Assembly (NCBI GenBank): GCA_963715985.1
Contig: CAVQSP010000017.1
Span: 224,001-288,000, forward strand
DNA length: 64,000 nt
From: an uncultured Thermoleophilia bacterium
GTDB lineage: Bacteria; Actinomycetota; Thermoleophilia; UBA2241
Direction of reading: 5' to 3'
Below, piece after piece: positions 1 to 64,000 of the stretch. The first letter of the stretch is position 1, and every line of letters starts with the position of its first letter. The notes under the pieces were generated by a model. It was given only the letters and a program-made list of their open reading frames with translations. It was not told where the DNA came from and searched no databases. A program made the position numbers and the translations under genes.

Positions 1-1
1 G

Positions 2-529
2 CGGCGCCTGCTGCGTGCGCTGCAGGCGGACCACCCATGGGCGTTCTGGCACGACGTCCGCGACGTCGACCGCGAGAGCCGCCGCCTCGTCGCCCCGTAT
101 CCGTTCGGCGAGACCATCCCGGCGGTGGGCGGCGCGCTGCTCTCGTGGCGCACGCAGCCTGTGGACGGCGTGGTCTCGGTGGCGCCGCGCGGCTGCGGGC
201 CGGCCCTGATCGCCGAAGCGCAGCTTCGGCGCGAGGCCGGCCTCCCCGCGCTCTTCATCTACAACGACGGCGACCCCATAGACGAGGCGCGGCTCGCCGG
301 CTTCGCCTGGCGGCTGCACTCGCGTCCGCCACGGCGGGCGGCGGACGGCGGCCCGCGGCCCGCGGGCCGCCCACGCGGCCGCATCGTCGGCCGCCCGCCC
401 ACGCCTGCGGCTCGCCCGGTCTCGCCCGCGACCCGTCCCATCACGCCTGCCGCCCGTCCCACGACGTCCGCGGCCCGACCGGCCACGACCCCGACGGCCC
501 CGGCGCCGCCGCCCGCTTCGCGTTCGTAG
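2..529 (+). CDS. C-terminal part of an acyl-CoA dehydratase activase-related (DUF2229-like) protein, 5'-truncated by the window edge
   Basis: Frame open from base 2; PFGETIPAVG...VDGVVSVAPRGCGP...LFIYNDG...RLAGF resembles the C-terminus of these proteins; ends in a Pro/Ala/Thr tail. Confidence 0.55.
   Translation, partial: RRLLRALQADHPWAFWHDVRDVDRESRRLVAPYPFGETIPAVGGALLSWRTQPVDGVVSVAPRGCGPALIAEAQLRREAGLPALFIYNDGDPIDEARLAGFAWRLHSRPPRRAADGGPRPAGRPRGRIVGRPPTPAARPVSPATRPITPAARPTTSAARPATTPTAPAPPPASRS
391..500 (+). repeat. Degenerate 21-nt coding tandem repeat (RPPTPAA/RPVSPAT/RPITPAA/RPTTSAA/RPATTPT)
   Basis: Five RPxxxxx heptads in the translated tail. Confidence 0.6.
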
Positions 530-557
530 CTCGCATCCCGCCCGGCAAGGAGGACCC

Positions 558-1829
558 GTGGCTGAGTACATGAAGAAGGCCGTTCCGCCGGCGCCGGCGG
601 ATGAACAGGCCGTGCGCGACACCGTGAGCGAGATCCTGCGCCGCGTGAAAGCCGAGGGCCTGGCGGCCGTGCGCGACTACTCGCGGCGCTTCGACGGCTG
701 GGACCCTCCCTCGTTCCGGGTCGCCGAGGCGGACATCCTGGCGGCGCGCGACCAGCTCGCCGCGGACGTGCTCGCCTCCCTCGAGTTCGCACACGACCAG
801 GTGAAGCACTTCGCCGAGCTGCAGCGGGCGAGCATGCTCGAGTTCGAGGAGGAGACGCGGCCCGGCGTCTTCCTGGGCCAGAAGCACATCCCCATCGCCA
901 ACGTGGGCGCGTACGTGCCCAGCGGCAAGTACCCCATGCTGATGAGCGCCCAGATGAGCATCCTCACCGCCAAGGTGGCCGGTGTGAGCCGGGTGGTCGG
1001 TTGCGCCCCGCCCTATGGTGGCTCGGGCATCTATCCCGAGGTGCTCTGGTCGATGCACCTGGCCGGCGCCGACGAGATCTGGGCGGTGGGTGGCGTGCAG
1101 GCGCTGGCGATGCTCGCCTACGGGGTCGAAGGGCTGCCGCCGGTCGACCTCATCGCCGGACCGGGGAACATGTACGTGGCCGAGGCCAAGCGCCAGCTGT
1201 TCGGCACCGTCGGCATCGACCTGCTGGCCGGCCCCACGGAGATCCTCATCATCGCCGACGAGAGCGCCGACCCCGTCATCGTGGCCGCTGACCTGCTCGG
1301 CCAGGCGGAGCACGGCCCTACGTCGCCGGCCGTGCTGGTCACCACCTCACGCGGACTCGCCGACCAGACGCTCGCCGAGCTGGACCGCCAGCTGCCGCTG
1401 CTGCCCTCGGCGGAGGTCATCCGCACGTCATGGGGCCAGCTCGGGGAGGTCATCGTCGCCGCCGACGCCGACGAGGCGGTGACGCTCGCCGACCGCTACG
1501 CGCCGGAGCACCTCGAGGTGCAGACCACCGACCCTGGCTGGTACGCCGAGCGGCTGCGCAACTACGGCACGCTGTGCGTCGGCGAGGAGGCCACCATCAC
1601 CTTCAGCGACAAGGCCATCGGCACCAACCACACGCTGCCGACGGCCGGGGCCGCCCGCTACACCGGCGGCCTCTGGGTCGGCAAGTTCCTCAAGACGGTG
1701 ACCTACCAGCGCTGCACGCGCGAAGGGGCACTGGACATCGCCCCGCACGCCGGCCTGCTCAGCGACGCCGAGCTCATGCCGGCGCATGCGGCGTCCGCCT
1801 ACGCGAGGGTCGCCAAGTACCGCGCCTGA
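558..1829 (+). CDS. Histidinol dehydrogenase-family protein, HpsN (sulfopropanediol dehydrogenase)-like branch
   Basis: AGGAGG RBS; GAYVPSG, GPGN.YV.EAKR, QAEH, APEHL, SDKAIGTNHTLPT, YTGGLWVGKFLKT. Confidence 0.85.
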   Translation: MAEYMKKAVPPAPADEQAVRDTVSEILRRVKAEGLAAVRDYSRRFDGWDPPSFRVAEADILAARDQLAADVLASLEFAHDQVKHFAELQRASMLEFEEETRPGVFLGQKHIPIANVGAYVPSGKYPMLMSAQMSILTAKVAGVSRVVGCAPPYGGSGIYPEVLWSMHLAGADEIWAVGGVQALAMLAYGVEGLPPVDLIAGPGNMYVAEAKRQLFGTVGIDLLAGPTEILIIADESADPVIVAADLLGQAEHGPTSPAVLVTTSRGLADQTLAELDRQLPLLPSAEVIRTSWGQLGEVIVAADADEAVTLADRYAPEHLEVQTTDPGWYAERLRNYGTLCVGEEATITFSDKAIGTNHTLPTAGAARYTGGLWVGKFLKTVTYQRCTREGALDIAPHAGLLSDAELMPAHAASAYARVAKYRA

Positions 1830-1960
1830 GACTCACCGCGGGCGGCTCGCCTCGCGGCCGCCGCCGGCACGCTCCCGCTCGCGAGCTCTCCGCCGCCGCC
1901 CGCCTCGGCGCACCGCCGTAAGGCTGCCCGGCGGGCCATCGCGTATCATCGCGGGAGCCG

Positions 1961-2431
1961 ATGAGCGCTGCACCGACAAGGAGCCCTTGGCCGCGACTGG
2001 CGGCCGTCGCCGTCTGGGCCATCGCCTTCGCCCTCGTGGAGGCGACGGTCGTGGTCTACCTGCGCAGACTGTTAGGCCCCGAGTTCGCGCTGGAGTCCAC
2101 GCCCCGCACGTTCCACTTCCCGCCCGACTACCTGCACTTCGAGCAGGCACGCGAGGCGGCCACCATGGTCATGCTGCTGGCCGTCGGCTTCCTGGCCGGG
2201 CGCACCTGGTGGCAGCGGTTCGCCTACTGGCTCTTCGCCTTCGGCGCGTGGGACGTCTTCTACTACGCTTGGCTGTGGGTGTACTTGCGCTGGCCGTCCG
2301 GCTTCGGCAGCCGCGACCTGCTCTTCCTCATCCCCAACGAGTGGTGGGCGCCGGTGTGGGAGCCCGTGCTCGCCTCGTGCGCGTTCATGGTCGTCGCCGT
2401 GATGCTCCTCGCCTGGACGCGGCGCGCCTGA
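1961..2431 (+). CDS. Conserved small integral membrane protein
   Basis: Several TM segments; REAAT..ML, WDVFYY, DLLFLIP..WW.PVW.P; high GC3. Confidence 0.75.
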   Translation: MSAAPTRSPWPRLAAVAVWAIAFALVEATVVVYLRRLLGPEFALESTPRTFHFPPDYLHFEQAREAATMVMLLAVGFLAGRTWWQRFAYWLFAFGAWDVFYYAWLWVYLRWPSGFGSRDLLFLIPNEWWAPVWEPVLASCAFMVVAVMLLAWTRRA

Positions 2432-2452
2432 GCGGCGGCGGGCGGCCCGGAC

Positions 2453-3745
2453 TCAGCCCGGGCCGCTCCCCGCCGCGGCGCCGTGCCCCGCCGCCGCCGT
2501 CAGCGTGCCGGTCACGAAGTCGGCCGGCCCTCCGGGCGGGCGCAGACGCTTGCGCAGCAGCACGAACACCGCCCCGCCGGCGAGGCCGAGGGCCCCGGCG
2601 AGGACGAAGGCTGCGCGGCCGCCGAGCGCGTCCAGGGCGCGTCCGCCCAGGAGCGGGCCGAGGGCGTATCCGCCCATGTACACCAGCGTCCAGGCGCCCA
2701 TGTAGCGGCCGCGCAGCGCCGTCGGGGCGAGGTGGGAGACCACCGTGGCGGAGATCGGGATGAACAGCACCAGGCCCAGGGCGACGGCCGCCACGCAGAG
2801 GAACGTGCCGGGGTACGGCGTGAACGGCGCGGCGCCGACCCCCACGCCCAGGCAGCAGCTGGCGGCGGCCAGCGACACGATGTCGTTGCGCTTGCGCAGC
2901 AGCCGGACCACCGGGTACTGCAGGACGGTGATCAGGAGGCCGTAGGCGACCATGAGCAGACCCCACTGCTCGGCCGACACGCCTTGCAGGTCGCCGAGCA
3001 TGATCGGCATGGTCACCCAGACCTGCCCGAAGACGTACAGCGGCAGGAGGGCGACCAGGCAGAAGAGCAGCAGACGCCGGTCGCGCACGATGACCCGGTA
3101 GCCGCGGAAGGCGCGCACGAAGGGCTCGGGCCGTACCGAGGGCGGCCGTGTCTCCCCGAGCCTGGTCAGGACGAGCAGCAGGAACGCTGCGCAGATGACG
3201 CCGCCGACGAGGAAGGCGACGCGGAAGCTCGGGTCACGCGCGATCAGGGGCGCGGCGACGAGGGGCCCCACCGTGATGCCGGCGTTCATGGCCACGCGCA
3301 GGATGCTGAAAGCCTCGGAGCGCCGCTCCCACGGCGTGAGGTCGGCGATCATCGCGTTGGTCGAGGTGATGAACAGCGCCCAGCCGCACACTGCCTCGAA
3401 GGCGATCACGGGGATGACCACCGCGAGCTGGCGGCTCACGCCCAGGCCGATCAGCAGGCACACGGCGGCGAAGATGGCCAGGGCCAGCACGGGCCGGCGC
3501 CCGAAGCGGTCCACGGCCACGCCTCCGGCGATCTGGAAGGGCAGCCCGAGGAGGAGGGAAGCGCCGATGAGCAGACCGATGCTCGTCATCGAGAGACCGA
3601 GCTGCTCGCTCAGGTAGATCGTCTGGAACGGGTAGCACATGTTGTAGCCGATGAGGAAGACGAAGGCGCCGCCCGAGAGCAGCCAGAACTGGCGCGGCAG
3701 GCCGCGCGGCCCGCTCCCTGCTCCCCCTGTCGGTGGCTCTGACAC
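2453..3745 (-). CDS. MFS transporter
   Basis: About 12 TM; motif A G..VDRFGRR; GTG 3745 preferred, ATG 3772 alternative. Confidence 0.9.
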   Translation of the reverse strand: MSEPPTGGAGSGPRGLPRQFWLLSGGAFVFLIGYNMCYPFQTIYLSEQLGLSMTSIGLLIGASLLLGLPFQIAGGVAVDRFGRRPVLALAIFAAVCLLIGLGVSRQLAVVIPVIAFEAVCGWALFITSTNAMIADLTPWERRSEAFSILRVAMNAGITVGPLVAAPLIARDPSFRVAFLVGGVICAAFLLLVLTRLGETRPPSVRPEPFVRAFRGYRVIVRDRRLLLFCLVALLPLYVFGQVWVTMPIMLGDLQGVSAEQWGLLMVAYGLLITVLQYPVVRLLRKRNDIVSLAAASCCLGVGVGAAPFTPYPGTFLCVAAVALGLVLFIPISATVVSHLAPTALRGRYMGAWTLVYMGGYALGPLLGGRALDALGGRAAFVLAGALGLAGGAVFVLLRKRLRPPGGPADFVTGTLTAAAGHGAAAGSGPG

Positions 3746-3867
3746 CTCGTCCCCCCGGTCCTGCCGGCCCATGGTATCGGCCGCACTCTTCGCGAGCGAG
3801 CGGCGCCGCGAGATGGCGTTGCGACGGACAACGAGGCAGGCAACGGCTGGCGCGGCCGCCGATGGGG

Positions 3868-3901
3868 TATGCTTGAGCAGACAAGTACTTGCCTCGACAA
3901 G
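3868..3901 (+). promoter_or_regulatory. -10 (TATGCT) overlapping two tandem CTTG-N6-CAAG palindromes upstream of pirin
   Basis: CTTGagcagaCAAG-ta-CTTGcctcgaCAAG at 3872-3901. Confidence 0.55.
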
Positions 3902-3910
3902 GAGGATGGA

Positions 3911-4852
3911 ATGGCCCCGGTCTCACGTCGCGTGGAGCGCGTCATCGAACCGCAGGCCGTGCTCGAGGGTGCCGGCGTACGCCTGCGTCGCAGCATCGCC
4001 ACGGCTACGCTTGACTACCTCGACCCGTTCCTGCTGCTCGACCACTTCCAGTCGGACGATCCCGACGACTACATGGCCGGGTTCCCCTGGCACCCGCACC
4101 GCGGCATCGAGACGGTCACGTACATGCTGGCCGGCGAGGTGGACCACCGCGACAGCATCGGCAACGCCGGGGCCATCGGCGCCGGCGACGTGCAGTGGAT
4201 GACCGCCGGGGGCGGCATCATGCACGAGGAGATGCCGCGGCCCGGCGCCGACAGGCGCATGGGCGGCTTCCAGCTCTGGGTGAACCTGCCGGCAGCGCTC
4301 AAGATGGCGCAGCCGCGCTACCAGGACGTGCCGGCGGCCAGCATCCCGGAGGTGCGCCGCGACGACGGCAGCGTGATCCGCGTCGTCGCCGGCGAGGTGG
4401 ACGGTGTCACCGGCGCGGTCTCGGAGATCTACGCCGAGCCCGAGTACCTGGACGTGTCGCTGCCGGCAGGCGTCGCCTTCCGGCAGCCGGTGCCGCAGGG
4501 GCACGCGGCCTTCGCCTACGTGTTCGAGGGCGAAGGCCTCGTCGGCGTGGGCGCCGATCTCGGCTACCGCGGAGAGCTGGACGGTGTGCTGCTCTCCGCG
4601 CCGCACATGGCGGTGTTCGGCGACGGCGACGAGGTGCGCGTGGAGGCCGACGGCTCGCCGGTCCGCTTCCTGCTGGTGAGCGGGCGGCCGCTCGGCGAGC
4701 CCATCGCCCGCTACGGCCCGTTCGTCATGAACACGCGCGAGGAGCTGCAGCTGGCGCTGCGCGACCTGCAGAACGACACCTTCGTGTGGCGCGACGACGC
4801 GGAGTGGGCGCGCCGCCGCGTGACCTGGTCGCCGGACGGCGGCGAGCGCTGA
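3911..4852 (+). CDS. Pirin family protein
   Basis: DPFLLLDH, HPHRGIETVTY, QWMTAG.GI.HEE, QLWVNLP, GPFVMNT; GGAGG RBS. Confidence 0.95.
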   Translation: MAPVSRRVERVIEPQAVLEGAGVRLRRSIATATLDYLDPFLLLDHFQSDDPDDYMAGFPWHPHRGIETVTYMLAGEVDHRDSIGNAGAIGAGDVQWMTAGGGIMHEEMPRPGADRRMGGFQLWVNLPAALKMAQPRYQDVPAASIPEVRRDDGSVIRVVAGEVDGVTGAVSEIYAEPEYLDVSLPAGVAFRQPVPQGHAAFAYVFEGEGLVGVGADLGYRGELDGVLLSAPHMAVFGDGDEVRVEADGSPVRFLLVSGRPLGEPIARYGPFVMNTREELQLALRDLQNDTFVWRDDAEWARRRVTWSPDGGER

Positions 4853-4929
4853 GCCGGCGCCCGGCGCGGCCGCTCGCCCTAGTGAGCGGTTTGCCTGCGG
4901 CGCCCCGCTCGCTGTGGTACCTGCGGCAG

Positions 4930-5772
4930 CTAGCCGGCGTCACGCAGAGCGAGCGTGGCCACCACCGGCCAGTGGTCGCTGGGCAGCCCGCCGGCCGGCG
5001 TGACGTGTTCGACGCGCGCGTCGAGCACGTCCCAATGCCTGCTCACGAGCACGTAGTCGATGCGCGTACCGTCGGTGGCGCCGTCCCAGTGGTGGTGCGT
5101 GCCGGCGCCGGGTCCGCGCTCGCCGAGGTGGGACAGGGTGTCGCGGAGGCCGCCGGCCACCAAGGCCGCCACGGCCGGGTCGGCGGCCGTGGCGTTGAGG
5201 TCGCCGAGCACGATCCACGGTAACGCCGGGTCCAGCCAGCGCAGCAGGGCCTCGGCGCTGCGCAGCCGTGACGCCGCTGAGGCACCGTCCCAGTGCGCGT
5301 CGGCCACCCCGAACCGGCCGCCGCCGGCGCGATCGGTGAAGCGGCACAGGGTGACCAATCGCGTCACGGGGTTGCCCCAGGTGCGCGAGCCGGGCACCGC
5401 CGGGGTGTCTGAGAACCAGCGCACCGTCCAGGAGTCCAGGTCCAGGCGCCCGGGGCGGTACAGCACGGTGCAGCGCTCGCCCCGCTCGCGGCCGTCGTCG
5501 CGGCCGGCGCCGAGGCCGGCGTAGCCGCGCAGCTTGCGGGCGAGGTAGCGCTGCTGGAAGCCGTGGACCTCCTGCAGCCCGACGACCTCCGCGTGCAGAC
5601 GCTCGATGCCGGCCGCCGCGGCGCGGCGCCGCAGCGGCCAGGAGTGCGCGCCGTCCCACGCCAGGCCGTGCCTCAGGTTGAGGCTCGCTGCGACGAGGGC
5701 GGCGCCCCCGCTGCGGGGGGCGCCGCCCTCGTCGCACGTGACTGTCGGCGCCGCCTCGGTCACGTGGGCCAC
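4930..5772 (-). CDS. Endonuclease/exonuclease/phosphatase family protein
   Basis: SLNLR, GLQE, GDLN, RIDYV, SDHWPV. Confidence 0.9.
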   Translation of the reverse strand: MAHVTEAAPTVTCDEGGAPRSGGAALVAASLNLRHGLAWDGAHSWPLRRRAAAAGIERLHAEVVGLQEVHGFQQRYLARKLRGYAGLGAGRDDGRERGERCTVLYRPGRLDLDSWTVRWFSDTPAVPGSRTWGNPVTRLVTLCRFTDRAGGGRFGVADAHWDGASAASRLRSAEALLRWLDPALPWIVLGDLNATAADPAVAALVAGGLRDTLSHLGERGPGAGTHHHWDGATDGTRIDYVLVSRHWDVLDARVEHVTPAGGLPSDHWPVVATLALRDAG

Positions 5773-6194
5773 ATGTCCTTGTTCGATGCGGCCTCGTACC
5801 CGCGGGCAAGGTGGTCAGCGTGGGGCTCGTGCCTCTTGCGCTCCTCGCGGTCCTGCCTCTCTCGGCGCTCGCTCGGCGTGGACTTGCCGACCGAGTCGTC
5901 GCCGCGCTCGACGTAGTCCTTGAACACGACGAGGTCGCGGGCCATGTTCTGCTCCAGCACCTGCTGCGGGACCGTATCGTCCCCGTTGGTGTCGACGGTG
6001 AACACGACGGTGGTCCACCCGCCGGCGGCGGGCTCGAAGCTGATCAGGCCGACGCGTACGGCGTCCACACAGGCGAGCTCGTCGCAGGCGAGTCGCTGGT
6101 GGCCGCTGATGATCCAGCGGATGAAGTGTGACCACGCCGCTTCGGTCACTGAAGGTGCTGCCTCTACCAGGATCTGACGACGGAGCTCGCTCAT
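5760..6194 (-). CDS. Hypothetical protein, divergent SRPBCC/cyclase-like
   Basis: N-terminal I.V.A...AW..F and C-terminal RDL..FKDYVE helix; GAAAGAGGGG RBS before ATG 6194. Confidence 0.55.
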   Translation of the reverse strand: MSELRRQILVEAAPSVTEAAWSHFIRWIISGHQRLACDELACVDAVRVGLISFEPAAGGWTTVVFTVDTNGDDTVPQQVLEQNMARDLVVFKDYVERGDDSVGKSTPSERRERQDREERKRHEPHADHLARGYEAASNKDMWPT

Positions 6195-6330
6195 GACCCC
6201 TCTTTCGTCGTCGCCGACGTCGCGGACGGCTTCCGCCGTGGACGTGTCACGGAGCACAGTACCCCCTATCACCGCAGTGAGAACGTCGTGCGAAAGGTCA
6301 CAAGCGGTGCCGGCGCGAGGCCGTACGCGA

Positions 6331-6365
6331 GAGAGGCCGGCAGCCGCCAGGGCCGCCGGCCTCTC
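6331..6365 (-). terminator. GC-rich hairpin downstream of the DUF1269 pair
   Basis: GAGAGGCCGGC...GCCGGCCTCTC 11-bp stem. Confidence 0.55.
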
Positions 6366-6381
6366 GCGCACGCTGTGCGCC

Positions 6382-6891
6382 TCAGTCCGTCTCGGCCTCG
6401 GCCGCCTTCTGCAGCTCTTCCTCCACCTGCTTCTGGTGGGCCTTGATCTCCTTCTCGACGACCTTCTTCGAGTGCCGGGTCGCCTCCGCGAGCTGGTCGG
6501 TGAGCTTCTCCCGGGCCATCACCACCAGGGCCGCGTCGCCCTGGTCCAGGAACTCGCCCAGCTCGTGCATGTCCTTGCGTGACATGCCCTTCCACACGTG
6601 GCCGATGAGGCCGCCGGTCAGGGCGCCGGCGGCCACCGTGCCGATCAGCGCCGGCGGGAACAGCACGCCCACCACGGCGCCCACCCCGACCCCGGTCCAC
6701 GCTCCGTGCCGCGTGGTCTTCTCGACCTTGTTCACGTGCACCTTGCCGTCGTCGTCCTTCGTGACGATGGCCGCGTCATAGCTGGCCAGGACGCCTTCTG
6801 AATGCAGGTTCTTGACCTCGCCGAAGTCCTGCCATGCGTCGGGCTGCGAGTGATAGAGCGCCATGTACACGAAGATGGTGTCGTCTGCCAC
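6382..6891 (-). CDS. DUF1269 family membrane-associated protein (copy 2)
   Basis: DAAIVTKD.DGKV, glycine-zipper GAWTG..VGA..G.LFPP, ELGE.LD.G.AALVV. Confidence 0.85.
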   Translation of the reverse strand: MADDTIFVYMALYHSQPDAWQDFGEVKNLHSEGVLASYDAAIVTKDDDGKVHVNKVEKTTRHGAWTGVGVGAVVGVLFPPALIGTVAAGALTGGLIGHVWKGMSRKDMHELGEFLDQGDAALVVMAREKLTDQLAEATRHSKKVVEKEIKAHQKQVEEELQKAAEAETD

Positions 6892-6936
6892 GAGATCCCC
6901 TTTCGACGGGGGTCGCTGGGCGACCCCGGCGTCAGC

Positions 6937-7452
6937 CTACTTGGCTTCTTCCATCTCCCTGGCCGCCTGGGCGAGCGTCTCTCGCAGCACGTGGCTCTCC
7001 ATGTCCACCTCGAGGGCGACGTGCCGGCGGGCGTGCGGGAGCGCCTTTTCCACGTAGCTCTGCAGCGCCGACTCGCCGACGATCAGCAGGGCGGCCTCGC
7101 CCTCGTCGAGCAGGTCGCCGAGCTCCTTGACGTCCTTGCGTGACATGCCCTTCCAGAAGTGCCCGACGAGCCCTCCCACCAGGCCGCCGGCGGCGGCGGT
7201 CACGGGGATCGACGGAGGGAACAGGATGCCGAGGGCGGCCCCCACGGCGATGCCCGTCCACGCCCCGTGCTGGGTCGGTTTCTCGTACTTGTCCACATGG
7301 ACCCAGCCCGTTTCGTTCTTGGTGATCACGGCGCCGTCGAAGGTGCCGAGCGTGTGGTCACGGTGGAGCTCCTTGACGAGCTCCCAGTCGTCACGCGCGT
7401 CGTTCTCCGTCGCGTAGACCGCCAGGTAGAGGTAGACCGGTTCGTCCGCCAT
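6937..7452 (-). CDS. DUF1269 family membrane-associated protein (copy 1)
   Basis: Clear paralogue of 6382-6891 (HGAWTG, LFPP, WKGMSRKD); AAGGAG RBS. Confidence 0.85.
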   Translation of the reverse strand: MADEPVYLYLAVYATENDARDDWELVKELHRDHTLGTFDGAVITKNETGWVHVDKYEKPTQHGAWTGIAVGAALGILFPPSIPVTAAAGGLVGGLVGHFWKGMSRKDVKELGDLLDEGEAALLIVGESALQSYVEKALPHARRHVALEVDMESHVLRETLAQAAREMEEAK

Positions 7453-7607
7453 GACGCCCACTCCTTCAGGTCGCAGATGCGAGTCGCTTCGCCTCTCAAT
7501 GCCCAAGGCACGGGCGCGGAAAACCGCCACGGGTCGCCGTCCGTTTCGCGGGAGTCGTGTGGCGGGTAGGACGTGACTGCACCAGCCACGCCGCGCGGGG
7601 GGGAAGA

Positions 7608-8138
7608 GTGACGTCCACAGAAGAGGGTCGTACCAGGATCGGTGTCATCTCCGACACCCACGGCCACCTCGACCCCGTCGTGCTGGAGCTCTTCGCCGGC
7701 GTCGACCACATCATCCACGCCGGCGACGTCATCGACGGCGAGACCCTGCAGGCGCTCGAGGGCGTGGCGCCCGTGACGGTGGTGCCAGGTAACCTGGACA
7801 CGGGCAAGCTCGCGCGGCAGCCCCGTGAGGTCACCGGCACGGCCGGGAGCGTGCTGTTTGCCGTGGGCCACAAGCGCAAGCGGCTGCTCAAGAAGCTCGC
7901 CACCGGCAAGATCGACGGGCTGCCGGCCGGCCGCCAGCCGGACCTCGTGGTGTTCGGGCACGACCACCTCCCCGCCGCGGAGTGGGTAGACGGGATGCTG
8001 TACCTCAACCCCGGCACCGCCGCCTCACCGCACGAGGAGGACGACGACCCGACGATCGCCATCGTCTCCGTCGAGCCCACCGGCCTCAGCGTGACGTTCA
8101 TCCCGCTGCTGCGCTCCGAGGAGGCGCTGACCGGCTGA
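7608..8138 (+). CDS. YfcE-like metallophosphoesterase
   Basis: ISDTHG, IHAGD, GNLD, FGH.H, LNPG. Confidence 0.9.
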   Translation: MTSTEEGRTRIGVISDTHGHLDPVVLELFAGVDHIIHAGDVIDGETLQALEGVAPVTVVPGNLDTGKLARQPREVTGTAGSVLFAVGHKRKRLLKKLATGKIDGLPAGRQPDLVVFGHDHLPAAEWVDGMLYLNPGTAASPHEEDDDPTIAIVSVEPTGLSVTFIPLLRSEEALTG

Positions 8139-8213
8139 GTGCCGGGGAGTGCCGGAGCCGCCGCGTCCGTAGCGGAGCCCCGCCGGCCGGCGCGCGACCA
8201 GCGAGGAGGACCC

Positions 8214-8675
8214 GTGAAGGCGCACACCGTGTACAAGACGTTCCGTGTGGAGCAGCGCCGCGCCTTCGTGCGCATCACCGAGGACGTCCAGGCCGCCGTC
8301 GACGAGAGCGGCATCCGCGAGGGCATGGTGCTGGTCTCGGCCATGCACATCACCGCCGGCGTGTGGGTCAACGACGACGAGCCCGGCATCCAGGCGGACG
8401 CGCTCGAGTGGCTCGACAAGCTGGCGCCGCCGTCCTGGCAGCCGCCGGCCAACGACGTGGCCCGGCAGCTGCTCCCCGACGGCGGTGACTACCGTCACCA
8501 CCGCGGCGGCGAAGACAACGGCGACGCGCACCTCAAGAACCTGTTGGTGCACCATCAGGTCATCGTCCCCGTCACCGAGGGGCGGCTCGACCTCGGCCCG
8601 TGGCAGGCGGTCTTCTACTGCGAGTTCGACGGCCGCCGCAGCAAGCGTCTGATCATCAAGGTGCTGGGCGAGTGA
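8214..8675 (+). CDS. yjbQ: YjbQ (UPF0047) secondary thiamine-phosphate synthase family
   Basis: [31 protein letters not shown]; GAGGAGG RBS. Confidence 0.92.
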
Positions 8676-8753
8676 CGAGGGCCCGGTAGGACTTCCCGGC
8701 GGTGAGGGCGAAGTCAGTCGGATGAACGTGTGACGCCAACGAGGAGGACAGAG

Positions 8754-9350
8754 ATGGACGACATGCAGGGTGCGCCGGGCGATCCCGGCCAGCGTCCCCG
8801 CCCGGAGGTCGTGAGCGAGTCCGTCGTGATCGTCGACAGCTCGGACGTCGCCAGGAAGAGCTGGGGTGTGCTTCTCGCCATCGGCATCGTGGCGGTGATC
8901 TTCGGCATCATCGTCCTCGCCAACATCTGGTCGAGCGTGCGCCTCGTGGCCATCCTCGCCGGCCTCTTCCTCATCTTCGCGGGCGTCATGCAGTTCGTGG
9001 GCGCTCGCGGCCACGAGCGCAAGGGCGGCCGCATCGCCGCCGGCGTCATCGCCCTGATCGCCGGCATCGTCCTGGTCGCGTGGCCGGACGCCTCCGTCAA
9101 GACCGTCGCCGTGGTGATCGGCGTGGCGTTCCTCATCTGGGGCATCGCCTGGGCGATCGCGGCGCTCGTCGACCGCGGTGAGGGCTGGGGCGTCGCGATG
9201 GGCTTCAGCGTGCTGCTGGCCATCGTAGGCATCGTCTTCATCGTGTGGCCCGGCCCCACCATCGCGCTGCTGATGATCCTTGTCGGGCTGAGCGCCATCC
9301 TGTTCGGGGTCGCGTCCATAGCCCAGGCGCTGGCCCTGCGCAAGGCGTAG
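8754..9350 (+). CDS. HdeD/DUF308 family membrane protein
   Basis: Two repeats of three TM hairpins with WP turns; GAGGAGG RBS. Confidence 0.85.
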   Translation: MDDMQGAPGDPGQRPRPEVVSESVVIVDSSDVARKSWGVLLAIGIVAVIFGIIVLANIWSSVRLVAILAGLFLIFAGVMQFVGARGHERKGGRIAAGVIALIAGIVLVAWPDASVKTVAVVIGVAFLIWGIAWAIAALVDRGEGWGVAMGFSVLLAIVGIVFIVWPGPTIALLMILVGLSAILFGVASIAQALALRKA

Positions 9351-9359
9351 GGGCTCCGC

Positions 9360-9920
9360 ATGGCTGAAGGCCACAGCAGACGCGGAGCGCTCCAGCGCTT
9401 CGTCAGCTGGAGCCGATACATCATCCTCATCGACGTGATCGGCCTCTTCGCGGCGTTCGTGGCGCTGATGGTATCGAGTGTCTGGCACACGTTCCGCGTC
9501 GATCTGGGAGACGGTCTTCGGTGACGGCATTGAGCCAGAAGGAGCTCGTGGGCAGCCTCGTGCAGCAGGCGGACACCGCCCTGCTGGCCGCTGTCTTCTA
9601 CGTCATCGCGCTCGGGCTCTACAGCTTGTTCGTGGACGACAAGATCCCCATGCCCACGTGGTTCCGGGTGCGCAACCTCGGCGGCGCATTCATGGCCGTC
9701 CTCATCGCCATCGAGATCTTCGTGAACATCGTGAGCTACCTGCGCGAGGATCTGATCCACGTGCGCATCGTCCTCGCCACGGCCCTCATGGCCGTCGCCC
9801 GCAAAGTGATCATCCTCGATTACTCACCACATCGCCAGTACATCTACGCTACCGCGGCAGTGGTTGCCGCCATGGCGCTCTATACTGGCTGATCGTGCGG
9901 TACCGGCCGGCGAGTGCCCG
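9360..9920 (+). pseudogene. Frameshifted YqhA(UPF0114)-like N-half fused to a PsiE-like C-half
   Basis: ATG 9360 SRYIILI..IG; shifts at about 9494, 9530 and 9883; D..LLAAVFY..ALGLY.LF.D..IP.P.W then FMAVLIAIEIF.NI..YLRED.IHV...TALMA.ARKVIILD. Confidence 0.6.
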
Positions 9921-10048
9921 CGACGAGATCGAGCTGACTGCAGCGCGGAGTCCGGCTGCGTGCACGAGGCGGCGCCGCGCAGCAGAGCGCCGCCGCGGGG
10001 GCAGGGTGGAGCACGCCGGGCGAGGAGTAGGCCCGTCCGCGCCCGGCG

Positions 10049-10789
10049 CTACTTCTTCAGGCGGCCCTTGAGGGTCTTGAGGCGACGCTCCTGACCGAGG
10101 TTCTGCACCACCAGCGCGACCACGGTGATCATGTAGAGCTGGCCGAAGACCGCCTCGGACGCCGCCATCATGCGTCCCACGCTCTCCGCCGCCGTCAGGT
10201 CGCCGTACCCCACCGTCGTGATGGTGATCAGGCTGAAGTACAGGTAGTCGATGGACCCCGCCGTCTGCGGCGGCTGGACCTGCGCGAAGAAGGGCCCGCC
10301 CTGCACGAGCCCGCTGAGGGCGAACGCCGAGGCGAAGAACATGGCGATGAGCAGGTACACGCACACCGCCCCGTAGAACGTGTTGAGGCTCACCACGAGG
10401 TGGGAGGCCAGACGCTTCACGATCGCCAGGGGTGCGACGATGACGAGCAGCGCCGTGAGTGCGGCCGCCACCCAGCGTCCGGTCTCGTCGCTGCCCAGGA
10501 GCGTGGCGACCACCGCTACGAGCGTGACGATGGGGATGAGCGCGAGCGCCAGGCGCAGCAGGCGGCGCTGCACCTGCGAGGCGCGCAGCGCCAGCCAGGT
10601 GGTCGCCGCCAGCAGGATCAGCGAGACGGAGCGGCCGGCGCTGTGGTCGCCGCCGATGGCGGTGGCGAAGAACGTGGCTACCATCAGCACGAGGACGAGC
10701 CCGTAGGAGTCCACGAACCGCGGCGGCTTCTCCGCGCTTGGGTCGTCAAGCTGGGCTTCTGTGGACTCCTGGACGAGGCTCTCGCCCAC
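10049..10789 (-). CDS. Potassium channel family protein (ion_trans_2) with extra N-terminal TM helices
   Basis: YFSLITITTVGYGD selectivity filter; E.VFGQLY. Confidence 0.9.
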   Translation of the reverse strand: MGESLVQESTEAQLDDPSAEKPPRFVDSYGLVLVLMVATFFATAIGGDHSAGRSVSLILLAATTWLALRASQVQRRLLRLALALIPIVTLVAVVATLLGSDETGRWVAAALTALLVIVAPLAIVKRLASHLVVSLNTFYGAVCVYLLIAMFFASAFALSGLVQGGPFFAQVQPPQTAGSIDYLYFSLITITTVGYGDLTAAESVGRMMAASEAVFGQLYMITVVALVVQNLGQERRLKTLKGRLKK

Positions 10790-11044
10790 TCTGGGATCCG
10801 GGCGTCACGAGCGCGGCCCTCGTCGCCGGCTCGGGCGCCGTTGCAGGCCCCGGCTCCGGAGGAGCGCCGGCGGGCGGTGTGCTGGTGTCGTCGGGCGCGG
10901 TCATGGCCTGGGCGACACTGTATCCCACGCGTAGCGGGCGCAACAGGGAGCCGGCCGGCGCCGATCGCCGCCCGGGCAGGTGAACGCAGGCGGCGGCGCG
11001 AACGTCCTTGCTGTACACTCCCGGCCCTGACCAGGCGATGATCC

Positions 11045-11980
11045 ATGCAGTACGACGGCTACACTCCGAGGCCCAGGCGCGACCGCGCCCAGCGTAAGCG
11101 CCAGCTGGCGCGGCGGCGCCTCGCCGTGCTCATCGTGGTCGTGCTCGTTGTGGTGGCGATCGTGACCGCCGTCGTCGTGAGCCGGCGCGGCGGCGCCGAG
11201 AAGGCCGCCGCCGGCGAGCCGCAGGCCGCAAAGACCACCGCCTCCGGGTCGTCCGGCGGCAAAGCGTCGCCCAGCCCCTCGCCGACGGTGCCCCCGCCCG
11301 CGGTGTGGGAGGCGAGCGCGTCCAAGCCGGTGCGCGTGTGGGTCGGCGGCGACTCCATGGGCGGCGAGCTGGGGTGGGGCCTGGGCCCGCTGCTGGAGAA
11401 GACCGAGGTCCTCAAGCCGACCCTCTACTACAAGGACTCCACCGGCATCTGCCGCTGGGACTTCTTCGACTGGGGCGATCACATGGAAGCGGTGATGAAG
11501 ACGGCCAAGCCCGACGCGGTCGTCCTCATGATGGGCACCAACGACACCCAGTCGGTGTGGCAGAACGGCGACTGGATCGCCTACGGCGACCCCAAGTGGA
11601 AGAAGGTCTACCTCAAGCGCGTCTCGGACATGACGAAGACGGCCCTTGAAGGCGGCGCCCGTCGCGTCTACTGGGTCGGCATGCCCATCATGGCCGAGGG
11701 CTGGCGCAATCCACGCATGAAGTTCATCAACAAGATCGTCCAGACGGCTGTGGCCGGCATCCCGGGGGCGCAGTACATCGACTCCTGGGAGCTGTTCACG
11801 GACGCCAACGGCGACTACGTGTCGTCCCTCCGGCTCGGCGACGGTGTGCACTTCACGGTGGAAGGCCAGCGGATCATCGGCAAGGCCGTGCTGAAGGCCA
11901 TCAAGAAGGACTGGCTGCCCAACGGCGTGCAGTCGCCCAAGCCGACGCCCTCCCCGTCGTCGTCCGCCTCCTCCATCTGA
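11045..11980 (+). CDS. Membrane-anchored SGNH/GDSL (DUF459) O-acyltransferase/esterase 1
   Basis: N-terminal TM, Pro/Ser linker, GDS, FFDW, GTND, DGVH. Confidence 0.88.
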   Translation: MQYDGYTPRPRRDRAQRKRQLARRRLAVLIVVVLVVVAIVTAVVVSRRGGAEKAAAGEPQAAKTTASGSSGGKASPSPSPTVPPPAVWEASASKPVRVWVGGDSMGGELGWGLGPLLEKTEVLKPTLYYKDSTGICRWDFFDWGDHMEAVMKTAKPDAVVLMMGTNDTQSVWQNGDWIAYGDPKWKKVYLKRVSDMTKTALEGGARRVYWVGMPIMAEGWRNPRMKFINKIVQTAVAGIPGAQYIDSWELFTDANGDYVSSLRLGDGVHFTVEGQRIIGKAVLKAIKKDWLPNGVQSPKPTPSPSSSASSI

Positions 11981-12075
11981 AGGCAGTGCACCTCCGCCTC
12001 GCGTCTCGGTGACCGCGAGAGGGAGCCTCGCTGTCCGGGTGGTCGCGGGCCGTTCCGCGCGCGGATAATGGACGC

Positions 12076-12921
12076 ATGATGCTCACCCTCGTCGCAGCGC
12101 TCCCCGGCAACGTGTTCGACGACGCCAAGCGGCCGCTGTTCTTCCTGCTCCTCGCCTTCATCTGCACGTTCGCCGTGGTGCGCATCAGCACACGCCGCAC
12201 GCGTGCCCGCGGAGGCGCCGGCACGGGCGCCGGCAGCATCGTCACGCCGGGAGGCCTGCACATCCACCACTCCGTGTTCGGCATCATCGCCATGGTGGTG
12301 GCCGGGATCCTGGAGTTCGCCCTGCAGCCCGGCAGCCCGGGCGTGGAGATGATCGCCGTCGCCTTCGGCGCCGGCGCCGCCCTCACCCTGGACGAGTTCG
12401 CCCTGATCCTCCACCTCGAGGACGTGTACTGGACCGGTGAGGGGCGCACGTCCATCGACGCCGTCATCCTCGGCCTGACGTTCATGACGCTGCTCCTCAC
12501 GGGGCTTCTGCCGGGAGGCCTCAGCGAGGTCAACGACTACCTCACGCTCTCGCGCTGGGCGGGCTTCGCCGTCATCCTCAGCAGCTTGGTGTTCGTGGTC
12601 GCCTGCTACCTCAAGGGCAAGCTGTTCATGGGCACTGTGGGCATCTTCATCCCACCGGTGGCCCTCATCGGGGCGCTGCGCCTCGCCAAGCCCGCCTCCC
12701 CGTGGGCCCATCTGCGCTACGCGCGCAACCCCGCCAAGCTGGAACGCGCGGCGCGTCGGCACGACGGCTTCAACCGGCGCTGGCGCGACCTCAAGCACCG
12801 CGTATGGGACCTCATCGGCGGGCCCCCGCACCTCCACCTGCCACACCTGCACACCCGGCGCGGGCCCTCGGAGCCCGGGCCGGCGGAGCAGGGCGAGGCG
12901 CCGCACGGCGACGAGCCCTGA
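12076..12921 (+). CDS. Actinobacterial integral membrane protein (HIHH motif)
   Basis: GLHIHH..FG, GAALTLDEFALILHL.DVYW...GR.S.DAV, RLAKP.SPWA. Confidence 0.8.
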   Translation: MMLTLVAALPGNVFDDAKRPLFFLLLAFICTFAVVRISTRRTRARGGAGTGAGSIVTPGGLHIHHSVFGIIAMVVAGILEFALQPGSPGVEMIAVAFGAGAALTLDEFALILHLEDVYWTGEGRTSIDAVILGLTFMTLLLTGLLPGGLSEVNDYLTLSRWAGFAVILSSLVFVVACYLKGKLFMGTVGIFIPPVALIGALRLAKPASPWAHLRYARNPAKLERAARRHDGFNRRWRDLKHRVWDLIGGPPHLHLPHLHTRRGPSEPGPAEQGEAPHGDEP

Positions 12922-13016
12922 CCCGCGGCGACCGCCCGGCAGTAGGGTCGCCGCTCCGGCGCGAACGGCGGTTGGCAGCGGGTCGTCCCTTTCCCTAGAC
13001 TGACCCGGACCCCCCC

Positions 13017-14615
13017 ATGCTGTTTCCCACCATCACATTCGCGGTCTTCTTCCTGCTGGTGTTCATCGGGAACTGGCTGCTCATGCCCAGACCGCGGCTG
13101 TGGAAGCCGTTCATGCTGCTGGCCAGCCTCGTCTTCTACGGCTGGTGGGAATGGCGCTTCGTCCTGCTGCTCGCCCTGAGCGCCGTGGCCAACCAGCTCT
13201 TCGCCCTCGGCATCCAGCGTGCGGCGACGCCCGCCGGCCGCAGGTGGCTGCTGGCGGGCGCCGTGGTCGTCAACCTGGGCGTGCTGGGCTGGTTCAAGTA
13301 CTACGGCTTCTTCGTCACCTCCGTGGTGGACTTCCTCGGCGCCTTCCACCTCAACGCCGACCTGCCTCTGCTGCGCATCGTGCTGCCGATCGGCATCTCG
13401 TTCCTCACGTTCCGCGTGCTCAGCTACGTGATCGACGTCTACCGCGGCACGCTGCGCCCCTCCTCGATGATGGACTTCGCCGTGTACGTGGCCTTCTTCC
13501 CGTACACGCTGGCCGGCCCCATCGCCCGCGCCTCCGAGTTCCTGCCGCAGCTGGCCGGCCCGCGCGACCCCAGGAACGTGGACACGTCGCGCGCCTTCTT
13601 CCTGATCTTCGCCGGCCTCGCCAAGAAGATGCTGCTCGCCGACTATCTGGCCACGCACATCGTGAACGGCGTCTTCACGACGCCGGGGTCGTACACCCCG
13701 CTGGAGACGCTGGTGGGCATCATCGGCTACTCCGTGCAGATCTACTGCGACTTCAGCGCCTACGCCGACATCGCCATCGGCATCTCGCTGCTGCTCGGCT
13801 TCGAGCTGCCGGACAACTTCGACGCCCCCTACACGGCCGTCTCCGTGCAGGACTTCTGGCGCCGCTGGCACATGACGCTGTCGCGCTGGCTGCGCGACTA
13901 CCTCTACATCCCGCTGGGCGGCAACCGCAGAGGTCAGGTGCGCACCTACGTGAACCTGTTCCTCACGATGCTGCTGGGTGGGCTCTGGCACGGAGCCGGG
14001 TGGACCTTCATCTTCTGGGGCGCCTTGTACGGCGGCGCCCTTGTGGTCGAGCACCGGCGCCTCGACGTGCGCAAGGCGCGCGTCCTGCGCCGGCAGCGCG
14101 CCCGGCAGCCGGCCCCGGTGCCGTACCTGGACGACGCCGGCGACCTGGGCCGCAGCGCGCGCGCCCTGGCCGCGATGTCGGGCGACGCCGCGCCCGCCAC
14201 CGTCGGCCCGGCCGGGGTGGCCGCGCCCGCCGCGGCTGCCGCCTCGCCGGCGGTCCCCGCGTACGACAAGCGCCCGTGGGGCGGAGGGGCCCTGCCCCGT
14301 ATCGGGGTCTTCGCCTTCGTCACCTTCGCCTGGGTCTTCTTCCGCTCGCCGACGTTCGGCGCCGCCCTCAGCGTCCTCGGCCAGCTCTTCCGCGGCTGGG
14401 GCAGCGTCGGCGCCGCCGTGACCCCGGCCGTGCTGCTGGTGATCGTCGTGGGCATCGGCGTGCAATACGTGCCGCGCAGCTTCTATGAGCGCCTGCAGGC
14501 TGGGTTCTCCGTGCTCAACCCGCTCCTCCAGGGGCTCGCCCTCGCCGTGGGCTTCATGCTGCTCGACGTCCTCGGGCCCACCGGGCCCGCCAGCTTCCTC
14601 TACTTCAAGTTCTGA
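13017..14615 (+). CDS. MBOAT O-acyltransferase (AlgI/PatA type) 1
   Basis: LPIGISF.TF, AGPI.RA, QIYCDFS.Y.DIA, FWRRWH.TLS.WLRDYLYIPLGGNR, GLWHGA, C-terminal FLYFKF. Confidence 0.95.
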   Translation: MLFPTITFAVFFLLVFIGNWLLMPRPRLWKPFMLLASLVFYGWWEWRFVLLLALSAVANQLFALGIQRAATPAGRRWLLAGAVVVNLGVLGWFKYYGFFVTSVVDFLGAFHLNADLPLLRIVLPIGISFLTFRVLSYVIDVYRGTLRPSSMMDFAVYVAFFPYTLAGPIARASEFLPQLAGPRDPRNVDTSRAFFLIFAGLAKKMLLADYLATHIVNGVFTTPGSYTPLETLVGIIGYSVQIYCDFSAYADIAIGISLLLGFELPDNFDAPYTAVSVQDFWRRWHMTLSRWLRDYLYIPLGGNRRGQVRTYVNLFLTMLLGGLWHGAGWTFIFWGALYGGALVVEHRRLDVRKARVLRRQRARQPAPVPYLDDAGDLGRSARALAAMSGDAAPATVGPAGVAAPAAAAASPAVPAYDKRPWGGGALPRIGVFAFVTFAWVFFRSPTFGAALSVLGQLFRGWGSVGAAVTPAVLLVIVVGIGVQYVPRSFYERLQAGFSVLNPLLQGLALAVGFMLLDVLGPTGPASFLYFKF

Positions 14616-15700
14616 TGGACGACCGCGACGACAGGCCGGCGCTCGGCCGCCGCAGGCGCACCGCCGCCAGCGCGCTCATCGCCATCCTCGTCGCCTTCGG
14701 CATCGGCGTGCTCTTCAACGCCCCGGCCATGAAGAAGACGGCGATGGAGCTCCCGTTCGGCGGCGCCCGCAGCTTCCGGCTCGCGCTGGTGAGCCCCGCC
14801 GCGGCCGTGAGCCACTGGCTGTACCTCGACCGGCCCGCGCGCCTGGCGGCCTCCCTGCTCGGCAAGCCCGATCCTGGTCCCGCGCCGGTGCAGGTGGTCG
14901 TCGTCACGCCGAGCCCGTCGCCGTCGGCCAGCAAGGGGTCCAAGCCGCGCGTCAAGCCCTCGGACAAGCCGCTGCCCAAGCCATACGCGGGGCACCCCAT
15001 GCACCTGTACATCGCCGGTGACTCCATGGCCGGCATCCCCGGCATGGCGCTGGTGAACCTGTCCAACGACACCAAGCTCATCAAGCCGCTGCTGGACTAC
15101 CACATCTCCAGCGGCCTCGTGCGCCCGGACTTCTTCAACTGGCCGGCGCAGCTGCAGTCGCAGGTCAAGGCGTTCGACCCCGGAGCCGCGGTCGTCATGT
15201 GGGGAGCCAACGACAACCAGGGCGTGCAGACGTCCTCGGGCAAGGTGTACGACTTCGGCTCCGACGGCTGGCAGAAGGAGTACCGAAAGCGCGTCGAGGA
15301 CGTCATCGAGCTGCTCTTCGCCGGCGGCGTGCGCCGCATCTACTGGGTGGGGCAGCCCATCATGCCCGACTCCACGTACGACCGCCAGATCCGCCTCATC
15401 AACGACGTCATCAAGTCGAGCGTGAAGAAGCACACCGGCGTGCAGTACATCGACGCGTACTCCGTCTTCAGCAACGGCAGCGGCGCCTACTCGCAGTACC
15501 TCAAGGACGACCACGGCAAGACGCAGCAGGTGAGAGAGCAGGACGGCGAGCACCTCACGTACGCCGGCGGCCTGCGTCTGGCCGAGGTCATCATGGCCGC
15601 CATCAAGGACGAATGGCTGAAGAAGGGCAAGAAGGACGCCGCGACGCCCTCGCCCTCGGCGTCGCCCAAAGCCAAGAGCACCGCCTCGCCCGCTCCCTGA
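14615..15700 (+). CDS. Membrane-anchored SGNH/GDSL (DUF459) protein 2
   Basis: TGATG coupling to the MBOAT; GDS, SSGL.RPDFFNW, GAND, DGEH. Confidence 0.88.
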   Translation: MDDRDDRPALGRRRRTAASALIAILVAFGIGVLFNAPAMKKTAMELPFGGARSFRLALVSPAAAVSHWLYLDRPARLAASLLGKPDPGPAPVQVVVVTPSPSPSASKGSKPRVKPSDKPLPKPYAGHPMHLYIAGDSMAGIPGMALVNLSNDTKLIKPLLDYHISSGLVRPDFFNWPAQLQSQVKAFDPGAAVVMWGANDNQGVQTSSGKVYDFGSDGWQKEYRKRVEDVIELLFAGGVRRIYWVGQPIMPDSTYDRQIRLINDVIKSSVKKHTGVQYIDAYSVFSNGSGAYSQYLKDDHGKTQQVREQDGEHLTYAGGLRLAEVIMAAIKDEWLKKGKKDAATPSPSASPKAKSTASPAP

Positions 15701-15764
15701 GCCTGCGCGCGCCGCCCTGCGCGCGTCTCTGGTCTTGCCCGGCGGCTGTAGTACCATGCCGGGC

Positions 15765-17204
15765 ATGCTCTTCCCGACCATCACCTTCGCCGTCTTCTTC
15801 CTCCTCGTCTACGCGGCGAACTGGCTGCTCATGCCGCGCTTTCGCCTGTGGAAGTGGTTCATCATCGGGGCCAGCTACGTGTTCTACGGGTGGTGGGACT
15901 GGCGCTTCGTGCTGCTGCTCGTGGCGGCGACGTTCGTCAATCAGGTGCTGGCCGTGCAGATCTGGAGGGCGCGCCGGCGGCGGGGTGGAGCCGGGGCGGC
16001 GAAGCTGTGGCTGACGCTCGCGGTGGTCGCCGACCTCGCGGCGCTCGGCTACTTCAAGTACGTCGACTTCTTCGCCGTGAACCTCGACCACCTGCTCACC
16101 AGCATCGGTCTCGGGGCCCCGCTGCCGCTCCTCAGGGTGCTGCTGCCGGTGGGCATCTCGTTCCTCGTCTTCCGCGTGCTCACCTACGCCGTCGACATCT
16201 ATCGCGGCGAGCTGGCCCCGGCGTCCACCCTCGACTTCGGCGTGTACGTCGCCTTCTTCCCGTACCTGCTTGCCGGCCCGATCGCCAGGGCGCGCGACTT
16301 CCTCCCCCAGCTGCGCGCGCCGCGCGACCCGCACACGGTGGACGCGGGCCGCGCCTTCACCCTCATCCTCGGCGGCCTCGCCAAGAAGATGCTCATCGCG
16401 GACTACCTCTCCACCCACATCGTCAACGGGGTCTTCCTCTCGCCGCAGAGCTACTCGGCCTGGGAGACGGCCTGGGCCATCGCCGCCTACTCCGTGCAGA
16501 TCTACTGCGACTTCAGCGCCTACAGCGACATCGCCATCGGCATCTCACTGTTGCTGGGCTTCGAGCTGCCGGAGAACTTCAACGCGCCGTACACGGCGCG
16601 CACCATCCAGGACTTCTGGCGCCGCTGGCACATCACGCTGTCGAGCTGGCTGCGCGACTACCTGTACATCCCGCTGGGCGGCAACCGCAAAGGCCGCGGC
16701 CGCACGTACATCAATCTGATCGTCACGTTCCTGCTCGGCGGGTTGTGGCACGGCGCCGGCTGGAACTTCATCTTCTGGGGCGGCATGCACGGGGTCGGCC
16801 TCGCCCTGGAGCGGGCGCGCGCCGACGTGCGCCGCGCGCGCGGCATCCCCGAGCCCGGCGCGACCGCCGGCGGTCGCGCCCTGCAGCGGGTCGCCGTGTT
16901 CGTGTTCGTGAGCGTCGCCTGGGTGTTCTTCCGCGCCGACTCCATCGGCGGCGCGTTCGCGGTGCTCTGGCGCCTCATCGCGGGTCTCGGGAGCATCGGG
17001 TCGGCCGTCACCTGGCCCGTCGTCGGCCTTGTCGCCCTCGGCATCGGCATCCAGTACATCCCGCGCCGTCTCATCGAGCGTCTGGAGGGCGGGCTGGCGC
17101 GCATCGGCTGGGTGGGGCAGGGCGCCGTGCTCGCCGCCGCCCTCTTCCTCATCGACACGCTGGGGCCGCAGGGCGCGGCCGAGTTCCTCTACTTCAAGTT
17201 CTGA
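15765..17204 (+). CDS. MBOAT O-acyltransferase (AlgI/PatA type) 2
   Basis: Paralogue of 13017-14615 with the same motifs and FLYFKF end. Confidence 0.95.
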   Translation: MLFPTITFAVFFLLVYAANWLLMPRFRLWKWFIIGASYVFYGWWDWRFVLLLVAATFVNQVLAVQIWRARRRRGGAGAAKLWLTLAVVADLAALGYFKYVDFFAVNLDHLLTSIGLGAPLPLLRVLLPVGISFLVFRVLTYAVDIYRGELAPASTLDFGVYVAFFPYLLAGPIARARDFLPQLRAPRDPHTVDAGRAFTLILGGLAKKMLIADYLSTHIVNGVFLSPQSYSAWETAWAIAAYSVQIYCDFSAYSDIAIGISLLLGFELPENFNAPYTARTIQDFWRRWHITLSSWLRDYLYIPLGGNRKGRGRTYINLIVTFLLGGLWHGAGWNFIFWGGMHGVGLALERARADVRRARGIPEPGATAGGRALQRVAVFVFVSVAWVFFRADSIGGAFAVLWRLIAGLGSIGSAVTWPVVGLVALGIGIQYIPRRLIERLEGGLARIGWVGQGAVLAAALFLIDTLGPQGAAEFLYFKF

Positions 17205-17288
17205 CACGGAAGCGACCCGGCATCGTGCCTGACGACTACGACAACGAGGGAAAGGACCGGCGGCCCTTCTCGGAGGAGCCGGACGACC

Positions 17289-18533
17289 TTGCTCGTGTGG
17301 AACGACCTGCGGCCGCCGCAGCGGCCGGCCGGGGCGGAGCCGCGCCGGGCGGCCGCGCCGCCGCCGAACGCCTACGAGGACGCGACGCGCGCCTACGGTG
17401 CGCCGCCTGGGGGGGAGCGGCGCACCGCCGATGGCCGCGTCCGGCCCCGCCGGTCGCAGTACGGCAGCGACGACGAGTGGCAGGAGTGGCTGGATCCCGG
17501 CGAGGGCGCGCAGGCCGGCGAGCCGGCCGCGGGCGACGGACCGGGCGGCCCGTTCGGCCCGGACGCGCTCGGGCACGTGCCCGGGCGCGCCGGGCCGAAC
17601 CGCCGCCGCGTCTCCGCCGGCGCCGTCCTCGCCGCCATGCTGCTCGGCTTCTTCGTCGCCGGCCTGCTCGACGCCGCGGCCATCCAGAAGCGCGTGCAGG
17701 GCGAGCAGCTGGGCGCCATGCGCAGCCTGCAGCTCGCCCTGCTCAAGCCGGTGGTCGCGGTGAGCGGCCTCCTGCAGCTCGATCGCCCGGCCGAGGCCCT
17801 CAACGCCGCCCTGGGACGCGGCGAGGAGGTGCACCACACCATCGCCGAGACCAAGCAGAAGCAGCCCAAGTGGCCGCGCGAGATCACGGCGGCCAAACCC
17901 TTGCGCCTGTGGATCATCGGCGACTCCATGGGCCAGGTCTTCGGCTCGTCGCTCAAGAATCTCGCCGAGGACACCGGCCTCATCAAAGCCAAGATGGAGT
18001 ACAAGGTCTCCAGCGGCCTGAGCCGCCCGGACTTCTACGACTGGCCGCAGCACATGATCGACCAGATCGTGGACTGGAACCCCGATGCGACGGCCGTGCT
18101 CTTCGGCGCCAACGACGGCCAGAACTTCTACAGCCACGGCAAGGTGCTCAACGTCGGTACCAAGGCCTGGCAGGTTGAGTACGCGAAGCGCGTCGGCAAG
18201 GCGATGACGATCCTCACCAGGGGAGGGCGGCGCGTCTACTGGGTGGGGCAGCCCATCATGCGAAACTCCATCTACCGCGACAAGACCGCGATGATCGACA
18301 AGATCTATGCGGCCGAGGCGAAGAAGCACCCCGGCGTGCAGTACATCTCCACGTGGATGCTGTTCGCCGACAAGAAGGGATCGTACACCGAGGCCCTGCC
18401 GGGGTCGGGCGGCGAGCTCGTCGTGATGCGGGCGCCGGACGGCATCCACCTCACGCGCGCCGGCGGCGACCGCATGGCCCAGGTGGTGCTGGACGTCATC
18501 GAGAAGGACTGGGGCATCCCGCAGCAGCCGTGA
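17289..18533 (+). CDS. Membrane-anchored SGNH/GDSL (DUF459) protein 3 (true start probably GTG 17225, with a 1-nt indel near 17289)
   Basis: GDS, SSGLSRPDFYDW, GAND, DGIH; TM before the domain. Confidence 0.85.
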   Translation: MLVWNDLRPPQRPAGAEPRRAAAPPPNAYEDATRAYGAPPGGERRTADGRVRPRRSQYGSDDEWQEWLDPGEGAQAGEPAAGDGPGGPFGPDALGHVPGRAGPNRRRVSAGAVLAAMLLGFFVAGLLDAAAIQKRVQGEQLGAMRSLQLALLKPVVAVSGLLQLDRPAEALNAALGRGEEVHHTIAETKQKQPKWPREITAAKPLRLWIIGDSMGQVFGSSLKNLAEDTGLIKAKMEYKVSSGLSRPDFYDWPQHMIDQIVDWNPDATAVLFGANDGQNFYSHGKVLNVGTKAWQVEYAKRVGKAMTILTRGGRRVYWVGQPIMRNSIYRDKTAMIDKIYAAEAKKHPGVQYISTWMLFADKKGSYTEALPGSGGELVVMRAPDGIHLTRAGGDRMAQVVLDVIEKDWGIPQQP

Positions 18534-18581
18534 GCGCCTGCGGTCGGGTCGGCCCGGCTGGAGTACCGGCGGTTTCCCGCC

Positions 18582-19550
18582 TCAGGCCTGAACCTGACCC
18601 TCCTCGTCCACCCAATCGCGCGTGACGACGAGCCAGAAGGCGAGGCCGGCGAAGGGCCCGTAGGGCCGGAACCGCCGGCGGATCGTCGCGTCGGGGACCA
18701 GCCGTCCCGCCCGTTTGCCCGCAAGCTTCGCGTACTTGGGCCGCGACCACGAGTCCAGCACAAGCCGCGAGTGGCGGCCCAGCAGCATCATCACGTGCGC
18801 GGCCGCGTACGGCCCTACGCCCGGGAGCAGCAGCAGGCGCCGCTCGACCTCGTCGTCGGGGAGCTCGGCTGCCGGCGCGAGGTAGAGCTCCTCCAGGTCG
18901 AGGTCACCGCCGGCGACGGCGGCGGCCAGGTCTCGGAGGCGGCCGCCGCGGTACCCGGCGCGGGCCACGTCCCGGTAGAAGTCTTGGCCGGCTTCTGCCA
19001 TCGCGGCGGGCGTGGGGAAGGCGTGGCCGTCCGCCCCGTCCGGCGCCGCCCCCGGCGCCGTCTCGCCCAGGCGGCCCACCAGGGCGCCCACCATCCGTTC
19101 CGTGGCCGACCAGGCGCAGTTGGTGGTGCAGACGGTCTTCACCACGTCCTCGAACACGGACGGTCCCCGCACCATGCGGCCGGCGCCGGCGCAGGCCCAG
19201 GCCAGGGCGGGGTCGTGGGCGGCGCGCGCGTAGAACGCGCTCAGGTCGTCGTCCAGACAGAGCATGCGGCGCAGGGAGGAGGTGAGCGCCGCCACAGCGG
19301 GCGCGCCGAGCGGCGGCCCGCCGTCGACGACGCACACGAGCGCGTGCGGTGCACCGTCTGCCGTCTGCGGCCCGCTCACCCGTACCGTGCGTGCCCCGCC
19401 CGGTGCTGTGAGCGTCACCGTGAGCGTGAGCGCCGCCTCGTCCACGGCTGCCGGTGGCAGAGAGGCGACGCCGTGGGAGAGCAGAGTGCGGCGGAAGTCC
19501 ACAGGTTCGCCCGCGGGGCCGCGCAAGGCCAGCTCGGGGAGCAGGCTCAT
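18582..19550 (-). CDS. HhH-GPD DNA glycosylase (AlkA/OGG-like)
   Basis: FEDVVKTVCTTNCAW, AFPTP, GYRG, LPGVGPYAA, LDSW; ATGA overlap with the upstream EamA gene. Confidence 0.85.
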   Translation of the reverse strand: MSLLPELALRGPAGEPVDFRRTLLSHGVASLPPAAVDEAALTLTVTLTAPGGARTVRVSGPQTADGAPHALVCVVDGGPPLGAPAVAALTSSLRRMLCLDDDLSAFYARAAHDPALAWACAGAGRMVRGPSVFEDVVKTVCTTNCAWSATERMVGALVGRLGETAPGAAPDGADGHAFPTPAAMAEAGQDFYRDVARAGYRGGRLRDLAAAVAGGDLDLEELYLAPAAELPDDEVERRLLLLPGVGPYAAAHVMMLLGRHSRLVLDSWSRPKYAKLAGKRAGRLVPDATIRRRFRPYGPFAGLAFWLVVTRDWVDEEGQVQA

Positions 19551-20482
19551 CCCGCCGCGATGAGGGCGACGCCGGCGAGCGCGGCCACTACGCCGGCCAG
19601 CTGGTGCTTCGCGAGGCGCTCGTGAAGAGCCACGAACGCGAGCAGGACCGTGACCACGGGATACACGGAGCCGAGCACCGCCACGAGGCTGAGGTAGCCC
19701 TGGGTGGTGGCCAGTGCGAACAAGCCGTTGGCGCCGGTGTCCAGCAGGCCCACGGCGACGATGAACGGTAGCGCCGCGCGCGTCATGCGTACTCGTGGGC
19801 GCAGGACCACGAGCAGCACCGCGAACACCGTGGCCGACGACAGGCGGCAGCCGAGCATGGCCCAGAGCGGGTCGTGCTTCGCGGTGGCGTCGTAGCTGAG
19901 CAGCACGAGGCCGATGCACACCGCCGCGAGCAGAGCCAGGGCGATGGAGAGACGCTGGTCGCGGCGCGACGGCCCGCCGGCCCGCTCGCCACCGGCCGCG
20001 GCGCCGCGGACCGCGGCCGGCTCGACGGCGGGCTCGTTGGGCAGCGCCCCCACGCCGATGGTCTCGCCGGCGCGCTCGGACTCGATGGCGGCCAGCACGA
20101 CGCCGGCCGCGGCCAGCGCCACCCCGACCAGCTGGGTCGCCGCGGGTCGTTCGCCGCCGGCGAGCCCTACCACGAACGGCACGAGGGCGCTGGTCGCGGT
20201 GATGGGCGCCACGATGCTCATCGTGCCGATGGACAGCGCCGTGTAGAACGACGAGATGGCGATGACGCTCGCCAGGCCGCCCAGGAGGACGGGCCAGACC
20301 ACGGCCAAACCGGGCCAGCCGTGACCTGTGCCGAGGGTCACGGCCGCGGCTCCGACCAGGCCTACCGCCTGACTGCCGATGATGACCGCCCACAGGCTGG
20401 CGCGCCGGGTGGTGAGCCCGCCCAGGAAGTCGCCGGAACCCCAGCAGACGGACGCACCGAGCGCGAGAGCTATGGCCAGCAT
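19547..20482 (-). CDS. EamA/DMT family transporter
   Basis: About 10 TM; WG..DF.GG, GERP, S.YPVVTV...L.ERL. Confidence 0.9.
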
Positions 20483-20509
20483 GCGCTGAGGCTATCACGC
20501 AGGGTGGTA

Positions 20510-20553
20510 GGCTTGGCAGGCGCGCGGGCTTCTGCCCGCGCGCCTGCCAAGCC
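20510..20553. repeat. Perfect 20-bp inverted repeat (4-nt loop) in a divergent intergenic region, abutting ATG 20554
   Basis: GGCTTGGCAGGCGCGCGGGC-ttct-GCCCGCGCGCCTGCCAAGCC. Confidence 0.85.
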
Positions 20554-20913
20554 ATGAGCCCGCCGGTCGACATCCCGGACAGCGACGACGCGCTCCTCGC
20601 GGAGTGCGACGTCGATACGTTCCGCGCCGGCGGCCCCGGTGGGCAGCACCAGAACGTCACCGACAGCGCCGTGCGCCTGCGGCACCGGCCCACCGGACTC
20701 ACGGTCACGTCGCGAGCGCAGCGCAGCCAGTACCTCAACAAGATGGACGCGCTCCGTCGCCTGCGCCTCAAGCTTCGCCGTCTCAACGAGCCGCCGCCCC
20801 CGCCGCGCAGGCCCACGCGGCCGTCGCGCGCGGCCGTGGAGCGGCGCCTCACGCAGAAGCGCGTGCGCGCCTCGGTCAAGCGCCAGCGGCGTCCCCCGGA
20901 GGCCGGGGAGTGA
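20554..20913 (+). CDS. Small peptide-chain-release-factor-like protein (RF-1 GGQ domain, ArfB-like)
   Basis: GGPGGQH.N.TDSAVRL.H.PTG, RSQY.N, basic C-terminal tail. Confidence 0.9.
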
Positions 20914-20935
20914 GGAGGCGGTCACGGCCACGCTG

Positions 20936-21733
20936 ATGGGCATCTTCGCCGTGGCCGTCGTCGCAGGTCTCTTCGGCAGCATGCTCGGCGTGGGCGGCGG
21001 CATCATCATGGTGCCGGTGCTCAGCCTGGCCTTCGGGGCGCCCATCAAGGTCGCCATCGCCACCAGCATCGTGTGCGTGATCGCCACGTCCACCATGGCG
21101 CAGACCAGCTTCATCAGCCGGGGGATGACCAACGTCCGCCTGGGGATGCTGCTCGAGGTGGCGACCACGGTGGGCGCCGTGGCCGGCGGCATCACGGCGG
21201 TCCTCATCAGCGGCCGCGTGCTGCAGGGCTGCTTCGCCGTCGTGCTCGTCTACGTGGCGTGGATGATGAACCGGCGCGGCGCGGACGTCGTCCCCCAGCG
21301 CACCGGCGTCCTCGAGGCGCGCTACCACGACCCCGTGGCCGGCGACGTCGTGTACGGGGTCAAGCGGGTGGAGCTCGGCTTCTTCCTGAGCCTGGCGGCC
21401 GGCAACGTGTCCGGGCTGCTCGGGGTGGGCGGAGGCGCCTTCAAGGTGCCCGTCATGAACATGCTGATGGGCATCCCCATCAAGGCAACCATCGCCACCA
21501 GCAACCTCATGATCGGTGTCACCGCCGCGACCGGAGCGGCCATCTTCTACGGTCGCGGGTACATGGACCCGCACTTCGTGGTGCCGGCGGCGCTCGGCAT
21601 CCTCGTCGGCGCCCGCTTCGGCCCGGCCCTTGCCGTGCGGCTCTCCGCCCGCGCCTTGGGCGTCATCTTCCAGGTCGTGCTGCTCGTCTTCGCTGCGCTC
21701 ATGATCCTCCAGGCGGCGGGGGTGACGCTGTGA
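20936..21733 (+). CDS. Sulfite exporter TauE/SafE family protein
   Basis: G.MLGVGGG...VP repeated as SGLLGVGGG...VP; ATSN.MIGVT; start uncertain. Confidence 0.88.
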   Translation: MGIFAVAVVAGLFGSMLGVGGGIIMVPVLSLAFGAPIKVAIATSIVCVIATSTMAQTSFISRGMTNVRLGMLLEVATTVGAVAGGITAVLISGRVLQGCFAVVLVYVAWMMNRRGADVVPQRTGVLEARYHDPVAGDVVYGVKRVELGFFLSLAAGNVSGLLGVGGGAFKVPVMNMLMGIPIKATIATSNLMIGVTAATGAAIFYGRGYMDPHFVVPAALGILVGARFGPALAVRLSARALGVIFQVVLLVFAALMILQAAGVTL

Positions 21734-22158
21734 GCGGCGGAGCGCCGGGACGAGGGCCGGACGGGCGCCCGCCGGGTCCGGCCCCGGACGTCTCGGGCGA
21801 GGCTTCGCTCCCGGCCGAGCACCACATGGACCCGATCGAGCGGACGATCCATCGCGTGCTGCAGACGGGCATCGCCGTGAGCGTCGTCCTGCTGGCCATA
21901 GGGCTCCTGCTCGACGCGGCGCGCGGTGAGGGCCTCTCGACCAGCGTCGTCCCCGCCGCCGAGCTCCCGGCCGCGCTGGCGAGCCTCGACCCTGCCGCCT
22001 TCCTCTCGCTGGGCCTCATCGTTCTGATCGCGACGCCCTTCGTGCGCGTGGGCGGCTCCATCGTGACGTTCGCGCGCCAGCATGACCGGCGTTACGTGGC
22101 GATCACGTCGATCGTGCTCGCGGTGATGCTGCTCAGCGTGCTGGTCGGCCGCGCCTGA
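21730..22158 (+). CDS. DUF1634 family membrane protein
   Basis: LG...LIATP.VRV....F....DRRY; GTGA overlap with the TauE gene, a usual partner. Confidence 0.85.
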   Translation: MSGGAPGRGPDGRPPGPAPDVSGEASLPAEHHMDPIERTIHRVLQTGIAVSVVLLAIGLLLDAARGEGLSTSVVPAAELPAALASLDPAAFLSLGLIVLIATPFVRVGGSIVTFARQHDRRYVAITSIVLAVMLLSVLVGRA

Positions 22159-22194
22159 GGGCCGCGGCGGCCCGGTCGCCGGGCGGCGCCGGGC

Positions 22195-23454
22195 TCAGAG
22201 CGCGCAGGAGGGGCCGGCGTCGACGCCCCTCACGGCGGCCGAGGCCCGCCGTCCGGACACCATCGCGCCCTGGATCGACGCCGTGTCCCGGTGGTCGCCG
22301 CACACGAAGAGCCCGTCTCGCAGCCTCACGGGCCGCTCCGCGGTGGGGAAGGCCTCCGGCGTCTGCGCCGGCAGCGCGAACGGGATGCGGTACACGGCGA
22401 GCCGGCGCCAGCCCGTTACCTGCGCCCCGAACCAGGCGCGCAGCTGGCCGCGCACGGCGGCGTCCAGCGCCTCGTCGTCGAGCGCCGGGATGCCGAGGAT
22501 GCTGGCCGAGACCAGGGCGCCGCCGGGCGGCGCGTAGCTCGGGGCCACGTCGCTGGGCACGCAGAGCGTGTTGACAGGCCCCGTGGTCTCGCCGTTGAGC
22601 ACGAGCACCGGCTCGCCCACCGGGGAGCGCTCCGCGGCGTAGTACACACAGGTGGTGGCCCGGGCACCCGGCGCCTCGAGGGCGCCGGTCAGCCGGGCCG
22701 CCTCCTGCCCGTCCGTGGCCACGACCACGGCGCCGGCGTCCAGGCGCTCGCCACCGGCCAGCGTCACGCCGGTGCTCGCGACGGACTCCGCCGTGCACCG
22801 CAGGCGCACGGCTGAGTCCGGCAGGCGCTCCGCCAGTTGCCGTGGGACGGCCTGCATCCCGGCCGCCGGCAGTGCGGCCACGCCCTCCGCGAACATCTTG
22901 AAGACGAAGGCGAAGAGGCGGCTCGACGTCTGCAGGGCCGGGTCCAGGAAGATGCCGCCCAGGTACGGCCTGAAGAACTGCTCGACCATGCCGGCGGAGA
23001 AGCCCTCCGTGCGCAGGGCCTCGCGCGTCGACAGCTGCGGTGCGTCGAGCACTTCGTTGAGCGACAGGCGCAGCAGCCGGCGCCGCAGGCGCGCGACGCG
23101 CAGCTTGTCGGCGAGCGTCCCGGGACCCTGTCCCAGCGAGCGCGCCGCGTCCAGCGGGTGGCGCGTGGGGTCGGCGAAGCGGGTCACGTGGCCCTCGCGC
23201 CACACGAGCGCTCCGGCGTAGAACGGCCGCAGCCCCAGGCGTTCGTAGTCGAGCACGCGCCGCGCCTCCGGGTAGGCTGTCGGGAGCACCTGGAAGCCGC
23301 GGTCCAGCTGGAATCCCTCGACGACGTCGGTGCGGATCCTGCCGCCGGGCGCGTCGGCGCGCTCGAGCACCACCACGTCGGCGCCGTGGCGGTGGAGGTC
23401 GGCGGCGCAGCTCAGTCCGGCGACGCCGCCGCCGACGACAACGACGTCCGGCAT
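22195..23454 (-). CDS. FAD-dependent oxidoreductase (amine oxidase/protoporphyrinogen oxidase-like)
   Basis: VVVVGGGVAGL, GGRIRTD..GFQLDRGFQV, CGDHR..SIQGA..SG. Confidence 0.92.
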   Translation of the reverse strand: MPDVVVVGGGVAGLSCAADLHRHGADVVVLERADAPGGRIRTDVVEGFQLDRGFQVLPTAYPEARRVLDYERLGLRPFYAGALVWREGHVTRFADPTRHPLDAARSLGQGPGTLADKLRVARLRRRLLRLSLNEVLDAPQLSTREALRTEGFSAGMVEQFFRPYLGGIFLDPALQTSSRLFAFVFKMFAEGVAALPAAGMQAVPRQLAERLPDSAVRLRCTAESVASTGVTLAGGERLDAGAVVVATDGQEAARLTGALEAPGARATTCVYYAAERSPVGEPVLVLNGETTGPVNTLCVPSDVAPSYAPPGGALVSASILGIPALDDEALDAAVRGQLRAWFGAQVTGWRRLAVYRIPFALPAQTPEAFPTAERPVRLRDGLFVCGDHRDTASIQGAMVSGRRASAAVRGVDAGPSCAL

Positions 23455-23455
23455 G

Positions 23456-23950
23456 TCACACCGCGTCCGGGTCGCCGGGCTCAGGCTGCGCGGCGCCCGG
23501 CACCACCCGGTCCCAATACTCGGCCAGGCGCGCCAGGTCCGCGTCGTCGAAGTGGTGCAGGAAGAGGCGGCGCACGCCCGCGAGGTGGGTGGGGCGCGCC
23601 TCGCCGAGCTTGTCCCGGCCGGCCGCGGTGAGCACCGCCCAGTACCCTCGCCCGTCCTCCGAGCAGCGCTCCCGCCGCACCAGTCCATCACGCTCCATGC
23701 GATCGACCAGGCGGCTGACGCCGCTGGCGCTGAGCAGCACGGAGCGGCAGAGGTCGCTCATACGCAGGCGGTGCCTCCCGGCGTCGCCGAGGTGGAGCAG
23801 GACTTCATAGGAGCGCAGCCCGATGCCGTGCGCCGCGGTGAGGTCGGCGTCCATGGCCCGCAGCAGCGAGGCGTGGACGCGCAGCATGCCTCTCCACGCT
23901 GCGAGCTCCCGGGTCGTGAGTGTCGTCGTGCGGTGTGCCGAGTCCGTCAT
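23456..23950 (-). CDS. MarR family transcriptional regulator
   Basis: YEVLLHL, SGVSRLVDRME..GLVRR...EDGRG. Confidence 0.92.
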   Translation of the reverse strand: MTDSAHRTTTLTTRELAAWRGMLRVHASLLRAMDADLTAAHGIGLRSYEVLLHLGDAGRHRLRMSDLCRSVLLSASGVSRLVDRMERDGLVRRERCSEDGRGYWAVLTAAGRDKLGEARPTHLAGVRRLFLHHFDDADLARLAEYWDRVVPGAAQPEPGDPDAV

Positions 23951-23959
23951 GTCCCTCGA

Positions 23960-23985
23960 TTCCTTGAACGGTCAAGGGAAGTATA
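23960..23985 (-). promoter_or_regulatory. MarR operator palindrome CCTTGA-N4-TCAAGG just downstream of -10 TATACT
   Basis: Palindrome at 23962-23977; AGTATA (+ strand) at 23980-23985. Confidence 0.6.
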
Positions 23986-24160
23986 CCTTGCCCGGCGGGC
24001 ACCCTCGCGCTTCATGCAACGTCGTGGGTGCGCGGGTAGAGTGCTCCGCGGCAGAGGCCCGGCCGGCGAGACGGGCTCTCCCGGTCCACCAGGGCCGGCG
24101 TGTGTTTGCCCCGGGGAACCTGGTCCATGGACCGCACTCGACGTCGGACGGAGGTCCGCG

Positions 24161-24523
24161 ATGGCTGACCCGAACTCATCTGCCTGGCACCGGCGTGAAC
24201 GCAGCCGCGACCTCACGGGCCTGGGCTGGCTGGAGGCGGACGTCCTCCGTGTGGTCTGGGACCGGGGAGAGGTCACCGTGCGCGACGTCTACGAGGACCT
24301 GCGCGAGCAGCGCCGCATCGCGTACACCACGGTGATGAGCGTGCTCCGCAACCTGGCCGCCAAAGGCCTTCTCGAGCAGGACCGGTCGCAGGCCGCCTAC
24401 GTCTACCGGCCGCGCGTCACCGACGAAGAGGTCGCGCGGGGCATCCTCGACGCCCTCGTGGACAAGATCATGGGCGGGCGTCGCCAGCCGCTCATCGACT
24501 ACCTGCAGCACCCGCCGCAGTGA
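24161..24523 (+). CDS. BlaI/MecI/CopY family transcriptional regulator
   Basis: LG.LEA.VL..VW, TVRDV, AYTTVM.VL.NL..KG.L; GGAGG RBS. Confidence 0.92.
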   Translation: MADPNSSAWHRRERSRDLTGLGWLEADVLRVVWDRGEVTVRDVYEDLREQRRIAYTTVMSVLRNLAAKGLLEQDRSQAAYVYRPRVTDEEVARGILDALVDKIMGGRRQPLIDYLQHPPQ

Positions 24524-24557
24524 GCGCGGGCGGGCGACCTGGTCGCCCGCCCGCGCT
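24523..24557. terminator. Bidirectional hairpin between convergent genes
   Basis: 17-bp perfect inverted repeat AGCGCGGGCGGGCGACC-t-GGTCGCCCGCCCGCGCT. Confidence 0.7.
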
Positions 24558-24569
24558 GCGTGCCTCGTT

Positions 24570-26393
24570 CTACTCGCTGACCTCGCGCCTGGGTCGCCGC
24601 AGCAGCAGCACGACCACCGCGATCACGACGACCGCCGCGATCACGATGCCGACGATGAGCGCGGTGTTCGACGAGCCGGTGTCGCTGGTCTCCGTCGTGG
24701 CGGTCTTCGGCTGCACCTGCACATAGGTGTCGATGTTGTCGTTCTGCAGCACGACCAGGCCTTCCTCGCCCGGGTAGGGGACCCAGCCCTCCCACTTGGC
24801 GGTGTTGTAAGCGGTCAGGTACTTCGGGTAGTAGAGCACCGCATAGTGCGCGTTGTCGTAGAACACCTGCTGCATGCGCTGGACCTGCTGTTCGCGCGCC
24901 GCCGGGTCCATCTCGGCGTCCTGCTGGTCGTAGAGTCTGTCGTATTCCGCGTTGGACCAGCAGGCGTCGTTCCACATCTCGATCTGCGAGGTGATGAAGG
25001 ACCCGAGCTGGTAGCCCGGATCGGCGGTGCCGCCCCAGCCCCAGATGAACATGTCGTAGTTCGGAGCGTAGGTGTCGCCCTTGTAGGTGTAGATGCCGTC
25101 GTTGAGCGTGCCGTCGTTCTCGACGCTGAGGATGATCTTCAGGCCGAGCTCTTCGAACGACCCCGCGATCAGCTTGCCGGCGCGCTGCTGCTCTGGCGAC
25201 TCACTCCGCGTCCAGAGTCGCAGCTCGATCGGTTTGCCCTGCTTGTCTTCCCTGATGCCGTCCCCGTCCGAGTCGGTGTAGCCAGCCTCGTCGAGCAGCT
25301 GGGCGGCCTTTGCCATGTCGTAGCCGAACGTCTCCTCGGGCGGAGGCGTCCAGGCGTAGTCGGTGAACGGCCCGATGATCGACTGGCCGACCTCTCCGTA
25401 GCCGTTGAGGGCCGTGTCGACGATCTTCTGCTTGTCGACCGCCCAGCTGATCGCCTGGCGGAACTTGAGGTCGCGCAGTACGGGGTTCGCCTGCGAGTCG
25501 TCGCTGTCGTAGACGTTCATGGCCAGCTCGACGAAGTAGCGGAAGAGGGCGGCTTTCGCCGTGATGCCGGGCTCGCTCTTCAGGGCGTTGAACTGTGCCG
25601 CGGGCAGCTGCACCGCGACGTCGAGAGCGCCGCTCTTGAGGTCCATCGCCATGGTGTCCTGGTTGGTGTAGATCTGGAGGATCACCTCGTCGACCTTGGG
25701 GGCGCCCATCCAGTAGTCCTTGTTGGCGGCGAAGCGGACGTACGAGCCCTTCTTGACCTCGATCGTCTGGAAGGGGCCGGAGCCGATGACCGGCGGCTTG
25801 GAGTTGTAGGTGGCTGCCTTGTCGCCCGGGATCTTGCTCCAGATGTGCTCCGGGACGATAGGGATCCACAGGCGCAGCATGGTGGCCTTCGGCTTCGTGA
25901 GGTGGAACTCGACCGTGGCGTCGTCAATGGCCACGGCCTCCTTGATGTTCTGCGTGCTGCTCGTGTAGGCCGAGAGCTCGTTGTCGATGATGTAGTTGTA
26001 GGTGAAGGCGACGTCCGCGGCGGTCACGGGCTCGCCGTCCTGCCACTTCATGCCGGGATGGATCTTGAACGTCCAGGTCAGACCGTCGGGCGACGTCTCC
26101 CAGCTGTCGGCGATCTCCGGCCGCACGCTGCCGTCGGGCGCGTAGCCGGTCAGCATGTCGTAGTTCAGGTGGAACATCTCGTAGGCCGCGACGGTGACGC
26201 CGGCGAACGGGTTGAGGCTGTCGATGTCCTGCAGGGTGCCGACGCGCAGCACCACCTTCTCCGCTCCGGGCGAAGGCGAGGAGGATGCCGTCGCGGCTGT
26301 GGCGATCCCCCATGCCAGTCCGCAGGTCGCCAGGGTCGCCAGCGCGAACGCCGCGAGCCTGGCCGGAGTGAGACGACGTGAGCGAGTGTGCAT
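24570..26393 (-). CDS. Peptide ABC-transporter substrate-binding protein (family 5) with C-terminal TM anchor
   Basis: Signal peptide; LNPF, SPDGLTWTFK, KWQDGEP.TA.DV.FT, IGSGPF; C-terminal TM + RRPRR; no permease nearby. Confidence 0.92.
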   Translation of the reverse strand: MHTRSRRLTPARLAAFALATLATCGLAWGIATAATASSSPSPGAEKVVLRVGTLQDIDSLNPFAGVTVAAYEMFHLNYDMLTGYAPDGSVRPEIADSWETSPDGLTWTFKIHPGMKWQDGEPVTAADVAFTYNYIIDNELSAYTSSTQNIKEAVAIDDATVEFHLTKPKATMLRLWIPIVPEHIWSKIPGDKAATYNSKPPVIGSGPFQTIEVKKGSYVRFAANKDYWMGAPKVDEVILQIYTNQDTMAMDLKSGALDVAVQLPAAQFNALKSEPGITAKAALFRYFVELAMNVYDSDDSQANPVLRDLKFRQAISWAVDKQKIVDTALNGYGEVGQSIIGPFTDYAWTPPPEETFGYDMAKAAQLLDEAGYTDSDGDGIREDKQGKPIELRLWTRSESPEQQRAGKLIAGSFEELGLKIILSVENDGTLNDGIYTYKGDTYAPNYDMFIWGWGGTADPGYQLGSFITSQIEMWNDACWSNAEYDRLYDQQDAEMDPAAREQQVQRMQQVFYDNAHYAVLYYPKYLTAYNTAKWEGWVPYPGEEGLVVLQNDNIDTYVQVQPKTATTETSDTGSSNTALIVGIVIAAVVVIAVVVLLLRRPRREVSE

Positions 26394-26618
26394 GTCCGGT
26401 ACCCCCTGACCGTTGTGCTTGCGGCGAATCCCCCGAGCCACCGCTGTTCATGCCAAGAATACGCCAATCTCGTGGGTGGATGTGCGGCAGTCGGCTCATC
26501 GGCCGGCGTCCGGTGGGCGTTGCGGGGTGCGGAGCCTGCGGATAGAGTGCGGGGGGCCGCGGCGCCGGAGGCGATCGCGGCCCCCCGCCGTCCGCACGTC
26601 GATCCGCCGGAGGTACCC

Positions 26619-28346
26619 GTGAGCGGCCGCCCATCAGCTACGTCGCCGGGCACTTCCGGTACCGAGCCCGGCGGTCGGCCGCCGGCCCAACGTACTGTGT
26701 CCGCGGCGGAGCCGCTCGTCCAGGCGCTTCTGGACGACCTCGTCGAAGACGACCCGGTGCTGGCCAGCGGCCTCGGCCTGACCGCCGGCGCCGACAGGCT
26801 GCCGTCGTGGTCCGCGGACGCGGTGGCCCGGCGGCTGCGCATGGCAGACGACCACGCGGAGCGCCTGGCGCCGCTCGTGGCCTCGCCGGACCCCGTCACC
26901 GCCGTCGACGCCTTCATCGGCCTGCAGATCACACGCCGCCTGCGGCGCTCCTTCGCGCTGCGCGAGGTGCACCGCACCCAGCCCGGCGCCTATCTCGACG
27001 TCCTCTTCGGCGTGTTCCCCCTTCTGCTGCGCGAGCTGGGCACCCCTCACGAGCGCGTGGACGCGCTCGCGGGCCGGCTGAACGCCGCGCCCCGGCTCCT
27101 CGAGGAGGCGCGCGCCAACCTTGGCCACGAATTGCCCGCCGTCGCGCTGGAGGTGGGCGTGGACCAGGCGGAGGCCCTCCTTGAGCTCGTGGGGACCACC
27201 GTGAGGGACTTCGCCCGCGAGGCCGGCCGCGAGGGCGCGCTCGACGAGCCCTCGCGTACCGCCGGCGAGGCGGTGGCCGCCTTCCGCGATCATCTCCGCG
27301 ACGAGTTGCTCCCGCGGGCCACTACGCTGGGCGGCGCCGGCCGCGACGTGCTCGAGGACACCCTGCGCTGGGAGCACGTGCTCGACGAGCGCCCCGAGGA
27401 CCTCGCCGCCTACGGCCGCGAGGTCCTCGCCGAGTCGCAGGCGAGGATGCGCGACCTGGCGCGGGAGCTGGGCCACGACGACGTGTCGGCCGCCGTCGCC
27501 GAGATCTGCTTACGCCACCCGGCCGCGCCGGACATCGTGGCCGCCTACGGCGACGCTGTGCGCGGCGCCCGGCAGTTCGTGGCGGATCATGGCATCGTGT
27601 CGCTGCCCGAGGGAGAGGAGCTCGAGGTCGTCGCCACGCCGCCGTTCCTCCGCCGCCTTCTGCCGTTCGCCGCCTACGAGCCCCCGGGGCCGTATGACGC
27701 GCGGCAGCTCGGCTACTACTACGTCACGCCGCCGCGCGACGGATTGGCGCCGGCAGAGCTGGAGGAGGCTCTGCGCAACCACCCGTTCGCCTCCATGCCC
27801 ACAACCGGCGTGCACGAGGCCTACCCCGGACACCACCTGCAGATCGTCAGCGCCAACCACGCGCCCACGCTGGCGCGCCGCATCGCCTACCTTCCGATGG
27901 GCGGCGACATCCTCGTGGAAGGCTGGGCCTTCTACTGCGAGGAGCTCATGGAGCGCGAAGGGTATCTCGCCGACCCCGCGGTGCGGCTGATGCGCCTCAA
28001 CGACCAGGCCTGGCGTGCGTGCCGGGTCGTGATCGACGTCGAGTTCCACCTCGGGGCCATGGATCTCGCCGCGGCCGCGGACCTGCTCGAGGAGGCCGCG
28101 CACATGAACCGCTACGAGGCCGAGCTCGAGTGCCGCAGGTATGCGGTGGAGCCGGGCCAGGCGATGAGCTACCTGCTTGGGCGCCGCGAGGTGCAGCGTC
28201 TCGCCGACGCGTATCTCGCCTCCGGCACCGCGTCTCTGAGGGAGTTCCACGACGCGCTGCTGAGTTGGGGCTCGGTGGCGCCGGCGGTCATCGCCTGGGG
28301 TATGGGGCTGGCGCCCGCCCCGCCGGCCGCCGCCGCGCTCAGCTAG
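26619..28346 (+). CDS. DUF885 family protein
   Basis: HEAYPGHHLQ, EGWAFYCE, RACR..ID...H, RY...PGQA.SY.LG, FHDALL..G. Confidence 0.9.
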   Translation: MSGRPSATSPGTSGTEPGGRPPAQRTVSAAEPLVQALLDDLVEDDPVLASGLGLTAGADRLPSWSADAVARRLRMADDHAERLAPLVASPDPVTAVDAFIGLQITRRLRRSFALREVHRTQPGAYLDVLFGVFPLLLRELGTPHERVDALAGRLNAAPRLLEEARANLGHELPAVALEVGVDQAEALLELVGTTVRDFAREAGREGALDEPSRTAGEAVAAFRDHLRDELLPRATTLGGAGRDVLEDTLRWEHVLDERPEDLAAYGREVLAESQARMRDLARELGHDDVSAAVAEICLRHPAAPDIVAAYGDAVRGARQFVADHGIVSLPEGEELEVVATPPFLRRLLPFAAYEPPGPYDARQLGYYYVTPPRDGLAPAELEEALRNHPFASMPTTGVHEAYPGHHLQIVSANHAPTLARRIAYLPMGGDILVEGWAFYCEELMEREGYLADPAVRLMRLNDQAWRACRVVIDVEFHLGAMDLAAAADLLEEAAHMNRYEAELECRRYAVEPGQAMSYLLGRREVQRLADAYLASGTASLREFHDALLSWGSVAPAVIAWGMGLAPAPPAAAALS

Positions 28347-28363
28347 CGGCGCGCGTCCGCCGG

Positions 28364-29779
28364 TCAGTTCCTGACGCGCTCGCGCTTCTCGGCGCCGTGC
28401 AGCACCACGCGGTCGCGGCCGGCGGCCTTGGCGCTGTACAGCGCCTGGTCTGACAGCTCCATGAGGGTGTCCAGGTCGGTGGCGTCACGCGGGCAGGTGG
28501 CCACGCCGACGCTGATGGTGATGTTGACGTCGGCGGGCAGACCCAGCCCGGTGTATCGCGTGCCGCTCAGCGTGCGCCGCACGCGCTCGGCCACGTAGTA
28601 GGCGTTCTCGCCGGGCGTGCTGGGCAGGAGCACCGCGAACTCCTCGCCGCCGTGCCGCGCGCAGATGTCGCTGGTGCGCAGCGCGTCCTGCATGGCCTGC
28701 GCCACGGTCTGCAGCACGCGGTCGCCGGTGGCGTGACCGTAGGTGTCGTTGAAGACCTTGAAGTGGTCGATGTCCACCATCAGGACGCTCAGCGGCGCCT
28801 GGTGGCGCAGGCTTCTATCGATCTCCTCCGCCGCGCGGTTCATGAAGTAGCGCCGGTTGTAGAGCCGCGTCAGGTGGTCGGTGACCACCTGGCGGCGGAT
28901 GGCGTCGTACTTGTGGGCGTTGGTCAAGGCGCTCTGGATGTGGTTGCGAAGGGCGTCGAGGATGTCGTCCGAGAGCAGGGAGACGTACTCGCCGCTCGTG
29001 GAGGCCGCCAGCATGGCCATGTCGCCGACGTTCTCCACGCGCACCGGGATCACGACCTGCCCGCGCATGGTGGGCGGGAAGAGCGTGCAGGTGTGCCCGG
29101 TGGTGCGCACCAGCTGGCCCCCTGCGATGGCTTGGCGCACCGGGCAGTCCGGCGTGAAGGCGCAGCACTCCGCCGAGAGGCCGGGGGACAGCACGCCCTG
29201 GGCGCCCTCCAGGGAGAAAGCGCGCGCGTCGCCGTCCAGCTGCAGCAGGGCCGCGAAGTCGGCGTGCAGGAATGCGCGCGAGCGCGAAAGCACGCGCTCC
29301 ACCGTCTCGCGGTACGGCAGCGCCGCGTTCATCTCCTTGCCCAGCTCACCGACGTCCATGAGCTGGCGGTTGAGGGCCTGCACGCGTTCGAGATCCGCCT
29401 TGAGGCTCTGTGACACCCACTCCTTGTCCTCCGCCGCCGTGAACACGGCGATGAGCGTGCCGACCAGGTGCCCCATCTCGCGGATCTCGTCGCGGTAGAA
29501 GGGGTCATTGCGCTCGTAGGTGCCGCCGAGACGCGTGCGTGACCGGTGGATGAGGCTGTTGAGCGGCCGGTACACCCAGATGTCGAACACGAGGACGATG
29601 AGGATGAAGACCGCGAGGAGGGCCACCGCAAGCTGCCAGGCGGGGCCGGCGTGGAACCAGCGCGTGGCCACCACGAAGAACACCCCGAGCGTCACGGCCA
29701 GCACCGCGACCGTCTTCAGTTCGAGGCTGACTCCACGGGCGTAGCCGAGGCCCTCGCCCCGGCGTCGTTCAGGGGTCAT
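28364..29779 (-). CDS. Membrane-bound diguanylate cyclase (2 TM, HAMP-like, GAF, GGDEF)
   Basis: TDHLT.LYNRR, DIDHFK.FNDTYGH..GD, RTSD I-site five residues before GGEEF, SVGVA, DQALY.AK..GR. Confidence 0.95.
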   Translation of the reverse strand: MTPERRRGEGLGYARGVSLELKTVAVLAVTLGVFFVVATRWFHAGPAWQLAVALLAVFILIVLVFDIWVYRPLNSLIHRSRTRLGGTYERNDPFYRDEIREMGHLVGTLIAVFTAAEDKEWVSQSLKADLERVQALNRQLMDVGELGKEMNAALPYRETVERVLSRSRAFLHADFAALLQLDGDARAFSLEGAQGVLSPGLSAECCAFTPDCPVRQAIAGGQLVRTTGHTCTLFPPTMRGQVVIPVRVENVGDMAMLAASTSGEYVSLLSDDILDALRNHIQSALTNAHKYDAIRRQVVTDHLTRLYNRRYFMNRAAEEIDRSLRHQAPLSVLMVDIDHFKVFNDTYGHATGDRVLQTVAQAMQDALRTSDICARHGGEEFAVLLPSTPGENAYYVAERVRRTLSGTRYTGLGLPADVNITISVGVATCPRDATDLDTLMELSDQALYSAKAAGRDRVVLHGAEKRERVRN

Positions 29780-29889
29780 GTCGGACGTAGCGCGCCTCTC
29801 GTGCGATTGCGGTCACTCGGGGTATCGGCAGAAGGTCGGCTTCCATGATAGGTGCCGCCCGGGCCGGCGAGGACGGCCCGCCGTTCGTG

Positions 29890-30111
29890 TCAGATCCGGC
29901 CGAGGATGCGGCGGTCGTGCGTGGGACGAGGGCACGTCCGCCGTTCTTCGATGCGACGCTCGCGCACGTAGTAGGCGCACACCGCGCAGTAGGTGCTGCA
30001 GGTGAGACGCGTGTCCACCTCGGCGACGCAGATCATCGGCTGGAATGTGATGCGCGGGTCCTTCATGGGGCTCCACGACGTGTTCGGCATCCGCACGCGT
30101 GCTTCCTTCAC
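29890..30111 (-). CDS. Small Cys/Arg-rich hypothetical protein (66-73 aa)
   Basis: Fills the gap between receiver and cyclase on the same strand; high GC3; CSTYCAVC and ERRIEERR...DRR; alternative ATG at 30090. Confidence 0.6.
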   Translation of the reverse strand: MKEARVRMPNTSWSPMKDPRITFQPMICVAEVDTRLTCSTYCAVCAYYVRERRIEERRTCPRPTHDRRILGRI

Positions 30112-30136
30112 GCCGGCGCCCCCCGCCGGCCTCTTG

Positions 30137-30505
30137 TCAGCCCTGGAGATAGCTCGCCACCACCGTGAGCACCTGGGCGATGCGGAACGGCTTCGTGATG
30201 TACCCGTCGATGCCCACGTCGGTGGCGCGCTCCATGTCGGTGGCCATGGCTTTGGCCGAGAGCCCGACGATGGTGATGTCCTGGGTGGAGGGGTCGGCCT
30301 TGAGCTCGGTGACGGCTTCGTAGCCGCTGACCACCGGCATCATCATGTCCATCAGCACGAGGTCGGGGTGATGCTCGCGAGAGAGGTCTACCGCCTCTCG
30401 CCCGTTGGTGGCCTTGTAGACAGTGTACCCCTGCGTCTCGAGCGACATGGAGACGATGCTCAGGATGTCGGGATCGTCGTCTGCGACCAGGATGGCCTTG
30501 GCCAC
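30137..30505 (-). CDS. Single-domain response regulator (CheY/DivK-like)
   Basis: VADDD, PDLVLMDMMMP, SAKA, YITKPF; GAGGAGG RBS. Confidence 0.93.
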   Translation of the reverse strand: MAKAILVADDDPDILSIVSMSLETQGYTVYKATNGREAVDLSREHHPDLVLMDMMMPVVSGYEAVTELKADPSTQDITIVGLSAKAMATDMERATDVGIDGYITKPFRIAQVLTVVASYLQG

Positions 30506-30518
30506 GTCGTGTACCTCC

Positions 30519-32357
30519 TCAGCTGATCTTGCCGGCGGCAAGCGGGTCGGTCGGCTTCGTTGATATCGGCATCGTGAAGATAAAGCTGGAGCCTTTGCCC
30601 AGCTTGCTCTGCAGACGGATAGAGCCGCCGTGAAGCTCGACGAGCTCCCTGACGATGGCCAGGCCGAGGCCGGTGCCGCCCTGCGAGCGGCTCGCCGACG
30701 AGTCGATCTGCGTGAACCGCTGGAACACCTTGTCCTGGTCCTCTTTGGCGATCCCCATGCCGGTGTCGTTGATCCAGATCTCCACCATGCCGTCCACGGT
30801 GCGCGCCTCGACGCTCACGCTGCCGTTCTCGTGGGTGTACTTGATGCCGTTGGTGAGGAGGTTGAGGAGGATCTGGTTGAACTTGGCCGGGTCGGCGAGG
30901 ATCAGCGGGAGATCGGTGGGGAGGAAGGTGGAGATGCGGATGTGCTTGTCCTGGGCGCGCGGCTTGACCACCGGCAGCACGCCGAGCAGGGCCGCGCGCA
31001 GGTCCACGGACTCGCGGTTGAGCTCGAGGCGCCCGGACTCGATCTTGGTCAGATCGAGGATGTCGTTGATGAGCCCCAGCAGCGCTTCGCCGCCCTTGAG
31101 GATGCTGTCGACGAAGGCCGACTGCTTCTCGTTGAGCTCGCCGGTCATGCCGCTGAGCAGCATGTCGCTGTAGCCGATGATGGAGGTGAGTGGGGTGCGC
31201 AGCTCGTGGCTCATGGTGGCCATGAAGTCGCTCTTGAGCTCGTCCAGATGGGTCAGCTCGCGGTTCTTGCGCGCCAGCTCTTCGTTGTACTGGATGTTGC
31301 GCACCACCAGCGCCACCTGGTCGCTGAGCGCGCGGAGCGTGGCCACCGCGGGCTCACCGACGTCCTCGCCGGCGCGGTACAGCAGGCACATCGTGCCGAG
31401 CTGCTCGCTCTTGGCCTCCAGCGGGGCGCTGAGGAAGCCGTGGAAGCCCTCCTTCTCCAAGGCCTTGAGCAGGCGGCCCATGGTGGCGTCGGTGACGGTC
31501 TCGTGCTGGGCGGCACCGGCGCTCGCCACCTCGGCGATGCCGAGCTCGCGCAGCTTGCGCACGAGGGCCTCGTCCACCGGGCCGTGCACCGCCTTGATGT
31601 CGTGCTCTCCGGTGTTGTGATGGAGCACGAGGGCGAACCCCGCGCTCGTGCCGGTGGCGCCCATCACCTGCCGCAGCGCGTCGGGCATGAGCTCGTCGAC
31701 CTCCTGGTGACGCAGGAACACGCGGCTGCTCTCGCTCATCACGCGCAGCTGCTCGTTGGTGGCCCTCATGCGACGCAGTTGGGCGTCCGTGTCGGCCTTG
31801 GCGTGGCTCAGCTGGACGGTGCTCTTGACCAGGGCGTTGGCCAGGCGCCCCGCGAGGAGCGCGACAAGGAGAAAGGCGGCCACATGCAGGCACACCGTCA
31901 TGAGCATCCAGTTGGGGGGTGTGTCGATCTCGGCCACCATGGCTGTGGTATGCAAGATGTCGAAGTGCTGCAGCACCCAGATGCCGGCATAGGCGCCGCC
32001 GGCGACGACCGCTGCGGCGTACGGCACCCACGCCGGGAGGAACACGGTGGCGAGGATGATGGGCCACACGTAGAACACGGCCACTGAGCTGAGCGCCCCT
32101 CCGCTGAAGACGATGGCGGCCGAGACGAGGGCCAGGTCGACGACTACCATGACCCCGGTGAGCCGCTGCGGCTCGACTCTGTCCACGAGGAGGAAGAACG
32201 GGAGGTTGGCCGCGACCACGACCGCGACGGCCACACCGAGCTCGACCGCGACCGCGCCGTGATCGTCGATCTGCACCCAGAGGACGCCGAGCAGCAGGGC
32301 CAGCGTGAACAGCAGGCGTGCCCAGAGCACCTCGTGTAGTTGCTTGCGCAGGTCCAT
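30519..32357 (-). CDS. Membrane sensor histidine kinase (PilS-like multi-TM N-terminus, GAF, HisKA, HATPase)
   Basis: H-box MSHELRTPL, N-box NLLTNGIKY, DTG.GI, GGTGLGL. Confidence 0.95.
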   Translation of the reverse strand: MDLRKQLHEVLWARLLFTLALLLGVLWVQIDDHGAVAVELGVAVAVVVAANLPFFLLVDRVEPQRLTGVMVVVDLALVSAAIVFSGGALSSVAVFYVWPIILATVFLPAWVPYAAAVVAGGAYAGIWVLQHFDILHTTAMVAEIDTPPNWMLMTVCLHVAAFLLVALLAGRLANALVKSTVQLSHAKADTDAQLRRMRATNEQLRVMSESSRVFLRHQEVDELMPDALRQVMGATGTSAGFALVLHHNTGEHDIKAVHGPVDEALVRKLRELGIAEVASAGAAQHETVTDATMGRLLKALEKEGFHGFLSAPLEAKSEQLGTMCLLYRAGEDVGEPAVATLRALSDQVALVVRNIQYNEELARKNRELTHLDELKSDFMATMSHELRTPLTSIIGYSDMLLSGMTGELNEKQSAFVDSILKGGEALLGLINDILDLTKIESGRLELNRESVDLRAALLGVLPVVKPRAQDKHIRISTFLPTDLPLILADPAKFNQILLNLLTNGIKYTHENGSVSVEARTVDGMVEIWINDTGMGIAKEDQDKVFQRFTQIDSSASRSQGGTGLGLAIVRELVELHGGSIRLQSKLGKGSSFIFTMPISTKPTDPLAAGKIS

Positions 32358-32484
32358 GGCCTCGCTCGTCTCCCGGCGCTGAAGGTTCGGCGGGTAAGGT
32401 ATTCTATCTCGGGACCTGACGTTCGTGTGGTGTGCGCACCGCGTGCTCCCGGCGAGCGCGGCTTGCCGAAAGGAGGACCCCGTC

Positions 32485-33864
32485 ATGTCGGTGCCCCGGC
32501 TCGTGCTCTGCGGGCTCGAGCCCGGTCCGGCCCTCGCCCTGGTCGCGGGCGCGCTGCTGGCGCGTTGCGAGGGCGAGCGCACAGCCCGGGCCGTGAGCGT
32601 GGGTGTCGACCTCCCCCTGTGGCGGCTGCTCAACGCAAGCCCCGGCAGGGCCCCGCGCGTGCTGGACCCCGCCCTCCACGACGATTCCATGCTGGAGCTC
32701 TACGACTCGTGGAGCTCGGGCTGCGACCTCGTGCTCATCGTCAGCGTCGAGCCCGTGCTGGATCGCTGGCAGGGCGTCAAGGGGTCACGCGCCGTGGACG
32801 TGGCCGCCGGCCTCGACGCGCCGCTCGTGCTCGTCCTGGACGCCCGCGAACGCGGCGCGACCGTGGCGGCGGCGGCCTACGGCGTCCGCGCCATGGCGGG
32901 CCGCGTCGAGCTCGCGGGCGTCATCGTCGTGGGCGGCGACGAGCGCGGCGCGGGAGCCGAGCTCGGGCACCTCCTGCGCACTCAGGTCGGCGTGCCCATC
33001 CTCGGCTGGATGCCGCCGCAGCTCAGCGAGCAGTTCGCGCGGCAGTACAGCTCCGCCGCCGGCGGCGGCGTGCGGCAGATCGGGCCGCGCCCCGTCAAAG
33101 GCGGCGAGCAGCGGCTCTGCAAGGAGGCGGCCACGTACCTCGACGACGCCGAGCTCATGGGGGCCGCCACGCGCCGCGGCTTCGTGCCGGCGCGGGCACG
33201 GCGCCTGCTCACGCCGGCGCCGGCCGCCCACGGCCTCACGCTGGCCGTGGCGTGGGGGCCGCCGCTCGAACCCTTTGCGCTCGAGAACGTCGATCTCCTT
33301 CAGGCTATGGGCGTCACGCTGGCACCGTTCAACGTCTCGCGCGACCGCGAGCTGCCGCCGGAGACGAGCGGGCTGCTCATCGCCGGCGTCCTGGACGAGG
33401 AGGAGCTGCCGGCCTTCGCCGCCAACACACCCCTCAAGGAGACGCTGGCGCATGCCATCGCGGACGGCCTGCCCACGCTCGCCATGGGCGGCGGGGCCCT
33501 GCTGCTGCTGGGCCGCCTGGCCGACAGCCGCGGGAGGTCGCACGAGCTCGCCGGAGTGCTGCCCGCCGAGGCTGAACTGCTGGAGTGGTACGAGCGTCCC
33601 CGCTACGTGCGTGCGCAGGCCACGCCGCTGAACCCGTTCGACCGTGGGGACAACGTGCTGTACGAGCTGTTCGATCTCGAGTTCCTCCTGCTCGAGCAGG
33701 AGTCGTTCGCCTACCAGGTCGGCGCTCCGGGCGAGGAGGGGCAGGCCGAGGGGTTCGCCCGCGGGCGCTGCCTCGCCACCACCCTGTACGCCTCGCTGCC
33801 CCGTTGTCCCGCGATGGCGGCCTGCCTCCTCGAGGCCATGCGCCTGGAGGGGCCGCGCCCGTGA
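32485..33864 (+). CDS. Cobyrinate a,c-diamide synthase (CbiA/CobB)-like protein with degenerate catalytic motifs
   Basis: AAAGGAGG RBS; PRLV..G start, A..LDAPLVLVLDA, VPILG..P, EN.DLL...G, LP..GL...G, LAGVLP; P-loop and catalytic Cys missing. Confidence 0.75.
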   Translation: MSVPRLVLCGLEPGPALALVAGALLARCEGERTARAVSVGVDLPLWRLLNASPGRAPRVLDPALHDDSMLELYDSWSSGCDLVLIVSVEPVLDRWQGVKGSRAVDVAAGLDAPLVLVLDARERGATVAAAAYGVRAMAGRVELAGVIVVGGDERGAGAELGHLLRTQVGVPILGWMPPQLSEQFARQYSSAAGGGVRQIGPRPVKGGEQRLCKEAATYLDDAELMGAATRRGFVPARARRLLTPAPAAHGLTLAVAWGPPLEPFALENVDLLQAMGVTLAPFNVSRDRELPPETSGLLIAGVLDEEELPAFAANTPLKETLAHAIADGLPTLAMGGGALLLLGRLADSRGRSHELAGVLPAEAELLEWYERPRYVRAQATPLNPFDRGDNVLYELFDLEFLLLEQESFAYQVGAPGEEGQAEGFARGRCLATTLYASLPRCPAMAACLLEAMRLEGPRP

Positions 33865-35579
33865 ACGCGCGCGCCGCCGCCCTGCCCGCGGTCCGCGCCA
33901 TCCGCTGGCCGGCCCGCGATTCCATCGTGTGGCTCACGCTCGTCCCCATGGCGGCGCTCGCGCTCGCCAGCCTGGCGATGTACCTGCTGGGCATCTCCGG
34001 GGGGGACGACCCGGCTCACCTCTACAAGATCGCCCTGCTCCGCGACGGCCAGTCGGTGATCTGGGACAACTACTGGTACGGCGGATCCTACGGCGCCCTC
34101 ACCTACGGCCTCGTCTACTACTGGCTGGCGCAGTTCGTGCCGGGCGTGCTCATCACCGTGATCGCCGGCGGGTCGCTGCCCGTGCTGTTCCATCTCTACC
34201 TGCGCGACGGCTGGGGCATCGGCTCGCGCGCCCCGGCGTGGACCCTGGCGGCGGCCATGGTCGTCTACCTCGCCTGGGGCCAGTCGCCCTTCCTGCTCGC
34301 CATGAGCCTCACCATGGCCGGGCTCGTGCTCGTCGCTCGGGGGCGGCCGTACCTCGGCGCCGTGCCCTGTGCCCTCGGCGTGTTCACCAACCCGCTGGCC
34401 CTGGTGACGGGCGGGGTCTTCCTGCTCGCGGCCCTGGCCGGCCGGCCCGAGTCTCGTCGCCAGGTCGTGCGCTTCGTCCTCGCGATGCTGCCTGTGGTGG
34501 CGGTCCGCGTGGCGCTTGCCGCCGTGTTCGCGGCTCCGTCCTGGGAGTTCCACTACGCCGCGGAGCTCGCCGGGCTCGCCGCCGTCGCGCTCATCGGCAT
34601 CGCCCTGGCGCGCACGTCGCCCGACGCCGACCGCCGCCCTATGCAGTGGATCTTCGTGGCGCTCCTCGCCATCGTCGTGCCCGCCTACCTGGTGCCGGAC
34701 TCGCAGATCGGCAGCAACGCGGGCAGGTTCTTCTACGTGTTCGGCGGTCCGCTGCTGGTCGCCGTGGCCTGGCCGACGAGGATCCACCGCGTGCTGCCGG
34801 TGCTGGCCGTGGCGGTGGTGCTGGTCTTCCAGCTCGCCTTCCCGGTGTGGATGCTGGCGCGCGCACAATCCTTCACGGCCACGCGCGCCGCCTTCTTCGC
34901 GCCCGCCCTGGACTACGCCGCGCGCGTCTACGAGCCCGGCTATCGCTTTCACGTGGTCACGCCGGAGATGCACTGGGAGTCGTACTACTTCCCCGCCGCC
35001 GGGTACCCCATCACGCGCGGCTGGTATCGCCAGGCGGACGCGTTGCACAACGACGAGCTGTACGACAAGAAGCTGGATGCCGCGAGCTATGCCTTGTGGT
35101 TGCGGCGCATGGGCGTGGAGTACATCTTCGTGCCCCATGCCCCGCTGGTCTCCACGTCCCGGCGGGAGGCGGAGATCCTCGCCCGCTCGGGTGAGTTCCG
35201 GCTGGTCTACCGCGACGCGGACTGGACCGTCTACCGGCTGCGGGACAGCGAACCTCTCGTGGTGCCGCTGGAGCAGGCCGGCGCCCAGGTGTTCGCCGTG
35301 GACCACACCAGCATCCGCTTCGGCGTGACACGCCCCGGCCCGTACCTGGTCAAGGTCACCTGGTCGCCCTTCTGGCGCGTGGCGCGGCAGCCCGCCAGCC
35401 CTGCGCTGCAGGGCCGCTACGGCCGCGCCGGCGCCTGGACGACCGACACCCTGCAGCCCGGCAAGCAGCCTCTGGGCAAGGACTCGCACGGGTTCATCGT
35501 CTTCGACGCGCCGTCCGCCGGCATCTACGAGCTGCGCTTCGACGTGGCGGGCACGGCTGAGGCGGAACTCACGCAGTGA
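33861..35579 (+). CDS. Multi-TM membrane protein, GT-C-like glycosyltransferase candidate 1
   Basis: D.PAHLYK...WDNYWYGG after TM1, GQ.PF, SN.GRF, soluble C-domain with RGWYRQAD; GTGA overlap with the CbiA-like gene. Confidence 0.7.
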   Translation: MNARAAALPAVRAIRWPARDSIVWLTLVPMAALALASLAMYLLGISGGDDPAHLYKIALLRDGQSVIWDNYWYGGSYGALTYGLVYYWLAQFVPGVLITVIAGGSLPVLFHLYLRDGWGIGSRAPAWTLAAAMVVYLAWGQSPFLLAMSLTMAGLVLVARGRPYLGAVPCALGVFTNPLALVTGGVFLLAALAGRPESRRQVVRFVLAMLPVVAVRVALAAVFAAPSWEFHYAAELAGLAAVALIGIALARTSPDADRRPMQWIFVALLAIVVPAYLVPDSQIGSNAGRFFYVFGGPLLVAVAWPTRIHRVLPVLAVAVVLVFQLAFPVWMLARAQSFTATRAAFFAPALDYAARVYEPGYRFHVVTPEMHWESYYFPAAGYPITRGWYRQADALHNDELYDKKLDAASYALWLRRMGVEYIFVPHAPLVSTSRREAEILARSGEFRLVYRDADWTVYRLRDSEPLVVPLEQAGAQVFAVDHTSIRFGVTRPGPYLVKVTWSPFWRVARQPASPALQGRYGRAGAWTTDTLQPGKQPLGKDSHGFIVFDAPSAGIYELRFDVAGTAEAELTQ

Positions 35580-35592
35580 CGCCACCGCCGGC

Positions 35593-37266
35593 ATGCGGGG
35601 CGGAGCACACGCGGTGACGCTGGGGGGCATCGAGGCGCGCCTCAAGTCGCGGCGCGGCATCCTGGCGCTGTGGCTTGCCGCCACGGCCGGCGCCGCGCTG
35701 GTCGCCGTCCTCATGGCGGCCGGCGGGGTGCCCGGCTGGGACGACGCGGCGCACGTCTACAAGGTCTTCCTGCTGCGCCACGGGCAGTCGGTGTTCTGGG
35801 ACGACTTCTGGTACGGCGGCGGGTACGGCGCCATCGACTACGGCTTCGTCTTCTACTGGCTCGCCCAGTACATCCCGGCCAAGGTCATCGTCGTGATCGC
35901 CGCCGGCGCGCTGGCGCCGCTGTACTACATCTACCAGCGCTCCATGTGGCGCATCGACGACGTGTGGCCCGCCTGGGCTTTCGCCGGCATCATGAGCGTG
36001 TACCTCGCTCACGGGCAGGACCCGTTCGTGTTCGCTCTGGCCCTCACGATGGGCGGGCTCGCCGTCCTCGCGCGCGGGCACCCCCTGCTGGCGGCCGTCC
36101 CCGCGGCCGTGGCCGTGTTCGCCAACCCCATGGCGTTCGTGGTCTGTACGCCGCTCATGGTGGCCGACGTGCTGGGCCGTCCGGAGTGCCGCCGCCGGTA
36201 CCTCTGGTTCTTCGCCGCGCTGGCCCCGTTCGTCCTCGTGCGCCTGCTCATGGGCTGGGCGTTCAGCGAGCCCGGCGACTACCTCAACGAGACGTCCCAG
36301 CTGATGCTGTACCTGGGGTTCGCCCTCGCCGGGCTCGCCCTGGCCGGCGTGAACGCGGCGCACCCGCGCCGGCCGTTCATCATCCTCTTCCTCACATACT
36401 CGGCCATCTGCGTGCTGTCATTTGTCACGCCGGGAAGCCCTCTGGGCAACAACATCGGGCGCTTCTTCTTCGTGTTCGGCCTGCCGCTGCTGCTTCTGTT
36501 GCGGCACACGCGCCTTCAGCGGCCGTTCCCCTACGGCGACCTGGCCGTCATCCCCATCGTCCTGTTCGCCTTGCTGCAGGTGAGCGCCCCGTACAGCCAC
36601 TTCACCCGTACCGACGAGTGGCCGCAGACGCGCGCCGGCTTCTTCGCCCCGGCGCTCACGGCGGCGGCGAAGTACTACGATCCCAACTACCGCCTGCATG
36701 TGGTCGCCTTGCGGCGGCACTGGGAGGCGCTGTACTTCCCCGAGGCCGGCTATCCCATCACCCGGGGGTGGTACCGGCAGGCGGACGCCATCCACAACGG
36801 CCTCTTCTACACGCACTACGACGCCGCGGCCTACGAGGCGTGGCTGCGCCACATGGGGGTGCAGTACATCTTCCTCGCGGACGCGCCGCTGGACGCCTGG
36901 AGCCAGCGGGAGGTGCGGATCCTGCAGACGTCGCCGGCGTTCGAGGTGGTGGAGCACACGGGCGTCTGGACGGTCTATCGCTTCCGCGACGCGGAGCCGC
37001 TGCTCGTGGGCCTGGACGGCGGCAGCGGCACGGTGGACCGTGTCGGTCACCGCTTCGTCGACGTGACGGTGACCGCCGCCGGCGACTACAAGCTGAAGTT
37101 CTCCTGGTCCCCGTACTGGGTCCTGGAGGGCGGGGCGGGGACGCTGTCGCGCTCGCCGGACGGCCTCATCCGGTTGCACACTGATGCCGCCGGGCCCTAC
37201 ACGGTGCGCTTCGACGTCACTCCGGCGCGCGTGCTGGACACGTCGCTGGGGAGGCTCGGGCTGTAG
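35593..37266 (+). CDS. Multi-TM membrane protein, GT-C-like glycosyltransferase candidate 2
   Basis: Paralogue: DDAAHVYK, WDDFWYGG, GQDPF, YPITRGWYRQADA.HN. Confidence 0.7.
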   Translation: MRGGAHAVTLGGIEARLKSRRGILALWLAATAGAALVAVLMAAGGVPGWDDAAHVYKVFLLRHGQSVFWDDFWYGGGYGAIDYGFVFYWLAQYIPAKVIVVIAAGALAPLYYIYQRSMWRIDDVWPAWAFAGIMSVYLAHGQDPFVFALALTMGGLAVLARGHPLLAAVPAAVAVFANPMAFVVCTPLMVADVLGRPECRRRYLWFFAALAPFVLVRLLMGWAFSEPGDYLNETSQLMLYLGFALAGLALAGVNAAHPRRPFIILFLTYSAICVLSFVTPGSPLGNNIGRFFFVFGLPLLLLLRHTRLQRPFPYGDLAVIPIVLFALLQVSAPYSHFTRTDEWPQTRAGFFAPALTAAAKYYDPNYRLHVVALRRHWEALYFPEAGYPITRGWYRQADAIHNGLFYTHYDAAAYEAWLRHMGVQYIFLADAPLDAWSQREVRILQTSPAFEVVEHTGVWTVYRFRDAEPLLVGLDGGSGTVDRVGHRFVDVTVTAAGDYKLKFSWSPYWVLEGGAGTLSRSPDGLIRLHTDAAGPYTVRFDVTPARVLDTSLGRLGL

Positions 37267-37307
37267 CGACGGCGGGTGTGCCGAGAGGCCTGGTGTACAC
37301 TCCGCCC

Positions 37308-38405
37308 ATGCCGCCCGAGCGCCTGCCCGCCGACCTCTTCGACCTCCCCGTGGACCGCATCCGCGAGGGCTTCTACACCGACGCCTACTTCAACGGCAGC
37401 CGCCGCGTGCTCGAGGAGCAGGGCCTGCACCCGAGGGTCACCATGCAGGTGTTCCAGAAGCAGGAAGGCTCGCTGCTCTGCGGCATCGACGAGGCGCTCG
37501 CCGTGCTGCGCCTGTGCGCCGGACGCTTCACCGGGGACGGGGACGATCGTCACTGGGAGCCCGGCTGGGATCAGCTCGTGATCCACGCCCTCCACGATGG
37601 CGACGAGCTCGAGCCCTGGGAGACGGTGCTCACGATCGAAGGCGACTACAGCCTCTTCGCCCACCTCGAGACCGTGTACCTCGGCGTGCTGGCGCGGCGC
37701 ACGCTGATCGCGAGCAACGTGCGCCGGGTAGTCAAGGCGGCGGCCGGCAAGTCCGTCCTGTACTTCCCGGCGCGCTTCGACCTGTTCGCCGCCCAGCCCG
37801 GCGACGGCTACGCCGCCCGCGTGGGCGGCGCCGGCGGCGTGAGCACGGACGCGCAAGGTTCCTGGTGGGGCGGGGAGGGCGTGGGCACCGTGCCGCACGC
37901 CCTCATCGCCGCCTGCGGCGGCGACACGGTGGAGGCCGTGCGCCGCTTCGCCGACGTCTTCTACCCGGCGCACCGCATCACGGCGCTCGTGGACTTCGAC
38001 AACGACTGCGTCGCCACAAGCCTCGCCTGCGCCCGCGCTCTGGGTGAGCGGCTGTGGGGCGTGCGCCTGGACACGAGCGAGAGCCTCGTCGACCGCTCGC
38101 TCTGGAGCACGATGGGGAGCTTCAGCCCCGTCGGCGTCGCGCCCGAGCTCGTCCACGCCGTGCGCGGGGCGCTGGACGCCGAGGGCTTCCAGCACGTGCG
38201 CATCGTCGTCAGCGGCGGCTTCGACGCCGACCGCATCCACCGCTTCGAGGCGGCCGGCGTCCCTGTGGACGCCTACGGGGTCGGCAGCAGCCTGTTGCGC
38301 GGCTCCACGGACTTCACCGCCGACGTGGTGCAGCTCGAGGGCCGCCCGTGCGCCAAGGTCGGGCGCGCCCTGCGGCCGAACCCCCGACTGGAGCGCGTGT
38401 GCTGA
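37308..38405 (+). CDS. pncB: Nicotinate (quinolinate-type) phosphoribosyltransferase
   Basis: YTDAYF, GTVPHALI, LVDF.ND, GVRLDTS, IVVSGGF, YGVGS, DFTADVV; followed by a nicotinamidase. Confidence 0.8.
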   Translation: MPPERLPADLFDLPVDRIREGFYTDAYFNGSRRVLEEQGLHPRVTMQVFQKQEGSLLCGIDEALAVLRLCAGRFTGDGDDRHWEPGWDQLVIHALHDGDELEPWETVLTIEGDYSLFAHLETVYLGVLARRTLIASNVRRVVKAAAGKSVLYFPARFDLFAAQPGDGYAARVGGAGGVSTDAQGSWWGGEGVGTVPHALIAACGGDTVEAVRRFADVFYPAHRITALVDFDNDCVATSLACARALGERLWGVRLDTSESLVDRSLWSTMGSFSPVGVAPELVHAVRGALDAEGFQHVRIVVSGGFDADRIHRFEAAGVPVDAYGVGSSLLRGSTDFTADVVQLEGRPCAKVGRALRPNPRLERVC

Positions 38406-38431
38406 GCTCCACAGCAGGGAATCCCCGGGGC

Positions 38432-38986
38432 ATGGACGAGCAAGCGCCCGCGCCGCGCACGGCGGTCATCGTCATCGACATGCTGGTGGGGTTCTGCAAG
38501 CACGGCAACCTCTTCAGTCCCCGCTACGCGCCGCTCATCCCCAGGCTCGAGCGGCACCTCGCCGAGGCCGAGGCCGCCGGCGCTCACGCCGTCTTCCTCG
38601 CCGACACGCACGCCGCCGACGATCCGGAGTTCCGCATCTTCCCGCCCCACTGCGTGGAAGGGTCCGGGGAAGAGGTGGTCGTGCCCGAGCTGGCCGGGTT
38701 CGCGGAGCGTGGGACGCTGGTGCGCAAGCACACGTTCTCGGGGTTCCGGGGCACCGAGCTGGACGAGGTGCTGCGGCGCCTGGCGCCGGCGCGCGTGGAG
38801 GTCGCCGGCGTGTGCACCGACATCTGCGTGCTGCACACGGTGTACGACCTGCAGGTCCGCGGCTACGAGGTCGTGGTGCGGCGGGACCTCGTGGAGACGT
38901 ACGACGCCCCGGACCACGACGCGGCCGAGTTCAACCGCTTCGCGCTGGGGCACATCCGGGACGTGCTGGGGGCCACTGTGGAGTGA
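38432..38986 (+). CDS. pncA: Nicotinamidase/isochorismatase family cysteine hydrolase
   Basis: IDM..GF, D.H..DD.EF..FPPHC..G, K..FSGF.GT, GVCTDICV. Confidence 0.85.
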   Translation: MDEQAPAPRTAVIVIDMLVGFCKHGNLFSPRYAPLIPRLERHLAEAEAAGAHAVFLADTHAADDPEFRIFPPHCVEGSGEEVVVPELAGFAERGTLVRKHTFSGFRGTELDEVLRRLAPARVEVAGVCTDICVLHTVYDLQVRGYEVVVRRDLVETYDAPDHDAAEFNRFALGHIRDVLGATVE

Positions 38987-38992
38987 CGCGCG

Positions 38993-39106
38993 CTGCGGTG
39001 GTCACTGAGCGGAGCCCCTGCGGCGCTCCCCTCGTTGACCCGCCTGCGGTGGTCACTGAGCGGAGCCCCTCCGGCGCTCCCCTCGTTGACCCGCCTGCGG
39101 TGGTCA
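38993..39106. repeat. 51-bp palindromic tandem repeat, two full units plus a 12-bp partial unit (REP-like)
   Basis: Units start at 38993, 39044 and 39095; one mismatch between full units; internal GGTCA..GAG.GGAGC/GCTCC.CTC..TGACC stem. Confidence 0.85.
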
Positions 39107-39736
39107 ATCGGAGCTCGAGGTGTCGCCGGACTGCTCGCCCTCCAGCAGGTCGACGAAGCTCTGGGACCGGCGCCCGATGAGCGACTTCGGGTCCAGCTTG
39201 GCGGCGATGGCCCACTCCTGTCTCGCCTCGTCGGACCGGTCGGTGGAGAAGTAGATGATGGCCATGGAGTAGTGGGCCTCCTGGTCATCGGGCTGCTTGT
39301 CGAGCACCTGCTTGACGGCCTTCTCCGCGCGCGCCGTGTCGCCGTCCGCGTGCCACACCATGGCCAGGCGCACGGTGGCCGTGGCGTTGCCGGGATCGAG
39401 GCGCAGGACCTCCTCGTAGGCGCGCGACGAGCGCTTGTAGCTCTGTCCGAGATAGTACGCGTCGCCCAACTTGAGCAGCGTGGCGACGTCCGTGGGGTCC
39501 TTGGCGCTGGCGCTCTCGAGCTTGGCGATCTTCTTCTGGATGGACGCGTCCGCGGTTGGCCCCGGCGTAGGCTCGCCGCCCTTGCCGGCCACCGTGGGGT
39601 GCCCCGACGGGAGGCCAGGGTCGGCAGTACTGCCGGCGGCGCCGGAGGCGCCGCCCGTCCGCAGTCCCACGGCCACGATCACAGCTGCCAGCGCGAGTGC
39701 GACGGCCACGCCGGCGAGCAGGTAGTGTCTCCTCAA
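39104..39736 (-). CDS. Membrane-anchored TPR protein with LPxGHP motif
   Basis: TTG start after GGAAGGA; N-terminal TM; LPSGHP; three TPR-like repeats. Confidence 0.8.
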   Translation of the reverse strand: MRRHYLLAGVAVALALAAVIVAVGLRTGGASGAAGSTADPGLPSGHPTVAGKGGEPTPGPTADASIQKKIAKLESASAKDPTDVATLLKLGDAYYLGQSYKRSSRAYEEVLRLDPGNATATVRLAMVWHADGDTARAEKAVKQVLDKQPDDQEAHYSMAIIYFSTDRSDEARQEWAIAAKLDPKSLIGRRSQSFVDLLEGEQSGDTSSSD

Positions 39737-39842
39737 ACGTTTCCTTCCGCGCCAGGAGGTACCGGAGCGCTGGCAGGATAGCACCGCGTGCAGCCTGTTT
39801 CGACCGGCCGCGCCCCGCTTGGAGCGTGAGCGCGAGGAGCCT

Positions 39843-39868
39843 CTAACCAAGCTTAACCGCGCCTTAAC
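39843..39868. promoter_or_regulatory. Direct repeats CTAAC/CTTAAC/CTTAAC at 10-11 bp period (OmpR/PhoB-type site)
   Basis: ctCTAACcaagCTTAACcgcgcCTTAAC, AT-rich in a GC-rich context. Confidence 0.4.
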
Positions 39869-39911
39869 ACGCGCTCGGCGATGGCCCCTTTCGCGGGCGG
39901 CGGCGGCCCTG

Positions 39912-39966
39912 TTGACGCTGCCCGCCGCCGGGGATAGAGTTCAAAAAGACCGTTTCTGTCCGGTCT
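39912..39966 (+). promoter_or_regulatory. Sigma70 promoter TTGACG-N17-TAGAGT followed by the inverted repeat AGACCG-N8-CGGTCT (likely Rrf2 autoregulatory site)
   Basis: -35 at 39912-17, -10 at 39935-40, inverted repeat at 39947-66. Confidence 0.55.
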
Positions 39967-39992
39967 CGGCCAGAGCCAGAAAGGGAGCGGGA

Positions 39993-40409
39993 ATGGGACT
40001 GCAGCTGACGCGCGGCGGCGAGTACGCCATCCGTGCCATGAGTTACCTCGCGAGGTTCCCCGACGGCCACGTCGCCTCGCTGCACGACATCGGGCAGGCG
40101 CAGGATATCCCCGAGAGCTTCCTCGCCAAGATCCTTCAGAGCCTGGTGCACGGCGGTCTGGCCGTCTCGCAGCGCGGCGCGCACGGCGGTTTCGCCCTCG
40201 CCCGCCCGGCCACCGAGATCACCATGCGGGACGTCATCGAGGCAGTGGACGGCCCGGTGGCGCTCAACCAGTGCGTGCTGTGGCCTGAGGATTGCGAGCG
40301 CAGCGGCGACTGCGAGCTGCACAAGGCCTGGATGCGGGCCCAGGCCCAGCTCATGGACGTCCTCGGCACGGTGACGCTGCGGTCGCTCTCGCCGGCCGTC
40401 GTCGCCTGA
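39993..40409 (+). CDS. Rrf2 family regulator with Fe-S ligands (IscR/NsrR-like)
   Basis: YAIRA, IPESFL.KILQ.L, S.RG.HGGF.LARP, C-x6-C-x5-C-x2-H. Confidence 0.92.
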   Translation: MGLQLTRGGEYAIRAMSYLARFPDGHVASLHDIGQAQDIPESFLAKILQSLVHGGLAVSQRGAHGGFALARPATEITMRDVIEAVDGPVALNQCVLWPEDCERSGDCELHKAWMRAQAQLMDVLGTVTLRSLSPAVVA

Positions 40410-40448
40410 GGGACGCTTCCGCCTCCCCGCGCCTTGGGCTCTCCTCCG

Positions 40449-41452
<1,004 letters not shown>

Positions 41453-41456
<4 letters not shown>

Positions 41457-43815
41457 TTCACGTTGTCGACCCAGATGGTCATCGTGTCGGCGCTCGTGCT
41501 CTTGACTCTGATGCGCACGCCCAGGTTCGCCGGCACCTTGACCCCGCTGTAGGGGGTCTCCGGGGACCAGTACTGCCACGCGTCGTTGAACCACTGGGCT
41601 GCGGGCTTGCCGGGGGCGATGCGCTCGCCGACGTCGGTGGCTGGGTCGGTGGCGTAGTCCCTCAGGTAGATGCTCTGCGTGCGCGTCGGCGTGAGGCTGA
41701 AGGCGGCGTCGCGAAGCTGGATGCGGGTCCGCCAGTATGCGGTGGCGCCGTCGTACTGCACGGCATCCGGGTTCGGGCGGGCATCGACCACGAGCCAGCC
41801 GCCCTCGCCGGGGTGCGCGCCGACGTCGTTGTCGGTCCAGAACGTGTCGCGGTAGATGAGGTGCAGGCCCTGGTTGTACGTGTACCAGTCGACCCAGCCG
41901 GGGAGGGCGCGATTGAACTCGTAGCAGTCGGCCAGCGAGGCGTCTGAGCCGGCGTGTGTGCGGTATTCGGCGATGTAGTAGTTGGCGCTGTACACCGTGC
42001 TCGCGCCGTCGACCTGCGTCCAGCCCTCGCTGGTGAAGGCGCTGTCGGAGACGGCGGTGCCGCCCACCTTGACGTCGGTGATCTCCCAGCCGGCCGGGGC
42101 GATGCCCACGTCGGTGAGATAGCGGAACTGCACGAGGACACTCTTGCCGGCCCACGCGCTGAGGTCGAACGTCATCGTCTCACCCCAGGCCCCGGTGTAG
42201 CCGCCCGTGAGGCCCCAGACGCCGGCGTCGACCTCCACGGTGCGCCCCTGGCTCTGGGCGGTGGACCAGGTGGCGCCACTGTCCTCGGAGATGCGCACGA
42301 ACCCATAGTCGTAGCCGCTCTCGATGTCGTACCACGTACGCATCGTGAGGACGGCGCCGTCTCCGCTCGGCACGCTTACGGGCGACTTCGTCGTCAGCCT
42401 GTTATCCAGGTCGTTGCCGGCCCCGGAGTACCACTCCAACGCGCCGTCCTTGCCGCTCAGCGGGACGACGTGCCTGCGTTTGGGCAGCTCGATCATCACC
42501 CCGGTGTCTGAGGGCGCGCCGGTGGCCGCCGCCTGGAGCTTCACGCTCCGCGTCGTGTTGCGCTTGATGACCTTAGGAGTGACGAAGTCCAGGGCCATCT
42601 TGTCCCACACGTTGAACGGTCCCGGTTCGCTGCCCAGTCCCCATCGCCGTCCCAGCCACGCGGCCTCTGCCATCATCGTCCAGAAGCCGCTGCCGTCGCC
42701 GGGGGTGCTGGCGTAGTCGTACTCGTCGGGCAGGCCCAGATCGTGGCCGAACTCGTGGCAGAACACGCCTGGGTCGCCGTCTTCGGGGTTGATGGTGTAG
42801 GGGGACACCCAGATGCCGGTCTGCTGGGGGCCCTGGCCCTCGGTGCCCGGGACCTCGTAGCCGGGGAGGCCGCCGGGGCCGCCGTTAGGGCTCTCGTAGA
42901 TGCTGGAGGAATGCGCCCAGATGGCGTCGGACTCCTGGGCGCCGCCGCCGGCAGACTGGTCGCTGCCCGCGTGCACGAGGATCAGATGATCGACGATGCC
43001 GTCCGGCCGGTTGAAGGTGTCGCCGGTGATGCCGTAGGGGTTCTCGACGTCGTAGTCGGCCCAGGGGAAGTCCGGGTTCTGGGCGGCGAACCTGGCGACC
43101 GCGTCGCGGGCCACGCGCCATGCGGGCCCGTTGAGGTCGTCGGTGGACACCCACGGGTCGCTGTCCGCGCCGTACCAGGACTCCGGCATGTCCAGCTTCA
43201 CCCAGTTCTTGATGTCGCCCGACACGGTGTAGGTGCCGTGAGACTGCTCCAGGTACCAGTTGCGCATCGTGGAACTGTCGTCGCCGCGCAAGAGACCGGC
43301 GGCGTCGTACATGCCCGAAGGAGTTGCCGAAGAGTTCCTGCTGGTAGTGCGCGGGCGAGGTGTCGCCCGGCCAGAAGGTGCTGTTGTCGCCGGCGGGCGG
43401 TGCCGGGATCTGCCCGTGCAGAGGGCCGGGCGTCATCGGGCCCGTGGGGGCCGGGGAGCCGGCCGGCCAGGCCTCGTCGCCGAACTCGACGAGCAGCACG
43501 AGGGTCTTCGTGACGAACGTGGTGGTGGCCCCGGGGTCCGCGGCGCGGCGTGCCATGAAGCGAGTGAGCTGCGTCTTCTTCCCCTGAAGCGTGCGCTGCA
43601 CGAGAGGAGACTTGAGCTCGTACCTGGGTGCCCGGATGCCGAGCGCCTCCACCGTGGCGGCCGCCATCCGTCGCGTTGGCGTAGGGCGGGATGACGCCCA
43701 GTCGCTTGAGGTTCTTCGCGATCAGGACCTCGTTCGGCGGCACGGCGCCCGCCGGCGCGGCCGCCAGGACCACGAGCAGCGCCACCAGCGCCGCACCCAC
43801 CATGACTCTGCGCAC
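41453..43815 (-). CDS. Secreted M6 (immune inhibitor A-like) metalloprotease, split by two frameshifts (about 43668 and 43314)
   Basis: Signal peptide AVPP; LVLLVEF; ILVHAG; HEFGHDLGLPDEYD; WYDIE..YDYG; EYRT; three consecutive ORF frames. Confidence 0.85.
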
Positions 43816-43962
43816 GATCTCCCCCGATCGGTTCGCCGGCCCCGGACGTCAGGCCTGTCCGCCGACGGTCCCTGCCGGCCGAGCCCTGGCCACGGGAGTC
43901 TACTGCGCTCCCGGCGCACGTGCGAGGGCGTGACCCTCACGGGCCCGGCGTGCGGTAACGAA

Positions 43963-43996
43963 GAGAGGCGGGGCGCTCGCGAGCGCCCCGCCTCTC
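43963..43996 (-). terminator. Perfect 34-bp palindrome, terminator of the FmdB-type gene
   Basis: GAGAGGCGGGGCGCTCG|CGAGCGCCCCGCCTCTC followed by TTCGTT on the minus strand. Confidence 0.7.
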
Positions 43997-44037
43997 GGGG
44001 TCTTGACTGCGGCGCGACCGCGCCGCCGGGGTCAGCC

Positions 44038-44241
44038 TCAGCCGAAGCGGGTGCCGGCGGGTGCCGCGCAGCCGCCACCCGAGCTCGAGCCGCCCAGGTT
44101 GTTCAGAAAGCTGGAGAACTTCTGCCGCACGTCCTCGGAGCCGCACTCGGGGCACACGCGGTCCTCATCCTTGAGAAAGCCCTGGCGGAACACCTCGAAG
44201 GCGTGCCCGCACGATTCGCAGACCAGATCGTAGGATGCCAT
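44038..44241 (-). CDS. FmdB family zinc-ribbon protein
   Basis: Y...CESCG..FE, CPECGS, Gly/Ser tail; GGAGG RBS. Confidence 0.9.
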   Translation of the reverse strand: MASYDLVCESCGHAFEVFRQGFLKDEDRVCPECGSEDVRQKFSSFLNNLGGSSSGGGCAAPAGTRFG

Positions 44242-44267
44242 GACCCTCCACGTCGGTTGGTTGGTTC

Positions 44268-44287
44268 ATACCCTGGGGGGTATTATA
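44268..44287 (-). promoter_or_regulatory. CsoR/RcnR-type operator ATACCC-TGGG-GGGTAT overlapping -10 TATAAT
   Basis: Inverted repeat with G-tract at 44268-83; ATTATA (+ strand) at 44282-87. Confidence 0.6.
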
Positions 44288-44391
44288 CCGGGCAGCTTGG
44301 GGCGCGTAAACACCGCGCCGGTAGTACTCTGTGAGTCAGGACACCGCAGGCGGCGGCCGCTTCCGCCGTCCTGCGGTCCGTCGAAGGGGAG

Positions 44392-44889
44392 ATGATGCGC
44401 AGCAACCGGGTCTTCGTCACAGTCATCGTCACGGTCCTCGTCATCCTCGGCAGCCTCGCCGCACTGGCTCTGGCTGCGTGTGGCGGTTCGGACACCTCGG
44501 CGTCGACGGCCGACATCGAGTTCATCTCGCCGGGCGACTTCAAGATGGCGGACTATGCCGGCAAGCCCCTCGTCGTCAACTACTTCGGCTCCTGGTGCGG
44601 CCCCTGCAACCTCGAGGCCCCCGAGCTCGCCGCCTTCGCGGACAGTCACCCTGGTCTTGCCTTGGTCGGCGTCGCCGCGGACGACACGCAGGACGACGTG
44701 CTGGACTTCATGGGCAAGTACGGGCTCAGCAATCCGGTCGTTCTGGACGACGGCAGCCTCCAGGCCGACGCAGGTATCACCGGCGTGCCCACCACCATCT
44801 TCTACGACGCCAAGGGTAACGAGGTGGACCGCATCGTCGGCGCCGCCACCGCGGGCCAGTTCGACCTCAGCTACGCCAAGGCGAAGTGA
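44392..44889 (+). CDS. TlpA/ResA-like thiol-disulfide oxidoreductase lipoprotein
   Basis: Lipobox LAAC; GKPLVVN..GSWCGPC..EAP; GVPTT. Confidence 0.92.
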   Translation: MMRSNRVFVTVIVTVLVILGSLAALALAACGGSDTSASTADIEFISPGDFKMADYAGKPLVVNYFGSWCGPCNLEAPELAAFADSHPGLALVGVAADDTQDDVLDFMGKYGLSNPVVLDDGSLQADAGITGVPTTIFYDAKGNEVDRIVGAATAGQFDLSYAKAK

Positions 44890-44955
44890 GCCTCACGCCG
44901 ACGCTGCGGCAGGGCCGGTCGCGCCGCGGCCTCCGGCCGGCGTGACCGCCCTCCC

Positions 44956-45675
44956 GTGATCGCCGCCCAGTTCACCACGCTCACCCTCTCGGCGGCCGGC
45001 CTGGCCTTCGTCGCCGGGCTGGTGTCCTTCGTCTCCCCCTGCGTCCTGCCGCTCTTGCCGGTGTACCTGTCCTTCATCTCCGGCGTCGCCGTGGACCGTC
45101 TGTCGAGCGAGCGCGGACGCCTCCTCTGGACTTCTCTGCTGTTCGTGGCCGGCTTCACGGTGGTCTTCATGGCCATGGGAGCAGGCGCCGGCGGCGTAGG
45201 GCGCCTGCTCATCCGCTACCGGCAGGAGCTCACCATCGCCGCCGGGGCCTTCATCGTGTTCAGCGGGCTGGTGGTGACGGGCCTGATCCCCATGCACCTG
45301 CCCGTCATGAAGGTGGTACCCACGCCCCGGGGCGCCGGCGGCGCGTTTCTCACGGGCGCGGCGCTGGCCGTCGGCTGGACGCCCTGCGTGGGATACGTGC
45401 TCGGGGCCATCCTCAGCATGGCGGCGACGAGCCAGAGTGCCGTGTCCGGCTCGCTGCTGCTCCTGGTGTACTCCGCCGGCCTGGCCGTCCCGTTCCTCCT
45501 CGCCGCGCTCGCCTTCCACTGGATGAGCGGGCGCCTCGCCGGAGTGCGCAAGCACTATCGCCAGATCCAGATCGCCGCCGGCGTGCTGATGATCGCCTTC
45601 GGCGTGCTGATGATGTTCGGCGTGCTCGACCAGATGACGCGCTGGCTCCCGTCCTTCAGCCCGGGCGGTCTCTGA
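44956..45675 (+). CDS. ccdA: Cytochrome c biogenesis protein CcdA
   Basis: SFVSPCVLPL.P.YLS, GWTPCVG..LGAIL, YSAGL.VPF. Confidence 0.93.
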   Translation: MIAAQFTTLTLSAAGLAFVAGLVSFVSPCVLPLLPVYLSFISGVAVDRLSSERGRLLWTSLLFVAGFTVVFMAMGAGAGGVGRLLIRYRQELTIAAGAFIVFSGLVVTGLIPMHLPVMKVVPTPRGAGGAFLTGAALAVGWTPCVGYVLGAILSMAATSQSAVSGSLLLLVYSAGLAVPFLLAALAFHWMSGRLAGVRKHYRQIQIAAGVLMIAFGVLMMFGVLDQMTRWLPSFSPGGL

Positions 45676-45692
45676 GCGGTATCCTTGGCGCG

Positions 45693-48605
45693 ATGAGCGC
45701 CAGGCACCGCATCCCCGAACCCACCCGCGAGGCACGCGCCGCCGCCGCCGCCCTGCGGCCCCTGGTGGCCGGAGAGGTGTTCGAGTCCCCGCTGCGGCGC
45801 TGGCTCTACTCCACGGACGCCTCGAGCTATCGGGTGGTGCCCGACGCGGTGCTGGTGGCCGGCGCGGTGGACGACCTGCATGCCGTCATGGAGGTCTGTG
45901 CCCGGTACGGCGTGCCCGTGGTCGCCCGCGGGGCTGCGAGCAGCTGCGCGGGTCAGGCCGTGGGCCCCGGCATCGCGGTGGACTGCTTCAAGCTCGACAG
46001 GGTCATCGCGATCGACCCGGAGAAGCGCACCGCGCGCGTGCAGCCGGGCGTCGTGCAGGCGTCGCTGAACCGCGCCGCCGCAGTACATGGTCTCGAGTTC
46101 GGTCCCGACACGTCCACCGTGGACCAGGCCACCCTCGGCGGCATGGTGGGCAACAACTCGTCCGGTTCCCGGTCGATCGTGTACGGCGAGACCAGGGACA
46201 AGGTCGTCACCGTGCGCACGGCCCAGATCGGGGGCACCGGCCTCGACTTCGCGCGCTGTGCGAGCGCCGACCTCGCGAGCGGGCTGCGCGGGCCGGGGGC
46301 GGCCGGGCCGGCGGCGGCGCTCGCGGAGATCCGCGAGCGGTACCGCCGGCCCATCGCCACCGGCTACCCGCACACGCGCCGCTGCACGACCGGCTACGAC
46401 CTGCGCACGCTGCTGGAGCCGCGGCCCAATCTGGCGCGGCTCCTGGCCGGCTCGGAGGGCACGCTGGGTCTGTTCACGGAGATCGAGGTCGAGCTGGACG
46501 TGCGGCCGGCGTTGCGGGTCGGGGCGGCGCTCACGTTCACCGACCTCCGCGCCGCGCTCACGGCCAACCTGGCCATCCTCGAGACGGGCCCGTCCGCGGT
46601 GGAGCTCGTGGACCTCGTGCCTCTGCGCGCCGCCCCCAACCTCGGCGCCTACCCGCTCATGGCGCCGCTGCTCGAGGGCGCTGAGCGGGCCATGCTCACG
46701 GTGGAGTACCAGGGGTCTGACGACGAGGCGCGGGCCGGTGTGAGCCGTCTGCGGCGCGTCGCCGCAGGGCTGGGCGCCGTGCGCACGCAGTGGCTCGACC
46801 AGCCTGCTTCCATGGCTCAGGCCGCGGCCCTGCGCCGGGCCGTGCTGCCGCTGCTCATGGGCGCCCCGGGCGCGGCCCGCCCGACGGCGTTCGTGGAGGA
46901 CACCGCCGTCGCGCCGGAGAAGCTGGCCGACTTCCTCACCGCCTTCGAGGGTCTCGTGGCTGCTGCCGGGGCCCGCGGGTCGTTCACCGGCCACGCCTCC
47001 GCGGGCTGCACGCACGTGCGCCCTCTCCTGGACCTCAAGACGGTGGCGGGTGTGCGCCAGATGGAGGGACTGGCGGTGGCGGTGGCGGGGCTGGTGGCCG
47101 AGTACCACGGCGCCATCTCGGGCGAGCACGGCGTCGGCCGCTCCCGCAGCTGGGCGCTTCCGGGCCTCCTCGGCGACGGCCTGTACGACGCCATGGTCGC
47201 CGTCAAGGACGTCTTCGACCCACGGCGACTCCTGGCGCCCGGCATCGTGGTGGACGGGCCCGGCGTCTCGGAGAGCCTGCGCTACGGCGCGGACTACCGC
47301 GGCGGGGGCGCCTGGAGGCCTCGCCTCTGGTACGCGGCAGAAGGCGGCTTCGACCTCGCCGTGGAACGCTGCTTCGGCGCGGGCCAGTGCAAGAAGACCA
47401 CGGGCACCATGTGCCCGCCGGCCGCCGCCACCCGGGACGAGGCGCGGACCACGCGGGCCCGCGCCAATGCGCTCCAGGGCGTGGTGTGCGGGGCCGTCCC
47501 GCTTGCGGCCATCGGCGCCGACGAGTTCCGCGACGTGCTGGGCACGTGCGTGGCGTGCAAGGCGTGCAAGTCCGAGTGTCCGGCGGGCGTCGACGTAGCC
47601 GCCCTCAAGGTCGAGTGGCTGGCCGAGGTCCGCGCCAGGACCGGCGTGCCGGTCCTGGCGCGGGGCATCGGCGAGTTTCGCCGCCTGGCGGCTCTGGCCG
47701 CGCCGGTGGCGCCGCTCGTCAACGCCGCGGCGCGGTCCCGCCTCACCCGGCTCCTCACGGACCGCGCCGGCGTCGCCGCCCGGCGCCCGCTGCCCGCGTT
47801 CACCCGCCGGCCGCTGACGCGCCGCCTGTCGCCGGCCCCCCCAGCGCCTTCGACGACGCCGTCCGGAGGGCAGGCCGGCGGCACACCCCGCCCGGCTGCC
47901 ACGCTGTTCGTCGACTGCTTCATCCAGTATCAGGAGCCGGAGGTGGGCGAGGCCCTCGCGGGGCTGCTGCGCGCCGCCGGCGTGCCGCTCGCCCTCGCGG
48001 ACGCGGGCTGCTGCGGGCGTACTGCGCTCTCCACGGGGCAGATAGACAAGGCTCGCGCGGCCGCCGCCAGGGCACTCGCGGCGCTCAGCCCGCGTGTGGC
48101 GCAGGGCGCAGAGGTGCTCTTCGTCGAGCCGAGCTGCCTGTCCATGGTCTGCGACGACTGGCGCCGCCTGTTGCCGGGTGACGAGCGCGTCGCGCCGGCG
48201 GCGGCGGCCGCCCGCCCCGCGCTGGGCCTCGTGGCCGACCTCGCCGCCGCCGGCCGCCTGCACTTCCGTGCCGGCGGCCGCGCCCTGCTGCACTGCCACT
48301 GCCACGAGAAGGCGCTGGGCTTCGCGGCCGACACCGAGCGTGCCCTGCGTGCCGTGCCCGGCCTCGAACTGGACGTCCTGGATGCCGGCTGCTGCGGCAT
48401 GTCCGGCATCTTCGGCTACGAGGCCGAACATTACGACCTCAGCGTGGCGATGGCCGAACGCGTGCTCCTGCCCGCCGTGCGCGCGGCGCCGCCGCACACC
48501 GCGGTCCTCGCCACGGGTACGTCGTGCCGCACGCAGATCGGCGACCTCACACCGCGGCGGGCCGTCCACCCGCTCGTCTTCCTCGCCGGGCGCCTGGAGG
48601 CTTGA
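45693..48605 (+). CDS. FAD-binding + Fe-S oxidoreductase (YdiJ/GlcD-GlcF fusion type)
   Basis: YSTDAS.Y, GGMVGNNSSG, GSEGTLG, GHAS.GC.HVRP, GEHG.G, C..C..C...CP, CCG motifs. Confidence 0.93.
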   Translation: MSARHRIPEPTREARAAAAALRPLVAGEVFESPLRRWLYSTDASSYRVVPDAVLVAGAVDDLHAVMEVCARYGVPVVARGAASSCAGQAVGPGIAVDCFKLDRVIAIDPEKRTARVQPGVVQASLNRAAAVHGLEFGPDTSTVDQATLGGMVGNNSSGSRSIVYGETRDKVVTVRTAQIGGTGLDFARCASADLASGLRGPGAAGPAAALAEIRERYRRPIATGYPHTRRCTTGYDLRTLLEPRPNLARLLAGSEGTLGLFTEIEVELDVRPALRVGAALTFTDLRAALTANLAILETGPSAVELVDLVPLRAAPNLGAYPLMAPLLEGAERAMLTVEYQGSDDEARAGVSRLRRVAAGLGAVRTQWLDQPASMAQAAALRRAVLPLLMGAPGAARPTAFVEDTAVAPEKLADFLTAFEGLVAAAGARGSFTGHASAGCTHVRPLLDLKTVAGVRQMEGLAVAVAGLVAEYHGAISGEHGVGRSRSWALPGLLGDGLYDAMVAVKDVFDPRRLLAPGIVVDGPGVSESLRYGADYRGGGAWRPRLWYAAEGGFDLAVERCFGAGQCKKTTGTMCPPAAATRDEARTTRARANALQGVVCGAVPLAAIGADEFRDVLGTCVACKACKSECPAGVDVAALKVEWLAEVRARTGVPVLARGIGEFRRLAALAAPVAPLVNAAARSRLTRLLTDRAGVAARRPLPAFTRRPLTRRLSPAPPAPSTTPSGGQAGGTPRPAATLFVDCFIQYQEPEVGEALAGLLRAAGVPLALADAGCCGRTALSTGQIDKARAAAARALAALSPRVAQGAEVLFVEPSCLSMVCDDWRRLLPGDERVAPAAAAARPALGLVADLAAAGRLHFRAGGRALLHCHCHEKALGFAADTERALRAVPGLELDVLDAGCCGMSGIFGYEAEHYDLSVAMAERVLLPAVRAAPPHTAVLATGTSCRTQIGDLTPRRAVHPLVFLAGRLEA

Positions 48606-48746
48606 CCCGGCCGCGCCGGGACCGCTTCCCTCGCCGGCGGCGTGCGACGACCCGGCGCGAACGGCGCGCCGAGAGGGCCCGCGTCCCCCTGCGCGGTCGC
48701 GCCCGGGGCGCCGCCGCCGCGCCGCCGGCGCGTGTACCATGGGGCG

Positions 48747-48926
48747 GTGAACGCCGTCATCCTGATCGCCGGCATCGCCGGCCTTGCCGTGGCCGGCTAC
48801 GGCCTGTTCACGCTCAGCCTGGACGCCTCGCGCCGGCACCAGTACGTCGACATCGCCGTCGCGGTGCTGGTCGCCGTGGCCGTGGTGGCCCTGCTGATCC
48901 TGTACGGCGACAGGCTGCTGCGCTGA
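48747..48926 (+). CDS. Small two-TM hypothetical protein (59 aa)
   Basis: Two hydrophobic helices, high GC3, TACCAT 6 nt before GTG. Confidence 0.6.
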   Translation: MNAVILIAGIAGLAVAGYGLFTLSLDASRRHQYVDIAVAVLVAVAVVALLILYGDRLLR

Positions 48927-49148
48927 CGCGCGCCGGCGGCAGCGGGCCCAGGCGCCGAACGCGGCGCAGGCTCATGGGAACGGGCGCGTCTGCCGATACT
49001 GGCGTACGGTGCGCAGGGGATACGGACCCGCCGGCGCGAATCTGTGGGCGGCGGCCTGGCACTGGACAGCGTGCCGCGTCCGCCGGCAAACGCCGGGCTC
49101 GAGCCCAGACGGTGCGCCCGGCAAGCGTTTCGGCAAGAGAGTGAGACG

Positions 49149-49733
49149 ATGGCCAAACGGATCCTCGTCGTGGATGACGAGCCCGACATTCGCAGGCTCG
49201 TGGCTGAAGCCCTCGTGGTGACAGGCTACGACGTGCAGACCGCCGCCAACGGCGACGAGGCCGTGCGCGTGGCGTCCCTGTACCTGCCCGACCTCGTGCT
49301 GCTCGACATCATGATGCCCGACCTGGACGGCTTCGCCGTGTACGAGAAGCTGCGCACCCGCCCCGTCGACCTCAAGTCACCGATCATCTTCCTCACCGCG
49401 CGCCGCGAGATCGACGACAAGCTCCTCGGGTTCGAAAAAGGGGCGGCGGACTACATCACCAAACCCTTCCACATCAAGGAGCTCCTCGCGCGCGTGAAGG
49501 TGCACCTGGGGGAGCTCGGGCCGCCCAAGGGCGACATCCCCAACCCCCTCACGGACCGCGAGCTCGAGGTCCTTGGGCTGCTGGCGAGCGGCAAGACGTA
49601 CAAGCAGGTGGCGCGCGCGCTCGATCTCTCGCAGAGCACCGTGCGCAATCACCTGCACAACGTGTACCACAAGCTCAACGTGGTGGACCGCGCCCAGGCG
49701 GTCATCGTCAGCCGCGAGAACGGCTGGATCTGA
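49149..49733 (+). CDS. Response regulator (receiver + LuxR HTH), orphan
   Basis: VVDDE, LLDIMMP, DYITKPF; LT.RELEVL.LLA.G.....A..L.LS..TVRNHL.N.Y.KL. Confidence 0.93.
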   Translation: MAKRILVVDDEPDIRRLVAEALVVTGYDVQTAANGDEAVRVASLYLPDLVLLDIMMPDLDGFAVYEKLRTRPVDLKSPIIFLTARREIDDKLLGFEKGAADYITKPFHIKELLARVKVHLGELGPPKGDIPNPLTDRELEVLGLLASGKTYKQVARALDLSQSTVRNHLHNVYHKLNVVDRAQAVIVSRENGWI

Positions 49734-49769
49734 GCTAGCCCCGGCTACTGCCCGGTGACGGGCACGTAA

Positions 49770-49815
49770 GCGACGCGGCGGGGGCCGGCCTCAGGGCCGG
49801 CCCCCGCCGCGTCGC
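49770..49815. terminator. Bidirectional 21-bp perfect hairpin between convergent genes
   Basis: GCGACGCGGCGGGGGCCGGCC-tcag-GGCCGGCCCCCGCCGCGTCGC. Confidence 0.75.
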
Positions 49816-49829
49816 GCACCGCATGCCGC

Positions 49830-50087
49830 TCAGGAGGTCGAAAACGGCATGTCGGGCAGCGACCAGGCGGCAACCTGGTCGCGGCGGTCGCCGCGGCGCC
49901 GTTCGCTGAACGGGCCCGGCCCCGATACCCAGCGGTCGCGCCGGCGCTCGCCGGTCCTGCGGTCGACGACCACAGTGACGTCCTCGCGCCCGGCGAATCT
50001 CTCCGCGAGCTGCTCGTAGAAGTGGCTCTCGAGGGGACGCGGGATCACGATGACTCTGGGCCGCTCGATCTGGGTCGTACCGGCCAT
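49830..50087 (-). CDS. Small hypothetical protein with DRR/ERR arginine repeats (85 aa)
   Basis: AAGGAG RBS, own terminator; FYEQLAERFA...VVVDRRTGERRR...SERRRGDRR. Confidence 0.7.
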   Translation of the reverse strand: MAGTTQIERPRVIVIPRPLESHFYEQLAERFAGREDVTVVVDRRTGERRRDRWVSGPGPFSERRRGDRRDQVAAWSLPDMPFSTS

Positions 50088-50209
50088 GCGCCTTCTCCTT
50101 CTGCACTCACAACGTACCACTGGATGCAGCAATTCATTCGTCGCGGGGCGGGCGGTCTCCTTGGCCAGTCTCGCGGCCGGGCCTCCACGCGTAGCCCGGC
50201 GCGGCGACG

Positions 50210-51877
50210 TCAGCCTGCCGCGTGCTCCCCGGCGGTCTCGACGACGCCGGCCGCCATCCTCGCTGCCGCGGCCTCGGCCGGCCGTGCGCGCAGGGCGAAG
50301 GCGCACAGGCCGCCGGCGACGGCGAGGACGACGGCCACGACGAACGTGCTCGCCACGGCGTCGGTGAACCAGCTCTGGAACAGCGTCCTCATCATCGCCA
50401 GCACGGCGGCCGGCAGGCCCGAATCGCCGCTCGGTATCGACAGCTGCATGGCGCCGCTGCCGGCTCCGGCGATGATCTTCTGCTTGATGGCGTCGGGGAT
50501 GCCCTGGATGGCCTGGATGCCGTCGGTGATGTTGGCGGTGACGCGGTTCTGCAGCACGGCTCCGAGCACGGCGATGCCCATGAGGCTGCCCACCTGGCGC
50601 ATCGTGGAGAGCACGCCGGAGGCGTTGCCGACGCGCTCCCTGGGCGCTGTGGCCATCACCGCCGACGTCACCGGCGCGACCGCCAGGCCGATGCCGATCC
50701 CGGAGATGAGGAACGGGGCCAGCAGGCTGAGCGGCGTGGTGTCCGGCGAGATCCTGGCGATGCCGGGCACGAGTCCGGCCATCCAGGCCAGGCCGAGCGC
50801 GAGCAGGAACATGCCCGCCGCCACGATCCACCTGCTGCCCAGGCGGTCGGACAGCATGCCGGCGGCGGGGGCGGCGAAGATGATGATCACCGACATCGGC
50901 GCCATCACGAGCCCGGCCTTGATGGCGCTGTACCCGAGCACGGACTGCAGGAAGATGGGGATGGTGAAGAAGGCGCCCATCATGGCCGCGCTGAGCAGCA
51001 GCCCGGTGGCGTTGCCCGCCGCGAACGTCGGGCTGCGGAACAGCGAGAAGTCGATGAGCGGCTGGCTCACGCGGTGTTCGCGCCAGTAGAAGAGCCCGAA
51101 CGCCACGGCGGCCGCGGCGAACAAGCCGAGGATGGTGGCCGACGTCCACCCGTACTGCTGGCCCTCGACGAGCGCGAACGTGAGGCAGAACAGGGAGGCC
51201 GAGATGAGGCCGACGCCCGGAAGGTCGAGCGTCTGGACGGCGGTCGGGTTCTTGCTCTCCGGCACGATGCGCAGCGTGAGCAGGACGCCCACCACGCCGA
51301 TGGGGATGTTGACGAGGAAGATCCAGCGCCAGCTGTCGCCGGCGGCCGGCCAGGAGACGTACTGCACGATGATCCCGCCGAGGGTGGGGCCGATGGCGGT
51401 GGCGAGGCCGGACACGCCGCCCCACACGCCCATGGCGGCGCCGCGCTTACCGGCGGGGAAGACGGCGGCGATGATGCTCAGCGTGGCCGGCATCATCGCC
51501 GCCCCGCCGATGCCCTGCAGCACGCGGGCCGCGATCAGCAGGTAGATGCTGGGCGCCAGGCCGCAGGCCGCCGAGCCGATCGTGAAGAGCACCATGCCGA
51601 TCATGAAGAGCTTGCGCCGCCCCCACAGGTCGCCGAAGCGGCCGAGCGTGACCAGCAGCACGGCGAACGCCAGGATGTAGGCGTTCATGACCCACTCGAT
51701 GTTGCCGAACGTCGTGTCGAAGTAGTCCTGGATGTGCGGGATGGCGATGTTCACGATCGTGCCGTCGAGCAGGATCATGAAGAGGCCGAGGCACAGGACG
51801 GCGAGCACCGCCCAGGGGCTGCGGACGGGGCCGGAAGACGAGGTCGCGGCCGCGGTCGCGGGGGAGGGTGAGCTCAT
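50210..51877 (-). CDS. DHA2 (EmrB/QacA) MFS efflux transporter
   Basis: FMILLD.TIVN.A.P.I, GRFGD..GRR, WRWIFLVN.PIG, RQVG..GIAV. Confidence 0.95.
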   Translation of the reverse strand: MSSPSPATAAATSSSGPVRSPWAVLAVLCLGLFMILLDGTIVNIAIPHIQDYFDTTFGNIEWVMNAYILAFAVLLVTLGRFGDLWGRRKLFMIGMVLFTIGSAACGLAPSIYLLIAARVLQGIGGAAMMPATLSIIAAVFPAGKRGAAMGVWGGVSGLATAIGPTLGGIIVQYVSWPAAGDSWRWIFLVNIPIGVVGVLLTLRIVPESKNPTAVQTLDLPGVGLISASLFCLTFALVEGQQYGWTSATILGLFAAAAVAFGLFYWREHRVSQPLIDFSLFRSPTFAAGNATGLLLSAAMMGAFFTIPIFLQSVLGYSAIKAGLVMAPMSVIIIFAAPAAGMLSDRLGSRWIVAAGMFLLALGLAWMAGLVPGIARISPDTTPLSLLAPFLISGIGIGLAVAPVTSAVMATAPRERVGNASGVLSTMRQVGSLMGIAVLGAVLQNRVTANITDGIQAIQGIPDAIKQKIIAGAGSGAMQLSIPSGDSGLPAAVLAMMRTLFQSWFTDAVASTFVVAVVLAVAGGLCAFALRARPAEAAAARMAAGVVETAGEHAAG

Positions 51878-52350
51878 CTGTCGGTCCGTCCTTTCAGTTC
51901 GTCGATGAGGGCGCGCAAGAAGGCGACGAGAGTGTGCGGGTCGAGCTCGGGGAAGCGCGCGAAGACGGCGGCGAGGCGCTGGCTCCACTCGGCCATCACG
52001 TCGGTCGCATAGCCCTCTGCGCGGCCCGCAAGACGCACGCGCACGATGCGCCTGTCGGACTCGTCGGGGTCGCGGCGGACCACACCCTTCTCCAGGAGGC
52101 GCGTGACCAGCTCGCTGGCGGCGGCGCGCGAGATCGCGAGGCCGTCGGCGAACTCGCCCATCGTCACCGATTCGCGATGGGCGAGGAACACGACGGCCTC
52201 CATCTGGCGGCCCGTGAGCGCCTTCGGGATCGGCTCACCCCGGCCGTGGTGGTGGGGCGCCGAGTCGTACAGCGCGACGCCCAGCTCCGGGAGGAGGCGG
52301 GCGAGCTGGGCGCTGACGTCGCCGCTGGTCTGTTCGTCCGGGGAAATCAT
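51874..52350 (-). CDS. MarR family regulator
   Basis: SRAAASELV.RL..KG.V.R..D..DRR.V.V; ATGA overlap with the efflux gene. Confidence 0.9.
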   Translation of the reverse strand: MISPDEQTSGDVSAQLARLLPELGVALYDSAPHHHGRGEPIPKALTGRQMEAVVFLAHRESVTMGEFADGLAISRAAASELVTRLLEKGVVRRDPDESDRRIVRVRLAGRAEGYATDVMAEWSQRLAAVFARFPELDPHTLVAFLRALIDELKGRTDR

Positions 52351-52378
52351 TCGGTATCCGAAGTATACGGGTGCCGAA
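52350..52378 (-). promoter_or_regulatory. MarR operator pair TTCGG-TAT-CCGAA and TACGG-GTG-CCGAA flanking -10 TATACT
   Basis: Palindromes at 52350-62 and 52366-78. Confidence 0.6.
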
Positions 52379-52489
52379 GCTTCGTGTCCAGTGCCGGCGC
52401 CCCGTGTCAGTGCGCCCCGTCCCCTCTCGGGGCGAGCAGCGCAACGCCGCGCTTCGGGCGAGAGTGTAAGCTTGCCGCAGGCTCACGCC

Positions 52490-53305
52490 ATGACCTCCGA
52501 TCACCACATGCACAGCGACTTCTGCCCGCACGCCGAGGGCGCGCCTCGCGAGTACGTGGAGCGCGCCATCGAGCTCGGCATGTCGGAGATGGGCTTCTCC
52601 GAACACCTCCCCTTCCCGCGGGGCTGGCGCCCGCGCCACGACGCGACCGACGACTGGGCCATGGCCTGGGACGACGTGGAGGACTACGTGACCGTGGTGC
52701 GCGACCTGGCCGCGGAGTACAGCGCCGACGTGCGCATCGTGCTCGGCATCGAGGCGGACTACCTGGAGGACGCCGTGGATGAGACCGCGGCGGCGCTCGC
52801 TGCGTACCCCTTCGACTACGTGATCGGGTCGGTGCACGTGGTCGGCGACCGCTTCGGCTTCGACCACCCGGAGCTGCGCGACCGGGTGCCCGCCTACGGG
52901 CTTGACCGCGTGCACCTGGAGACCCTCGAGCTGGCCGCGCGCGCCGCCGCCAGCGGTCTCTTCGACGTGATCGGGCACCTCGACCACGCCAAGAAGCTCG
53001 GACCGCCTGAGGACGCGGAGGCGGTGAGGGCCGCGGCGAGCCGGGCCCTGCGGGCCGTCGCCGCGTCCGGCGCCGCCCTCGAGCTCAATACCGCCGGACT
53101 GCGCAAGCCGGTCGCCGAGACGTACCCATCGCCGGCCCTGCTGGCCGAGGCTCACGACCTGGGTATCCCCCTGGTGTTCGCCTCGGACGCGCACCGGCCC
53201 GCCGACGTCGGAGCCGGATTCGCGCGCGCGGCCGCGGTGGCGCGCGCCGCCGGCTACACGGAGACGCTCTCGTTCGCGGGTGCGCCTGCGGAGGCCCTCG
53301 GATGA
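52490..53305 (+). CDS. hisJ: PHP-family histidinol-phosphatase (HisJ/HisK type)
   Basis: DHHMHS..C.HA, GFSEH.P, GIEAD, FDYVIGSVH, GHLD..K, ELNT.G, SDAH. Confidence 0.85.
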   Translation: MTSDHHMHSDFCPHAEGAPREYVERAIELGMSEMGFSEHLPFPRGWRPRHDATDDWAMAWDDVEDYVTVVRDLAAEYSADVRIVLGIEADYLEDAVDETAAALAAYPFDYVIGSVHVVGDRFGFDHPELRDRVPAYGLDRVHLETLELAARAAASGLFDVIGHLDHAKKLGPPEDAEAVRAAASRALRAVAASGAALELNTAGLRKPVAETYPSPALLAEAHDLGIPLVFASDAHRPADVGAGFARAAAVARAAGYTETLSFAGAPAEALG

Positions 53306-54192
53306 GGCCGGTCGGCACGCGCATGATGGCGATCTTCAATCCGCACTCCGGGGGCGGCGAGTTCCGCCGCGACCTGCCGCTGATCGTGGATTCGCTCCGC
53401 GGCCTCGGCTACGAAGTGGACGAGCGCGAGACGCAGGCCGTGGGCGACGCCATCCGTCTGGCCCGCCAGGCCGTGGAACTGGGCTACGACGTCGTCTGCG
53501 CCATCGGCGGCGACGGCACCGTCAACGAGACGCTGAACGGGCTGGCGGGCACCGAGGTGCCGCTCGCCATCATCCCCACGGGGACGGTCAACGTCCTCGC
53601 CATGGAGCTCGGCATCCCCTTCGAGCCGCCGGACGCGGTGCGTCTTCTGGAGACGGGCACGGTGTCGTGGATCGACCTCGGTCTCGCCGGCGACCGCCAC
53701 TTCGGCCTCATGGCCGGTGTAGGCATGGACGCTGCCGTGGTGGCTTCGCTCAACCCGGCCATGAAGAAGGCGTTCAAGGAGGCGGCTTTCGCCGTGCAGG
53801 GGTTCGCCAACTACCTCACGAGGGAGGAGCCCCTCATCAGGGTCACCTGCGCCGAGCGCACCGTGGAGGGCTACTTCGCGGTGTTCGGCAACTCCTCCAA
53901 CTACGGTGGCGGTTTCGGCATCACCCCGCTGGCCGACATGCGCGACGGGCTGCTCGACGTGTGCGTGCTCACGGACAAGTCGTTCCTCAGCACCATCTGG
54001 TACTGGACCGCCGCGCTCATCAATGCCCACATCAAGCATCCCAAGGTCGAGTACTTCCGCACGGAGCACGCGGAGATCGTGACGGTGGAGGCGGGCAAGG
54101 AAGTGCTGGTGCAGACCGACGGCGAGATGGCCGGGCGCCTGCCGCTCACGTGCAACGTGGTGCCGCGGGCCCTGCGCGTGATCGTGCCGTAG
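53302..54192 (+). CDS. Diacylglycerol/lipid kinase family (YegS/DagK-like)
   Basis: NP.SG, GGDGT.NE..NG, IP.GT.N.LA, DGLLDV, Q.DGE. Confidence 0.92.
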   Translation: MRPVGTRMMAIFNPHSGGGEFRRDLPLIVDSLRGLGYEVDERETQAVGDAIRLARQAVELGYDVVCAIGGDGTVNETLNGLAGTEVPLAIIPTGTVNVLAMELGIPFEPPDAVRLLETGTVSWIDLGLAGDRHFGLMAGVGMDAAVVASLNPAMKKAFKEAAFAVQGFANYLTREEPLIRVTCAERTVEGYFAVFGNSSNYGGGFGITPLADMRDGLLDVCVLTDKSFLSTIWYWTAALINAHIKHPKVEYFRTEHAEIVTVEAGKEVLVQTDGEMAGRLPLTCNVVPRALRVIVP

Positions 54193-54332
54193 CACCCGGC
54201 GTTCGTCCCGCGGTGCAGCGCACCGTGTCCCCCGGCGGCCGCGACGAGGAGAGCCGCGCGGAGGAGGCCGTGGACCGCAGCCTCGCCGAGCTTCAGCCGG
54301 CGCCGCCGGCCGCTTCTGTCAGCGGCGGCGCC

Positions 54333-54926
54333 TCACAGCCCCATCACCTTGGCGAGCGTGCGCAGCCGCTCCGCATACTCCTTGCGCGCCGCCGCGTCGC
54401 GGGCGCGCAGCTCATCCGGAGTGGCCACGGGCACGATCTTGAAGGCCGGGTTGTCGAACAGGCGCAGCTCGAGCGAGTCGCCCTGCTCGTAGGGCCGGTG
54501 CTTGAACATCCTGCCGAGCAGGTAGCGCGCGGTGGCTTCGCCCACTGGGAGCACGTAGTGGGGCGTGGTGATCGTGAGCTCGCGTGAGAGGAACGGGTAG
54601 CAGTTGTCCTGCTCAGCCGCCTCGGGGAGGCGCATCTCGCAGGCGGTGCGCGGGACGCACTTGGTGAGCGTGGTGACGTAGACCTTGTCCCGGCTCTCCC
54701 GCAGCGCCGGCATGAACTCGGCGAGTCCCTCGAGCGCCGCGGCGCCGGCGGGGTCCCCGCCCTGCTCGTCGGCCGGGTCGGGATGCAGGGAGACGACCAT
54801 CACCGCGCAGTGCGGGTGGCCGGCTCCGGGGACGGCGCGGAGGCGGCAGGCGACGAGCTTCTCGCACTTGGTGCAGTCGCCGACGCTCCGCGCCAGCTGG
54901 TCCAGTTGTTCGACCGCGTCTTCCAT
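54333..54926 (-). CDS. Family-4 uracil-DNA glycosylase-fold protein with degenerate catalytic motifs
   Basis: CTKC..L...R..AVPG.G, YVT...KC.P, C.PFL.REL....P..V..VG..A; GE.PG and HP motifs absent. Confidence 0.75.
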   Translation of the reverse strand: MEDAVEQLDQLARSVGDCTKCEKLVACRLRAVPGAGHPHCAVMVVSLHPDPADEQGGDPAGAAALEGLAEFMPALRESRDKVYVTTLTKCVPRTACEMRLPEAAEQDNCYPFLSRELTITTPHYVLPVGEATARYLLGRMFKHRPYEQGDSLELRLFDNPAFKIVPVATPDELRARDAAARKEYAERLRTLAKVMGL

Positions 54927-54980
54927 GGTGGGTCTCCTCTCTGGTGGCCGGCGCCGGTGCCCCGGCGGCGGATGTGGTGC

Positions 54981-55322
54981 TCAGCTCTCGCCGGTGACGA
55001 GGCGGTAGTTGCAGATCAGGGCGTCCGGACGGCCGACGAGGGCCAGCATGAGCTCGTCACCGAACGGGGCGAGGACGATGTTGAGCCCGTCGAACTCGAC
55101 GGAGATGTAGCGCGCCGCGCTCTGCCCGAGCTCGGCCGCGAGGCGGATGCCTATGTCGATGACGCCGGCCGCCTGGGCGGCCACGGCTTCGGTCGCGAAG
55201 CCGTCGTCGGCGTCGGCCGCCACCACGAAGCCGTCGCCCGAGATGAGCAGGGCGGCGACGATGCCCGGGTGCGCCCGGTAGGGTGCGAGCCTGGCGGCGA
55301 GTACGTCTGCCGGATCGGTCAT
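54981..55322 (-). CDS. Roadblock/LC7 (MglB-like) protein
   Basis: GIVAALLIS.DGFVV, EAVAA.AA......LA.ELG......VEFD...IVL. Confidence 0.85.
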   Translation of the reverse strand: MTDPADVLAARLAPYRAHPGIVAALLISGDGFVVAADADDGFATEAVAAQAAGVIDIGIRLAAELGQSAARYISVEFDGLNIVLAPFGDELMLALVGRPDALICNYRLVTGES

Positions 55323-55627
55323 CGTGCCTCCATGGCCTTTTGCAGGTCCGCCCGTACTGCGGCCGCGAAGCGGTCGGCGGACGCGTCGTCGGCGAACACG
55401 CGGGTGTAGCCGCCGGCGAGGCCGGCGAGCTCGCTGAGAAAGATGGTGCTGCGCGGGATAGGGGAGGAGCCGGCGGCCGCGGGAGCGTCCACGACGCCGT
55501 CCAGCGGGAGCTCTACCAGCGTGTCGCCGCTGAGGAAGAGCCGGTTGGCTTCGCGCCCGGACAGGCGCACCAGCACGCGCACCGCGACCCCGTCCGGGAC
55601 GAGCTCCTTGGCGATGTCGATCTCCAC
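55319..55627 (-). CDS. Hypothetical protein (102 aa), coupled to the roadblock gene
   Basis: ATGA overlap; GGAGG for the next gene inside its 3' end; TAGTCT 6 nt before GTG. Confidence 0.7.
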   Translation of the reverse strand: MEIDIAKELVPDGVAVRVLVRLSGREANRLFLSGDTLVELPLDGVVDAPAAAGSSPIPRSTIFLSELAGLAGGYTRVFADDASADRFAAAVRADLQKAMEAR

Positions 55628-55741
55628 AACCGAAGACTAGCGAGGCGGCAGAACGGTGGCAAGACGCGCCGGCGAGCGGGTGGTGCGGCGCCGGGCACCA
55701 CGGGTGGTCCGGCGGCGCGGCGGAGGCCTCTGGCGCAGCGC

Positions 55742-56728
55742 CTACTGTGCCGCGGCCAGAGGGACGACGGTGCGCGCCGGCTCGACGACGGGCTGCGGCG
55801 CGTAGGCTTCATCGCGCGCCGCAGCGAGCAGGTCCGGGAGCGTGCGGATGGTCGGGAAGGAGGCGGCGCCGCTGCTGAGCGTCTGGCGCCGCCCGCCGAT
55901 GAGGCCCGAGCTGATGTCGTGGCCGATCTCGGCCGCCAGGTCGCGGGCCTCCGTCGAGGTGCGTCCGGGGAGCGCGAGCACGAACGAGTCGGCGCGCACG
56001 CGGAACGCCGTGTCGTCGTGGGCGAGGCGCCGCTGGATGCGCCGCGCCACGCCGCGGACGAGTTCCTCGCTGCGCTCCGGCCCGAGGAAGTCGCGCGTGT
56101 CCTGGAAGTGGTCGAGGCGCAGGACGACCACGCTGAGCGGCTCGTGCTGGTCCAGCGCTGCCGCCGTGGCCGCGGCGAGCACGTCGTCCAGGCGTTCGCT
56201 CGTGTAGAGGCCGGTAGTGCTGTCGACGAGGGAGGCGCGCCGTGGTCGGGCCGGCGTGCGCCGCAGCCGCGTCGCCGCGATCCAGCCGCCGGCGGCGAGC
56301 ACCAGGACTTTGGCCACACCGCCGACGCGGCTTCCGCCCAGCGAGGGGTCGGCGATCGCGAGCACGATGAGCAGGAGGAGCGTCGGCGCCAGCAGGTACG
56401 GCCACTCCCCGCGAGAGGCGAACGCGAGCTGGCAGAGTGCCAGCACCGGGATCGCGCCGAGCAGCCAGCTCTCCGCGCCGCCGGAGAACACGAGGGCGCA
56501 GCCGAGCAGGAGCCAGTCCGCTGCCGCGAAGGTGAGGGCGAGGTCGTTGCCTCGCGCCCGGGCTACCTGGATGGACCAGAGGCCGAGGAGGATGCCGACC
56601 GTCGCGGGCACGGCGGCGAAGCCGTGGCCCAGCGCCAGTGCGGCGACCGTGAGAACTGCGAAGAAGAGGGTGCGGAAACGGCCTCGCAACAGTGCCGGCT
56701 CGCGGCGTTTGCGAGGCGGACGGCTCAC
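55742..56728 (-). CDS. Membrane protein with degenerate GGDEF domain
   Basis: 5-6 TM; DSTTGLY, LRLDHFQ, FRVRADSF in place of RxGGDEF, SSG.A.FP. Confidence 0.85.
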   Translation of the reverse strand: MSRPPRKRREPALLRGRFRTLFFAVLTVAALALGHGFAAVPATVGILLGLWSIQVARARGNDLALTFAAADWLLLGCALVFSGGAESWLLGAIPVLALCQLAFASRGEWPYLLAPTLLLLIVLAIADPSLGGSRVGGVAKVLVLAAGGWIAATRLRRTPARPRRASLVDSTTGLYTSERLDDVLAAATAAALDQHEPLSVVVLRLDHFQDTRDFLGPERSEELVRGVARRIQRRLAHDDTAFRVRADSFVLALPGRTSTEARDLAAEIGHDISSGLIGGRRQTLSSGAASFPTIRTLPDLLAAARDEAYAPQPVVEPARTVVPLAAAQ

Positions 56729-56784
56729 CAGGAAGCCGTCCGGGTCATGCAGGGCGGTAGGGGACCGTGCAGCATGCCGAGACC

Positions 56785-56833
56785 ATTCTGCATGATTCCT
56801 TCAAATCCTTCAAGGTCAAGTTCAGGGTTGAAG
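56785..56833 (-). promoter_or_regulatory. Sigma70-like promoter TTGAAG-N17-CAGAAT within a TTCAA-repeat region
   Basis: + strand: attctg 56785-90, cttcaa 56808-13; TCCTTCAA twice; CTTCAA...TTGAAG inverted repeat. Confidence 0.45.
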
Positions 56834-56915
56834 TTGCCCGAACGAAAGGGTGCCGGCGTGCCGTGCAAACGTGCCCCTGCGCGCCTGCCTTCGCCTCGGC
56901 TATAATCGATGCCCC

Positions 56916-58703
56916 GTGGAACGAGCCCTCTTCTTCTCAGGTAACGAGGCCATCGCCCACGGCGCCGTGCGCGCCGGGGCCGCCTTCGCCTGCGGCTACC
57001 CCGGCACCCCCTCCACCGAGATCGTCGAGACCGCGGCCCGGCTCGAGGGCATCCAGACCGAGTGGTGCATCAACGAGAAGGCCGCTCTCGAGACCGCGGT
57101 CGGCGCGTCACTGGCCGGCGTCCGCGCTCTTGTGACGATGAAGCACGTCGGGCTCAACGTGGCCGCCGATCCGTTCATGACGCTCTCGCTCACGGGGGTC
57201 AATGCCGGGCTCGTCGTGGTGAGTGCAGACGACCCGGGCATGCATTCGTCCCAGAACGAGCAGGACAACCGCACGTACGCTCGCTTCGCCAAGATCCCCA
57301 TGGTCGAACCGTCGGACAGCCAGGAGGCCTACGACTTCGTCGCCGAGGCCTTCGCCCTGTCGGAGGAGTTCGACACGCCGGTCCTGCTGCGTTCCACGAC
57401 GCGGCTCTCGCACGGCCGCAGCAAGGTCATACCCAGGGTGGCCGTGGACGTGGAGGCGCGCGAGTACGTGCGCGACATCAGCAAGTACGTCATGGTCCCC
57501 CAGTACGCGCGCGTCAGGAACCGTCTCGTGCTCGAGCGACTGGCGCGCCTGCGCGCCCGCGCCGAGGAGTCGCCGCTCAACATCCTCGAGGCCGGCACCG
57601 CGGACTTCGGCATCATCGCCTCGGGCGTCGCCTACTCGTACGCTCGCGAGGCGTTCCCCAAGGCCTGGTTCCTCAAGCTGGGCATGTCGAACCCGCTCCC
57701 GTACGCCAAGGTGGCGCGCCTGTACCGGCAGGTCTCGCGCGTGCTGGTGGTGGAGGAGCTCGACCCGTTCATCGAGGAGCAGGTGCGGGCGCTCGGGCTG
57801 CCGGTGATCGGCAAGGAGGCCTTGCCGGCCGACGGCGAGTTCGACCAGGAGCTCGTGTTCCGCTTGCTGGAGCCGTTCCTCACACGCAAGCCGCCGCGCC
57901 GCCGGCGTCCCGTCTTCCCGCCCGAGCTGCGCCCCGCGCAGCAGCCACGACCGCTCGCCGGCCTGCCGGTCCGCCCGCCCGTCCTCTGCCCGGGCTGCTC
58001 GCACCGCGCGGTGTTCACGGCGCTGCGCCGGCACAAGCTGGCGCCCATGGGCGACATCGGCTGCTACACGCTGGGCGCCCTGCCCCCGTTGCTGGCCATG
58101 GACAGCTGCCTCTGCATGGGCGCCGCCATCGGCATGATGGCCGGCTTCAACAAGGCGCTCGGGAGCAAGGCCGCCGCCGCGGTCATCGGCGACTCCACGT
58201 TCTTCCACTCGGGCATCACGCCGCTCATCGACGCGCACTACAACGAGGCCTCCGGGCTCGTCCTGATCCTGGACAACGGCACCACCGCCATGACCGGCCA
58301 CCAGGGCCACCCGGGCACCGGGATGCGGCCGGACCGCACCCAGGGTCCTGCCGTGGACCTGCAGAAGCTCTGCGAGGGCATCGGCGTGCGCTGCGTCACC
58401 GTGGACGCCACCGACTTCCCGGCCCTGGACGCGGCCGTCAAGGAAGAGGTGCATGCACCCGGGCTCGGCGTCATCGTCGCCCTTGCGCCGTGCGTCCTCA
58501 CGGTGCGGGGAGTGCCGGGGCGCGTCGACGTGGACGACGAGCGCTGCAACCTCTGCGGCCTGTGTCTGGACATCGGCTGCCCGGCCCTCGCCGTCGGCGA
58601 CGGCGCCGTCACCATCACCGACAGCTGCAGCGGCTGCGGATTGTGCGTGGAGGTCTGCCGCCGCGGCGCGCTCACCTGCGCGGAGCCGGGGGACGAGGCG
58701 TGA
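56916..58703 (+). CDS. iorA: Indolepyruvate:ferredoxin oxidoreductase alpha subunit
   Basis: GNEAIA.G, GYPGTPSTEI, NEK.A.E, MKHVGLNVAAD, SSQNEQD.R, LCPGC.H, GDIGCY, GDSTF.HSG, 2x4Fe-4S; TATAAT at 56901. Confidence 0.96.
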   Translation: MERALFFSGNEAIAHGAVRAGAAFACGYPGTPSTEIVETAARLEGIQTEWCINEKAALETAVGASLAGVRALVTMKHVGLNVAADPFMTLSLTGVNAGLVVVSADDPGMHSSQNEQDNRTYARFAKIPMVEPSDSQEAYDFVAEAFALSEEFDTPVLLRSTTRLSHGRSKVIPRVAVDVEAREYVRDISKYVMVPQYARVRNRLVLERLARLRARAEESPLNILEAGTADFGIIASGVAYSYAREAFPKAWFLKLGMSNPLPYAKVARLYRQVSRVLVVEELDPFIEEQVRALGLPVIGKEALPADGEFDQELVFRLLEPFLTRKPPRRRRPVFPPELRPAQQPRPLAGLPVRPPVLCPGCSHRAVFTALRRHKLAPMGDIGCYTLGALPPLLAMDSCLCMGAAIGMMAGFNKALGSKAAAAVIGDSTFFHSGITPLIDAHYNEASGLVLILDNGTTAMTGHQGHPGTGMRPDRTQGPAVDLQKLCEGIGVRCVTVDATDFPALDAAVKEEVHAPGLGVIVALAPCVLTVRGVPGRVDVDDERCNLCGLCLDIGCPALAVGDGAVTITDSCSGCGLCVEVCRRGALTCAEPGDEA

Positions 58704-59296
58704 ACGGCATCACCACCGTCGCGCTCGCCGGCGTCGGCGGCCAGGGCATCCTGCTGGCCGCCGCCGTCCTGGCCGAGACCGCCACGGCCGAGGGCCTGGA
58801 CGTCAAGGCCAGCGAGGTCAAGGGCATGGCGCAGCGCGGCGGAAGCGTGCTGTCCACGGTGCGTTTCGGTGCGAGGGTCTGGTCGCCGGTCTCGCCGCAC
58901 GCCGAGGTCGTCATCGCCACCGAGGAGCTCGAGGGCTTCAGGGCGCTGGAGGTCATCGTGCCGGACGGCACGCTGGTCTGCGCGGCCACCACGCACATCC
59001 TGCCGGGCAGCGTGTTGCGCGGGGATGAAGACTACCCGCTCGATCTGGCCGCCGCCGCGGCGGAGCGCGGCGTGCGCCTGCTCGCCGTGGACGCGGAGGG
59101 CATCGCCCGCGAGGCCGGCTCCGCTCGTGCGGTCAACATCGCCTTGCTGGGCGCGGCCAGCACCGTGCTGCCCTTCTCCGCGGAGTCGTGGCGCCGCGGG
59201 CTCGCGGCGGCCGTGCCCGCCAAGATCCTGGAAGTCAACGAGCGTGCGTTCGCGCTGGGTCGCGACGCCGCCAGCGACGAGGAGGTCGCGTCGTGA
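58700..59296 (+). CDS. iorB: Indolepyruvate oxidoreductase beta subunit
   Basis: GVGGQG, SE..GMAQRGGSV, N..LLG, N..AF..G. Confidence 0.94.
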   Translation: MNGITTVALAGVGGQGILLAAAVLAETATAEGLDVKASEVKGMAQRGGSVLSTVRFGARVWSPVSPHAEVVIATEELEGFRALEVIVPDGTLVCAATTHILPGSVLRGDEDYPLDLAAAAAERGVRLLAVDAEGIAREAGSARAVNIALLGAASTVLPFSAESWRRGLAAAVPAKILEVNERAFALGRDAASDEEVAS

Positions 59297-59706
59297 AGGT
59301 CACGCAGCTCACAGCCTTTCTCGAGAACCGCAGCGGACGGCTCGCCGAGGTGGCCGATATCCTCGGCGCAGCCGGCATCAACATCCGCGGCTTCTCGACC
59401 ACGGAGGCCGCCGAGTACGGCATCGTCAGGCTCATCGTCACCGACCCGGAGAAGGCCCGGCAGCTGCTGCACGACGCCGGCTTCACCACGCACTTCTCGC
59501 AGGTGGTGTGCGTGCGCGTCTCCGACGAGCCCGGCGGGCTGGCCCGCATCCTGGACGAGCTCGCCGCGGCCGGCGTCTCCATCGACTACCTGTACAGCAT
59601 CTCCTTCGAATACATCTGCTTCGCCTTGCGCGACGTCGACCGCGCCGTCCAGCTGCTCGAGGGCAAGGTGGAGATGCTCTCCGACCAGGAGGTGCTGGCG
59701 CTGTGA
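59293..59706 (+). CDS. Tandem ACT domain protein
   Basis: QL..FLEN..GRLA, GINIR, GI.RLIV, D.PGGLA; usual ior/paaK partner. Confidence 0.9.
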   Translation: MKVTQLTAFLENRSGRLAEVADILGAAGINIRGFSTTEAAEYGIVRLIVTDPEKARQLLHDAGFTTHFSQVVCVRVSDEPGGLARILDELAAAGVSIDYLYSISFEYICFALRDVDRAVQLLEGKVEMLSDQEVLAL

Positions 59707-61052
59707 GCGCCACGGACGTCACCCACCTCCTGCCCGACGAGGCCGGCGGGTTGTGCTGGGAGCCGGCCGCCGAGACCATGCCCAGAGCGGACCTCGAGGC
59801 GCTGCAGCTGGAGCGCCTGCGCGCCACCCTGCAGAACGCCTCGGACAACGTCCCGTTCTACCGCAAGAAGCTCGCGGCGGCCGGCATCTCGCCGGACGGG
59901 GTCGGCAGCCTCGGCGACGTCTCGAGCCTGCCGTTCACGACCAAGGTCGATCTGCGCGACCACTATCCCTTCGGCATGTTCGCGCGGCCGCGGGACCAGA
60001 TCGTGCGCGTGCACGCCAGCTCCGGTACGACCGGCAACCCGACCACGGTGGGCTACACGCGTGCCGACATCGCCACGTGGGGTCACCTCATCGCACGCAC
60101 GCTGGCCGCCGGCGGCGTCGAACCCGGCGACCTGCTGCAGAACGCCTTCGGCTACGGGCTCTTCACCGGCGGCCTGGGCCTGCACTTCGGCGCCGAGCTC
60201 CTCGGTTGCACGGTGGTGCCGATCTCCGGCGGCAATACCGAGCGCCAGCTCAAGATCATGCGCGACTTCGGCGCCACCGCCCTCAGCTGCACGCCGTCCT
60301 ACGCGATGTACCTCGCCGACGCGGCCCGCGACCGCGGCCTGCGCCCCGAGGACCTGCCCATCCGCGTGGCCTTCCTCGGGGCTGAGCCCTGGACCAACGA
60401 GCTGCGTCTGCAGATCGAGGCCGGCCTCGGCATCGACGCCCTGGACATCTACGGGCTCTCCGAGATGGGCGGCCCCGGCGTCGCCTACGAGTGCCTCTGC
60501 AAGGCCGGCATGCACATCAACGAGGACCACTACCTGGCGGAGATCGTCGACCCCGACACGCTGCGCCCGCTGCCCGAGGGCGAGGTGGGCGAGCTCGTGT
60601 TCACCACGCTCACGCGCGAGGCCCAGCCGCTGATCCGCTACCGTACCCGCGACCTCTGCACCCTGACCTCGGAGCCGTGCGCCTGCGGGCGCACGTCCGC
60701 GCGCATGGCCAAGCCCATCGGGCGCAGCGACGACATGCTCATCATCCGCGGCGTCAACGTGTTCCCCAGCCAGATCGAAGAGGTGCTGATGGGGATCCCC
60801 GAGATCGAGCCGCACTACCAGATCGTCGTGGACCGCAAGGGGTACCTGGACGTCATCGAAGTGTGGGTAGAGGTGGGCGAGGACATCTTCGCCGAGACCA
60901 TGGGTGACCTCGAGCGCTTCCAGCGCAGCGTGCAGGCCAAGATCTACAACGTGCTCAACATCCAGGTGGCCGTCAAGCTCAAGGAGCCGCGGGCGATCCA
61001 GCGCTCCGAGGGCAAGGCCGTCCGCGTCGTGGACCGGCGCGCGGCGCTGTAG
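59703..61052 (+). CDS. paaK: Phenylacetate-CoA ligase
   Basis: LPFT.K.DLRD.YPFG, HASSGTTG.P, YGLFTGGLG, GAEPW, YGLSE, RYRTRD, GR.DDM.IIRGVNVFP.QIE. Confidence 0.95.
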   Translation: MSATDVTHLLPDEAGGLCWEPAAETMPRADLEALQLERLRATLQNASDNVPFYRKKLAAAGISPDGVGSLGDVSSLPFTTKVDLRDHYPFGMFARPRDQIVRVHASSGTTGNPTTVGYTRADIATWGHLIARTLAAGGVEPGDLLQNAFGYGLFTGGLGLHFGAELLGCTVVPISGGNTERQLKIMRDFGATALSCTPSYAMYLADAARDRGLRPEDLPIRVAFLGAEPWTNELRLQIEAGLGIDALDIYGLSEMGGPGVAYECLCKAGMHINEDHYLAEIVDPDTLRPLPEGEVGELVFTTLTREAQPLIRYRTRDLCTLTSEPCACGRTSARMAKPIGRSDDMLIIRGVNVFPSQIEEVLMGIPEIEPHYQIVVDRKGYLDVIEVWVEVGEDIFAETMGDLERFQRSVQAKIYNVLNIQVAVKLKEPRAIQRSEGKAVRVVDRRAAL

Positions 61053-61068
61053 CGCCCCTCCGGGTCGA

Positions 61069-61104
61069 GGGGCGGCGGTCCTGTGCGCCGGGGACCGCCG
61101 CCCC
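61069..61104 (+). terminator. Hairpin after paaK
   Basis: GGGGCGGCGGTCC...GGACCGCCGCCCC followed by a pyrimidine run. Confidence 0.55.
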
Positions 61105-61116
61105 GCCTCTCTTCTC

Positions 61117-62169
61117 ATGCCCCTGCCGCTCTGTACCGCCAGGCTCACCATCCGGCCGCTCGCGGCGGAGGACGCGAGCGACGTCTTCTCCGTCTACGGC
61201 GATCCGCTGGTCCTGCGGTTCTGGAACAGCGACCCGCTGGAGGACGCCGCCGCGGCGGCCGCATGGGCGGCCGCGCAGGGCGCCTCGCACCAGAGCCGCG
61301 GCTTCGCCCAATGGCACGTGAGCGAGACGCCGGGCGGGCGGTTCATCGGGTGCCTCGGACTGCAGCCGCTCGAAGCTGAGGTGGAGATCCTGTACGCGCT
61401 GGTGACCGGCGCCTGGGGTTGCGGCTACGCCACCGAGGCCGGGCTGGCCGCGCTCGAGTACGGCCTCGCCGAGGCGGGCCTCGAGCGCGTCGTCGGCATC
61501 GCCCGCGAGGCCAACGAGGCGTCCGTGCGCGTGCTGCGAAAGCTCGGCATGCGCTCGCTCGGCCGCGCCGAGTACTGGGGCGGCGAGTGGGCCAAGTACG
61601 AGCTGACGGCCGAGGCGTGGCGCGCGGAGCGGGAGGCCGCCACCCCGCCGCTGCACTGTGGCCGGCTCGATCTGAGGCGCCTCTCCGGCGCCGATCACGA
61701 GGCGCTGGCCGGCGTCTTCGGCGACCCCGAGGTCATGCGCTTCGTCGGCGTCGGGCGGCGACCGCTGGACGACGCCGCGGTCGCTGCCGCTCTGGTCCGT
61801 GCGGAAGAGCACTGGGACGAGCGCGGGTTCGGCCCGCTGGCTGTGGTCGAGCGCGAGTCTGGGAGTCTGGTCGGCGAGGCGGGTCTGCAGCTGCTCGAGG
61901 GCGGGCCGGACGTGGAGCTCACCTTCACGTTCGCGCGCGCCGCCTGGGGTCGCGGGTACGCGACTGAGGCGGCGCGCGCCGTCCTGCTGTGGGGGTTCGC
62001 GGGGCTGCACCTGCCGCGCATCGTCGCCGTCGCGCATCCCTCGCATGCGGCCTCGCTGCGCGTCATGCACAAGCTTGGGATGACGCCTCAGGGCGGCCGC
62101 GAGTGCTACGGGGCCCGGCTCGACGAGTGCGCGCTGACCCTGGGCGAGTGGCGCGCCGCGACGGCGTGA
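61117..62169 (+). CDS. Tandem double GNAT (RimJ/RimL-like) acetyltransferase
   Basis: Two repeats, each with RL..R, WG.GYATEA and AS.RV..KLGM. Confidence 0.88.
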   Translation: MPLPLCTARLTIRPLAAEDASDVFSVYGDPLVLRFWNSDPLEDAAAAAAWAAAQGASHQSRGFAQWHVSETPGGRFIGCLGLQPLEAEVEILYALVTGAWGCGYATEAGLAALEYGLAEAGLERVVGIAREANEASVRVLRKLGMRSLGRAEYWGGEWAKYELTAEAWRAEREAATPPLHCGRLDLRRLSGADHEALAGVFGDPEVMRFVGVGRRPLDDAAVAAALVRAEEHWDERGFGPLAVVERESGSLVGEAGLQLLEGGPDVELTFTFARAAWGRGYATEAARAVLLWGFAGLHLPRIVAVAHPSHAASLRVMHKLGMTPQGGRECYGARLDECALTLGEWRAATA

Positions 62170-62376
62170 CTGTCGGGCGCCGCCGAGGAGCTGCCCGCGG
62201 TAGCGGCGCGGCACTTCTTCGGCGGCCGCGGACCGGCGCGCGCCTCGCCCCTCGTAAGGGGTCGTTCTCTGCGGCTGGTATGATTGTGCGCGGCGCCTCG
62301 CTCGAGGCGCAGCGGATAGACACGTCGAACGTCGTCGCGGGTGATTCCAGCGGCGGCATCCAGGAGGTCACACGCC

Positions 62377-63216
62377 ATGTCTTGGGGACTTGAGAACCGG
62401 CTCGCGCGCATCATCCGTCCTGAGACCGGCCGCACCGTGATGCTGGCCATCGACCACGGCTACTTCCTCGGCCCCACCAAGGGTCTCGAGTGCCCCTCTA
62501 CCATGTGCACGCCTCTCGTGCCCGGCGCCGACACGCTCATGCTCACGCGCGGCGTGCTGCGCAACTGCATCCCATCGAGCACCGGCACGCCCATCGTGCT
62601 GCGCGTCTCCGGCGGCACGAGCGTGCTGCAGGAGGACCTCTCCGACGAGACCATCATCACCTCCGTGGAGGAGTGCATCCGGCTCAACGCCGTGGGCATG
62701 GCGCTCTCGGTCTTCGTCGGAGCGCCGCATCAGCACCAGAGCATCGCCAATCTCGCCAGACTCGTCGACGAGGGCGAGCGCTACGGCATCCCGGTGGTGG
62801 CCGTGACGGCGGTGGGCAAGGACATGGGCCGGGACGCCCGCTACCTCTCCCTCGCCAGCCGCATCTGCGCGGAGATGGGGGCTCACATCGTGAAGACCTA
62901 CTACTGTGAGGACTTCGAGAAGGTCAGCTCCACGTGCCCGGTCCCCGTCGTCGTGGCGGGCGGCAAGAAGCTCCCCGAGCTCGAGGCCCTGCAGCTCACG
63001 GCCAACGCGATCGCCGGCGGCGCCGTCGGCGTCGACATGGGGCGCAACATCTTCCAGGCCACCTCGCCCGTCGCCATGATCCAGGCCGTCCGCGCCGTGG
63101 TGCACCACGGCGCCACTGCGCAAGAGGCCTACGACATCTACAGCGAGCAGATGGAGGTCCAGGGCGCGGCCGTCGTCATGGCGGGCGCGGCGCTGGACGA
63201 CGAGCGCAAGATCTAG
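62377..63216 (+). CDS. lsrF: LsrF / DhnA-type class I aldolase-thiolase
   Basis: WG..NRL, MLA.DHGYF.GPT.GLE, VKTYYC, AGGKK, GVDMGRNIFQ; AGGAGG RBS. Confidence 0.9.
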   Translation: MSWGLENRLARIIRPETGRTVMLAIDHGYFLGPTKGLECPSTMCTPLVPGADTLMLTRGVLRNCIPSSTGTPIVLRVSGGTSVLQEDLSDETIITSVEECIRLNAVGMALSVFVGAPHQHQSIANLARLVDEGERYGIPVVAVTAVGKDMGRDARYLSLASRICAEMGAHIVKTYYCEDFEKVSSTCPVPVVVAGGKKLPELEALQLTANAIAGGAVGVDMGRNIFQATSPVAMIQAVRAVVHHGATAQEAYDIYSEQMEVQGAAVVMAGAALDDERKI

Positions 63217-63229
63217 GTCGGGCTCAGCG

Positions 63230-64000
63230 GTGCGCGTCGCGGTCTACCACAGCAACTCGGACATCCGCCTCGAAGAGAGGCCGGTCCCCGCCATCGGCCC
63301 GGCCGAGATCCTCGTGCGCATCAGGGCATCGGGCATCTGCGGCTCGGACGTCATGGAGTGGTACCGCATGCCCAAGGCGCCGCTCGTGCTGGGCCACGAG
63401 GTGGCCGGCGAGATCGCGCAGGTCGGAGAGGACGTCGCTCACCTCTCCGTCGGCCAGCGCGTCGTGGTCTCCCACCACGTGCCGTGCAACACGTGCGCGC
63501 TCTGTCTCGACGGCGCGCACACCGCCTGCCACACCCTGCACACCACCAACTTCGACCCCGGCGGATTCTCCGAGTACGTCAGGGTGCCCGCCCTGCAGAC
63601 GGATCGCGGTGTGCTGGTGCTGCCGGACGGGGTGAGCTTCGAGGAGGGTACGTTCGTGGAGCCGCTGGGCTGCGTGGTGCGCGCCCAGGAGCGCGCCGGC
63701 ATACGACCCGGCTCCACGGTGCTCGTCGTCGGCAGCGGCATCTCGGGTCTGTTGCAGGTCAGGCTGGCGTTCGCGCTGGGCGCCGGGCGGGTGGTGGCCA
63801 CGGACGTGAGCGACTACCGGCTGGGGTTCGCCCGTCGCTCGGGCGCCATCACCTTCGACGCCGTGGGGGCGGGGGATGGACTGCCCGACATGGTGCGGGG
63901 CGTCAACGACGGCCGCCTGGCCGACATGGTCATCCTCTGCACCAGCGCCCTGCCGGCCATCGCGCAGGGGCTGGCCTGCCTGGAGTCCGGGGCCACGTTC
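63230..64000 (+). CDS. Zinc-dependent (sorbitol/threonine-type) dehydrogenase, 3'-truncated by the window edge
   Basis: GICGSD, LGHE..G, C..C..C.....C, EPLGC, G.G..G. Confidence 0.9.
   Translation, partial: MRVAVYHSNSDIRLEERPVPAIGPAEILVRIRASGICGSDVMEWYRMPKAPLVLGHEVAGEIAQVGEDVAHLSVGQRVVVSHHVPCNTCALCLDGAHTACHTLHTTNFDPGGFSEYVRVPALQTDRGVLVLPDGVSFEEGTFVEPLGCVVRAQERAGIRPGSTVLVVGSGISGLLQVRLAFALGAGRVVATDVSDYRLGFARRSGAITFDAVGAGDGLPDMVRGVNDGRLADMVILCTSALPAIAQGLACLESGATF

Follow-up and report, generated by a model that had tools for sequence, protein, structure and literature searches.

Which genes of a small cluster form a unit, and what that unit might do, is the question raised by a locus in the genome of an uncultured wetland actinobacterium (a Thermoleophilia MAG). 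The cluster lies within a 64,000-nt stretch of DNA, the whole of which is referred to here as the window. A preliminary description had proposed that four co-oriented genes act there as one GTPase-free signalling system, in which two dead enzyme folds are joined to an uncharacterised protein and a Roadblock adaptor. The ORF listing bears out the four co-oriented reading frames on the minus strand, at 54333-56728, and all four genes are real and intact in relatives. The features of the locus are as follows:

55742-56728, minus strand: membrane protein with a degenerate GGDEF domain, 328 aa
55634-55662, minus strand: promoter of the U102-Roadblock pair, with its -35 (TTGCCA) and -10 (TAGTCT) hexamers
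55319-55627, minus strand: U102, a protein of a new small family with a GTG start, 102 aa
54981-55322, minus strand: short orphan Roadblock/LC7 protein, 113 aa
54948-54971, minus strand: GC-rich stem-loop that lacks a U tract, immediately past the Roadblock stop
54333-54926, minus strand: pseudo-UDG, a paralogue of family-4 uracil-DNA glycosylases, 197 aa

Gene content of the locus

The layout given in the preliminary description also proved accurate in its details: the U102 stop and the Roadblock start share four nucleotides (ATGA, 55319-55322), and 54 nt separate the Roadblock stop from the ATG of the UDG-like gene. In what follows, f1 is the family of the window and f4 the second U102-bearing family of the same class.

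The first of the two supposedly dead enzymes has a GGDEF domain (Pfam PF00990, E 4.6e-16) on residues 167-304 of the 328-aa protein, and five to six hydrophobic segments within residues 22-153. The signature reads RADSF in the window protein, and at this site 0/14 aligned orthologues have the GG and 0/14 the E. The position that we take, after PleD, to be that of the RxxD I-site reads AHDD and is not kept as RxxD in the orthologues, which agrees with the earlier view of a dead GGDEF. Because this motif is also missing, the residues make binding of c-di-GMP in the known mode unlikely. The same genome contains 25 GGDEF matches, many of them true GGDEF proteins.

The second pseudoenzyme matches the UDG family (Pfam PF03167, E 4e-10), and its scores against the NCBIfam family-4 UDG models are 71.3 bits (cut-off 250) and 63.4 bits (cut-off 125.3). 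Its best sequence matches are the family-4 UDGs of PDB entries 4zbx and 1ui0 (E 3.7e-15 and 4.8e-11), with whose [4Fe-4S] cysteines C18, C21, C90 and C109 align; these four residues are invariant in 15 orthologues. Compared with family-4 UDGs and UdgX, GEAPG is replaced by SLHPD, the Asn of the TN motif by T, the Phe of the PF motif by A, and the His of motif B by A, and the alignment stops at residue 142. As we take the replaced residues to be those with the catalytic and uracil-contact roles, both catalytic motifs and the uracil contacts are gone while the cluster cysteines are kept, as expected for the dead UDG that had been proposed. None of the f1 matches has internal stops, and an ordinary UDG paralogue is encoded elsewhere in the genome (C13:398602-399000).

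The Roadblock protein is of the short, LC7-like type, with a Robl_LC7 match (PF03259, E 2e-9, 37.5 bits, curated cut-off 23) on residues 14-95. It has no match in NCBIfam, the MglB equivalog model included, and a profile of it finds the Thorarchaeota Roadblock 7f8m as its best PDB match (E 6e-11). For the fold comparison, the fused family member P0136 stood in for the window protein; its Roadblock domain is predicted to fold as alpha-beta-beta-alpha-beta-beta-beta, without a C-terminal helix, and superposes on Asgard, Streptomyces, MglB and LAMTOR Roadblocks with target-normalised TM scores of 0.63-0.83 (Foldseek E 3e-7, probability 1.00, about 95 aligned columns).

According to the ORF list and Pfam, no GTPase gene is present in the cluster or its flanks, so the earlier statement that a GTPase is lacking is true of the locus, but not of the genome. 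The search for MglA suggested in the preliminary description, once run over the genome, turned up two adjacent genes on contig C14: one for a small GTPase (Arf, PF00025, E 2.7e-9) and, immediately upstream of it, one for an MglB-like protein (NF052242, E 9e-23). The window Roadblock shows no significant similarity to this MglB-like protein (BLASTP E 3.1). Location within a few genes of mglA, used as a criterion for MglB, describes the gene on C14 and not the one in the window.

U102 has no family match in Pfam or NCBIfam, does not match DUF742, and when 24 members were compared with Pfam at E values of up to 5 only scattered single matches appeared. A sequence search among 1.84 billion proteins gave a family of 47 representatives. 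The AF2 model (pLDDT 88.7) ends in a 21-residue helix. No fold match was found for this model in the PDB (best Foldseek E 1.6), the best hit of a VIA wide search was a PH domain with Z 5.2 across 56 residues, a PDB profile search returned nothing under E 0.77, and the Protein Atlas gave no usable match. Roadblock and longin chains are absent among the best 50 fold matches listed, a result compatible with a remote relation. Its conservation, the fusions described below and the confident fold rule out a spurious ORF. U102 represents a new family of alpha/beta proteins of about 100 aa and is the dedicated partner of Roadblock.

U102 and Roadblock as the conserved unit

The distribution of U102 is narrow. 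It is present in 51/55 f1 and 48/55 f4 genomes and in 0/190 genomes from ten other families of the class; among 301 searched genomes, the matches were the window's own genome and two f4 genomes, with none in the sampled genomes from other classes of the phylum. Within the genus, U102 sequences are 55-68% identical, and a Roadblock gene lies directly downstream in all 23 loci. The same holds for 7/7 loci from other f1 genera and for 15 of the 16 f4 loci, the exception (L025) having a 177-aa ORF between the two genes.

In some relatives, the two proteins are one. A C-terminal Robl_LC7 domain was found in 6/12 of the longer U102-family representatives scanned, and three genera contribute further fused U102-Roadblock genes, at loci L059, L061 and L067; in the Roadblock tree, the fused forms are spread over two or more clades, each with its own support. 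Because they occur as a single polypeptide, we infer that U102 and Roadblock form one complex. The model of a natural fusion has confident domains (pLDDT 88.7) and a pTM of 0.56, with no defined packing between them.

In two lineages, the pair has also disappeared as a whole. In genome G042, which is 98% complete and consists of one contig, the pair is gone and the GGDEF gene adjoins the pseudo-UDG gene. The other lineage is the f4 genus g23, where U102 is found in 0/4 genomes and one of them, G097, has a single Roadblock, beside mglA. The conserved unit of the locus is U102 plus Roadblock.

The upstream region of the pair leads to the same division. The -35 hexamer TTGCCA (55662-55657) is separated by a 17-nt spacer from the -10 hexamer TAGTCT (55639-55634), which stands 6 nt from the GTG at 55627, as the preliminary description had noted for the -10 element. 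The pattern TTGNNN-17/18-TANNNT-6/7-GTG recurs in 27/28 f1 loci, where the core bases of the hexamers are invariant and the spacer is variable. This footprint predicts a leaderless U102-Roadblock mRNA, which would be made from a sigma-A-type promoter dedicated to the pair; the ATGA overlap would couple the translation of its two genes. Given this conserved promoter for the pair, the GGDEF gene would be a separate transcription unit. The one site reported by a promoter and terminator scan was TTGACC-16-AATCAT, which lies upstream of the GGDEF gene; the scan missed the U102 promoter and found no U-tract terminators.

Downstream of the pair, no promoter for the UDG-like gene is visible in the 54-nt gap, where a GGAG Shine-Dalgarno sequence (54934-54937) follows the stem-loop. 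A hairpin occupies the same position in relatives, with z below -1.5 in 14/20 of them and with differing stem sequences; the hairpin of the window itself has a z of only -0.8, and the spacers in the window do not exceed shuffled sequences in stability (z -0.7 and +0.9). RNAalifold gave no consensus structure for the Roadblock-UDG spacer because indels misalign the stems. Of the sequencing runs examined, all as contigs, 23 were of DNA and one was a small-share RNA-library run; the latter gave a 203-nt contig within U102 (55330-55532) and no contig bridging two genes.

Possible roles of the pair and its neighbours

An MglA-like GTPase is encoded in 24/25 f1, 22/25 f4 and 22/24 f6 genomes and in 0/76 elsewhere, and it accompanies U102 in 42/44 U102-bearing genomes of the shared sample. 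MglA was not found in two fragmented U102-bearing genomes, G050 and G143. In the reduced genome G042, MglA, every Roadblock protein (MglB included) and U102 are all absent, and in f6 and genus g23 MglA occurs without the pair. On the basis of this phyletic overlap among related genomes and of one co-loss in a reduced genome, we infer that the U102-Roadblock pair acts in trans on the MglA-like GTPase and its MglB. In this role the complex would serve either as an accessory regulator or as a localisation factor, much as RomY or MglC do for MglB in Myxococcus. Short Roadblock dimers without a C-terminal helix of their own could offer a groove to partner helices, and the long C-terminal helix of U102 would plausibly make its contact there.

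In our best explanation, to which we give about half of our confidence, the locus is a mosaic with an autonomous two-gene core, U102-Roadblock, that is probably accessory to an MglA switch. The observations behind it are the gene content, the dead motifs, the conservation pattern, the promoter footprint, the fusions and the co-losses, from which the physical binding, the MglA link and the helix-in-groove contact would follow as its conjectural parts.

The reading in which all four genes form one GTPase-free sensing system, with the pseudo-GGDEF as scaffold or input, U102-Roadblock as adaptor and the Fe-S pseudo-UDG as redox or DNA output, appears unlikely to us. The neighbourhood search across relatives found the four genes in the same order in 22/23 loci of the genus and in 6/7 loci of seven other f1 genera (in the seventh, the contig breaks off within the locus), despite the insertion of MttB, EamA or aldehyde dehydrogenase genes past the UDG gene in some of them. 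Both pseudoenzymes directly flank the pair and are restricted to f1: the N-terminal membrane domain of the GGDEF protein was found in 25/25 sampled f1 and 0/25 f4 genomes, and full-length pseudo-UDG orthologues only in f1, again in 25/25 sampled genomes. The UDG gene has a Shine-Dalgarno sequence and no visible promoter of its own, and a degenerate GGDEF protein, CdgA, is described in the MglA-associated polar hub of Bdellovibrio (PMC3983030). The four-gene arrangement that had been proposed holds within f1; outside this family, only U102-Roadblock is kept, and in all 16 f4 loci the pair lies behind parA/parB with neither a GGDEF nor a UDG gene. In f1 a divergent and unrelated gene, iorA, accompanies the locus just as constantly, so synteny at such depth proves little and may reflect inherited order within one family. 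That the pseudoenzymes were never rearranged away from the pair in the loci seen fits the four-part and the two-gene readings equally. What speaks against a single four-part transcription unit or system, as first claimed, is the pair's own promoter, the hairpin after Roadblock, the presence of both pseudoenzymes without the pair in G042, and the lack of the pseudo-UDG in G022. The GGDEF-like protein and the pseudo-UDG are f1 inventions that flank the pair and are separable from it.

The position of the pair in f4 invites another reading, namely that it serves a different NTPase or process, such as chromosome partition by ParA/ParB, unconnected to MglA. In 16/16 f4 loci the pair is co-oriented with parA and/or parB and lies about 3 kb or less downstream, often directly after parB or parB-SIMPL, and Koonin and Aravind are said to have implicated the Roadblock superfamily in NTPase regulation generally in 2000. 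However, a single family supplies all 16 loci, so that their order is again an inherited one, the f1 pair is not beside parAB, and the co-loss in G042 involves MglA/MglB; we also know of no interaction between Roadblock and ParA, and regard this reading as very improbable. The pair could also work on its own as an adaptor or scaffold, with no nucleotide switch under its control, acting for instance in assembly as dynein LC7 or LAMTOR4/5 do. The short LC7-like type of the window Roadblock agrees with this, as does the survey in PMC4316618, which counts 328 of 749 MglB homologues as orphans of unknown role; such a function would leave the near confinement of the pair to MglA-bearing genomes (42/44) unaccounted for, and we hold it to be quite doubtful.

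Within the preferred reading of a two-gene core accessory to MglA, the f1 pseudoenzymes may still feed into the U102-Roadblock module. The pseudo-GGDEF could anchor the pair at the membrane and the Fe-S pseudo-UDG, as a redox or DNA sensor, could bind the complex, forming an input and output layer on the MglA switch. This is a speculative proposal with a low probability in our estimation; if true, a new fold and two pseudoenzymes would make up the whole of that layer. In any case, the good conservation of an Fe-S-retaining dead UDG and of a doubly degenerate membrane GGDEF calls for an explanation of their selective maintenance.

Comparison with known systems

Literature searches found no described system of this composition, in agreement with the preliminary description, and no paper naming both Thermoleophilia and MglA; through the locus, a connection to an MglA/MglB switch becomes testable in that class, within a distribution limited to two families of mostly uncultured bacteria. 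As in the conservons CvnA-D, an actinobacterial Roadblock adjoins here a protein of unknown function (PMC13343842, PMC4316618), but the histidine-kinase-like CvnA, DUF742 and the CvnD-type GTPase are absent from the locus, and a search of the whole genome gave no match above cut-off for either PF03029 or PF05331. A conservon is thereby ruled out, and the kinase and GTPase setting is missing from the locus according to Pfam.

The window Roadblock can also be compared with the orphan MglB homologues, being likewise more than four genes away from any small GTPase gene. In the account of orphans given by Wuichet and Sogaard-Andersen (2015, PMC4316618), about 44% of the surveyed prokaryotic MglB-type Roadblocks are of this kind, including a small and exclusively orphan actinobacterial clade, and none is described there as characterised as of 2014/2015. 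The window protein differs in having an identified obligate partner family. One orphan Roadblock clade thus gains a concrete obligate partner, a new family of about 100 aa without a fold match, and the pair is defined genetically by its own predicted leaderless promoter, by overlap or fusion, and by loss as a unit.

CdgA of Bdellovibrio, whose signature reads GVNEF, is described as a c-di-GMP receptor in the MglA/RomR polar hub (PMC3983030). It shares with the window protein a GGDEF fold that lacks the signature of a cyclase, and a genome that also encodes MglA and many true GGDEF proteins; the window protein differs in that RxxD is also missing and in its polytopic N-terminal membrane domain, which is specific to f1.

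For the proposed contact, a close parallel is found in short Roadblock/LC7 dimers to which a helix of a partner binds, namely DLRB1 with the intermediate chain, LAMTOR2/3 and 4/5 with LAMTOR1, and Odin-RBLC7, as reported in PMC10933270. The Roadblock of the U102 family likewise lacks a C-terminal helix and U102 ends in one, although U102 is a folded domain and more than a helix. As a whole, the pair resembles MglB/RomY and MglC of Myxococcus xanthus, where a Roadblock protein acts with a small dedicated partner, RomY, or with a short Roadblock paralogue, MglC (PMC4719450, PMC7949163), in a cell with MglA and MglB. MglB/RomY is described as a bipartite GAP in which RomY binds MglB with low affinity (PMC9481161), and in these accounts the genes of such partners need not adjoin mglA (PMC9481161, PMC4719450, PMC7949163). 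In the present case the host is an actinobacterium-like Thermoleophilia MAG, the pairing is genomic, through overlap or fusion, and U102 shows no detectable relation to solved proteins in either sequence or fold.

A four-gene locus and its transcription units

The genome to which the window belongs (4.35 Mb in 22 contigs, about 72% G+C) carries four minus-strand ORFs of the same orientation at 54333-56728, as in the preliminary description, where they were read as one signalling operon without a GTPase. Database records list close relatives of the genome's proteins under the name "Thermoleophilia bacterium".

Genes of the locus and its flanks (window positions)
55742-56728, minus: GGDEF-domain protein, 328 aa; C-terminal PF00990 (E 4.6e-16), 5-6 hydrophobic segments N-terminal to the domain
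55319-55627, minus: U102, 102 aa; no match in Pfam or NCBIfam
54981-55322, minus: Roadblock/LC7 protein, 113 aa; PF03259 (E 2e-9)
54333-54926, minus: UDG-superfamily protein (pseudo-UDG), 197 aa; PF03167 (E 4e-10), NCBIfam family-4 models matched far under their cut-offs
Flank, divergent: iorA (indolepyruvate:ferredoxin oxidoreductase alpha); TIGR03336 (E 5.6e-199)
Other flank, convergent: YegS/DAGK-type lipid kinase gene; domain match

The ATGA overlap, the 54-nt gap and the TAGTCT-N6-GTG of that description can each be read directly in the window sequence. In 27 of the 28 loci from the window's own family (f1), the GTG of U102 is preceded by TTGNNN, 17-18 nt, TANNNT and 6-7 nt; the TTG and TA...T are invariant across those loci, and the spacer and upstream sequence vary. 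Judged by this conservation, the hexamers are the phylogenetic footprint of a putative promoter with its start on the U102 start codon. Leaderless mRNAs are common in Actinobacteria. With such a promoter at the U102 GTG, the GGDEF gene would stand apart. A promoter-like site, TTGACC-16-AATCAT (56792-56819, minus), lies about 65 nt upstream of the GTG of the GGDEF gene and is the only sigma-70-type match of the scan in 54000-57000.

A GC-rich stem-loop follows the Roadblock stop in most relatives, its arms varying in sequence with pairing kept. Fourteen of 20 relatives have a z under -1.5 (median -2.2), the window's copy is weak (z -0.8), and RNAalifold found no consensus structure on the indel-rich alignment. 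No U tract follows the stem-loop, GGAG stands 7 nt before the UDG ATG, and transcription from the promoter of the U102-Roadblock pair may continue into the UDG gene.

Around the locus, the plus-strand genes at 56850-61052 comprise iorA followed by apparent iorB, ACT-domain and phenylacetate-CoA-ligase-like genes. They look like a cluster for aromatic 2-oxoacid catabolism, which diverges from the GGDEF gene and is syntenic throughout f1; iorA was identified in the window, POR and ACT in locus L052. At 50210-52350 (minus), a 592-aa MFS transporter gene is directly preceded by the gene of a MarR-family regulator (158 aa), probably as an efflux pair. An RNA-seq library labelled as fish gut metagenome contains a 203-nt contig that matches the interior of U102 (55330-55532) with one mismatch; the label is odd beside the 23 DNA runs with the locus, which come from wetland or soil.

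U102 and Roadblock as a unit

U102 is a genuine gene, with homologues that form a new family. Its profile (A1), built from 24 homologues, matches 410 near-identical cluster representatives, every one unnamed or "hypothetical", and just 47 representatives at 50% identity among 1.84 billion proteins. The AlphaFold2 model (pLDDT 88.7, pTM 0.80) has the element order beta-beta-alpha-beta-beta-alpha-beta-alpha. Fold searches with it reached at best E 1.6 (Foldseek) and Z 5.2 (wide VIA search), and a PDB profile search and the Protein Atlas gave no match either. The gene was found in 51 of 55 f1 genomes and in 48 of 55 from a second family of the class (f4), but in 0 of 190 genomes in ten other families. 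In the sampled genomes of the phylum's other classes it was not found, the 3 matches in 301 being the window's genome and two from f4.

The conservation of the four-gene order in relatives depends on the family. It stands in f1: in the window's genus, GGDEF-U102-Roadblock is found in 23/23 loci, four of them (L013, L017, L019, L026) with split matches that have the appearance of frameshifts or assembly errors, and pseudo-UDG follows in 22, the exception being G022. In seven other f1 genera all four genes are in order in 6 of 7 loci; at the seventh the contig ends after Roadblock, and the pseudo-UDG of the same genome starts another contig. The divergent neighbour of the GGDEF gene is invariably iorA, with one ORF intervening once (L055), and in three genera the UDG gene is parted from the lipid kinase by an inserted MttB, EamA or aldehyde dehydrogenase gene. 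It does not hold in f4, where the pair occurs as (rsmG-)parA-parB-(SIMPL)-U102-Roadblock in 16/16 loci (L023-L025, L057-L069; 16 genomes, 13 or more genera), with no GGDEF or UDG match among the ORFs scanned. The f4 pair is co-oriented with the par genes, usually after the SIMPL/DUF541 gene, is followed by convergent genes or, often, by a CobA/BtuR-type ATP:corrinoid adenosyltransferase, and could belong to an origin-proximal par operon. One f4 genome has a 177-aa ORF without a Pfam match between U102 and Roadblock (L025:4311-4844, minus).

U102 and Roadblock are one unit. The U102 stop and Roadblock start overlap by 4 nt in the genus loci, and the f4 genes abut or overlap. U102::Roadblock fusions make up 6 of the 12 longer family representatives, and loci L059, L061 and L067, which come from three genera, have fused genes too. 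All three genomes of genus g94 have open frames of 247-254 aa, which rules out a sequencing error as the source of the fusion. In the Roadblock-domain tree f1 and f4 are cleanly split (100/100), and the fused forms lie amid unfused ones, in two or more groups that each have support of their own. One more fused form, P0141, is represented by one sequence only and may be an artefact of a frameshift.

The pair is also lost together. G042, a reduced genome of the window's genus (1.7 Mb, 98% complete, single contig), lacks U102, MglA, MglB and every Roadblock gene, and retains the pseudo-GGDEF and pseudo-UDG genes as neighbours 250 bp apart (L078, G042:C1:1379150-1389740). In the f4 genus g23, U102 is found in 0 of 4 genomes, and the sole Roadblock of G097 is the one beside mglA. 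The pseudoenzymes are separable from the pair in both directions.

Two degenerate enzymes

Pseudo-UDG aligns with solved family-4 UDGs (4zbx, E 3.7e-15; 1ui0, E 4.8e-11) and has SLHPD in place of their GEAPG. T replaces the Asn of the "TN" motif, A replaces the Phe of "PF", and the similarity stops at residue 142. What we take to be the motif-B His position reads A. Cysteines C18, C21, C90 and C109 align with the cluster cysteines and are invariant in 15 orthologues. The GGDEF signature reads RADSF in the window and R/H/A/G-x-D-[STAV]-[FL] in 14 orthologues (GG 0/14, E 0/14), among which RxxD is not conserved. By their motifs both enzymes are dead, as the earlier reading supposed. The genome has 25 GGDEF matches, mostly far stronger than the window copy, so c-di-GMP signalling exists there and this copy is an outlier.

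Both pseudoenzymes are specific to f1 and evidently constrained. Each of the 25 f1 genomes sampled has a full-length pseudo-UDG orthologue (41-79% identity), and matches outside f1 are ordinary UDG paralogues only (~30% identity, first 140-160 residues); the membrane domain of the GGDEF protein is found in 25/25 f1 and 0/25 f4 genomes. The window's genome also has an ordinary UDG-family paralogue (C13:398602-399000; 29% identity to the pseudo-UDG over residues 3-139), which sits within a 1062-aa open frame and is possibly fused to another domain.

The MglA/MglB switch and known systems

The lack of a GTPase applies to the genes of the locus and not to the genome. The second of its two Roadblock genes (161 aa; Thermus MglB model, E 9e-23) lies immediately upstream of a small GTPase gene (Arf PF00025, E 2.7e-9; small_GTP, E 1.9e-9) on contig C14 (717184-720450); a 196-aa ORF without a family match is upstream of this MglB-like/MglA-like pair, and the gene downstream of it is convergent and has a VanW domain. 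In the genome, neither a CvnD-type nor a DUF742 protein exceeded the cut-off. The GTPase, highly conserved at 65-95% identity across f1, f4 and a third family of the class (f6), is present in 24/25, 22/25 and 22/24 of their genomes, respectively, and in 0/76 elsewhere. Among the 151 genomes common to both surveys, 42 of the 44 with U102 have it, and the two exceptions are fragmented assemblies, in one of which (G050) a contig opens with a fragment of Roadblock. Because these genomes are related rather than independent, MglA occurs in f6 and g23 where the pair does not, and G042 is reduced, the co-occurrence and co-loss make the link of the pair to MglA suggestive, not proof.

U102 and Roadblock would most likely form a bipartite Roadblock complex acting in trans on the MglA/MglB switch. 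In predicted structures the family's Roadblock domain has no C-terminal helix and superposes on Asgard, Streptomyces, MglB, LAMTOR and dynein Roadblocks; the last element of U102 is a long helix, placed in the fusions about 15 residues ahead of the Roadblock domain (fused model, pTM 0.56). Short Roadblock dimers of this kind take up a partner helix (PMC10933270), and we infer a contact in which the U102 helix would be bound by the Roadblock dimer. In f1, the pseudoenzymes may be an added input or output of the pair.

In the literature on Roadblock/MglB with GGDEF, UDG with Roadblock, Thermoleophilia with MglA and the prokaryotic Ras survey, we found neither this pairing nor this composition, the latter as the preliminary description had supposed. 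That survey (2014/2015) classes 328 of the 749 MglB homologues as orphans, of which none had then been characterised, with a small, exclusively orphan actinobacterial clade among them (PMC4316618). We file the finding among Roadblock-based regulatory modules with accessory partners. The closest working analogues of U102-Roadblock are MglB/RomY (PMC9481161) and MglC; the Bdellovibrio protein CdgA (PMC3983030) is a precedent that makes it conceivable for an MglA hub to include a degenerate GGDEF.
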